From positions 62,001-126,000 of the forward strand of contig JALMLS010000052.1 in the NCBI GenBank assembly GCA_038496445.1: DNA of 64,000 nt. The letters are read 5' to 3'. The first letter of the stretch is position 1. Every line of letters starts with the position of its first letter. Under the pieces are notes generated by a model. That model worked only from the letters and a program-made list of their open reading frames with translations, searched no databases and was not told the origin of the DNA. The translations under genes and the position numbers were made by a program. Of the stretch, positions 1 to 64,000 are shown piece after piece. The DNA is from Trichosphaerium sp. ATCC 40318 (lineage: Eukaryota; Protista; Tubulinea).

Positions 1-1186
1 TACCTACGCTATTGGTTATATACTATAATGAGTTTTGAGCGGTTATAAGGCTCTGTGGTGTCGTAACGGGAAAATACGAGCAGTTTTATTTACAAACGTG
101 CGTACCAGTGTTGTAGCCAAAGATAATGCCCCCAAATATATTAATAAGCGCTAAAACGATGCTTGAAACCCTCCGTTCCCTAAACGCATTGTTTTGCCAA
201 AAGAAGACCTCAATAAATCAAAACGTACTCTTGCATTGTGGTAAAACAGCTTTGCTATCTGTAAGGGTTTTGAAATAAATAAAAATTGTATTTGTAGAAA
301 ACTTGCCGAATTTGAACTTTTCGAATGGCTAGGCTTGTATGAATTCGTTATAGATGAATTCATGTTTGTGCGGCTTCTTTATAGTACTAAAAAGAACCTG
401 TTGGTGTCAAAACAAAGAGTTTGTTTAGGCTTGCATTCAAAAAACAACATTACTCCCGAACTTTTAAGAAGCTCTCAATACATCACAAAGTGAGCTATTT
501 TGTATACTCACGATACACACTGAGTATTACGTCAAGGACTGATATCGTCAGACCTTGAGTTTGCACATAGGTCACAAAACACGTGAATTGTGAAAAACAA
601 TTTTTCAAAAAAATAGCTGTGAAAGTTGTATGTTCGTTTAGACAAATCAAGTTATCTTTATTCCAACATAAAAGCGCCAAAGCATTTAAAATCAAGCCAT
701 TTTAATGTCAAGACTCGAGACCAATATTGTGTTTGCTCAGGTTTTTCCATTTCTTTAGCTAATGAAATTCTTTTTGGTTGAAGATTCTTATGATAGCCGA
801 AAGGATTGAAATCAGAACTGTGGTGTCTCGTGACGGAAGGGTGGTGCAGGAAATGTGCCTTGCTACAATGAGTAGACTTGTGTAAGATGCTACAACTTCT
901 CTGTAAAACAGTCATCCAAACCTGTACAATCGAATGCAACTTAGTTGTATTATTTCACCTAAACTTGTCTTTATTAACAACGATACAAAACCATAGTTAG
1001 AAGTTTTTGATTGGAGTTGTTTTGTAAAAATTTAAGTATTCAAAGCTCGGCTTCTAATTGTCAGAACTCTTAAAAGACTGAAGTCATTCTAGCCATCACT
1101 GCAAAGCACGTTCTTGTTTCAGTTTCTGAACTTGCTCTGAGTTCTCTGAACCATAAACACAGACTGTGCATCACACCACATAAATA

Positions 1187-2156
1187 ATGTTGCTTTGGTT
1201 GCCAGTGGAATTGCAACACTCAATTTTCGAGCTTCATAAGGCTGTTTATGTGGTTTGGCCCGTTTTATGTAGAAAAGCGGCTCTAACCTCCCGATTCAAC
1301 GCAAACTTCGAAAAACACGGTAAATGGGTCCGTTGGGAGTCGGATACGATTCATTGCCTGCATACATCCTTTGAGAACGGATTAAAACATGGACAGTACA
1401 CGGAGTTTAGTTCTGATGGCATTGGTAGAGGTACGTACGTTAAAGACAAGAAGCACGGAAAATGTACTTGGAAGAACAAAGACGGTGTACTAATTGAAGA
1501 GGTACACTTAACCCAAGGCCAAGAACCCACCTGGGCTTTATCGTAATAATAGTTTTTGTAAACTGGTCCTTTCGTCAAAGTTACCTGTTTGCATTTGTTG
1601 GTAGTTCTCTTCTGTACTAATGCAAACGCTTTTGTAGGATGTCTTTAAAGAAGGGATTATTGATGGAGATTGTAAGGTTTGGCATGAAAATGGAGTTTTG
1701 AAGGAACATACACAGTATAAGGGTGGTTGTATGCATGGAAAAAGTAAAAGCTGGAATGAGGAAGGTATACTCACAAGTGAAGGAAACTATGTTAAAGGGC
1801 AACTCCATGGAATGCAGAGGTGTACTGTGTTCAGTGATATACATACAAGCCATTTCAATAAGGGTGTTAACGAAGGAGTGTACACAGTACATGATAGTAA
1901 AGGAACTATGACTAGTCAAATTTTGTACAAGAACAATTTACCTAGTGGTGTTTGGCGTAAATGGCATAGAAATGGACAACTTGCTTCTCAATGTACATTT
2001 GTTGATGGAAAAGAACAAGGTGTAACCCATCAATGGGATGATCAAGGTAATCTAGCACTTGAAGATCATTTTGTTGATGGAAAGAATTGCGGACAACACA
2101 CTGAGTATTATCTTGATGGAAGTATTAAAGAACAGTGGACTTGGCATGAGAATTAA
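1187..2156 (+). CDS. F-box-like N-terminus + MORN_2 (MORN variant) repeat protein, 277 aa, 2 exons (1187-1501, 1638-2156)
   Basis: GT..AG intron 1502-1637 joins ORF 1187 in frame with ORF 1698 (EE|DVFKEG). LLWLPVELQ is an F-box-like start; repeats follow GxxxxW(H/Y)xNGxLxxxxxYxxG. Confidence 0.8.
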
Positions 2157-2371
2157 AGCAAACACTAAGCAAAAAAACCCCTCATACAGGTTTTAACACA
2201 TAACCCGGAGGAAATAGATTAAATTTTTATGAAATTATGTTTAGGTATTAGTCCAAAGTAACACAAAAAAAAAAAAACTAAAGACGATGTCGAAATAACC
2301 TTTTATTCTAAGTTTTTTTTTTGAAATTTCTTCAACACAACATGAGTACACAATATTTGATTTTGTTTTCC

Positions 2372-5300
2372 TTATGCCTTAGGTGTCTCAATATCTACGC
2401 GTAGAGGAGCATTCCAATGCTTGGATTCTATAAGAGAAAATGTTAGAGAGCAACGAAAACAATTAACAAGAACGTTGAGTTTGTGGGGTTTTTTTTTATC
2501 AAAACGTTGCTTCGTACCATCAGTGTAATACAAGTATATCCTACTAGCAGGTCCTTCATAACTTCCAGGTATACGTGCAACAACATCCATATTGAAAGTA
2601 CGTTTACCACCTGGTCTCATAGCTCTAAGGTACAGTGCTACTTCACGTCCAAGTACTTCATAGAAATCGATTTTTCCGCTCTTAACAAGCTCAGCAAGCT
2701 GCTCATGACGTGGTTCTAAACCACCTGGTAGACCGATCTAAAGGTGAAATAAATAAGTACATTAAACGGTAGGGATACAGAAGGTAATGTAAACAGATTC
2801 TGAGTGATGTAAAGGAAACGTACAACAGCTATTGTCATCGGTTGTCCTTGTTCCTTATTCGTATTGATCATTTCTATTGCAATCTCACCACCTTCACCTT
2901 CTTCTATTGTGTTGGAGCTAAGCTTAGTAGATAGCTGAACTTCACAATCAGGATCATCATCAGGTACAAGCTAAAGGTCATAAGTACAAAAACAACAGCA
3001 CGGTAATAAAATTTTCAAGCGCAGAATTCTGTTAGGCTTTAGCGTACAGTGTTGTAAGCGACATTGCATGAGTATGGAACTGCGCCAACACCATCCATTT
3101 CAATTGAAATCTCATGATCTCCAGGTTGCGATAATTGTTCTGCTATGGAAGGCATAGCAAGCATACCATCCTTAACTTTCTTTGGATCAACGGATTTCTG
3201 TGACAGCAGTTAAAAAATGATGATGTCTTCAAAAAAACCCAAAAGATTCTTACGTTGTAGATGCTCTTTCCATCGACGACAACTGAAATAGTACCCTTCT
3301 TAGGTACACCCTTTGTAGCATCAAATGCTACAATTGCCTTTAAGGCGAGGATAGTCGATTGTGTGGAACCAAAGCGGCCGTTCTGTTAAAACAAAAGTCA
3401 GAGAATGATTTAAGGGAAACAAAGTTTCAACGTACAGTACACTTGCTTGTGATAAACTTCATGGCCCTGTCAGCGTTTGCAGCAAATTCAGGTCCACCTT
3501 GAACAAAGGCGTAGCAAGCTAAACTTGTTGCTTCAACAGATAGTGAGCATCCCCATCCCATAGTAATAGTTGTGAAACGAGAATCATGAAGTTTTGGATC
3601 CTTTCCTCCAAGAACACCACCGTTTTCGTCTTGAAGACTTTGAAGTTTTGTACACCACCCTTTGGCTTGATCTATCTCACCAACATTGAACAAAGAGCAA
3701 GCTAAAAGACTAGCAAAACATAAGTACGAAAAAAAGAAGAAAAGAACCAGCGTACCTAATGTAATATGAGTTATCCTCCTCTGCTACCTTGATCACGTGA
3801 TCAAACTCCTTTCTTAGAGCCTCATAACTTTCTCCAGAAGCGCTAAGAGCCCATACAATATAGATATTGGTAATAGACTCAGGAGCTTTTCCAAATTGAT
3901 CCAAAGCGCGACCGCCTCTTTGGAACTTTCCATTACCATCACGTCTAAAAAAAATATGTAAACAACTGTGCATTCCTCGCTTGTGAGTTTGATTTCGTAC
4001 CTAGACATTAACCATTTTCTGACACGTGGTATTAGAGCAGCTGACATACCGCCCCAAACCTTGGACATATCTGTAAATTGAAGCAACCCGTAGGAAGTCA
4101 AACTTTCCTAATTGAAGAAATAAGTAAACAGCAAATTATCATTGTAATAAGAAACTTACCGATGGTGGGTTAGAACCAAACCAATCGAAACCGCCCATTA
4201 CTTTACCATCTTTTTTACATTCATAGCCGACAAGACGCTTGTAACTTTTTTCAATCAAGTCTTTGCGTACAAGTCAGCGAAAGAAACAATGAGAAATAGA
4301 ATTTTACCTTTAGCTTTTTTAATAAGACTTGGACTGACGCCTGAGTGGGTCATGAAGTCTATAGTATGTAATCAGCACGATGCATTTTGTAGTTTAAAGC
4401 TATAGCGTACATTGTTGGGCCATAACCATTGGGTAGGAGGTTGAACTTGTTTGCTCTGTGAAGAACCAAAATTAGTTTTGAAAAAAACTAGTGGCTAATA
4501 GAAATGATGTAAAGCAGCGTACCAAAACAACCACTTGGCATTCTAACAAGTGCTTCCAATGCCTTTGTAAGGTTACTTGCTGGAGTAAAGTTGAAGTAAA
4601 TATTAGTTTCAACTGAACCGTCAATGACGCCGTCAGGTATAGAAACACTGAATGAAACTTTGTTTGCTTTCTTTGAAAGCATGCCAGAAGAAGAGAACAA
4701 GTAAGGGAATCCAGCAGGTAGAACAAGGGTTTCACGGGTTACAGTATCACTTAGATCACCAGCATCAGCTTTAAGTGTCAAGTTCAAGAGCTGAGTAGAG
4801 TTCTAACGAAGAAAAGTTAGTCGCAGTCCATCAGACTAAAATCACGTGTAGTTTTTTGTACTACATACCAAGACTTTCACTTCCGCGTTTGTTCTAGTAC
4901 GTGTTCCCTTTGGTACGCGTATAGGTTTGTTGATAGCAACAAGTTTGTCTCTTGCTGATTTTTTACCACTCTTTGACTCCTTCTTAGTTCCAGAGAACTT
5001 TAAGGCACTCTTTGTCTCTTTGTTTCGTTTATAAGAGAGTTGCACGCTCATATCTTTATCAGTAGCATTAACAAGAGAACAAGGGATGATGATTTTATCT
5101 CCAGTTGAAACCTAAAGAAAGTTATAAGACGTTTATTACGTAAAAAATAACAGCAAAAAGAACTCAAAGCACTCAAATTAAGTACCTCAACAGGTAGTTT
5201 GTACTCCATATAGAATGGGTTCTTGCTTGTAACAACCTTGCTCGTAGCACCGATCATGCTTCCACTAAACCCTTCAACGTGTACCTGCGGTTAAGTAAGA

Positions 5301-8300
5301 AATAAGAATAGAGCGTGATTAAAAAATAAACAAATGTTGAACTATAAGAAAGCGTGCCTTGAAAGAGGTGATAGAGTCATTCAAATCAAAAGAGATATCA
5401 CTTCCACCAGCTTGAGAAGATGCGGTTTCAGTACTCAAACGCGTTTGAGAATCACAAAGAGCAACACATGGATATACTCCATCTAAAACAATGCACAAGT
5501 TAGCACCAGGTAAACAACCCCTTTTGGAAACACGTATACTTACTTTTAGCTGTGTTAAGGTTTGAGTATGCAACACCCAAGTCAGTATCATTCTTCTTGA
5601 ACGCGATAGTACCCTATTATATTTTAGTTATGACTAGCTAAGCGAGGCTTAAGACTAACCTCGTTAACATCAATAATCACAGTAATAACGTCACCATCTC
5701 CAAATCCCTGCTTGCTCCATTGGCTATCTGCAGATCCGTTGGAGTATTTGTACCTGTAACATTGTTAGCACGTGAAACTATAAATGTATTTATAGTTTTA
5801 TTTACCCTTGAGAACTTCCATAGTACGACCAACCAAGAGGCTTGCCAGTTTGACCAGGATAGCGGTTGAGATATGCTGGAGAGTCTAAAACTTCTCCAGA
5901 AATAGCTCCAACGAAAATAGAGTGTGATGCCGATGCTGCCTTGTTAACTGTTAAAGTAAACTCTAATCGACCTTGGACAGGGTTTTTAGATATAAGAGTT
6001 CCCCATCCAGAAGAGTTATAGAAGAAGGTGTCCTAAGTAAAGAGATTAGAGACGAAACTGTTTTCTTTTCTAAGAAAAAGCACAAAAAACTCAAAAGATA
6101 GTACTTACATTATCAACTTTCCACTTGGAGCATCGTTCAAAATCCCATTCAACAGTTTGTGAACTTGGACCACCAACTTCTTTACAAGCATTCCAATACA
6201 ATGTTTCAGTAAAATCCTTTCTTTCACCTGCTTTCCAATCAGCTCTCCTCTTGTGTGCGTAAACGCGGACCACACGCTCTAGGGAGGGTGCATGTAAGCT
6301 TTAATTGCATTGGAGGACATGACTTACTTGCTACAGCAGCCTGTGGAACTGGGCTTGCTACTATCTGAGGCGCTCTCCTTTTCCTGGCCATTTTCTTCTT
6401 GCCTTTTTTCATAATTTTCCTTGCTTTAGGTGCCTTGTCTCGCATTTTCATTGGTGGCGCAGCAGCTCTTTGTGGCATCGCTTGTGCTTTTGCTGCCTGG
6501 GCAGGTTTAAAAAGTACAGGAGCAGCTTGTGCCATTGGAGCAGGAGCAGCTGGAGGTGGAGGAGGACCGCGAGCCATTGGAGGCGCACGAGGGCCACGAG
6601 CCATTGGAGGTGGAGGAGGACCACCAGCGCCTGGTCGTGGAGGAGCACCACCCATTGGAGGTGGAGGAGGACCGCGAGCCATTGGTTTTCCTCTGAACTG
6701 CATGCCGCCACGACCGCGACCACCGCGACCACCGCCGAAACCACCAGGTGCTGGTGGTGGTGGAGGGGTGTTTATTATAGGTTTAGGTGTTGGTGTGCCC
6801 TTGTGGATACCCAAAAGCCTCTCAGCAGCTTCATCAGAAGAAGCACGTGGCATGGTTTTACCATCTTCTTCTTTTGTATTTGTAATAAATTGTGCAGGAT
6901 CAACAAAAGCAAATCTACGCCAACCCTAACACGTGGTTAGCGTTTTGGTGTTTATATTTGCCTAAAGCATTTATAACATACTTGAGTACCAAGAAGTAAG
7001 TCTAATGCAATATTAGACTTTGGATGTTCTTTGTCAAGGTAAACATGAGCCTAACAAATACTGTAAGACACAAAGGGTTTCTTCTTTTATAGTTGAAGAC
7101 ATACGTCTTCTAAGTGATCAACATCATCTTCTAGAAATACTTGAGCTGGGAGTCTTGGTACTTGTTTACGAGTTTGCACCATTTCAAGTACCTAAACAGA
7201 AGAGAAATGTAAATAAAAATAAAGTAAAGTTAAGAGCTAATCGCAAAAAAAACTAAAACTTACAGCATCATCAGTTACACAAACACCAACTGTACTTTCA
7301 ACTGGTTCTCCATTCTCATCAAATGTATCAATGTTAAGTCCAATTTTATCACCAGGTGCATATGTCTCTCTGTTAGTACTGACGACAATCTTCATCTCCT
7401 TTCCAGGACGCCTTAAGTATAATCAGTTGCAAGTCACAAGCAAAGGTAGGTTAGAGTTTTTCCAATTTACAAAAAACGCTAGGTTACCTAAACACTAATC
7501 TTTCGGCTTTTGGAAGTCCAGTACTATCGAATACAGTAACACGTAATACACCATCAGCAATACCAGAAGAAGGAAGGGTCATTTCTACATCCACAACGTC
7601 ATTATCGTTTCTAAGTTAAAATTAGTAAACACGTCAAAAAAGTACAACAATTACTTGATTTCAACATCTAATATAGTCACTTCTGCATCACGTTTGTAAC
7701 ATCCAACTCTATAGTAACCGGCCTGAGTAGCTCCTAGGCGGAAGCCTAGAGGTTCACCAGCAACGTATACTTCTTTATGTGCAATAAGGCTTACACCACT
7801 AGCTTTAACCTCTGGGAGAGGGTTCTGCACCTTGATTCCTGATGGATCAAGTATACGGAGTGTGTAAGATTTGCCCACTTGTGGTGTAAATGATCCACGA
7901 CCTTTAACAAAGTCACCAATGTACAACAAAGACGAGAATTTGAGAAAGGCACTGATTTTTTATCAAAAATAGGTTTATACCTCTGCCTTCGTGCATGGTT
8001 TGCAAGAATCCTGCAGGAACGTCGTTTTCATCAACAATTTGACCTGACAAGTCAGCTGGATCTCCTGTTGGTGTGAAAGCTAGGACATAGATAAGCCAGA
8101 TATACTCACTTAGATCTTTTTTTGCATCTTTTCTTACCTTCTAAGTAAACTCTAGCTGGGAGACCAGCTACCAAATCTCCACCTTCTGGATAGAATTTCA
8201 TATCGATGTTTTGTAATCTAAAGAGTGCGAGGTAAGATACGAAATAGTCTCACAAAGGTTCTTGACAAATCAAATTTGTAAGCAAGTTTTTTTGTTGACC

Positions 8301-10236
8301 ATTTCTGTGTGTACGTACAAGATAGGGATAGTTTGTCCAGTAGATTCAATGGTACCATTATCGTTTACAGTACATGTGAGTGTGCCTTCTCCCATTTTTA
8401 TGGATGTTGGGAGTGTAAACCTACAATGAAAATCAACTAACTGGCTAGGTTCAAAAATAAAATAACTTACTTGACAACAAGTTTACCATCTACCAACTTT
8501 TCTTCTTTACGGAAGGTTTCATCACCGTCTATACGTGCAACACATGTAACAGTAGCTTTATCAGGAACTCCTCCTTCTGAGCGCTCAACTGAAAGGTTTG
8601 CAGTGACCTTATCACCTGGGCCGTAGCCTTTTTTTGGAAATTCCAATTGGAGCTTCATGCGTGCTAAATCAACCGAGTTAGACAATTACATCTTTCAATT
8701 TGTGTCTGTTTGTACGTACGTGTACTGAAACTTCTCACGTTGAAAGATCTTTCAGCTGGTGGACAACTAAAATTTTTTGCGAGTGTTACAGGTCAAATCA
8801 AAAATAAAGCAGTTTTTAGATTACCCTTCATTCCAGAATTTGAGGTTGAGAACGTAGTCACCGCCTTCTTGATCTGCAGGAATATCCCAAGAGCCAGATA
8901 CAGTAGAAGATTTTGGTGGTCCTATAATACGTGTTACAAGCAGTGCAAGTAAAACTGAAAAAAATACGAACCCAAGTCTGAATTTAATGATTCGCTTCCA
9001 CTAGGCGCTTTGATGACGAGCTTTGCTCCCCATAGCGGGAAAAGTTGTTTTAAGATATGTTCAGGTACTGGTTCTTGTGTATGAACATGCAATAAAACGG
9101 CTCTAAAGTAAAGGGTATCCCCAGGTCGATAGATTGGCTGAAAAAATGTTAACAGACAGCGAAGGCGAAGTGGATTTTTGATCCGAAAAACAAAAACACG
9201 TGTTTACCTTATCTGTTGTGATACGTGCAATATAACGCTCGCGCCATTCGAACCTCTTCTTCAACGTCTTGCTCACGTTGTATTTATTCCATAAGTCCTC
9301 AACATTGTACATAAAAGGACGACCACCAAAGTTTGATACAATCTCAGCAGTGTTGTCCATTCCAATAAGTGGGTAGTATTCACCTAAACAATCACAAAGT
9401 TAGCGTTTAGTGTTTTTTTTTGGTAATACGATAGTACTTCGATGTCGTGCAATCAGTTAAACACATACCTTTTAGACTCTTTGGTAGTTTAATGGTTCCG
9501 TCCTTCAAGACTACTTCGCCATTTTTTGTAAAGTATAGACCATCTTTATCGTATCCACATCCAATGGTATCGCCTTGTTCGAATGTAGCTGCTTTGGCAA
9601 CTGCCTTACTGCCAGATTCGGCAAACAAACTTCCATCATCAGAATGATACCCGTAAGATCTAAATCGTATGAGGCAATGATTCAAACGTTTTGAAGCATT
9701 TCGTACCCTTTAATCCAACCAGGAAGTTGCTGTGTCCTGGGAAAATCTTTCCGTCCGAGCCCAACAGCCAAGCAAGTCTTTTTATCAAGCTATAGAGAGT
9801 TGGTGGTTTTCGGGGATGTGTTGTACGTACAGCGATGATGGTTACTTCAAAGTAGTATGAATCGTGAGTTTCAACGTTTACAGGTGTATTTGCCAGCGTG
9901 GCGTAAAGTAGTTAAGAACAAATGGTTCAACGCCAAAAAAAAGCGAAAATGCGAGTAAAAATGAACTAGTATGCTACCAGTTCGTAGTTTAAGGATATAA
10001 ATTCAGTTTCGGTAACGCATTCGTTTAGAATACGTTTGCCAGAAAACACCTTAAGTTGGCTAGGTGCGTTGGGTTGTACCCATTTAGAAGGGTATCTCAA
10101 CGATTTACCTTTATTTGCCCAACTGAAAATAGAGAAAGGCTCTGTCTATTCCTGAGTGAGCGTACAAAACGAAGAGAGCGTAAAGAAGTGAAAAGGCTAT
10201 GAAGACCAATTTAATATTAGTTTATTGACATACCAT
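2372..10236 (-). CDS. Alpha-2-macroglobulin/thioester-containing protein (bacterial-type A2M) with an N-terminal SPRY, an inserted second SPRY and a Pro/Arg/Gly-rich bait; about 30 introns
   Basis: Spliced motifs ITTDK|PIYRPGD, RKDFTETLYWNA, FDLNDSITSF, RMPSGCF|EQTSSTSYP (thioester CxEQ), GGFDWFG, LTSYGLLQFTDM, G(R)FGSTQSTILALKA, PASRIYLYY. SPRY motifs YYFEV..LPGW..SYGYHSDDG..GDTIGCG..FTKNG and GWSYYG..GDVITV..YPCVAL. The ATG at 10236 is directly followed by a GTATGT donor; the start is tentative. Confidence 0.88.
9903..9998 (-). other. U12-type (minor spliceosome) AT-AC intron in the A2M gene
   Basis: 5' ATATCCTTAAAC, branch site TTCTTAAC ending 8 nt before the intron end, 3' TTTAC. Removal gives in-frame ETEF|ATLANTPV..YYFEV. 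Confidence 0.88.
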
Positions 10237-10779
10237 AGTGTTCGTTAGTTTGGTAACTTGTTGTTATGTAGACAACCGAAAACCAAATACGGACCTTGAC
10301 TTAACATGCACCAAACAAAAACAACTCCTACTCGTGCTGCTGCCTGAGAAAGCGAAACCGTGTTCTAACCTGTGAGCTTTTTGTTTTGAGAAAACCGAGG
10401 CAAAACCAGAAACCAAAGTTCGCTTCCTACGCGTCAGCATTCGCGTAGGTATGGGGGAAACATACGCGAGGTTCAAGAGTGGTTATTAGGTGAAGCTAGT
10501 ATATTCATGCGTGTTTACGGTAAAACAACAAAAAATAAGCGCATCAATTTTGGAAAACTACATGGTTGTCGCAACCTCACAACGTAACCTAAAAAATCGG
10601 GTATTGATTAAGTATTGACCCAATGACAAATTTTCTGTGAAGTAGAATTCGAGCCGCAGGCATCAATTCGACGTTAAAACAATAGTCATTTCAAAACTGT
10701 GCTGCATCAATCATTTAAAATAACATACAGTCAGGTATGAAAGGCTCCGAATATAGTTAATACACTTTTACTTTTCTCA

Positions 10780-11185
10780 GATGGCATCTTTACTGAACAG
10801 CAATATCCAGTATGCATAGCGTCTTGCTCTATCCTGGAATTGCTATACCAACAACGTCCAACAACGTCAAGTCCAACAACATCAAGGCCCACACCATCAA
10901 ATCCAACGTCCAGTCCCACAACGAAGCCCTACAATCACAACAATATCAATCCCAACAACTCTATCAACAAGACAAACTTACTTCTTTCATGTTGATCTCA
11001 TCAGTTATAGTGATACTATAGTTTCAATTGTAACCAGAGTAACTGCTTGTTCAGTCGAAATCACAATTCAAACACATCCATTCTTTCGTCAAGAATTATT
11101 TTGTTATGGCTTTATTGACAGCTATGTGCTGACACTAGCTACGATTATTCTATCAACTATTGCCAACGTATTGCAAGTGTATTGA
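10780..11185 (+). pseudogene. Probable decayed mucin-stalk surface-protein fragment
   Basis: After an AG acceptor at 10780 the frame reads PTTSSPTTSRPTPSNPTSSPTT. The Thr-rich text continues (PTITTISIPTT) only after a frameshift near 10928. No start or signal peptide found. Confidence 0.3.
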
Positions 11186-11358
11186 GCAACAGAACCACAA
11201 GATGGTATGTTTGACTCACGAGATTTGTTATAGTATCTGTTGCACGTTCAGTCTCAACTACAGTGCTTGAAAAAGAAAAGAAGGATTCAACATTTCTCAA
11301 TATTTTCAATTTTATTTGTTTCTTAACCATGGTCTGATGAACAATTTTTGCGAGTTTA

Positions 11359-12627
11359 TTACAACATACACAAAAGAAACAACATTAACAAACAAAAGTG
11401 TATACCTAGCTGAGCAACGTTGCTCTCAGTTGGTGCCACTGGAGCCGTTGGAGCAGGCGGCGCTGTAGGTGCTAAAGTGGTAGGCGCTTCTGTAGTGAGA
11501 GGTAACGTGGTAGGGGCACTCGTTGTAGGAGTGATTGGAGGTGTTGGAGGTGTTGGAGATATTGTAGTAGGTGCATTCGTTGTAGGAGGAGCAGTAGGCT
11601 CAGGTGGAGCACAAAAGGAACCTTCCCAAGGCGCAGATCTGAGTTGACAATTGCAATTAGGCAGAGTATTCGCAGTGCATGTTGTTTCTGCCCTGTAACT
11701 CATAGAGTTAATCTCCGCGCCAGCAAACGGCTCCACTTCGTGGAGTTCATTTGCGAAATTGTCTGCGTCAGACCAATAGTTAATATCTGTTGGCGAAGAA
11801 GGCTCAACCCAATAAACAGGCCAGTTCTTTAACATTGGACGTCCGGCTGCCATCATGGACCTGTTGAGATCTTTGACAACTGTACTAGTCTGCGGGGTAT
11901 CATAGGTAGCATCGTTCTTTAGCTTTCTAGCTGAAAAGTGAACGTCAAGGCCTAGTAAAGTGTCTTGATAGCTGCCACTTCTCGTCACGAAATAAGCAAT
12001 CTTTATAGGTTCAGTGGGATGGTTTGGAGAGTCTCCAGTGTGGTATCCAAGACGACAGTCTGTGTACAGGTCTGAATACGTTATCTTGATCTGATCCAGC
12101 AAAAGAGTAGATAAAGTAGTCCGTTGGTGAGATTACTTGCGTGAAGACTTTTAGAAGCGTCTTGATACTGTTTTCATAGAATACGATTGGGATAGGATTC
12201 GTTTGAGCTACCATGCTTGCCTTGACAGTATATCGTTGGTTAACTAGGCCAAAACCTGTTGAAAGTATTCCGTTTGTATGTTTGCTGGGAATATAACACA
12301 GTTGACGCCAACTGCTATGATTGTATCGTTGTTAGGTATCCCAGATATGACTTTGATTACAATCCCAGTTGTAGTAACACTTTTGACTAGCACAATGGCA
12401 TGAACATGCGGAGCGCCTGTGGAACCCGGTTTATAGCTTATTGAACAAATAGGGACCGGTTCTATGTCGAAAGAGAAGTCGTCAGGGAAGGTGTAGCTTT
12501 TTTCTTCTCCAATCAGTATGTCATCATAGTATGGAAGCGGTTCTACGTTTGTAAGTGTTCTGAAGGTTGGAGTCTGAGCATGTGTAGCTGCTATTATTAC
12601 GAGCACTACTGCGAGCAATTTTATCAT
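11359..12627 (-). CDS. Secreted, probably GPI-anchored surface protein with an H-type-lectin-like beta domain and Pro/Thr stalk (3 exons)
   Basis: Signal peptide MIKLLAVVLVIIAATHA. Two short introns (about 35 and 46 nt) join ORFs 12244-12660, 12011-12214 and 11359-12102. F..F..P....V..VTTTG..I pattern; PT-rich stalk; hydrophobic tail with no cytosolic segment. Confidence 0.7.
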
Positions 12628-13479
12628 AGCTTGCATGAGGTTGTTGATGAGGAGCTGCAAGGATTGTTTTGGGCTTGAAAGTCTGTATTTTAGTTTGAAA
12701 TTTATAAAAACTAATTTTCAACAAACTCCCGATGCAAGATGATATAAATGACAACAGGAACAATACATACTAAAAGTACAGCCTAAAAGTTCTTTCGGGT
12801 TATTATTGTTAAAATAGGAACCCAGAAACTTCCGCAAAATACAGGATAACCCAAAACTGGTATTCGCAACAACTCGTGTTTGAAGCAATAGACTGTTGAG
12901 TAAGCTGTCATATTATACGAATACTATGTAACGCAGTTTGAGTGGTTTGGAGAAAGAAACCCGGTTTTAGGTAGTAAGAGCGCTGGGTAGCTACAGCAAA
13001 TAAGTTTAGACACTTACTAACATCTTTCGAAAATAAGTTGTGTAGCTAGCTGATTGCAGAAAAAAAAAGGACAAACAGTCCTAAGTAGGTGAATACCAGC
13101 TCAGTTTCGAGACGGCGGTTTTCGGTTCGCAACCGGTCCGAGCTAAGAACAAGTGTCTTCACATTCACTGCCTTACGTCGTTAAAATTAAAAATTGTACA
13201 CAAAGAGGTTGAAAGCCTATTTTCATAATGCTCAATCTCCTCTGCTTCCTAAAAAAGACACGTGATTGGGTAGCGCCAAGTGAGGGATAAAACTGAGTAA
13301 AAACATCGAAAGAATTTATCACGTGATTTTTTTTTCTGTCAAAATACACTGGAACGCTGATTGGTGATTGCTTCATCGAAAAGCGCATCATCCCAATTAA
13401 GTTAACTCGTGGAGAAGGTACGCTAAGAATTGGTGCTTGTTCTACGTTTAAAAACCGTTAAAACTCAAACTCAAGCAGC

Positions 13480-14190
13480 ATGTCAGCGACTCCAATGTCA
13501 AATACCGGATTTTATAGTACAATCGCCGTTCTGGCTAGTTCATGCGTTGGTAAGGCAGTAATTTAACGTTGGGTGATGTACAAACGAGTGTAGCCTTGCG
13601 TCGGTTAGACGTTGTCGAATGGAGGTCAGAAAAGCTTGAAAGTATGCTACGCATCTGTACTTCAATGGTTTGGTGCGGCTCATTACTTTCTATTTCATTC
13701 ATGGAGGCTTGGTTAAAGTTCCGCTCACCGTTTATCAAAAAGGCCAAATACGTGCGTTTTAACCCTTTTGGCGCCAAAAATGACCTGGTACATTAGATTG
13801 GCTTCGATGTAGGCCGTCGAGTATTCTGGGGCTTGCACCGAATTGAGATGGTTTTAAACGCGATACTACTCGGTCTATGTGCGCGGAACATAACAAAAGA
13901 TTACAGTACAATGGCTTTGACATTTATCCTCTCTGTATGAACCAAAACATAATCAAAACACGTCATTTAACTGTCACTAGCTTCAAATCCTATATATTGC
14001 GCCTATACTTGATTCAAGAGCTTTAGTGTACATAGCAGGTACAACTTAAACAACAGCACAAAGCTCTGACGCCACTTAAGGTAAAACCCCTCCTTCGAGT
14101 AAAATTCACGCTGTCTACGCACTACTAGAATGTGTCAAGCAAGTCCTGTTAATCTCAGATACAGTAAGCATTGTCCAATCAGTTTTGTAG
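13480..14190 (+). CDS. Small multi-pass membrane protein of a bacterial-like uncharacterised family (DUF4149/TMEM205-like)
   Basis: Spliced WCGSLLSISFMEAWLKFRSP...IGFDVGRRVFWGLHRIE...PILDSRA...HAVYALLECVK; several hydrophobic helices. Confidence 0.65.
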
Positions 14191-14280
14191 AGCCACCAAT
14201 AAACACCATTTTTTAGTAAAAACTCAATCACCCTTTTTTGTTTGGAGTTGATTTTCTTTTTCTTTTTTTCTTTTTTATTT

Positions 14281-17046
14281 TTATACAACGCTGTATCCTT
14301 GCAATTGGCATTTCAAAATAATAGTGCAAATAAACTTATAACGTATGATGCATTCCTCCTTGGTTTTGTCCGAAACGAGTTCAGCGATGTTATCCCTGCA
14401 ATAAGTGTTAAAAAATGGACACAAACACGTAGATGGAAGTCTGACTAATCAAGACTTTTTCGAACAAAACAACGTGCCAGCGTTTTGGGTCGGCTTTCTT
14501 CCATTTTTGTAGACCATCCTCAAGTTGTTTTTGTTGAGAATTGTTCCAACTTTCAGCAGATGTCAACTCATTGGTAGTCATAGGCTTTACGGTTGTGAGA
14601 TTATCCTTGGCTTGTGACTCCCAATTCTATTTTATTTAAAGAGTGAGTAGACGCCTTATAATCGAAATTAAAAAGCAATAAGCTTTTGGTGTACCTGAGA
14701 GATATCAGACTGAACATCAAGTTTGGCATTTCGTTTTTCTTTCTTGTATTGAGAAAATGAGTCTTCCAATTGTCTTGTTGTAGAAGTTTGATCTTGAAGC
14801 TCTAAAGAATGAATCAGTACATTGTATTTGTACTAAAATTCAAACAACGGGTATTGAGAAGCGCTTTGAACACAGATATTCGAATTTACCTCCAACTACT
14901 ATCTCTTGGCAAGTCAAAGTGTTATCAGAAGAGAAAACCTCAACTAGAGAACACACAAGCCAGAGAACTCTCGCGGAGGATAAAAAAAAAAAAAAAGATT
15001 TCTTCCAAATTCCAAAATAGTAATAAAATCAGGCGCCAGTAGCGATATCCTTACCTTTGCCTTGCATGTTCTTGACCTTGTATATAATTTGTTTATTGGT
15101 TTTGGTTCCACCAATATAGTGTCGAATAAGAGACCAGCGGTCTGATACACCTCCAGGGTATTTAATAATACCTTGAGAAAGCAATTTAAGCTCCTCTGGT
15201 GTCCATTCAACATTGACAGGTCCACTGTTGGTATCTACATTAAAAAATAAGTAAAAACAAATCCAAAAAAAAAAAAGGTTTTTCTTACTTTTTTTTGCCT
15301 TGCTCTTGGCTGCTTCAATTCTAGCTGAAGCTTGATCTAATAGCTTTCTGAATACATCATCGCCCTTTTCAGCAGCAGCAAGAAGTTTATCAAAATCTTT
15401 CAAACCAGCCTTAATCGCAATTCGTGTTGCCTAGGATTAAAACTTTAAGAAAAAGTTTTTTCTTAAGATTTTGTTTTGTTTATCAACCTTTTGTTTATTG
15501 TATTTGATACCAGCAGCTTTCTCCAGGAATAGACTGTATTTTTCTCTACGTAATTCTTTCCTTTGACTATAAATTCACTTAGTACAACCACGTAAATGCG
15601 TTTTTTTGAGTTTCAAACTTCAAAAAAAAAAAGGTTATTTGATTATCTCGTAGCTCCGTTTTTAATCACTTACGCTTCATTTTTTCTGTTCTCTCTCTCT
15701 TCTTCACGTTGTTTACGTTGTTTCTCAGCCTCTGCCTTTTTCTCTTCTTCCTCTTTCTTCATTCTTGCAAGAATTGCTTCGCGCCTTTTACGCTCTTCTT
15801 CTTGCTTCTTTTGGAATTTATCAGCACGAATACGTGGATCTAGCTTGAACGCAGTCTCAACTAAGCCATTTCTAATCAAATAAAGTAAATAAAAAGCGGA
15901 AAGGGAGATAAAACAATTTTTTTACAAAAGTCAAATAACCTTTTTTTGTTTTCAGCTGTTTTGTGTTTCTTGGCTACTTTTGCATTTTCTCTTTCCATCC
16001 AACGTCTTTCATCACGTGCATCTGCTTCTTCAGCATTATGCTCAAATAAATAGCTATAAATCATTAGCCATAAAGTCAACAGGAAAACAAGAAAAACTAG
16101 TCCAAATTTTATCTTACTCATATTTTCTCCATGACTTGAATTTACGCCAGTAGTCGTAAAACTGTTGAACTTCTTTAACTGGAGTGCTAGCATCTCCAAG
16201 AAGAGGTGTATGATGATCTTCCTCGTTCATAACACGTTCATCCCAACGAGCATAGCGAACAAATGCATCACCGAATACAGTGTAGAAATCGTCTTCATCA
16301 CCAATATGCGCTAGACTTGGTACGCTACGCCAAAAATAAGAAAGGTAGTGCCGGGTTGCTAGCAATAAAAACTGACCTATCATCAAAGGGTTGTTGTGAA
16401 TCGTAGGCTCTACGCTTATCTGGGTCAACAAGCTTTTCATACGCAATCTGTTGCGTTGTAGTCAGTATTTAATCATATTTAAGCATCTCCAGTGTATTTA
16501 TACCTGAACTATCTTGAAAATCGCAGAATCTGGTTCTTCACCTCGTTGTTTTGCTTTATCAGGGTGGTACTTTAGAACCATTTTATTGTCTTTGTTGTAG
16601 CGTAAGGACGAATCTTGCAATAAATAAAAACAGGTAATACGTACAGGCTCTTTTAATGTCGCTTTGAGAGGCGATCCACTTCTTGTCTTCCATACACAAG
16701 ACGCCGTAGAAATCCTCTGCAAGGTTACATAACTTTAATTTTTCTTTTTCTCTTTTAAACGTATTAAATTACGCGTGGTGATTATGGTGTGCGTACTGAT
16801 CGTTAGTGAGTTCTTGTTTGGCATCTTTCACAGCTTCTTTTTTAACCTTTTTAATTTTTGGTGTAGCTGTCTAATTCGTATGAATTGGCGGCGCCAAGAG
16901 AATATAAATGACACCCGTACCTTGGAAATACCTTCCTTCTCTTTAGCCTCCTTTAAAAATGCTTGGTAGTCGAACACGGCAGCTTAGAGGAGTCAGAGAA
17001 TAGTTTAACGCGATTATTCAAAAAAAAACGTACAAGTTGTACTCAT
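14281..17046 (-). CDS. DNAJC2: Zuotin/MPP11-type ribosome-associated J protein with C-terminal SANT/Myb domains
   Basis: J domain YHPDK; zuotin region FYDYWRKFKSWR..RDERRWMEREN..LVETAFKLDPRI; SANT WTPEELKLLSQGIIKYPGGVSDRW; second SANT ending KTKEECIIRYK. Confidence 0.92.
14820..14980 (-). ncRNA. Intronic box H/ACA snoRNA candidate with a U19/SNORA74/snR191-like pocket for LSU helix 69
   Basis: Inside an unusually long 253-nt DNAJC2 intron (14802-15054). Hairpin CCTCC/GGAGG plus TCTCTGGC/GCCAAGAGA; pocket GAGAGT...TAGT pairs with ACUA-UG-ACUCUC. ANA box 14 nt downstream, then a second hairpin and ACA. Confidence 0.65.
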
Positions 17047-17344
17047 AGTGCTAGGAACAACACAGATACAGTAGTTCTTGGATTACAGCGACAAAAGCTA
17101 TTGGTAAAAAGTGGAGAAAAATCACCCAAGAAACAAGCGACCAAGTTTGACAATTCTCTAGAACTGTTGTTTTTCAGCCTCAGCTCTACAAAAAGTCCTA
17201 CAGTGCGCCTAGTATACACAATTACTGTAGGGTGGCAGTACCAAGCCCCAACGCAAGCGCTAAACAATAACCAACTTACTAAATCGAGATTGGTAACTCA
17301 TAGTGTACATTATGGCCAATTTATTACGCCCAGTATGTTTAAAT

Positions 17345-19754
17345 ATGCTTAAAGAACTCAAGGCGTTGGTACAAAAACGAAATCGTATTAGTATCAACCG
17401 TTCAATTGCTCTTAGGTAGACGACGTAGAGACAGTAGATCACGAGGCACTCGTTGAAACCGCTGAAGATTTGAAAACGGCTACTTTGAAGGTGGACGAAA
17501 CATTACAGGTTAGCGCTATCTCGCAATGTAACGAAAACGTTATTTCGGTCGCTCTTTCGGCGTTTCAGGAACTCAACGACATCTAGATGTACATAAACAC
17601 TACTGGTATACCTGAAGTACGAAAAGAGGTCAAATCTACTATGTCTACGTTGGTTTCACAAGCAAAGCGAGTTGTGGAGGACATTGGTAAAGTGCTAAGT
17701 GTAAATTGTACAACCAACGTGTTTTTAGACAGCAGTGAAAAGCAGGCAGCGTTAAATGACACTGTTGGTATGGCGCAATAAGTTAATTAAAATTACTAAT
17801 TTGTCACTACAAGACACGATGGTAAAACTCGTCAAACGCATCATGGAGGCAATGTATGAGCGAGGTACATGTTGATGAACAAAAGTTGTTCGCTAAAGTT
17901 CCCACAGATAAGGCAAAAGAGCAAACGAGTGCCAAGAAACGACCTATGCCTGCCGAGTACGTAACACCAGCAAAACACAAGTATGATAGAGGTATAGATT
18001 ACAATTAAGGAAATTTTATGTTAAAATGTGCCACATAGGTAACAGCAAAGAACAAGGCAAAAACAATGGCAGCAAGGGTAAATTATTGCGTAGATTCAAG
18101 TCTCCTGGTAGAGGACGAAAAAACACTTCCCCTGAACCTGTACAATAGCCTTGTATTGTGAATATGCGCGCATTAATTTATTTGTTAAAGGAGCGTGTCA
18201 GACCTGAAGTGATATCTAATATTGATGAGTTTCCACCTGAGATAAAGAAAAAATTAGATAGAGCTAAAATTGATCAAGAGTTGATGGATGCTAATTGGCA
18301 TATACTTCTTAATTCTATAAATCTCGTTTGTAAAAAACGCTACTTGCACCCAGCCGATACAGATAAGAAAAAACACCGTAAACATCGTGGTTATGCACCA
18401 GAAGAAGAATATAGACGCGTCAGTACGTTTTTTAACTGTCCTTGAGTTGTTGTTTAACGATTGCAAAGAATCATCGCTACGCGATGTTGGAAGGCCTGTA
18501 AAAAAGATGTACAAGATATCCCACGAAGTTGGAAAAGGGTACAACAGAAAAAAGAGTTTCTTTTTTTTTTCATTTCTACTGACGCGCTTTTATCTGAAGT
18601 GGATTTGGTGTAGTTTATGCAGCCGTTGATTCAGCGTCAAAAAAAAATAGGGTAGCAATAAAAAAGGTATAACCGAGTAATTCCATGCTCTTTTTTGTTT
18701 TATCTTATTAACTTCAAAAGGCACCACATCGTACGGAGGTAGAAAAGGAGTATAATTATTGTGAAATTGCTATTCTACAAAAATGTGATCATCCAAACAT
18801 TCTCAGCTTCAAGAACGCCTTCTTGGTTAGCGAAAAGTTCGAGGTAGGGAATAAAAACCATATTAGACGTTTTTAACGATACAAACATATCCTGTAGTGT
18901 TGGATTGTTACAGAGTTTATGGAAGGTGGTACGCTTAGCCAAGCGGCTAGAAACTATGGATTCTCTGAGAAGCATATCGCCTACACAGCAAGAGAAATGC
19001 TGAAAGGTTAGTTGATAAATTCAAAGAAAAAGTAAATTTCGTAAATGTTTTGTTCAGGTATACAGTATCTTCACCGCTCTGGTCTTGTACATCGTGATCT
19101 TAAGAGTGAGAATGTTATGATGTCAGTTAAGGGTGATATTAAACTCAGTACGTCTAGAATCATGTTTTGAAACGAAAAAGACGTTAACATAAAAATAGTC
19201 GATTTTGGATTTTGCGCGGATTTCTCAGAAGGAGAAAGACATGACACGTTGGGATCTCCTTTCTGGATACCTCCAGAGATGATAAGAAAAGAACCACATT
19301 CATACCCTGCAGATATATGGTCTTTTGCAGTATGCATAGTAGAAATGCTTTTGAGAAGACCTCCGAATGATCACTCTGCAATTTATGCATTGTTTACAGC
19401 AGCAACAGAAGGACTACGTAGTAGTATACCAACAAAGGTTACTTCAAACTGTAAAGACTTTCTTAGAAAGTGTCTCATCATTGAACCTTCAAAGAGAGCA
19501 ACAGCAGAGCAATTACTAAAGGTACAGCCCAAAAAAAAACCAAGAAAACGATTTTTGGACAAAAGCAAAGTTTTTATTTTTTCTTGGACTTCTTGTTTTG
19601 TCACGTTTTTTTCGTTGGTGTTAATTAGTGCGTGGAACTTACTTTTCTTTAGCATCCATTTTTGACACCAAAAGGTCTCAGTGACGGATTTGCAAAGGTT
19701 GTCAAAAATATTTTTATTTCAAATGTACTTTTACAAACTGGTATAAACTTCTAA
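17345..19754 (+). CDS. STE20/PAK-like Ser/Thr protein kinase with N-terminal helical region
   Basis: Spliced GKG|[55 protein letters not shown]|HPFL. Confidence 0.9.
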
Positions 19755-20210
19755 GTACTCACCCTTTGACTTGCTTGCACAAAATATGTGTTTGTAATGT
19801 TTTAATAAGAATGTGGAATTATCTTGACGTGCAAATTTTTTGTCTATTTCATCTTTGACGTGCGTATGGCTTGGTACAAATACCCAGCTGTATTTACGCT
19901 CTATGAACGAAGTTTAGCGAATCATTTTCTAAAAAGCACATGAACACATAATCACGCCATTGTAGCCTGATACTTTGTTACGATACCGCGAGTCGGAGTA
20001 GGCAATTCGCTTCCAAAAAGGGAAAAAAACAATTTTAATTCTATTGCTTTTATTGCAGGCCACGTTAATCTATGATATCGGAGGTTTTTGAAGAGTATGC
20101 TATGGAGTTTACCATAACTGGAGCATTTTTTTACATAGCGAAAATGACGTCAATGTATGATGTCAACGTTATTTCGTAGCTACTCTACAAAAAACCCAGC
20201 AATACTAACA

Positions 20211-22106
20211 ATGCATCGTCTCAACGTTCATATAGCAATACTGGCCTGTGTCATCGTGTTTACGTGCGGTAGTTTGCAGTATACTATACTGCCTGGGCCT
20301 TATACTTGGAGTGACGCCGTTAGCGCGTGTATTGCAAAGTACTAGAGTGTTTTTGTTGGTTTTTGTAACGTTTACTGTTTAGCGGGCAACAAATTGCCGA
20401 AATTCATAACGCACAAGATTTTAATGCCATGGTACCGCTTGTAACGGTGCACACTTGGCTTGGAGGAAAACAACGAGACTCTTTACCACTTTCAACTTGT
20501 CTGGCAGGGTACGACCATATATACAACGATTTACCTGGTATCAAATGATTGAATACTGCATCTTCAATTATCCAAAACGGTCTTGTTTGACTGCTCGTTT
20601 ACCAGAAAATAACATTTTCTAGTGATACTGGTAGCTTGTTCGATTGTGCATGTGATAGCTGTGTAACTAGTGCCTCATTCTGCCCCGATTGCCAAAATCA
20701 CCTTGACGGATATTATTGGCTAAGTAATAGTGCTGTTTCGTTGATTTCAACAGATCTATACACTAGCAGCACGTGAGTGCCTTTCCAAAAAACAAGTAAT
20801 CTAACTTTGTTTAGAAATATTACGAGCTATCTAACGACGTACTGGACGGACAACAATCCAACTATAGTTCTTGGAGCTACGGGTACTGAGCGACAGGAGT
20901 GTTTGGAAATGCTTAGTACAACGAAAAAATTGAACGATGGAGCTTGTACAGCCATGAGAGCTGTAGCGTGCCAACCTTTACCACCAACCACTACGCCACC
21001 TACAACAGAAACCCCAACTACTATACCTCCTACAACAGAATCTCCTACAACAGAAGCACCAACAACACTTCCACCTACCACTGTATCTCCTACTACAGCG
21101 CCTCCAACAACAACAGCACCAACAACAGGTTCTCCAACTACTATACCTCCTACACCAGGTTCTCCAACTACTATATCTCCTACAACAGAATCTCCCACAG
21201 GTTCTCCAACTACTATACCTCCCACAATAGGTTCTCCAACGACAATAGTACCTACTACAGAGGCTCCAACAATGATGCTAGCAAGCACTAATTGTAAGAC
21301 TTACTATTTTTTTCAACAAACACTTTTTTCTTTCTAATTGTTACTTCAGTCAGCTTGCGTTTCTCAAAGCCTCTATCGATCACTGAGGTTGATTCTTTTG
21401 CTAATCTCATTGCTCCTGTATTCGGTGTCCGTGAGGAGTTTATATCAGCTAAATCAGAAGGAACTAGCTCTAAAAGGCAAGCTTCGAACACTGTTGTAGT
21501 AACAGTAACTCAAGATCCACGTACGGGAAATCAAAGGCTTACCTTAACATATGTACTAATTAACCCTTACTTTTAGTTGTTTCTGAACCTATATCAGACT
21601 TTGTAGATAATAAACTATCCGATCCAGCAACATTTGTTAGTGTTCAACTAATAGCATCAGATAACTTTGGTGCTGATGTTGAACTTGTTGGTGCATTATT
21701 ACCACAAGAAGAAGAACCACCAACACTTGGATTTCGTAATGGATATATCTTTGGTATAGCTATTTTGATAGGTACAACGCACTTACTTTTAATGGCAGTT
21801 TGTAACATGTCAAAAAACTTTTAGCTTTAGTTGTTGATTGTTAATTGCGTGATGTTTTTCGTAGTTCTTGTCGTTGTACTTGTAGTACTTATTGTGCTGG
21901 TTGTTTTAATACAACAACGAGCTAGCGCTAATAAGATTAACAAAGCTGCGGCTGAATATAGAAGATCTGCATCTTCTAAAGTAATGAATAAGGTAAGCAA
22001 CAATACAACATCAATATTTTTGTTAATATTTGTTATTCATTAGGGTGAAAGCATTGGTGTATTTAATTCTCCAAGATCAGACACTGAACTCATAGTGGCA
22101 AATTGA
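20211..22106 (+). CDS. Type I membrane protein: C-type lectin domain, mucin stalk, TM, short tail
   Basis: Signal peptide; YTWSDAVSAC, WLGG, YWTDNNP, ECLEM...LNDGACTAMRAVAC; PTT repeats; TM VLVVVLVVLIVLVVLI. Confidence 0.8.
20983..21270 (+). repeat. Coding imperfect tandem repeat (xxPTT pentapeptides)
   Basis: Repeated GGTTCTCCAACTACTATA(C/T)CTCC and ACAACAGAATCTCC units. Confidence 0.75.
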
Positions 22107-22446
22107 GATGACTAAGAGTTCCTTTTTCTATCTTCGTTACTTAATCAAACATGTACAATAATAAAGAGACGGAATGTAAAAATGATAAATAGACCTGAGT
22201 TACTTTGTTGGAGAATGTGACTATTTTTCCTTTGGTATTTTTTATGGCATTAGATTTAAGTTGGGTTATTCTTCTGGGCGGTTATTAATGACACAAATGG
22301 TGCACAAGTAGAAGTGAAGAGTTTTTCAAGATACAACTTGCGAGCACTATATTGTAGCTTCAAAAAAAGGTCCGTTTCACAAATATAGATGAGATGTAAG
22401 AGATAGTGCTCGGGTGTAGTCAATATTATGTTTTTATTTTCTCAAG

Positions 22447-23912
22447 TTACAAAAGGAAACACAAGATTGCCATCAATGTCATTACGACTGCCGTTAGCTT
22501 AAACGATCCAGATGTGGCAGTGTCATCATTTGTTGTAGATGTAACACCTGTAGTGCGAAGAGCAGGATCCCAGTTGCATGTTTCTCTAAGGTTTGAGATG
22601 CCTGTGAAAGACCAGTACAATACATTAGCGTGCTCGTCGTTATCTTGAGATTCTGAGTCATCTTCCTTTTGTACAGTGACGACAGCAACAGTGCGGTTAC
22701 CACATTCGATCTTTAACAAGGTTATAAGTACAAAGAAGGAAGAAAGCGCAAAGAAAAAACAGCATAGCCACAATTTCGTACCTCTTTCATCCATGATACA
22801 CCACCTTCTTCGTCTTCGTTGTTGCTTCCACATACAGTTTCAGTCTCCTCATTGTCTTTGTGGTGATCACAATGCTTGCGTCTAGCTTTTGTTTGGTACA
22901 CACCAACCTACATTGAGTTAGTATTTAAGTGTCGGAAAAAAACACGAAAGTAGTAAAGATGTACCATAGCAACTTCGTTAGAAGTACCATTTTCCAACCA
23001 ATTGTATTCATCAATGAGACATTCTTTATCGATATTGATATCAAATTTAACATCATCTTGGTTTACAACAAATTTCTTGCTTCTACCAAAGCTTCCAGTG
23101 CCTTTTTTGAGAAGGAGTCAGGGAAGTACGCAATAAATGATGGTTTTTTCGAAAGAAAAAAGAGTGCTCACCAAAGTTAATAAAGAAGATTACTTCGAGA
23201 CATCCATCTGTTGTTTGTAAAATAACTTGTCTTGATTCATCATTAGGATTCATATCCAAAACGTTATTCCATTCCCAGTCATCTCCATTAGGAGGGTACG
23301 TGTTTACCAAAGTGTCAACATCTGGGTCATAACCAGCATCACCTGATGGCTCGTACCTAAATAAAACGAGTCAGCAACAAAAAGAGAAAGAGGTAAACAA
23401 AAGAGCTTGACCAAAAACTGGAAGGTTTCCAGGTTTTATAGAATAGGTGGGACGTACTCTACAAGGTTTTTAATACGCAAATGAGACTTTACAAATTTTC
23501 TAGCGGACTTGAACTTTTCAAAGTGCTCAGACTTCATTCGGAGTTGGTTTTTAGATCCTTCTACGTCAATGTCGACTTCAAGCTATCATTTTTAAGGTAA
23601 GAGTCAATCTTTTTTGGCTAAGTTGTGGGTTTTGGGTCGAAACTACAAATTGTACCTCGTCTTTGCGTGGTCCTTGGTGTCCTTTGGCTTCAATAGAGAC
23701 GGATGTTGCCTTTGAAAAAGCGTTAAAAGAGAGTACGTCAGAAAACCAGAACATGTGGAAAATGGCGGTCGAAGAGCAATACGTACTGTTACAGTGTAAT
23801 CATATCTCAATTTTGTGCGAGCGTGGTGCCAGCCAGGGGTGTCGTCTGTTTTATTATCACTAGCGCACACGCAAGCGATAAGTGCGATTAGAACGATAAC
23901 GAAGCGTTGCAT
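22447..23912 (-). CDS. Uncharacterised secreted/GPI-anchored protein
   Basis: Signal peptide MQRFVIVLIALIACVCA; multi-exon; ends VLYWSF..CNWDPAL, a Thr/Ser spacer and a hydrophobic C-terminus. Confidence 0.7.
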
Positions 23913-24479
23913 TGTTGGCTACTTGTTTACTAAAAAAGGAGTTTTCGGTAGCCGCAAAACTAAACGCAGAGTAGCAACGCCAGAATTAAGCTCCTATATG
24001 AATACAGAGTACGAATATCGTTTTTTACTTTTGTAGTCAGCGTGGCCGCAACTTTCGGGTTGTACTTGCGTCATAGTCAAAGTTGTACAAAAAAATGTGA
24101 ATATCTTTGAACAGACTCGTGGTTTGTTCAATGTGACTGGGATTACGTCTTGAGTTATGCTCTCAGGTTTTATGCACATTCTCCACGTCGGTAGAGATTC
24201 ACTGCTAAGGGAGTTGTAGAGAGGGAACGGAAACATTTGCAATCTTTTTTTCGCCAATCAAACTGAAACTCATCAATTTTTTCGCGTGGCCACGTATTTT
24301 CAAGCTTCGTTCAGAATTTTTTTCTATATTTGGTTTAAAAAGCATACATCCACTTTTGCCGTTCCTTCAACTTCAACAGCTACCAGGGTGGTATTGCACT
24401 AGATGACCACTTTTCATATGCACAGAAGTGGATTCTTCGTCATTTGTAACAAATGAGAGTATAGGTAGAGGTGGCAAAT

Positions 24480-24537
24480 ACCGGTCCGATACCGGTCCGG
24501 TTTCAATATATCGGTTTTCGGTCCGTAACCGGTCCGT
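24480..24537. repeat. Cluster of (A)CCGGTCCG motifs in a divergent intergenic region
   Basis: Three CCGGTCCG plus CGGTCCG within 60 bp; related clusters at about 13113-13141 and 30371-30430. Confidence 0.5.
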
Positions 24538-24959
24538 GATTTAGAGCAAGAGCAGTATTCATTCAGTGAATAACAATGTAATTGGCTTCTTTTTGAACCA
24601 CCACTCACTTTATTTTGAATAAAAGTAGCCTGAAACGCCTTAAAATTGAGAGTTCTACACATAGAGTGGTTGAAAGCCCTCAATCAGCCCGTTTTAACAA
24701 AATTAAGTTTAGCGGTAAAACAAGCTACTTTTTTTGAGTCAAAATGTGCCTGTGGTGACGTTATTTTGACATTTGGACAAAATCACGTGATGTTACATAC
24801 TTTCATACACTTTCACCCAAACATCTTTTTATCACTTTGTGCGCGTAGAGCAACTTATCAAGTGCATTGCTTACGCGAAATAATAGTATCTAAACTATTT
24901 TAGGTATGAAAAAAAAAAAGTGTTGTTTTTTTTTTCTCTGACTATCAACAGCTTGTAGA

Positions 24960-26580
24960 ATGATTGGAATAGTTTCTATACTTCTTGGTATCATAAGCAC
25001 GTTTGTTGCCATGTACTATTTTACTAGTTCATCAAACAACAGACGTAAAATGAATAAGGGTGATGCGATACTCATTACTGGATGCGAGTACGTTGATTAC
25101 AGTTTTTGTTGACGATTTTGTGGTACAAAATACGCCAAAACACCTCTGAAGGTTATAAAACAAAGTACTAACAGCTCACGTGCGTAATATTACTTCATAA
25201 TTCGATCTCATAGAAATTAGGAAAGCGAAACTTGAATTAGTCGATATTCTGCCCTATTCGTGTTTTCTTCTCATGCGCTACTAGCTCTGGATTTGGAAAT
25301 TTGCTTGCCAAACGTCTCGATAATATTGGATACTGCGTATTTGCTCTATGCCTTAAAAAAGAGAGTATACCTTTACTAAATAAAGAAACATCATCTTTTG
25401 TTATCCCAATTCAATGTGATATCACAAAACAGGTACACCATTTATTTTTCTGGGCTAGAGGCAATGCACTCGCTTATCGTTTTCTTCAGGACGATGTTGA
25501 CTTGGCGGTATCTATTGTTACTCAAACATTAAAAGATAAAGACTGGAACTTGGTCGGATTAGTCAATAACGCAGGGATATTTTGTGGATGGAACTTGGAT
25601 TTTAATACTGTTGCTGATTATGAAAGAAATTATAAAGGTAATGTCCGATTTTTGAGTATACCTTGTTTCTATCGTTTGACAGGTTGATTCAAGTGAATGT
25701 ATTCGGTCTTATTCGTGTTACAAAGGCATTTTTACGTAAGTTTAACCGCAATGCATAGTGTACATTTGCACCTAACACCAGGACATAGCATTTCTTAAAA
25801 AAACAAAGGGAAGGTTGATAAACGTGGCTAGTATGGCAAGCTTGGGTGTGACACCAGGGGTGTCATGTTACTGTTCAACTAAAGTATGGATATGATAATG
25901 AAAACTTGCGAGTTTTTTTGTGTTGACTATTTAATAGTTTGCTGTTGATGGCTTCAGTCGCAGTTTACGTATGGAAATTAAACCATTTGGTATCAAAGTA
26001 ATACTTATACGTATGGTAGTAATAAGCTATTTGCCTTTTGAACAGCAAGGTTGTTGATTGGAAATTCTTACTTTTTTCCTAGATCCCGGAAGTTTTGCTA
26101 CAGAAATGGGTCGTGTAGCACAAGGGCAATTTGAAAAACGTAAATCATTTTGAGATTTATTTTATTACTAAACTATCTAATGTGGTTGTTTAGACTTTAA
26201 TGAACACCCTGAAATGCACGAAGAATATGGCAAGCAGTACTTGGAAGGAACAATAAAGGTAACTTCTGCAGTTAAATTTGGTGATCCAAAGGATGTCGTA
26301 GATGCGATGGTACGCCCTTCTCTTACAATCAAGTATTGATTTCATTATTAATTATAGGTAAATGCAATTACATCAGAGAATCCAAAAGCAAGGTACGTCA
26401 TGAACCTAAGACGATGGTGTACTTGACAAGTCGCTTATTTTCTCACGTGTTTTTTTTAATAGATATGTTGTTGGTTTTGATGCGATGATTATCAGGATTA
26501 TTGGTATGTTACCAGATTACTTGGGCGATAAACTTATGGAAATTCTAATTCCGTTACCTAAACCACAATGTGTTCAATAG
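24960..26580 (+). CDS. Membrane-anchored short-chain dehydrogenase/reductase (retinol/17beta-HSD/BDH-like)
   Basis: N-terminal TM; ILITGCD|SGFG, LVNNAGI, VNVFG, GRLINVASM, catalytic YCSTK, PGSFATE. Confidence 0.9.
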
Positions 26581-26782
26581 ATAGGCTCATTGAAAAGCAA
26601 ATTCAAATACACTCAATAAATATTTAATGAGTGTTGTGAAGCCACTCTGATGGATTTTATTAACTCGCTAGGTGCTCATTTACTTGAATTAAGGTGAGTA
26701 GCTGTAAGCATACTTTGCTGGGCAAGTCACTCAGTATTCCTACCAAAAAAAACTGGTTTGAGTTTTACTTTTGTTTATTTAT

Positions 26783-29700
26783 TTACATTTCCATGTCCAT
26801 GTCATCTAACATATTCATGCTATCATCATAATCGTTAACTTGTTGATTTCCTTGAATCTTTTCAATGTTAAAAACTAGGTTTCCATCCACTGCATCTATA
26901 TGTACGATAGCATTTGAGTCAAGTTTTTGTGATAAAATAAGCCTTGATAACTCCGTTGTGACGTTTCTCTCAATGAATCTTTTTAGAGGTCTCGCACCAT
27001 ACACAGGATCATATGTTTCTTCTGTGATGTACGTATAAGCATTATCTGTAAGCTTAATCCCGACATTTCGTTCAGCAAGTCGTTTTTGAAGGGCTGTGAA
27101 TTGAAGTGTGACAATTTTTCTGATATCGTCTTGTGACAATGGAGAAAAGATGACCAAGTCATCCAATCTGTTCAAAAACTCTGGTGAAAAATGAGCTTTG
27201 ACTTGACCCATGACGATTTGTTTTGTCTGTTCAGAAATAACATTGCCCTTTGCTTGTTCAAGAAGTTGATGGGCGCCAATATTTGAAGTCTAAAAAAGAA
27301 AAAAGTAAGAAAGTGATTGATTTCAACTAACAGATTCTGTTAAGATACGTACCATAATAAGCACAACATTACTAAAATCTACTGTTTTCCCTTGAGAATC
27401 AGTTAATCTGCCATCATCCATGACTTGAAGTAAGGTATTTAAGACAAGCTTATGTGCTTTTTCAATTTCATCGAAAAGAACAACAGAGTAAGGTCTTCTT
27501 CTCACTGCCTCCGTTAGTTGGCCACCTTGTTCGTATCCAACATATCCAGGAGGTGCACCAATAAGTCTGGCAACGGCATGTTGTTCCATGTACTCTAAGG
27601 AAACAAGTTAACAAAAAATAACGAACGCTAAGGGTGTGCGTTATAATTACGAACCTGACATATCAAGTCTTACGATTAAGTTTTCGTCATCAAACAGCTC
27701 AGCTGCAAGTGCTTTTGCAAGTTCAGTTTTACCGACACCTGTAGGTCCAAGGAATAGGAATGATGCTGTAGGCTTTCCAGGTCGTGAAAGGCCAGCTCTT
27801 GATCTCAAAACTGCCTATTTTGCAAAAAGTTAGAACAAGGACACAAAAAAAATCTATTAAAAGTCGTACCTCTGCAACTGCCTTTACTGCTTCGTTTTGA
27901 CCGATAAGACGTTCATGAAGGTGCTTACCAAGGTCTAGAATCTTTTCCCTTTCAGTTTGGCCGAGTTTAGAAACAGGAATGCCAGTCCATCGAGAAACAA
28001 CTTCAGCGATATGCTCGGCTGTCACGTTTTCAGTCAACAAAAAGTCTTCCTTTCTCTGCTCGATATCTTTTGCCATCGACTCGATAGCTTTTTTTGTTTC
28101 AGGTATAGCACCATATTCAATATCAGCTACCCTACTCATATCGCCTTGTCTCTTCGCTATAGCCAATTTTCGTTTAAGTGCGTCCAACTTTAAGCGCATG
28201 TTTGAGATGTTATCGAATACGCCCTTCTCGTGGTCATATCGCAGTTTTAGGGGTTGTAGTTTTTCGTTAACGTTTGCTAGTTCCTTCTTGGCTTCCGTAA
28301 GCCTTGTTTTAGACCCTTCATCCTTTTCTTTTTCTAGATGTTTGATTTGAACTTGAAGGTGCATTGATCGCCTCTCAAGAATATCAAGTTCTTCGGGTTG
28401 AGAATCAAGTTGTACTCTTGCTTTTGCGCATGCCTCGTCCATTAAATCAATGGCTTTATCTGGAAGGAATCTTTGGGTAACCTACAGAAATAACATTAGT
28501 ACAAGCCAAGCACGACCAAACAACCGGAAAACTATCAAGAATTATTTTTCAAACTCAAAATGTTTTTGTACAGTTTTTACGTACATATCGATCAGATAGA
28601 CTAGCACATGCTACCAATGCGGCATCTTGTATACTGACACCATGGTGTGTTTCGTATTTTTCTTTGATACCTCTAAGAATAGAGACAGTATCTTCAACAG
28701 AAGGTTCATTTACAAGGACTTGCTGAAATCTCCTTTCGAAAGCAGCATCCTTTTCCATGTACTGTCGGTACTCATCAAGTGTAGTTGCGCCAATACAGCG
28801 TAAATCACCGCGAGCAAGCATAGGTTTAAGCAAGTTGGCAGCGTCCATAGCACCATCTGTTTTACCAGCGCCAAGAACCAAGTGAATTTCATCAATGAAA
28901 AGAATGATTTTTCCTTTTGATTCAGATACTTCTTGTAGCACTGATTTTAGCCTTTCTTCAAATTCTCCTCTATATTTTGCTCCTGCGACAAGTGCACCCA
29001 TATCAAGTGATATAACACGACAGTTCAAGTTATGAGGTACATCTCCAGAAACAATTCTTTGAGCGATACCTTCAACTATTGCACTAAATTTGCCGTTAGC
29101 TCAAACGAATGAGAATTAACCTAAGAAAAGGTTGAGTTACGTTTTACCGACACCAGGGTCTCCAATTAGTACTGGGTTATTCTTTCTTCTTCGACTCAGA
29201 ACTTGAATAACACGACGTACTTCATCATCTCTTCCGATAACAGGATCCAAGTCTGATGCTTCTGCTTGTGCTACTAGATCTCTTCCATACTTTTCAAGAC
29301 ATTCATATGTGGCTTCAGCACGTTGTGTTGTTACTTTTTTCTTCCCTCTGACTTGTTTTACGGCTTCGAGAAGACGAGACTACAAAGTTTTTTTTAGAAA
29401 TTTCGTTTTTTTTCATTCTTAGCATACTACGTACCTCGTTTAGGCCTCCTTGTTGGAAACAAGCATGTACCGTTTTATCTTTAGGTAATACACGCATCAA
29501 GTGATCAAGAGAAACAAAGTGGTCTCCATTTTCGGCCTGTTTTTTTCTTGCCGCTTGAAATATTTTTGACAGATCAATAGATGGCGCTGGATGTTGTGGA
29601 GGAGGGTTTTGACGCGGAATTCTTAATATTTGTTGCTCTAAGGCTTGTTCTAAAGGCGTATTAGGCGATTAATAAAATAAACACTAATTACGTACGTATT

Positions 29701-29882
29701 TTCTTTGCGTTGGCGCCAGCTTTATCACAAATGCGCTTAGCTAAACCGTTTTCGTCATTAAACAGAGCTAGAGCAAGATGTATTGGTGTAATAACGGGAT
29801 TGCCATTTCCTATCGCTAATGTCCTTGCTTTAACTATTATTTTTTGAGTGTATTCTGTAAGTTCTTCTGGTTGTAGTGACAT
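26783..29882 (-). CDS. HSP104: Cytosolic ClpB/Hsp104/Hsp101 AAA+ disaggregase
   Basis: [33 protein letters not shown], coiled-coil M domain, [26 protein letters not shown]. Confidence 0.95.
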
Positions 29883-30615
29883 GTTGTTTTAGTTGTTTGT
29901 TTTAAATTTTTGGTGTCAGAAAGGTTCATGATGTGATCAAAATTCCGTTGAATTTTCGCTGAAATTCCATAGAGATTTGATGCAATTTTTGTCGACTTTC
30001 TTCCAAGTGCTACGACTAAATTTTGGTAGCCTTTACCGACATATACTTTATCGCCAGCGAAATATACTCTATCGAGGCTCAACGCCTCGAACTCATCACT
30101 CGCTGCTGACAAAACGCTAACATAAAATTGGCATCTTTTGCGATTTAGGAAACAGATTGTTTCATCGATTATTTGTTACAATGATTAGTATCAATAGACG
30201 TGTGAGAAGGCTACAACTTCTCCGTAAAACGGTCATCACTGGCCACCAATGCTATTCAAGTGTATTGTTTTTCAAAAGTGATATGTGCTTTTGGCGAACA
30301 TTTCGGTGTACCGTTTATCGACATGTACGGTAGAAGTCGCTTCTGAAATCACGGTTAGTGAACAGGAACAACCGGTAACCGTTTAGTGCACAACCGGTCT
30401 GTCGCTGAAATAAAAACCGCCGGACGGTTTAGTTAGTTGAATTATAGTGTCTACTGCTTTATGAGCTACCGTCTTTTGTTGTAAATTGATAACAATGACC
30501 GGAGAATTCAGCGGATTTCGCACGTTTTTTTTGTCCGGAAAATTATTACTTAATTCTGTTCATTGTAATCTTTGCTAAGTGTAGTGCACAACCAATAATA
30601 AACCGCCACTACAGG

Positions 30616-37255
<6,640 letters not shown>

Positions 37256-38133
37256 CTGCAATTTTTGTTTCTGTCAACTACCTTTTGTAATTACGAGTGT
37301 TGGTTTATAAATAAAAAATAATACGCTCTATTTGTAGTTCCTTTGTAATGCCCATAGTCAAAGTGTTGAGAAAACCAGTATTGACTGTTTTGTACTATGT
37401 TTCAATGTCTATGAACGTGAAGTACACAAATACTTGACCACTAGTGCTGCTGATGTTAATATGCACAAAAAAGCAAGAAAAAATACATTAGTTTTTTTTT
37501 TTTGAATTGATGTGCAATCGATTGGTCGTATGTATTAGAAAGGTTCAATCTATTGACACTGAAATAAAATCCACTACTTTAAGTATACTATAATTGCGTA
37601 AAGTTGTAACATGGTGGTGAGATATCAGTTAATAAACCGAAATAGTTTTTGAATGAAAAAATCTATCATAAGTGTGAGTAATTTATGACAGAGATAACCG
37701 TAAAAATGGTAAGTAATTGTTATTATTTATTGAACTATGCAAAGTCAGTGTAGTGTTAACGCTATTTTTTTGTGTAGCTATTTGGGCTCGAAACACTGCT
37801 GTTACTATATCTAATTGCAGATTTAATGAGTGCTATGATTATAGTATACATCTAATCGAAGGCAATATGGTACACTAGTTTTTGACATTAAAAACTGATA
37901 CTATCTCTTGTTCTGTTGTCAGCAACAAAAAATACTGTGCTACTATAGTGCTAATTCAAGAGGAGATGCACCGTCACCTGGTTCTATCATTTTGTTTTCA
38001 AAATGGAAAAAGTATTAGGCGAAAAATCGTTACAGTGGTTGAATGGCAAATAAACTATTTATAAGCACCAAACACTCTACAGATAAAACACTTTATTTAC
38101 ATACTGACAAGGGCGGTATCTTTTTTTTTTGGT

Positions 38134-41100
38134 TTACTTGGAACCACAAAACTGAGCCTTCCAGTCTAACCAATCGTTGACTTGTATGAATTTTTTTTCA
38201 AAAAGAACTTTGATCTTCTTTTTCTTAAAGAATAATCCAGATATAGCTTCAGTTGATTGTTGATTACCAATATCATTACCACATTTACAATATAATTTAC
38301 CTATTTTAGATGCAACTCTTTCTTCAAGATGCTCAACAACCATATTTTTTTTTTCCAAAAAATCAAAAGTTTTTTGAATCATAACCAAATGCTTCCCTTG
38401 TTGTCCGGGGTACTGCAAAGGTATAAAATCATTTGATGTACCTAATATAATACTACACTTTTTACAGCATAAAAGAATATCAGACTGCTTTGTATCTTGT
38501 TTAAGTATAGTAGAAGTAGAAACTGAACTTTTTTTTTGTTGCTGTTGTTTTTTTTTTTGAAGATTAGGATCTTGCCAAGACTTGTTAAGTACGCCCATTT
38601 TTTTAAGCGCATCTGCGCATGCAAGAAGTTCTGCTGTTTTTTTTGTTTTATGAGAAGCTCTACCATGAGTAAATTGTGTTTTTGTATAGAAAGTAGGAGG
38701 TATTGGTGCCTAATAGAACATAAATAAACAAAGCAAATTCAAAAAGTAGAAAAATTGTTTCTTTTGTTTTTATGTTGTTTCGCCTTCCTTGTTTTTTGAC
38801 GAGTTACAAATAGAGGAAGGCTAAAGCATACAAATTGCCATCTTTTTAGAGGTTGTAAAACTTATCACAACAAGGCAACAAACAGCAATGTGTCAAACAA
38901 AAAGTACTCAAAAAAATTTCTGTTTTACCTTGACTATAAATTCTCTGTTTGTCTTATCTTGTTCGTATGTATATACTAATTTCCCTCTGGCTCTTTGCCA
39001 GTAGCTGTGTAGCATGACTTTTGGGTTTTGGTCGACTTTACGTAATTTAGATAATACTGGTAATGTCTGCAAAAAGAAATACATAAAAAATGAGATAATT
39101 CGGGGGTTGTGTGTTCATACCTTGTTTGCTTCGCTAGCTATAATATTAATGAGATCATCAATATGATCTTTTGGTATTGAGCGCCCATTCTAGATGTTCT
39201 TTCATGAGTTTCAATGTCACCTTAGACAAAAAATTTCGTACCTTTCTCAAACATTCACTTATTACGCTAAGGTAAAAAAACACGTGAGAAACAGAAACTA
39301 AGAATTCGGTCTTGTATTTACCTTGGCTTTGCTGTCTTATCAGTACTCTGTAGTATGGCTTTCCCAACTTTCTCTCCAATACCAATTGCATTGTATTTAC
39401 TCATAACAATACTACAAAGACGTAACTAACCAACAAAATGGTGTAGAAAATAAAAATAACACAAACCTTGGGTTCACATCCTCTTTGCGCCCTACAGCAT
39501 CTCGCCATTGGTACACTGCAAGAGCGACTGATTTCTACTATCATCAGAATTGAATATATAACGAATAAAATACCTGTAGTTCGTTTAAAGGAGCTCCCTT
39601 AGCTTTTCTCCAATCGCGAAGATGTTTTCCTAAAAAAGTGTCAGTACAAACGAACACAAAGAGCGTTCAACGTACGTAAAGCGTCTTTAATGCTTCTGTT
39701 ATGATTCTCCCACATTTTGAGCGTCATATCTTGACAATTCTCCCAAGCCACGTGTAACAACGTTTTACCCTTACCTACAGAAGTAGCCAAAAATTAAAAA
39801 TCTACGAGAGCAGTTTGGATTCAGTACGTACTCGTCAATGCTTTGTTTGGTTCCTCTAGGCTATCAAGAAGACGTGCTATACGTCTAAAGATATATACAA
39901 GATAATGTGAGTCCAATCTAGCGTAGTGAGTCATCACAGCACTCCATGATTTGATAGGCTGTCTCCAATCGCTTCTTGCTAGTTCTTTCGTTTTAGGTTC
40001 GTTACAAAAGTAGTCTAACAGCCCGCCAAGGCTTACTCTAACAAAGAATATAAGAAGAAAGAACAATCTAAAGCACAGATATCTCTTGACGATATTACAA
40101 GACACTCGTACTTGTCTGGACCTTCATTGTTTTCTCCTGCATGCTCTAATAAAACAAGATTAAAAATTAAAGGAAGAGAAAAAAATATGCGTGATCGATT
40201 ACCTTTGTACAGTTCAATGCCAACTTGTGTATCGAATACATTAACAACATATAAACCAAAGTCACGTTGTAACCAAATAAGATCTTGATCGGCTCTAAAG
40301 AAATAAAATAAACAACTGATACATTCTAAAAAGTGATTTTTTTTTCTACTGTTTCCAAGGATGTGTGGTCGTTTGTTCGTACCCGTGAAGTATCTTCAGG
40401 ATCTTAGTATTATTAAATGGCTCATTTAGGATATGAATATGATCACGAAGAGCTAAACCATCAACAAGAAAATCGTGGGAACGCGGATCATTACTAGAGT
40501 TTTGAACTGAGATTTGAATGATACATGTCATGCCGTAATACGAATAATCCATGTGTTGCTATAGCGCACGTTAAACAACACATAAACAAGTACATCATAG
40601 CATAGTACAACAACCCCAGTCGTACACTACAAAGAAGAAAAAAAAAAGCGAAAAAAAACCGTTTGTTGGTGACGTGTTTTATTTACCTCTGTATCTACAC
40701 CGAAGCATTTGACTTTATTCAAAACGTTTACTAAACTAGCCAATTGTTGTTCTGTTTCAACTATCGTTAGATTTTCTTCCTTCATCTTAGTAGCGGGCTA
40801 AAGGCAAGGCGTTAGAATGGAGTTGAGTTATTGTTAAATCAGTTGTAGTATTTGACGCCTGTCATTCTACAAACAGCGCTAACGCGCTAGCAGTGACTGT
40901 GGATAAAAGCTCAGCCCAGAAACAATTACTCATAAAAAAACCGAAAAGATCTCTAAGAGGAGTATATCGCCTGCGATCAGGTTCTTTTTACGTACTGGTG
41001 TTGGTATATCATCCTTCCAAGTGTATTGAGAAGGCTGTTTACAAAGCAGTTAACAATCTGTTATGTTTAAATGTGTCACTCACGTCAATGGTGCTTATCA

Positions 41101-41459
41101 AGTCATTAATTTCGTGTTTGAAAGGGTGTTCGTATGGCGGATTAGAGTATGACGCTAAAATAGACAAAATAAATATCAAAGCCATTGGAAGTACTCCCGC
41201 ACGTAATGGATAAGCACTGTGGTACTTTTTTAACAGTTTAGGCTTTATTGGACCAGCGTTGTTATTAACACCTCTTTTCGCGTTGGCCACGCGTCTGAAA
41301 CAACGACATAAGACAAGGAGTCGACATTGCCGATGTCTATTTTCAAAAAGCGACGTACGGTGTTAGATGTGATCGGAATACGCTTTTCACAGCCATGGAG
41401 ATACGTTTGTGACGGAATGAGGATGAAAGGTCAACTGGGGTCGCGGAATGGCATTCCAT
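38134..41459 (-). CDS. RRP6: RRP6-like DEDDy 3'-5' exonuclease + HRDC + dsRBD + RIG-I-like C-terminal Zn domain
   Basis: Spliced HPFKHEI, GVDTE|QH, DQDLIWLQRDFGLYVVNVFDT, SDWR, YARLDSHYL, HRDC WRDAVGRKED. Then NPKVMLHSYWQ..KTKKTAELLACADAL (dsRBD) and LLCCKKC..KLYCKCGNDIG..WLDW. Probably a paralog rather than the core exosome subunit; start tentative. Confidence 0.85.
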
Positions 41460-41598
41460 GAACTAAACGTGCCCTGAACGACAGTCGCGACGAGTCCTTT
41501 TTTTTGAGAGACTTTCTAAACCCTTGCTAAAACTGGCGTTACGTTAAGAGTAGTGTTATGTACACGTGACAAGTTAATTTTTCTAATTTTCACTTTAT

Positions 41599-42588
41599 TT
41601 AAATGGGTGTGTAACAAACAGTACACCAGCATCTCGATACAAAAGTATTGTGCATCAGTATACAACCAATTGGAGTCACTGCTCCAAGACCAATCAACGC
41701 ATTTTTACAACCATTATCCTTACATCCTGGAGCATTAATGCCGCATGTTTGAGTTAGAGTGATGTCGCTCTGTGGTACACAAGCACAAACACGTTCTGTA
41801 CCACCAGCTAAGAAATCACGTGAGTTGAGAAGAGCTTGATACTTGGAAAAGACGTACCAGGGAGGTATCTGTGGTACAATTTACATTCTGTTCCTTCCGT
41901 CTGCGATTGGCAGCCATTATCTTGGCATCTTCCTAAGAATGGATTCCATCTACAGCATCCCGTTGACTAGACAACACGTGTGAGTAAAAAACGAGGTCGA
42001 AAGGCCGATAGCTTACTACTGGAGGCTCAGTTGGTACTGGTGGTTTAGTAGTAGGTGCTCTTGTAGTTGGCGCTGGTGGATCGCAACAGCAGCAAGCACA
42101 CTCTGCAGATGCCTTATGGAATGCGTCGTTAGGACAACAACGAAGCTCGAAAACGTCTGTCGTCTTTTTACATTCATTTACAGTCATAAGAGGTTTACCC
42201 AAAGCATTACACTTTCTAAATAGTACGAAACAAGTTAGTAAAACTTCAATACGAAGGAAGCTCTCCGACTAAAAAGACCGAATCACGTGGGAATAATTTA
42301 ATTTTGGTTTCTAAAGTTTTTCGGGTTCAAAGTAAAGAGATGGCTCTTGAAAAGGATAAATATATTACATGTTACGTACGCTTGACATGCTTGTTTTGCT
42401 GATAGTAATGCGTCATCACAAGCTTCTGTTTTATTACAAGACGATTCAATAACAACGCCTGAGTTTACAGGAACGCAAGGCTGACAGAATACCTAGTTGA
42501 AGTTAGACCCGAGAGATACTCAAGTAATACGTACCGATGCTAAGAGACATGCGGCAGCAAGACAAACAAGTAGAGAAGAGACCCTCAT
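41599..42588 (-). CDS. Secreted cysteine-rich protein with central PT linker
   Basis: Signal peptide MRVSSLLVCLAAACLLA; many Cys (CACCCC); two similar C-terminal units (RCQDNGC..CAC, GCKDNGC..CWC). Confidence 0.7.
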
Positions 42589-43311
42589 GACGTTTAGTTT
42601 GGGCGTTTGAGGCTAATGGTACGTTCACATCGATTCGCTAAACGGCCATGTTCATATGAATTTAGTACGTTATCAGAACGTGTTAAAAAAAGGGCAGTTT
42701 CTGTGAGCGTGTTGACGTGTAAAAACTTGGTACACGGCTTCTCGGTATTTTAATCGAAATGCGAGTTTGTACTTATTTCGAAGACAATTGCGAGTTTTTA
42801 TGTACTTTTTTTTCAGTTATGGTATTTGCACGTTCTCAGGCGTGTTAACAGGTAACACTCTATAACTTTCATAAATAATTTCAGGGGATTATTACCGTTT
42901 AATCCTTGAGCGAGTCGCTTTAACAAAAACCTGTGCACCTTATTCTTTCTTACTAGAATCAACAAGTACTTCCACTTGCCAGAACCTTATCCAGTACACG
43001 TACCTAAGAAATAACACTTTATCCGCTTTGTTAGCAGTGATTCGGGCTATTACGTCCAACTTATAGCCTTTAATGTTGGTTTCTTCTCAATTTATTCCTG
43101 CATTTATCGATTCTCAGTTTTCTAACCAGTATAATTCGATTGCAATCAAAGTAATGTACTCTATATACCCAAGGTACTTACACGCGTGCCCCTTTAAGAA
43201 TTTTCGTTTATTGCATGTCCAGAATATGTTTCCCAAATTGGCAAGTATACTGCTCAAGACATCGTATTGTACCAATTTAATTTTACGCTCGTAGTTATTA
43301 CAGAGGTCGCA

Positions 43312-45599
43312 ATGAATTACGTAGTTGTGATACTGGTATTCACGTGTGCATCCGTGGCATACTCTCAGGGTTGTGTAACTGTTAACAACACATCTAATTT
43401 ATGTGGCTTTCCAAACAATTATACGTTCTTTACTACTCTCAATTTTACGGTGGAGGTTCTCGATGGACTATATGAAGCTCAAAGAGGAGGAATATCAGAT
43501 GTATCACAATTTGTGTCCACAGAGTACGCAGCAAGCTAACTGCTGTCATAAAACCGCGTTTGACGCAATTATACTAGGTGTGGCGCTGCTTTTAAAGAAC
43601 TTGTATGCAAATCGGTATACCGACAATGTGCTGGTACGTTAGACAATGGTTTCTCAAACGCTCGCTACTTCACCCAATAAGGCGGCACTATCCTTTTTTG
43701 GAAGTAATTTGCTTAAAGGTTTCTTGCCTGTGCCCATATGTACGGATGTATGTGAGTCAGTAAGATCATGTCTTGGTGCTGTAGGTGTAGAAGAAGCGCT
43801 ACTTCCAAATTGTTCAGCTCTCTTGTGTACGTTCTTAGCGACAAAAAAAAAAAAATTTGAGTGGCGCCTTACTTCACTTTAAGTTGGTCTACCTGAGTTC
43901 GCTCCACGCCCAGCATGTAACCAAGTAGAGGCACAACAAATACCTTCGGATTGCATTTATCCGGCAGTATACAATGTAGATCATGAAGATGGGTTCCTAG
44001 GCTTGTGTGATACTGGATGTCCAAAGAATTTCATTAAAGATACGCCACGAAAAATAGAAATAATAGTGCGGCATTTTTACCTTTAGCTCATGTGTGTTGT
44101 ACTAACATTTATTACAATTTCCAGCTTATGTATGTCTTCACGCCTATCTCCATTTTACTTGGTATCATGGGCCTGTTCGTATCTATTAGAGTATCTATGA
44201 AGCGTGGATTTCCGTTGGTGTTGCATACTCTAGTCATAGCGTACAACTCTCCTTCAGATGTCTACCATTGCTAAAAATGCACACTAGGTACTCACTCATT
44301 GGTGTTCTGGGATATATACCTAGTTTTATTGTTGGGCCAGAGAAGTTAAAGTGCTTGAACGAAGCTACAGAGTACAGACCAACTGATAACTACCTGTGTC
44401 TTATACAAGGTATGCTACAATTTGCCGTACTTACTTACAATATTAAAATAGGGCTCTTCATTACGCACTTTACTCTGCTCACTGATTGCGCGTTTGTAGC
44501 ATGGGTAGTAGGCATGATATGCATGTTCCTTACTCAAAAGCAGCCCAACAACTACTTCAAGTAATTTTATTTGTACAGTTTTCAGCACGTCTAACTTTAC
44601 TGCTAGAATAGCGTTATACGTTATACCATGGATTTTCATGACAGCATGGGATATAGGATATCTTGCAAAGGACAACTTTGGTGCAAACGTGGCAGTATCA
44701 ACACATTGTGCAAGTGAGTGAAACGGTTGTTTCCTTGAAACACAAAAGTATTTAATCTGTTGCTAGTGCGCCTCAATTCAAGATCTCTTACCATAACACA
44801 TATTGTTCTTACCTCTATAATAACAGTTTCATGTGTCGTTGGGTGTATTGCCTTCGCATTTCTAGTGTATAGAGTATGGATAAACCGAGAACCTGCGCTG
44901 AAAAAAGGTTGTGCTAACTTAGTATTTCTAGGAATTTGCAAAACTAAAGAGTTTGAGTGGTAACAAAAGACAACGTCGGGCGCAGAAAAAATTTGCTAGA
45001 AGCCAATCAGTTTTGATAGTATTTATTGTAGTCTTTATTTACTTTCTTGTTGTACCTGTATCATTGATGATACAGACTTTGGGTTCAAGCGAAGAAGCAC
45101 AAGGGATAGACTTCGTTTCATGGATGGCTTGTGAAAGAACAACTCCAGGACAGTGCAGTACGCGTTTCTTTATCACGTGTGGCATCATGCACCTAATAAA
45201 ATTTGTATAGAACTAGGAGCAGTCAGCGCAGATTGGGTTCAATCTTGAACAGCTTTAATATTAACGCTAGACCTACAATTATAATACTAGCTTCATTAAG
45301 TACGTCTTTCAAAACGTTTCTTGATTTTTTATGAAGTACAACATCTCCACTGACAGCCAGTTTAATGATAGCTGTTAAACCTTTCTATGATGAATTACTT
45401 GCATTGTTTGGTATTGTTGTATCTTCAATTGCTACCACACGTAAGTCATCGCCTCATATTGTCTTCTTCTTTGTTAACAATCTTCGTAGTATCCATTTCT
45501 ACGCGTTCAGCAACGACTACAGAAGGATCAAATACTCTATCTTCTGATCCAAAGGAGGGTGACGAAAGCGAAGAAGAGCTAGACGACGTAGGCGAATAA
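43312..45599 (+). CDS. Frizzled/Smoothened-like GPCR (Cys-rich ectodomain + 7TM)
   Basis: Signal peptide; CRD-type spacing (WRCCFKELVC, PICTDVCESVRSC); multiple TMs; ECL Cys motifs (KLKC..YLCLIQG, WMACE..QC); acidic tail. Confidence 0.75.
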
Positions 45600-46343
45600 G
45601 AAACTAGCTATAAATAAGTATGATGAGTTTGTAGTTATACAAACCAAGGTAGTATAACTATCTTTTTTAATAAAGAAACAGCTTCATAGCGATAAAAATC
45701 AAGTTTGGTTATCGACAGTAGCAAGATAATAGCTATTTGTTCAAGCTAGCACACTAAAGTAACTACGTATCGCACCGTAAGCACGTGATACAACATTGCT
45801 TTACCACTTTTAGCATTATTAGTACTTTTCATCTTGCTCTGTAGTTAGCGAAGGACTATCGCAGCGATGCGTTAAATAAGCACTCCCTCTATACTATCAC
45901 ATACATTAAATGAGCACGCTCTCTATTACAAATAAACAGAATCTGTATTTTCGAGCACACTTTATGGATAAATACTGAAAAAACGAATTCGCTTTAGAAC
46001 TCTGTATCCTTTATGATATTACACACGACAATCGCAATATGTATTTTCTTGTCCATCGTTGTTTCCAACGCTAGCTAGCGTTGTGAGATTGTGTTCATAT
46101 CGTTGCCCAAATGAAAATAGACTTTTATGTTCGTCGCCCTCGCTAGTCCTAGCGTAATATTACCATATTAACCTACAATATTGTACGAACCATTTTGCAG
46201 TTTATCTAGCGTGTACGTTTTCTACAAAGTATCTTTGTGTCCCGTGTAAAATATTACCAAATTTCTACTAAAATAACAGTGTACACAGACTATTTCCACA
46301 GCATTACGCAATACAACAGCTCTCTAAAGATAAAGGAATAGCC

Positions 46344-49300
46344 ATGAGACCAACGCTGGCACTAGCAGTGATACTAAGTGTTTGTGTATTTGCCACAAGC
46401 GCAAACTTGCTTTCAAACGGAGGTATGCATATTCCTATGCTAGTAAAATCGCTTTCACGTGCTTTTCTCTCTTTTTGAGTGTCGAATACGCTCGTTATTT
46501 TCGTACACTATATCGCTAGCACATAACAGCCGTAACTAGCTGTTTACGGCAAAGGGTTTCGGACACAACAAAACAACTAAAATTAAAAAAAAAAACTTTT
46601 TGCGTGCACATGTAGTGCCACTAAACAATTATCTACATAGGCTTCGAGTCAGGAAATACAAATGGATGGTCTTCCCTTGGATCACCAACATCAACTTTCA
46701 CTGCTGTCACAAACAGAAAATATTCTGGAGCTTACTCTGGTAAAAGCACAAGACCAAGGTAACCTTTGCACCAAAAGCTAAAACTGCCGGCAGTTAAACT
46801 TAAAAAACCTAAACCGGAAAAAGTTGTATCGTTTGGGTAAAACCCTAACATGTCGCTAGTGGTGCCGCTACATGGCATGGGCCATCGATGGACTTATTGG
46901 CAGTAGCCAATAGCCATAATACTGCTGCTAACGACGTTTTTGATTTCTCTGTTCGCGTTTTTTTAGAAGGTAGTGCTTCTCGATTCATTAAAGTCACTGT
47001 ATAGTACGTATTGCTTTTTTTGAACATGTTTACGCTATTGTTTAATAATTGTGCATGGTTTGTCTTGCGCTAGTTACGAAAAAATTTTAGCGTTTGAATC
47101 ACGTGATAAATTGTAAACTTGATTAAAATTCGCTTTTTTGGTTTCTAAAACCGTGCTTTAGTCGTAAACTTACAGATGGCACTCAATCTTGGGTTTCTGT
47201 CGATGAAGGAACAAAAGCAGGAAACCAATGGCATTTATTGTCAGGTAACGTTTTAAAACAAGCGTAAGTCAGTCACGTGACGTATTTAGGGTCATACACC
47301 ATTATTCAAAGGTCGCAAATTTCTGAACTTATGTTGTTTCTTGAGGGACCACCAGCAGGTATTTCTTTACCTAAATATAGTGTCGTTGCCAACTGTTTTA
47401 GGTGTGAACTTTTACATTGACGAAGCTACGCTTGTTATCCAAGGTAGAGGCCAACATGTGCCCGGTAGAGTAGAAGCTGAGTCATACAACGCGTACAGTG
47501 ACACTACGACTGGAAATTCAGGTTCGTGAAAGTTTTTTTTTTGTCGGTGGATTTGATACCCGCTTTGTACTAAAACTTTGCTTTAGGTGGTGCACTATGT
47601 GGTGCCTCACCAGGGGAGGACGTAGATATTCAATCTACATCGGACACTGGCGGCGGTTGCAATGTCGGTTGGACTTCAAACAATGAATGGCTTGAGTACA
47701 ACCTCTATTTCGTTCAAGATGGAACTTACACCATCAATGGTAAGCTAGGGGCTTCTGTAAGTTGTTCACTAAAATATTTGGATCATAGCTCGTGTTGCCG
47801 CATCAGGATCTGGTTACAAACAATTTGATCTCTTCCTTGATGGAGCTTGGCTTGGAAACACACCGTTCTCAGGAACAGGCGGTAACGTCTTTTCTTCGAA
47901 GATTACTGGCTAATAATGTTGTTGTTAATAGGTTGGCAATCCTGGACTACTATTACTGGTACAGTTGGATTCGTTTCTAAAGGCACCCACGTTCTTCGTT
48001 TAAGACACACTGTTGCCAGCTACAATTTGAATTGGATTTCGCTTCATGTCGGAGGAGGATCAACACCTCCACCTCCACCGCCTCCAACACCTGCCCCTAC
48101 AGCTGCCCCTCCACCTCCTACACCGGCGCCAATGGGCAGTACACCAACTCCGTCACCTTCCACAATCTCAGGAAATCAACCAGTACAAACACTGAGATTG
48201 ACTGATATGAATTTTGTCTCAACTACTGGATCAGCTTCTGAGACATCTAGCGGTGGAAATGACTTTATCTCTTTCTCAACAAATTCAAATCGAAACAGAG
48301 TATACTTTTGTCAGAAGGTAACCGAGTCAACAAAGCACGTGGTTCCACTTTTCTAATTGTTTTTTTTCTAGCATATCTCGTTCAAGGGATTTAACTTGCC
48401 AAGATCTGGTTTCGCTTTCAGAAAGGATCGTCAGTACAGACTACAATTCGATTGGCAACAAGCTTCAGGATCTTCAAGTGGCTCCAGCATCAATACCATT
48501 GGATTCTTCCTTCGTCATGCAAGTACTCAAGATGATATTTATGACACAAACTACATCAACTCTCCAGACGATTGGTTCATAAGAGGTACGATTACTTTTG
48601 GATGTTAAACGTAATACACATACTGACATATCTCTTACTTAGCTCTTCCTTCCATTTCTGGATCACACAATCACGGTGGGTTCCAAGCGAAGGAAATATC
48701 TTTCACATTACCTGAAGATACAGGTTTTATTTCTCTTTGTATGTATCTCAACTCTGGATCAAGCTCGACATCTGGATCAGTATTCAGAATGAGAAATCTA
48801 CGTATAAGAGTTCCTTCAGCACCCTTTGTTACAAGTTTGTTACCTGCATACACAACAATTGTTCAAAGAAAAATCGCGTACGAAAACAACTTACTTAAAA
48901 TACTAAATGATGTACATCTGCTTACTTTTCTTTCAATTAGTCCAAGTCCTCCAGCCTCAGAGTATTCGCAAAGCGGATGTCCGCACTGGGAGAGTAACCT
49001 CAGATTATGGCAAATAGGATCAACATGGGGAGGTTCAGTACCAAACCCTGGTAGCTCCATAACTCTTCCATCAAACACCAAGGCAAGTAGTTACTTCGTA
49101 ACTGTAAATCATTGTTTCTGACTTTCCTTCTAGGTTCTCGTTGATAGAAACTCCTTCAATGCTGGACAAACATATGAGTCTATTACAATCCCTGAAGGAA
49201 GTCAACTTATATTCAAAGACGAAGCAATCACACTTGATGTGAAAAAGATAATAGTCAACGGTCGCTTGAGAATAGGATCTCCAAGTTGTCGTCTTAACAA

Positions 49301-52300
49301 CAACATCCGTATTATCTTCCACGGTGCCAAACCAGGAAACTTCAATCCTTCAGTAATCACGTAAGGTATTTCTTCGTTAAACTTTTGTTCTCACGTGTTT
49401 TTTAGAAAGGGTATCGCTGTTTTCGGAAATGGAGAACTTGATATTCATGGTAAACGGTATTACCCTACCTGGACAAAACTTGGTCGTACAGGTACACTGG
49501 AACATCACCTTTTCTTCCTTCTGTTTTCTCTTTCTTTTATACTTGGTATGCAGCTTTACTTTGATACTCACGTTTGTTTAGTATTCCCTGGAGATGTTAA
49601 GATTCTTCTACAACAAAATGTTAACTGGGAAGTCGGTCAAGAAGTTGTATTTACAACATCAACATGGATTGATAATGTAAGATACCACGAGAACGAAGTT
49701 CGAACTATTGTTGCTGTAAGCAACAACAGAATTCAAGTTGATGCTCCATTGAAGTACTACCATTACGCAGGAAAAGAGTATCAAGCAGAGGTAAGATGAA
49801 CATGCTTCCTCAGAGTCAATCAAAATCTGATTTTTTTTTAAGGTTGGATTATTGTCAAGAAAGATTGTACTTGAGACACATCCTTTTGCTGATCCTGATA
49901 AATTCGGCGGTCATGTATTCATTACAAATGAAGGTCGTATTTCAGGTGTTCGCACAATCCGTCTTGGTCAATTGAACCACATTGCTCGTTACCCACTTCA
50001 CATGTAATGCTATATCAAAAGTTTTTCATTGTAGCTCAGTATTTCTTTAGGCACATGGCTGGTAACCCAACCAACAGTTACTTTTCTGATAACGCTATTA
50101 CATACTCTTATTTCAGATGTATTACCATTCATGGTACGCAATACATCAACGTAGTTCTTCAGCGTAGCTAACTCCTGTTGCAAAGGTACAAACAATGTTC
50201 TTGTTACTGAGAATGTTGCTTATGATACCCATGGACACTGTTACTATATTGAAGATGGTGTAGAAGAAGACAACACAATATCTTACAATTTAGGTGCATA
50301 CATACGCCTTATCAACCCACCAGTAAGTCACATAACTTTCTATCTTATTTTTTTTTGCCATCAAAGCCTAACCTTTTCTTTCTCAGGAAGATCAATACGG
50401 CAACTGGATTCTTGGCGCAGGTCAAGGTGGTACAACAGTCGATGGTGCCGCCAATCGTATTCAACCTGCTGATATCGTTGCTTCCGCATTTTACTTCTCA
50501 AACGCATGGAACACTATCATCGGTAACACCGCTAGCGGTGGTTTTGCCGGTTTCACTTTCCCTAATTTTGAAGCACCAATTGGAAATCATCGAAGTGTTA
50601 ACTTAAAACCAATGTCACGACCTCTTAAAGAATTTGACGGTAATGAATGTCACTCTTCTGGTATTTACTGGGATATGATCGGATGTATTTACGTTGGAGG
50701 TGACCTGAGCTACATTAACGGAGGAAATACTCTACGATACTTCACCGGAAGAAAGACCAGAGATTCAAGAAGAGACGGTGGCGGTGAGTGGGACTTTGTA
50801 CCTATGTACTTCAGAAACACACGTATTTGGGCTTCTAATATGGGTGTTAACCACTGGGGTAACAAACCAGAGGTCATCAACTACGAGGTTTACGATATCA
50901 GAAGATGTACGTTCCTTTTCTTAGTTTTTTCTTATATTAGCTTTGAAAACTCACATGTGACATTAGCTGCTACTCTATTTGGTCAAGGTCTTATCAACCA
51001 TGCTATTATTCAGCAATATACCGATAACATCAATGTTGCTGTTTACTGGAGATGGGGTGATACAAATGAAGGATTCCAATATTACGATACCTGGAGTATG
51101 GCCATGTTATTGGATTGTACAATGGTTAATTACGACGTTCATCCAAGGTACATATTTTCTTTGATTTTTGCAGTATTTTAACTTTATTCTTCTTTAGAAA
51201 CCCTGAAATCACTGGTTATGTTGTTGATACACTCACACATAGTGACTTTTTCACGCCTCAAGTACGTCATCAAGAAAAATCAGAAACTCTGTTCTGGCTT
51301 GTTTTAACTTTCGTGTTAGGGTATTATCGCTCAGTCTGATATGAAGTTCATAAACTCTCCTGTACAATACAGAATACACCCACGTGTCATGTACGAAAGA
51401 AACACAAACTCTTGGAGATACTGGAATCTCGTGGATTGGGACGGAAGTCTTATTGGAAACGGAAGGGCAAGCAACTTCAACAAATCTTTAACATTGTTTT
51501 GACTGACTTTCTCTGTAGAGAACTATTTGGGGTTCTGCTTCTGGTGAGACTAATGATTGGTGGAACTTTGGAGCAAACTGTAATTTCCATACAACGCTCA
51601 ACGCCTGGTATTGTGAAGACCAAAATGACGTAAGAAGAGTTGGTTGGCTTAATGTAGAATCTCCTGGAATTATGGATAATGATAACCCAGCAGTAGACGA
51701 GAGAGGAGAAGCAGGTAAACCATTTTGAAGAGAAAATGAAAGCGCAAACCAATTTGGAGTTTGGTGGATAGAGGGACTTACTCTTTCTTTTTCAATAGGC
51801 ACAACGTATCATATTGGTAAAGCTTCTTTGTTCGGATCTAAAATTAACTCAAAGAGAAGCGTTATTATCACACCTAACACAGGTTCGATTTTTTTCTTAC
51901 TTTTTTCCTTTTGGTTGCTTGTATCTTTCGTTTCTAACACGTGTTTAAAAAAGGTGTATGCGGACCTTTAGAGAAAGATATTGGTTGGCATTTCTGGTAT
52001 AAAGATGGTACACCAAAGAACCTAATAATAGATGGCCGTATTTGGTATCGATCAAATGAAGAAGGACTTGTTGTTGGATTCCATTACCCAACATCATCAA
52101 GCTTCAATGTTTATTGCAGAGAATGGGGACAAACCACATTTAACGGACGCCGTGTTAATAATCCTAGCCAGGTACTCATCGAAAAAGATGCTATCGAACG
52201 CGTCTAGATTCTCACCTTTTTTGTGTAGGTTTGGTCTTCTACTGATTCTTTGGCTTGGCACTGGAACAGTGGCACTGGTTTGCTTTTATTTAAATTCAGA

Positions 52301-52519
52301 GACGATACAAACTACCCTAATGAAAGCACTGTCTTCAGAAGAGGTCCTGAAAATGTAGAATTGCTCAAGTACGCCTTGCAGTGCTGGATTTACTTCACAA
52401 GCTCCTCCTTATACGTTACCTTTAGGCAAGCTTACAAATGGAAGTGCTACATTGATGCTACATGCCCAGGATCTGGAAATAGATGTTCACCTGTTGCAGA
52501 GCGTGTACCAGGATTTTAA
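46344..52519 (+). CDS. Secreted G8-domain/parallel beta-helix protein (comF/TMEM2-like) with N-terminal CBM4/9-like and CBM6 modules
   Basis: NLLSNG|GFESG; RVEAESY..VGWTSNNEWLEY; Pro linker; G8 WGGSVP..IIVNGRLRIGSP; PTWTKL, YQAE|VGLLSR, RYPLH, RCITIH|GT, GHCYYIEDGVEE. Confidence 0.88.
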
Positions 52520-52919
52520 AAGAACTTCATGTCACGTAGTCAAGTCAAAAAAAGTTTAATACATTAAAGTAACTATTAAGAAGAAAATTGTTTTAATAGC
52601 CTTTTTCAATTTAAGCATACGCAAAAACTCCAATAACACTTTTATTGTCGTATTGCCGGCGCAAGTTCTCATTTTGCGATGCCTAGCATATTCTCCGCTT
52701 GAGAAACAGCGGAATCTTTTACATACATGAGTATGCTATTAACATACCAGGTCGATTTTCCTGCGAGTACTTTGTTCGAAACATGCTATGAAACACTGTT
52801 ATACAATGGATGTGCAACTTGAAGCTCTAGTCAACTTTGGAGATGTATCTCCACAAATAACCGATTTTTTTTGTCAAGTTTATCTTCATTGTTTGTTTCA
52901 TACAAAAGCTGAATACAGG

Positions 52920-55306
52920 TCAGTTCTTCTTTATGATCATCTGTTTCCACACTTTCTCTGTGGTATTGAATGTGAGGATACAAGACTTATCTCCTTTACA
53001 AGTAACATAGAGCACGTCATCTACAGCAATATGAGACATGCAAGAAAACAGAAATACATTCATGTATTACCTTTAAAAGCCAAGCCACTTGGTTCTGTAA
53101 GACTCCTATCTGGTGGCCCAGGTACAGCATTGATAGTGCCAGAAACTAAGTCTATACATTTTACTTTGCCATTAAATGTATCAGCAACAAAAACAATTCC
53201 ATTTTCATCATCACATGACAACCCCATTGGATGTTGGAGTTTACTTTCAGCTAGGATAGTGATAAGTTAGTATGTTGATATAATGTGGCTAGTAATTAGC
53301 CAATAGATACGTTAGAGCTAACTATCATTGAAAAAAAACAAAGAGACGTTTCTCTTTTACCTAGGATTCCATCAACATCACCAAATGCGAATAAATTTCT
53401 CTGGTTTCCTTTATCCCCTCCTGCAATAGTTTCACATGTATCATTACCAAAATTAACAACCTAGCATGTTCAAGTTAACAACTTTAGTAAGGAAATAATG
53501 CTACCACATCTGGTTCCAACGCACACGTATTGAGCTTGACTCACTATCTGCAACATAAACACGTTTTTCTTTTTCAGATACTGTTAATCCACTCGGTTGT
53601 GCCCAATTAGATAATCGTATGTTTGCTCCATTTGTAGCAGCCTCAACACCCTTTTCGAAATAGTTAAGCAAAGAATACACGGTCGAAACCGAAAAAAGCG
53701 TACCGAGCCACTTATCTTCTTAGCCATACCATTGGCTGTGTCAAAAACCCACAATTGATGCACACCAGCCATAGCTATCAATAACAATACACCACTTTTA
53801 CTTATCCATTTAAAATCACGTGACATCACCTCTTCACAAATTATGGAACGTGGGAGCTCTACTATATCCCATGGAGATGCAATTGGTTGTTCTATACCAC
53901 TTGATCCTCCTCTCAAATCATTACCTCTCTTTCCAGTACCTAAAACAGTGCTAACCTTAAACGATTCCTGTTAACAACATAATAAGTATTGAAGATTTGC
54001 CTTCTTTGCGTTCATGTCAATACATCTTATCGCATGATTACCAGCATCGCAAACGAATATTTTATCTCCTACTACACAAACACCTTGTGGGTTACCAAAA
54101 GCGCAGTCCTTTTTAAATGTTAGTTACGATGGAGTCCAAGTTTCCGGACCTGAAAACTCCCGTCTTTGAAACCTTGATTACCTCCAATAATTTGACTAGT
54201 TTCTGATTGTATATCAACGACAATCACTCTGAAATTACCACTATCCGATACAACTAACATATTTTTGTCTTTACTAGCAATACATAATTTTCCTGGGTAT
54301 CGGAGCTTCAATATATCGTTCACTAAGTGCCAATGTAAGTGACAAAAATCAAATAAAAAAAAGAACCATTGTTTTCTACAACACATCCACTATCTGTGCA
54401 CCTGAAGAAAATAATTAAAATTATGTGTTTTAAGGCATATGTACCATCCACTATTAGTACTAGTACTGGACAATAAACGCTTGCAAGCTTCTGATCTAAC
54501 ATCGAAGGTTTGATCTAGTTTAAAATACACCAAGGCATTTCGAACAATATTTACCAAAAAATCTGGTCTCAGTTCACCAGGATACATGAACAGTATATCA
54601 CCACTATCACTTGGACTAAGGATAACTATTAAATAATAAGCACATATCTAAGCCTAAAACCAAGTATTTGATGGCGACCTAAGTAAAAAAGAAGAAAATA
54701 CTGTTTTTTTCAACAACCAAAAGTGCACCTGTTGTTGGCCAACACTTTACGTTCAAAGCATCCCAAAGGCTTCTTTCCCTATCATTTATTACGTAGTAAT
54801 TTATTCCATATTCTTTAACGAATTGCAAGACAGTAGAATCCATCTTCTCATGAGAAAACTTTGGAGAATGAACGCCAAAAACAACAACATCTTTGTTGCC
54901 TTCTAACGAAGAGAATACTTGCTTCCACGTGGGTATCATGTGCTAAAGTATGTTCAATACTGAATCTAGCTATTTTTAAGGTCGTACTAGGCAGTTAACG
55001 CAACATGACGACCAAAAGTCCAGTAGTACGAGTTTTCCTTTTAATGATTCGCATGGCTTGCTCACCCAGCCAAAAGAAGGCGATGACGATAACGGGAGAT
55101 CACTTTTAACGTTTGTTTGTTGTACACCGTTTACTTCTTCAAAATGACTTCGTATTAGGGTATCCGACGTATCTCTATACGCTGTGAGATGCTTTCAAGG
55201 AGTTTTAAACTACTTACGTGTCAAGCCTGTCTAATTTTGATAGCGAACGGCATAAAAACTGGCTACGAAGCGTAGAGAAACCGTTTTTGCCATTAAACCA
55301 ATCCAT
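52920..55306 (-). CDS. NHLRC2: NHL repeat-containing protein 2-like (thioredoxin-like + NHL beta-propeller)
   Basis: LLDFWSSCCVNC, GVHSPKF, CWPT, RYPGK, SPWD, IAMAGVHQLW, ADSESSSIR, LQHPMG. Confidence 0.9.
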
Positions 55307-55442
55307 GGTTTCTTGTTGTAAAGTTTTGTCCGTTTTGGATGAGATTAAGTTAGGTTTGTATGAGAAAGGCGTGTCAAAAGACTATCTCTGGCACTTGACT
55401 AGAAAACCAACGCTTTAGATGAAGGCCAAATAGATGCCGGAT

Positions 55443-56125
55443 ACCTACATTTTTGTTGGAAAAAATCGGGAATCAGTTACAATCACATGTATAGAAGACT
55501 GCGATGATATTGTTGATTCTGAATGTGGGAAAACAAATGTGTCTTTCTGCGCTTTGGGAAGCACTACAATGTTTTATTTAGATAGTACAGCTTCAGGAAT
55601 ATCACTTGACAGACGTATGTTTTCCAGGCTTATGTACTATTACCTGTTTGATGACACAATGTTAAAACTGACAGCAAGTTCACAATACAACAACAAAGAA
55701 CTTGTTTGCGAATGATCCTGACACTGGTGCTGTTGTTGGAGGGATTGTTGATAGTAGAGTAGTAGGTTGTATTGTTGGTGGTAGAGTTGGTGATGGTGGA
55801 TGCTCGAACAGTTCTCCAAAATCCAGACCTAAAGATTCCTGATTAGACAGGAATAAGTGTTAACAAATAAAACCTTAAACCATGAGATGCTATTTACGCA
55901 CATGAAAGATGTAGAGAGTACAAATATGGAAATGGTGAAGTCGATAATAACTGCTTTCTCGCCACAAAAGTAAAATGTAGTAGTACACGGATATAGAATG
56001 TACTTATGAACACGTGTTCTACACAAACCTCAACTGTTTAATTTGTTTGTAAACAGAAACCCAATTTCAAAAGAAAAGCACGTGCAGCATGTAGCAATAA
56101 CACTACCCATACCAACTTTGTTCTC
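55443..56125 (-). pseudogene. Probable decayed mucin-stalk membrane-protein gene
   Basis: Signal-like TKLVWVVLLLHAA with no in-frame ATG; PPSPTLPPTIQPTT stalk. STISSQSSIHVIVTDSR resembles SKRQASNTVVVTVTQDPR of the 20211 gene. Downstream frames hit stops. Confidence 0.35.
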
Positions 56126-56269
56126 TTTTAAATTTACTAGGAGTTTGTATATTTGAAAGGCCTTTTATTTAGCCAATGATCTTGGATTTTGACTTTGGTG
56201 TTCATCAAACGTTTTTGTATTCTTTGTACAATCAAAGGTTGTTCCCACTATCTATCTAAAACCACAAAC

Positions 56270-57170
56270 TCATTCGCACTCTTCACCATTACGGAAATTA
56301 CAGCGCTTCATCAATGACCCATCCTCATGCCACTGTTCATACTCTCCTTCTCGTTTTCCATTGATATAATGGCACTGCCTCTTCAATTGACCATTCTGAT
56401 GCCAGTGTTTGTACTCTCCTTCTAGTTTATCATTGATATAATAAGACTGCAGCATCAATTGGCCATTATAATGCCACCGTTTGTTCGCTCCTTCTTGTTT
56501 ATCATTGATATAGTTACACTGCCACTGCAATTGCCCGTTGTGATGCCAACGTTTGTACTCTCCTTCTCGTAAACCATTCGCATAACTGCTCTGCTCCATC
56601 AATTTCCCATTATCATACCAACGCTTGTACTCTCCTTCTTGTTTACCATCCACATAATTGCGCTGCTCAAACAATTGGCCATGGTTATGCCACCACTTGT
56701 TCTCTCCTTCTTGTTTATCATTGATATAGTTACACTGCCACTGCAATTGCCCGTTGTGATGCCAGTGTTTGTACTCTCCTTCTCGTTTACCATCCACATA
56801 ATTGCACTGCGCTTCCAAACGGCCATTCGTGTACCATCTCTTGTATTCTCCATTTTGCTTACCATGCAACCAATGCTCAGTCTAATATAGGAATAAACAA
56901 TGAAGAAAAAAAAAAGATGTCACTTTTTTTGGACAAATGCTAACATACCGCCATGTAGTAGAGAAATGTTTGTTTCCATTTTCCATGTTTTTTCAAGTCA
57001 CCATCAAACCTTGTCATCATTGCCGCCTGTTTCGAAAGAAGTGGCCAAATTAAATATGCTGATAGGTCTAAATCGATGATATCGAGTTGAATCTCAACTG
57101 GAAGTGCTAAAAGATGGCAATAATCTGATTCTACAGTAAATCTCTCTTTCCTGGCTGTTAGGTTCATCAT
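56270..57170 (-). CDS. F-box-like N-terminus + 8 MORN_2 repeats, 277 aa, 2 exons (57170-56949, 56881-56270); paralog of 1187-2156
   Basis: GTATGT..AG intron 56882-56948 keeps frame. LLALPVEIQ..WPLLSKQAA..RF..KHGKW aligns with LLWLPVELQ..WPVLCRKAA..RF..KHGKW. Confidence 0.85.
56273..56851 (-). repeat. Coding tandem array of 72-bp (24-aa) MORN_2 units
   Basis: Eight GEYKxWxxNGQLxxQxxYxxxKxE units; units 2 and 5 are nearly identical at DNA level. Confidence 0.9.
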
Positions 57171-57483
57171 TTTACTCTGTAAACTATGCGCTAGTATGTG
57201 GCACTGTATGTTGTTGAGAAGTGGCGACCTTGGAGTATAGTCAGCGTACAGTTAAATGATATTGAGTTCTCTGAACACGTATTATTAAATTGATGATTGT
57301 GCCATTACCGCAAGTTAAGATTCCGCAACACTGTCATATGTTTTGAAGAAAGGTAATGTTCGCTTGTTTACGATTACTTGGGGGTACTACGATACATTTA
57401 CCAAAATCAATTATGCCTTTTCAACTACACTAGTTTTGATGAATGGGTTTTATTGTTGAATGTGGGTTATCCCAGTTATGTAT

Positions 57484-60400
57484 TTAAACATTATAATGTG
57501 CCACTTGGTTACGTCTTCTACGTCTTGCAATACAAGCAAACAAACCAACAAGTGATACAACAATAACAATACCAGCAATTAGTAGAACATTGTGTTGAGA
57601 CCCAACAATCTTTGTTGTTGCGAAAGTACTTTTAACAGTAATCACGTGAGGTGTATCAGAACCAATAAGCTTATCTTCATAGTATATTTTGATAGGGAAA
57701 GATCCAGGCTTATCAATAGAGTATTTGACTACACAGAACATTAGAAGAAGAACAAGAAAAAGCGTTTGAGATCAAGTCGTGTTTTTTTTTTCCTTACCTT
57801 TGACAGAACCATCTTTTTGGAGCTCAGTGTGGAAAGTAGCTTCAGGTACTCCATTGTGAACATTAACAACCATGTTGCGAACAACAGTGTCACCGTTGGC
57901 GCCAACACCAACTAGAGTTTATGAGCGAAATGTAAAAGAATCTCGGTAGACGAATTTCTTCGTCAGAACTCTGCGTACCAAGTTTAAATGGGTAGTGTCC
58001 AGCGAAGGCATTGTTTGCCTTTACATTCAAAGTGTATGAGGATCCAGTCTTCTCGATGGAGTGTGAAAAGGCCTAATCGAAAAAATCAATGACAGAAAAA
58101 ACTAAAGGAGAGTGTTTCTTACGCTTGAAGGAAGACCTATTACACGAAGTGTGATATCATTTCTAGCAGCCTTGTTACCTCCTTTATCAAAAGAGAGGAC
58201 GTTGACTGTTGCTTTGCGTTCGCCTTTATTGTAAAGTTAGAAACCACAAGCAACGTTAACTATTTTCTTACCAGAATGTTCGCAAAAGTTCATTTCATCA
58301 CTGCTTGTCTTGATGTGGAACTCTGATGGGTTGAATTGGAACACGAACAATCCTGTGAAAAAATTGAAGGATTAGATTGTATAAACTATATTTGTTGTAG
58401 TCTAGTGGTTGTACCATTTTGGATATCATTAGAGATGATGTTACCACTTGGGAAGTATGGGTACAATGACCACTGACCATTGAAACCGCTTGAGTTTCCG
58501 TTGTATCCTGGAGCTGTATCAAGGAAACCAGCTTCGAACATCTCATTTGGTCTTGGGTCAGATACATCAAGAATACGAACACCAGCTTGGTAGTTAGATT
58601 GGAACACATGACCACCTATCAAAGAATGAGTTTTTCAAAAAAACCGAAAAAATCAGGAAAAAAAAACGGCATGTGTTTAGTGTCGTACCCAAAACGTAGT
58701 TGTTGTGTTGGCTTGATCTTGCGTTTTCGTGGTAATAGTATTGTGATTGACCTGGTTTTGCTTTTGGATCTTCTAGGTCAGAAACATCGAAAGTGTATGT
58801 ACGTCCAGTAGCACCAAGTTCGTCGTTCATAAATACAGTTTCTCTATCAGCTGTCACCCATCCTTGATGACAGTATGATACACCACCGTATCTGATTGTT
58901 CCAATAGTTTGGATATCTTGCTTGTTGGTGACATCTTTGATTGTCATACCGTATCCAGCATCAAAACAGAAGCAAATTTCTTTACCCTACAACTCAGTTT
59001 AGTTTTTGCTTATTAAAGTAGAAGAGATGGTGAAGGTTTTTCCTTTGTTTTTTCTTCCTTGTAAACGTACAGTGTATCTTGTATCAGGACCATTGTATAC
59101 CATACATTCGATATCGTGAGTGTATCGAGGACCTATTAGAATAGTTTAATGACTCATACTTTCGCAAATCAAAAACAACTTACTGTGGCAAGTGACGTAT
59201 TTTGGATCTTTAGGATCGTTAATATCTACAATGTAGATACCTCCACAGCTAGCGCCTGTAGCACCTACAATGTATGCATATCCTGTATCTTCATTGATGT
59301 AGATATTGTGAGAGTTCGTAAGGTCACGTGTGTAGTGAACATCTAAACAACAAAACAAATCAACAAAAAGCAGCAAAAAGACAAAAAACCAACAAAAAAA
59401 TGCTGGGTTAAACTCTTGCCTGGTTCCAACTTTTGAGGAGGATTAGAGATTGTTCTGAGTCTACCAAGATCAAATACTTGCATACCGTGGTCTATTTTGA
59501 TATCAAGTTAGCATGATAGCAAATGAGGATGGAATAAAACAAAAAACGTGTACCTCTAGATTCAGCAATGATAAACACGTGATCTTTGAAAACCTTGGCA
59601 TCTCTCCAAGTTACAGAAGCTAGAAAAGCCATTAATACGACATAATGTATTATTCACGCCGATATACGAAGAGAATTCCAAACACTGGGAAAAAGACGAA
59701 GTATAACAACAACGCTGTACGTACTTGTAGCAGTATCGATGTATGCAGTGTAAACAGGGTTAGCAGGATCAGTAATATCAACAAAAGCTGTTCCTGATGT
59801 CTGACAGACAATAGCCCATTCGCGACCGTTACTGTCAGTCCAGCCCCAAATATCATTACCACGTGTACCGCCCATTCTACGTTTAAAGTCAGTTTATGGT
59901 TTGGCTTATTTTTACGTACTGTGTATGGGATAGCTGGCTTATGAGTTTGATATTATCGGAGCATTGATAGATCTTTCCTCCAGCAGTGCATTCGGCTGCT
60001 TTAGCACCGTTATGTTCAGCTTCTTTTGCAATACCGCAAGACAACTCAAACTTAAACTTTGGTTCAGCGATCGTAGCATTGTTATCCCTATAATTTTACA
60101 TGAGCACGTGATTAATACTAGTAACTACTGTTAACGTACCATTTATCTTTTGGAATGATTGTAAACTCAGCTGACTCACCAGCAGTGGCGGTTGTTAGAC
60201 CTATTTTTGTTGGTTAAGAAAAAGTCACTTCTAGAAACTAAGAGCGTACCTTTGCCTACAGCTTTGGTGTGTTGTACAGATATTTCTTGAGATTCTTTTG
60301 GTGTGACTCCATATAGATGCATCTTCCAGTAGTTAAGGGTACCTTGGAATTCGTTCTTGACTCCATCAAATACAGACAAGACCCATTCACCTAAAACCTC

Positions 60401-61659
60401 GATTAGCTTTAAGTCATTCGACAAAGCATTTCTTACCGTTTGGATCAAGTCCCTTAAATGCTTCCAAAGCTTCCTTTGGTTGGTAGATACCCTGGATCGG
60501 TTTACGTTCAAGGTGGTGTGATCTCTTGGTGCCCAAATCGCGGAAAATCTCATTGGAACATACTAAGCAAAGTTCGTAAGTCACGTGACCAAAGAAAAGT
60601 TAAACGGTACCAGATTGGATATTCTTCTCAGCGTGGTCACTCAAAGTGATCCAATAGAAACCAGAAGGAGAGCAGTCAGGTCTAGCAAAGATTAAGAACA
60701 CCGCGAAGAAGATACCAAAGCAGATTTGTTTTGAAGGCGACGATAGATGTTCCGCTTCAATCAAACTCTTTTTTGGACGGAGAAACGTACTTGTTAACTA
60801 AAGTCACTTTTTTTCCGTTGTGTTCGAGAGTTATTGTTAGATCACCAACAGATCCTTTACACCCATAGTTAGCTATACAAAAAGGTAATGGCGATGCTAC
60901 ATACCGTGGTCAACTACCAATTCTAATTCAATACGATCCAATTTTCCTGTGAGTCCTTTTACGTTTGAAACATCGGATACTTTGGTATCTTCTGAAACAC
61001 TGTTTTACAAAAAAATGGAGGTGAGTTTGTTGGAAAAAAAAATATTGTTGTAGGAAATTTCTTACCTGACGTAAGGGTTGTTGTATGACGACCAACGTAA
61101 TGCTAATAAGGGGGATAGGTTAGAAGTGTGTACTAACGTTTAGCAAGTCCAAATGCGTACAGTTAGGAAGGCACATGTGAAGGTTGTGGATGCCACAAAT
61201 TTCATCTACGAAGCAGGTCAGCTTTCACGTGCTTTACAAAAAAATTGTAAAACTCTTCGTACCTTGCGTCTTTTTTGACTTTACCTCTTCGAACACCTCA
61301 TGTAAATGCGCTTTTACAAAGTGATGGCACTAAGCGAAAGTTTTGTCACGTGACGTTATAATTACCAAAACAACAAAAAAAAAAGCCGGAAACGAGCGAT
61401 TTCGGTTCTAGAGCGTGCCGAAAGGTTCAGCTATCTAGATGATGAATTAACGTACCTTGTACTTCAAGGCGTTATCAAGTTCATCGCATAGAACGTTTAA
61501 TGACTCAGCTGTTACTGCTTCATCTTCTTTGCTATCTGCGAACGCCTGAGTGTATGCTACAAGCCATTTACATGTAACACAGCTCTCAGCCTCTTTAGGG
61601 TATTGAGGTAACGCGAATACAACGCATAAAGCCACAAGGATTAGAGCCAAGCAGCGCAT
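57484..61659 (-). CDS. Type I membrane protein: saposin-B + convertase P-like domain + choice-of-anchor B (LVIVD) propeller + Ig/filamin-like + TM
   Basis: In-frame splicing from signal peptide MRCLALILVAL through CVTC..C..C..C..C (saposin), ELVVDH..GDLTITLEHNG (P domain), GNDIWGWTD, WRDAK, SHNIYINE, YCHQGW, HNNYV, SNYQAGVRILD, WSLYPYFPSG, to TM and RRRRR. Confidence 0.82.
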
Positions 61660-62399
61660 GTTGGGTTGAACTTTCAAATAACTGTTCCAAGCAAGTTTTA
61701 GTTTGACCGTATTTTTGGTCAAGGTGTAAACCACGTGATATTTGTTTTTTCCAAAAGTGATAATTTGATGTGTTTGCAAGCACCCTTCTCCGTAGTGGGT
61801 ACAAGTTTGTCTACTCTGTATGTAATTCAAATGGAGGACATCTATCACATAGACAATAACACAAATTTTGAAACTCAAGCAAGATTAGTCGATATAACCG
61901 CACGAAAGATAGATGTGTTAACGGCGTCTAAAAATCACGGGTAATATTTTTCTCCTACGAACCACAGATCTCTTCTTAGTTTATGCTATCAATAGTGTAC
62001 CATAAACGTTCCTTCATTGCAACGACAACGTCAATCCAAATAATGACTTCAAGCCACTTGTGTAGGATAGTCAATCCCTCGAGCCCACACACTGTTGATT
62101 AGTCCAAACGGTTTTATGCGTTGTTACATTCCGTTCGTAACCTGAAGAGTATTTAAAATATTGTTAGTAGACAAAGTTGACCAAAAATGCGCTCGAGTCT
62201 ATGTAAAACCTCAAAAACATTTATGAGGGAAAAAAAATGTTGTTGCAACTTTTTGCTACACTACAAACCAGGTTCGATACGACCAATTACATAAAAGGGC
62301 GATTATAAAGATTACTTATATAACAACCTCAGCACGCTATAATCGAAACTTAATGCAATTCAAAAAAAAAATACAACGTGATTTGTGTTAGTTGATTTA

Positions 62400-64000
62400 C
62401 TAATCGTGTACACAAGATGCCATTGTACAAGGATCGCACTGAGAAGTGTGCGTGTCAATATCAACTTTGCCAGTTCCCTAATTAGGTTAGAAAAAGCTGG
62501 GATTTACAAAAAAACAAAGAGTACCACTGGGAATTGTGTTGTATCTGTAATATACTTCAATGCACTGCAATCATCGTTGAGTTTTCCTTGAGCAAATGCT
62601 GTAACTGCGCCAGCCATGAATGCTCTGTATGCGCTATAATCAGCATCTTTGTTAGGGTTTGACGAACATATCAGCTCTAAACACAAAACATAAGAAATAA
62701 CCAAACAAAGGCAATGGTAAGTTTTCTTTCAACGGAAAAATAAATGTCAAATCAAAATGACATTAAAACAAGTTGGTTTTGAAATTTTGATTCTTCTTTA
62801 GGCTTACTGTCTGGTCCAAGCCAAAATGGATCCAAAAAGTCGCCGTGTCCCCTATATTACTTGTTAACAAAGGCTTCATTGACGAGCAAAAAGAAATACT
62901 GAAAAAAAAAAGGGAAACAAAACGACATACCATTCAGTTGCGTTCAGAGACCAGATAGGGCAATGCATTGCATTAAAAAACCGTGGGAAGTTCTTTGTTT
63001 TTGGCGCGCATGCAGGGAACATGCCATTTAAAGGTACAGGACCATATCCTTTAGAAAAGGTGTTAGTTTTACATAAAGCTATTTTGCTGCCTTGTCACTT
63101 TGTTACGCATTAAAAAAAACGACATGAGGTTCCCTAAAAGCGTACCACTTCCCAAAACCAACGTAGGTATTGTAAAATTAACCATCTGTGGTGGATGAAT
63201 GACATAGTAAGGTAAAATACCCCAAGGATCTTCACCGTCAACTGGATCAAGTAATATCGCTGCTTTTATGCCCTGACATCCGTCTTGTAATAGTCTTATA
63301 GCCTACAAAAAAGGTTAAAAATAATTTTCCAAAAATCACGTGACTGGACGCGAGATTTGGGAACTAAAATAAAAAAAGCAAAGTACCATTTTTCCTCCAG
63401 CTGAGTGACCTCCGATTGCCAGACGCGTAAAATCTGCAACTACAGCGTTTCCTGTGTTTTGTTGAGTGTATGCATCAATATTATCTCTACACCACTCCAT
63501 TACTTTCTCGGTATTGAAAGCAACCTTGTCAAAAGGTAACGAAGGGAAAGTATAAATACCAACCTACAAGAAAATAAATAAATAAAAACGGTAAATTATT
63601 TCCTCCGCGTTACGTTCACGTGTAAAATAACGATAAATGGTCTGAAAGTGTATTGTTAGGTCTTGTATGCACTCGCAGACTCAACCCAAGCCTTTGTTCA
63701 CACAGTCGAACAATTTTTTCGAAACGACAAAAAATACGGGTACTTTTTGTCATCGAAATGGCGTATCCACTACGTACCACTATGAATCCATGAGATGTGA
63801 CTTGGTTCATAAATTCGGTATAAGCGCTTACAGGGACATTTCCCGCCTAGTTTGAGCGTCAGAGCTATTTAATTAAAGCTTTTCTAAACTAGAAGAAATG
63901 TCGTCACGTACAAAAGCTGTAACTAAAATAATGATTGGATATTTTCCCGGTTCAGTTGGCACTGTGACTTCAATATCGTACACCAATCCCTTTAAAAGAG
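62400..64000 (-). CDS. Chlorophyllase-family alpha/beta hydrolase (5' end outside window)
   Basis: HGFIVV, GGHSAGGK nucleophile elbow, LLDPVDG, LGSG, PACAP, YGHGDFLDP. Confidence 0.8.

Follow-up and report, generated by a model that had tools for sequence, protein, structure and literature searches.

An expressed, bacterial-descended thioester protein with two SPRY domains and no visible export signal in Trichosphaerium: a candidate covalent trap of the cytosol

To our knowledge, every studied thioester protein (C3/C4, A2M, insect TEPs, CD109, and bacterial ECAM) works outside the cytoplasm. The animal proteins, such as A2M, A2ML1, CD109, insect TEP1, and C3/C4/C5, are secreted or GPI-anchored, possess signal peptides, and in no case carry SPRY, a protein-recognition fold. 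Among bacterial members, E. coli ECAM (YfhM) and Salmonella A2M are structurally studied periplasmic lipoproteins, and are regarded as thioester snap-traps that capture proteases (PMC4498604). A further bacterial subfamily comprises uncharacterised A2M-family proteins of Planctomycetota, Myxococcota, Lentisphaerota, Gammaproteobacteria, and others, which are about 1350-1400 aa long, begin with a hydrophobic N-terminal signal, and have neither SPRY nor introns. These proteins are named 'alpha-2-macroglobulin family protein' or 'YfaS' in their source records.

A related amoebozoan protein has also been described. DdiCPRas2 of Dictyostelium is COG2373/A2M-like, with a cpRAS GTPase inserted between its macroglobulin repeats, and its authors ascribed its origin to gene transfer from bacteria (PMC2430557). 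The CAGE complex was considered as another relative. It has a signal peptide in bacteria and none in microbial eukaryotes, and has a 15-domain architecture with an alpha-helical domain, only two of the domains resembling macroglobulin (MG) domains; it was set aside on its published description, in which the fold is another one and a thioester is not mentioned (bioRxiv 10.1101/2025.09.22.677704). In the literature searched, no SPRY fused to a thioester protein was found.

The window analysed here is a 64,000-nucleotide stretch of Trichosphaerium sp. ATCC 40318 (GCA_038496445.1, contig JALMLS010000052.1, positions 62,001 to 126,000). Its minus strand encodes, at 10236-2372, an expressed member of the A2M/complement thioester superfamily of 1834 aa. 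The coding region has 38 exons and 37 introns of 41-101 nt, extends from a start codon at 10236-10234 to a stop codon at 2374-2372, and contains no internal stops. Joints in public cDNA contigs confirm 18 of the 37 introns; the others were set by homologue-guided reading frames, and a single uninterrupted ORF of a relative from an uncultured eukaryote, L085, is colinear with the first 750 aa. Spliced cDNA contigs from three studies span 4600-10284, while the region below 4600 (the 3' third) and the thioester intron were modelled without cDNA support. One intron, at 9903-9998 within the first SPRY domain, is of the AT-AC (U12) type (ATATCCTT...TTCTTAAC...AC), and its joint 9902/9999 (GT..AT on the plus strand) is present in three cDNA runs. 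A probable GC-AG intron at 5285-5357 (GCACGC...CAG) yields ...SFK/VHVEG..., which fits the family pattern, and one cDNA contig (X3) departs from the genome exactly at its edge, 5357. The last intron, 2517-2428, was placed by homology to the relative P0009.

On its sequence, the protein descends from the A2M subfamily that is common in Planctomycetota and other bacteria, as an earlier sequence-only reading of this DNA had proposed. It is 40-42% identical to bacterial A2M-family proteins (mostly from Planctomycetota) over about 1345 residues, scores 1425 bits against the bacterial profile, and retains 289 of 340 near-invariant bacterial positions (85%), GCFEQ included. In the phylogeny against bacterial A2Ms called for by that reading, a branch with an SH-aLRT of 99 separated the eukaryotic sequences from 56 bacterial rows. 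MG2, A2M_BRD, a disordered linker, A2M, TED_complement with GCFEQ, and bMG10/A2M_recep are common, in this order, to the bacterial subfamily and the amoeba protein; the subfamily plan runs from an MG ring through the bait-position linker, the A2M domain, and CUB to the TED and MG8. Nothing in the bacterial homologues corresponds to the SPRY domains, whereas the linker is a longer and compositionally different version of theirs. Likeness to the animal proteins is more distant: a eukaryotic homologue, P0008, scores 55 bits against animal thioester proteins versus about 240 bits against the bacterial subfamily. A PDB sequence search with P0008 (E up to 1) did not retrieve ECAM or Salmonella A2M, which therefore belong to a different bacterial branch.

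The macroglobulin core, MG1-MG6 (residues about 203-739; 6839-9273, minus strand), scores 624 bits against the bacterial profile. An MG exon of the amoeba gene itself reaches only 19.2 bits against Pfam MG2, compared with 54.8 bits for L085. The AlphaFold model of L085 has pLDDT above 90 over the MG1-MG6 stretch, and Foldseek aligns it with the C3/C5/C4 beta chains at E 1e-22, so that the profile, the Pfam match, and the model all point to an N-terminal MG ring like that of the animal proteins. The SPRY part of the same model has pLDDT of about 30 because the alignment is shallow there.

The thioester domain (TED) occupies residues about 1320-1640 (3266-4601, minus strand), and its exon retrieves TED_complement proteins. 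Its GCFEQ motif (Cys1344; 4451-4532, minus strand) is split by an intron at 4522-4456 and reads ...ATG CCA AGT GGT TGT TTT G/gtacgc...cacag/AG CAA ACA. That intron, which the sequence-only reading had also used to assemble an intact motif, is placed by the reading frame, its GT..AG ends, and homologues with an unbroken GCFEQ, cDNA depth being 0 at 4400-4599. GCFEQ is nearly invariant among the homologues, and those found with the TED exon bear PF07678, in agreement with the CxEQ-bearing TED of the superfamily. The animal proteins have a similar domain with CxEQ (phmmer E 6e-14 to CD109 and A2ML1), and CD109, A2ML1, and A2M are the nearest solved relatives of P0008. Used as a query against a representative library, the TED exon had nine matches, the top one (P0001) a spurious repeat match. 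The counterpart of C3 His1104 is possibly, by a loose A2M alignment, the Asp in ...RALDQFG..., an assignment that we do not claim. The C-terminal half as a whole scores 750 bits against the bacterial profile and ends in an MG8/receptor-binding-like domain (2375-2970, minus strand), recognised by Pfam on exon 2519-2737 (bMG10, 23.6 bits; A2M_recep, 21.7 bits, equal to the cut-off).

At the N-terminus the amoeba protein departs from this plan. A hydrophobic N-terminus precedes ...TDKPIYRPG in 53 of 60 bacterial homologues; in the amoeba protein this position is occupied by a SPRY domain, SPRY1, where the hydropathy maximum is 1.24. The 5' end of the transcript was mapped: the 5' UTR (10237-10284, minus strand) is covered by a cDNA contig (X4) that is colinear with the genome up to 10284 and continues for eight further letters, whose reverse complement, GTACGGGG, resembles the terminal part of a template-switch oligo, and the 5' end of the mRNA is thus probably near 10284. 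The stretch 10284-10237 is free of ATG and contains an in-frame TAA, nine codons upstream of the start. Another contig (X1) reads ...AACACTATG joined to ACAGAGCC, and hence the ATG exon is spliced to 10145. The earlier description of an initial Met spliced to a non-hydrophobic N-terminus that runs into a SPRY domain is borne out, and on the mapped transcript no upstream exon supplies a signal peptide, which that reading had named as a refutation. The highest 19-residue Kyte-Doolittle value in the 1834-aa protein is 1.09; by this hydropathy and by the transcript as mapped, we see neither a signal peptide nor a transmembrane segment. L085 likewise has no signal: an in-frame stop is followed by Met, SPRY (65.2 bits in Pfam), and MG2 onward in one ORF with 49% identity.

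The same protein might nevertheless act outside the cytosol. It could undergo unconventional export, which is in use in amoebae, or be delivered to the phagosome/lysosome and guard against proteases of ingested bacteria, with SPRY in a lectin-like or adhesive role. All characterised A2M/TEP proteins known to us are extracellular or periplasmic, the bacterial homologues carry signal peptides, those of the periplasm are thought to be protective, and the A2M core is strongly conserved. The source amoeba also takes bacteria as food (PMC10521059). Against this, the protein shows neither a signal peptide or signal anchor nor a transmembrane segment, L085 has no signal either, and two features are those of intracellular proteins, namely a RanBP9/10-type SPRY in the place of the signal and a linker with RGG, poly-Pro, and basic motifs. 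We regard an extracytosolic role as rather unlikely.

SPRY1 (residues about 40-193; five exons, 9301-10031, minus strand) is recognised by Pfam SPRY (PF00622) through its central exon (27.0 bits; cut-off 26.3), scores 87.3 bits against a custom SPRY profile made from six unrelated fungal PF00622 proteins, and matches the solved SPRY domains of RanBP9/10 by sequence in the PDB (E 1.4e-5). It resembles the SPRY of RanBP9/RanBP10 in the CTLH complex, but LisH, CTLH, and CRA are absent from the amoeba protein. A comparison with TRIM/pyrin B30.2 receptors had been suggested; the SPRY fold is indeed there, but RING, B-box, and PRY are absent, Pfam scans of the exons and of L085 yielded no companion domains of the TRIM/pyrin type, and SPRY1 is nearest to RanBP9/10, so that the analogy is loose.

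A second SPRY had been placed inside the macroglobulin part, and an insert does lie there. SPRY2 (residues 941-1116, about 176 aa; five exons, 5424-6186, minus strand) is situated between the conserved strand RKDFTETLYWNA and ISFDLNDSITSFK, at a site where bacterial homologues have about 15 residues and where 30 of 30 have no SPRY2. The assignment relies on the home-made fungal profile and on the orthologue L100. SPRY2 scores 22.1 bits (E 5e-9) against this profile, compared with 4.4 bits for the best of 500 shuffles and 2.5 bits for the best bacterial homologue. L100 also carries a SPRY at this insertion site, recognised by Pfam in two halves: one scores 17.8 bits over profile positions 3-66, the other 23.1 bits over positions 68-104. 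Single SPRY2 exons gave no match in Pfam scans, most exon-by-exon scans having been unsuccessful because the pieces are too short, and the largest SPRY2 exon gave only noise against PDB sequences. Direct comparison of SPRY1 with SPRY2 by BLASTP and hhalign was not significant (E 0.59), with a sensible alignment register. SPRY word-index searches returned one and six proteins, and ESM Atlas comparisons gave weak leads or nothing. Among ESM neighbours, SPRY2 falls with the Neuralized and SPRY families, which we take as no more than a lead.

The SPRY-A2M layout is conserved in other eukaryotes. In addition to L085 and L100, a P0004 contig has a SPRY ORF directly upstream of an A2M ORF. A close relative, L083, keeps GCFEQ and lacks the second SPRY, and SPRY2 is therefore not essential to the family. 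A metagenome scan with the SPRY1/MG1 junction exon as query found no match.

A composite architecture of this kind could arise artificially, if two or three adjacent SPRY and A2M genes had been wrongly merged or if bacterial DNA had contaminated the assembly. The first-pass automatic gene model did contain errors, and the single SPRY2 exons without a Pfam match would suit such a merger. Yet cDNA contigs bridge SPRY1 to MG1 (joints 9381/9467 and 9137/9208), the linker to RKDFTETLYWNA and SPRY2 (6328/6278 and 6108/6031), and SPRY2 to its final exon (5544/5482), and SPRY and MG domains share a single ORF in L085. Bacterial DNA is ruled out by the 37 spliceosomal introns, one of them U12-type. The artefact is refuted as far as present data go, and we give it next to no credence; the thioester, A2M, and both SPRY parts belong to one expressed gene, in which cDNA contigs join the SPRY exons to the macroglobulin exons.

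The remaining departure from the bacterial plan is the disordered region at the bait position (residues 718-912; 6329-6904, minus strand), defined by composition and crossed colinearly by the X1 and X4 contigs. It consists of 23% Pro, 17% Ala, and 12% Gly, has a net charge of +28, and contains poly-Pro/RGG/MARGPPPPP repeats and a KKGKKKMARKRR cluster. On the bacterial homologues, its place corresponds to the interval from the A2M_BRD to the A2M domain of Pfam. It is followed by RKDFTETLYWNA (6187-6222, minus strand; cDNA-covered), which corresponds to the bacterial consensus RxDFxETxYW; in animal thioester proteins, too, the bait/activation segment is found just ahead of a ...F.E(T/S)W.W strand. 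By position, this region of about 200 aa is a putative bait/activation segment. The span compared is 213 aa with a net charge of +31, against a bacterial median of 154 aa and net 0; the amoeba linker is thus enlarged and rich in Pro/Arg/Gly/Lys, whereas the bacterial one is shorter and neutral at the median. Poly-Pro, RGG, and basic clusters are typical of interaction or nuclear-import motifs and not specifically of protease bait.

The A2M body may instead have been reused as a scaffold or cage in which the thioester is minor or idle. The SPRY domains and the linker would then bind cellular partners, for instance RNA, a CTLH-like ligase, or proteins of the profilin, SH3, WW, or GYF kind, and the role would be in the cytoskeleton, in trafficking, or in protein homeostasis and not in defence. 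We read the linker ourselves as resembling proline-rich and RGG interaction motifs, and its composition differs greatly among orthologues, being basic in the amoeba protein and L085 and acidic in L100. Hypervariable linkers are, however, typical of bait regions. Moreover, the amoeba protein has kept GCFEQ together with 85% of the residues that are near-invariant in bacteria, those of the TED among them, and GCFEQ is also found in the eukaryotic P0008 and L083, which argues for selection on the trap chemistry. The Dictyostelium protein with its inserted GTPase speaks for intracellular reuse of the scaffold in Amoebozoa (PMC2430557). By its published description, DdiCPRas2 is like the amoeba protein in joining a bacterial-type macroglobulin scaffold to a typically intracellular domain, but the insert is a GTPase rather than SPRY, and no thioester is reported. 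We give reuse as a scaffold a low probability.

With moderate confidence, we favour a bacterial-descended thioester trap of the cytosol, in which one SPRY has been exchanged for the signal, a second has been placed by the bait, and a protease acts as the trigger. In an amoebozoan lineage, the bacterial-type A2M gene acquired 37 introns, and a RanBP9/10-type SPRY took over from the N-terminal signal peptide. A second SPRY entered the MG6 hairpin right behind the bait-position linker, which itself became a long, strongly basic, and disordered Pro/Gly/Arg-rich stretch. Because no signal peptide or membrane segment is present, the protein would most likely be retained in the cytosol, or in the cytosol and nucleus. 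A protease that cuts the exposed linker may cause a conformational change, as in other A2M/TEP proteins, that exposes the Cys1344-Gln1347 thioester, which may then bond covalently with the attacker or with a surface close by. The role of the SPRY domains may be to deliver targets to the bait or, alternatively, to engage partners further downstream. Where the protein resides, that its thioester forms, that cleavage triggers trapping, and what it targets are what we infer from these features.

A covalent trap that is normally extracellular thus probably works inside the cell, to judge by the protein's architecture. What was found is a conserved, expressed thioester protein with SPRY instead of an export signal and a second SPRY beside the putative bait, and a clean case of the domestication of a bacterial gene, with 37 introns gained (one U12-type), the signal peptide lost, and host domains inserted. 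If the protein resides in the cytosol and its thioester is reactive, covalent chemistry of the "snap-trap" or opsonin kind reaches the inside of the eukaryotic cell, and cell-autonomous immunity would gain a new branch in protists living alongside bacteria and giant viruses. More tentatively, and short of an even chance, it may be a SPRY-aimed, complement-like cytosolic effector of amoebae and uncultured protists that covalently traps or tags intracellular bacteria or giant viruses by their proteases or surfaces. Such an effector would be the first dedicated defence to use thioester chemistry in the cytosol.

A2M-like and SPRY-like peptides are encoded on the minus strand, from 10236 to 2372, in stop-free segments with short introns between them. 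Two sources, spliced public contigs and environmental homologues, were used to correct the gene model, and the final version has 38 exons and 5505 coding bases, encoding 1834 residues without an internal stop. The public contigs mapped on 4400-10399 come from four runs in three studies; they are spliced (CT..AC on the plus strand) and are therefore cDNA. Their joints confirm, all on the minus strand, introns 9998-9903, 9830-9790, 9706-9660, 9468-9384, 9207-9138, 8824-8767, 8719-8664, 8137-8080, 7980-7902, 7654-7611, 7487-7412, 7263-7192, 7104-7051, 6981-6926, 6327-6279, 6107-6032, and 5543-5483. Intron 10233-10146 (minus strand) was confirmed from the loose end of a contig. Support from cDNA is limited to window positions of at least 4600; the intron that splits the thioester motif (4522-4456) and the lower part of the gene lie outside this cover, and the 3' third was set by environmental homologues found with the thioester domain (TED) exon.

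The intron at 9903-9998 (minus strand), within the coding part of SPRY1, is of the AT-AC type, with a U12-type donor ATATCCTT and branch site TTCTTAAC, and is spliced out in cDNA contigs from three runs. Intron 5357-5285 (minus strand) is probably GC-AG (GCACGC...CAG), as indicated by the reading frame, the family pattern, and the point at which a cDNA contig departs from the genome. Most donors in the gene follow GTA(A/C/T)G(T/C), frequently as GTACGC or GTACGT, and two cDNA-confirmed introns are very short (41 nt at 9790-9830 and 44 nt at 7611-7654, both on the minus strand). The cDNA runs differ by single bases in 9242-9560 and 4941-7804, with six such differences in run X4 within 9242-9560, which suggests alleles, strains, or close paralogues. 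The 64-kb window holds no second copy of the SPRY-thioester gene. The adjoining gene at 1187-2156 (plus strand) contains MORN_2 repeats, which Pfam scores at 57 bits over 1698-2153. According to the paper on the Trichosphaerium genome (PMC10521059), introns there average 75 bp, and MORN and F-box are common domains of viral origin; short introns and a MORN-bearing neighbour, as seen here, agree with this description. An ORF at 11359-12102 (minus strand) is without a Pfam match; its 247 aa contain an extended mucin-like segment rich in Thr/Pro and are hydrophobic at the C-terminus, and the product could be a surface protein, either GPI-anchored or in the membrane.

The sequence-only reading had proposed an N-terminus M|TEPFSIF... 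without a signal peptide. The junction is real, because a cDNA contig of run X1 joins ...AACACTATG to ACAGAGCC at 10145. A contig of run X4 is colinear with the genome up to 10284 and then carries eight letters with the reverse complement GTACGGGG, which we read as the probable end of a template-switch oligo; the cap site would then be at this point. No further ATG occurs between 10284 and the start ATG, and nine codons before the latter there is a TAA in frame. The highest Kyte-Doolittle 19-residue mean over the whole protein is 1.09; by this measure, therefore, nothing similar to a signal peptide, signal anchor, or transmembrane helix exists anywhere in the 1834 residues. Together with the upstream stop, this value bears out the absence of a signal peptide.

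In place of the signal peptide, residues 1 to ~200 form a region without a bacterial counterpart, and the alignment with bacteria restarts at RYIARITTDKPIYRPGD. The central SPRY1 exon exceeds the Pfam SPRY cut-off (27.0 vs 26.3 bits) and matches SPRY structures of RanBP9/RanBP10 (E 1.4e-5). SPRY2 comprises residues 941-1116, between RKDFTETLYWNA and ISFDLNDSITSFK, where bacteria have ~15 residues. Single SPRY2 exons gave no Pfam or PDB match, similarity between SPRY1 and SPRY2 was not significant, and ESM features of the first SPRY2 exon gave a lead only, toward the Neuralized and SPRY families. When a SPRY profile built solely from six Glomeromycota proteins annotated PF00622 was run over the 1834 residues, it detected two domains and no more: SPRY1 (87.3 bits) and the SPRY2 insert (22.1 bits, E 5e-9). 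By comparison, 500 shuffles gave at most 4.4 bits and bacterial homologues at most 2.5 bits. Both SPRY domains that had been proposed are found, the first by Pfam, PDB, and this profile and the second by this profile.

The environmental homologue P0008 contains Pfam TED_complement, and its closest solved structures are CD109, A2ML1, and A2M (E ~6e-14); E. coli and Salmonella A2M structures are absent from its solved-structure matches. It is much nearer to bacterial alpha-2-macroglobulin family proteins (30-36% identity, up to 243 bits) of Planctomycetota, Myxococcota, and Bacteroidota. When prokaryotes were scanned with one genome for each species, at least 577 loci of a GCFEQ-bearing, complement-like A2M subfamily came to light; Planctomycetota dominate among them, and no characterised member was found in the literature. 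Full-length bacterial ORFs extracted from the loci have a median of 1390 aa, and 53 of 60 begin with a hydrophobic stretch followed by ...RYLTHLSTDKPIYRPGE. The amoeba protein is 40-42% identical to the bacterial ORFs across ~1345 residues and reaches 1425 bits with a profile made from 30 bacterial homologues. Of 340 columns with at least 90% identity among bacteria, it retains 289, including GCFEQ. Pfam finds MG2, A2M_BRD (weak), A2M, TED_complement, and bMG10/A2M_recep in two bacterial members. Because of this identity, profile match, column retention, and domain layout, "bacterial-type A2M" was the right description. On sequence grounds, it belongs with the complement-like bacterial branch and not with that of ECAM.

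The C-terminal half was used for an unrooted maximum-likelihood tree, in which one side of a branch (SH-aLRT 99) comprises the window protein together with six environmental fragments, vs 56 bacterial rows; the next two nested sets bring in Planctomycetota and Sumerlaeota rows. Some of the other environmental TED-exon fragments (P0005-P0007) read through introns, which points to eukaryotic genomes. L085, an intronless 2996-nt metagenome/metatranscriptome contig (38% GC), opens with an in-frame stop followed by MEDFNKFNVY... and encodes in a single ORF a SPRY domain (Pfam 65.2 bits), MG2 (54.8 bits), other macroglobulin (MG) domains, and a basic linker. It aligns once with model residues 5-751 at 49% identity; past a frame shift in a low-complexity region, it continues with ...SDFTETLYWNTS and the beginning of an insert. 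Its one-ORF colinearity validates the N-terminal half of the gene model, and its layout makes the fusion of SPRY to MG domains without a signal a conserved feature. An AlphaFold model of L085 has pLDDT >90 in the MG ring and low confidence in the SPRY part; Foldseek neighbours of the ring are the C3, C5, and C4 beta chains, TEP1, and CD109. L100, another relative (53% identical), has an insert after ...RQDFTETLYWNA whose two halves align to adjoining stretches of the Pfam SPRY profile (positions 3-66, 17.8 bits; 68-104, 23.1 bits). On the P0004 contig (GCA_020064125.1), a 337-aa SPRY ORF lies ~700 nt upstream of an A2M-domain ORF on the same strand. L083 (44-4663), from a GC-rich (58%) environmental eukaryote, is a close relative of the gene that contains introns and is 58-73% identical in the best-conserved blocks. 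Just 80 nt separate its ...TLYW from ...FELNDSIT; L083 therefore lacks SPRY2, so that the insert was gained or lost inside the eukaryotic clade. As judged from these contigs, the SPRY-thioester architecture is conserved in several uncultured eukaryotes.

The disordered linker between A2M_BRD and A2M, at the bait position (GWRRF to RKDF), is 213 aa long with 21% Pro, carries a net charge of +31, and includes GGRGGRGRGG, repeated MARGPPPPP, and a KKGKKKMARKRR cluster; the equivalent bacterial span has a median of 154 aa and a net charge of 0. It is colinear with cDNA contigs throughout. The linker is Pro/Arg/Gly-rich in the window (6329-6904), Lys/Ala/Met-rich in L085 (2160-2720), and acidic and Ser-rich in L100 (700-1180), the last of which makes its composition hypervariable; the flanking strands are nearly identical among the three.

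By homology, the window protein would be a cleavage-triggered thioester trap. Its signal peptide was lost through replacement by an intracellular-type SPRY, and its linker gained RGG, poly-Pro, and basic motifs; for these reasons, a cytosolic or nucleocytoplasmic location appears the most likely. A rival possibility is unconventional export, into phagosomes or the medium. SPRY2, directly past the strand that follows the linker, could hold a target beside the bait or signal that the bait has been cut, for which its position is plausible. With 85% of near-invariant sites kept and the thioester motif retained in every eukaryotic relative seen, the core is too well conserved for a decaying relic. 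As another rival, the A2M body may be reused as an interaction scaffold. The intracellular trap originally proposed is a plausible function.

No paper on a SPRY-thioester fusion or a cytosolic protist thioester protein was found in the literature, and the Trichosphaerium genome paper mentions neither macroglobulins nor SPRY (PMC10521059). The closest precedent comes from Dictyostelium, in which a COG2373/A2M-like protein contains a cpRAS GTPase as an insert; the authors of that study attributed the protein to gene transfer from bacteria (PMC2430557). The CAGE complex is similar in that a large protein is common to signal-bearing bacteria and signal-less protists, but differs in architecture. 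The structural part of the sequence-only reading was confirmed by the gene model, cDNA joints, and domain matches. The window protein is a new domain architecture inside a known superfamily, and intracellular thioester-based trapping is a hypothesis open to direct testing.
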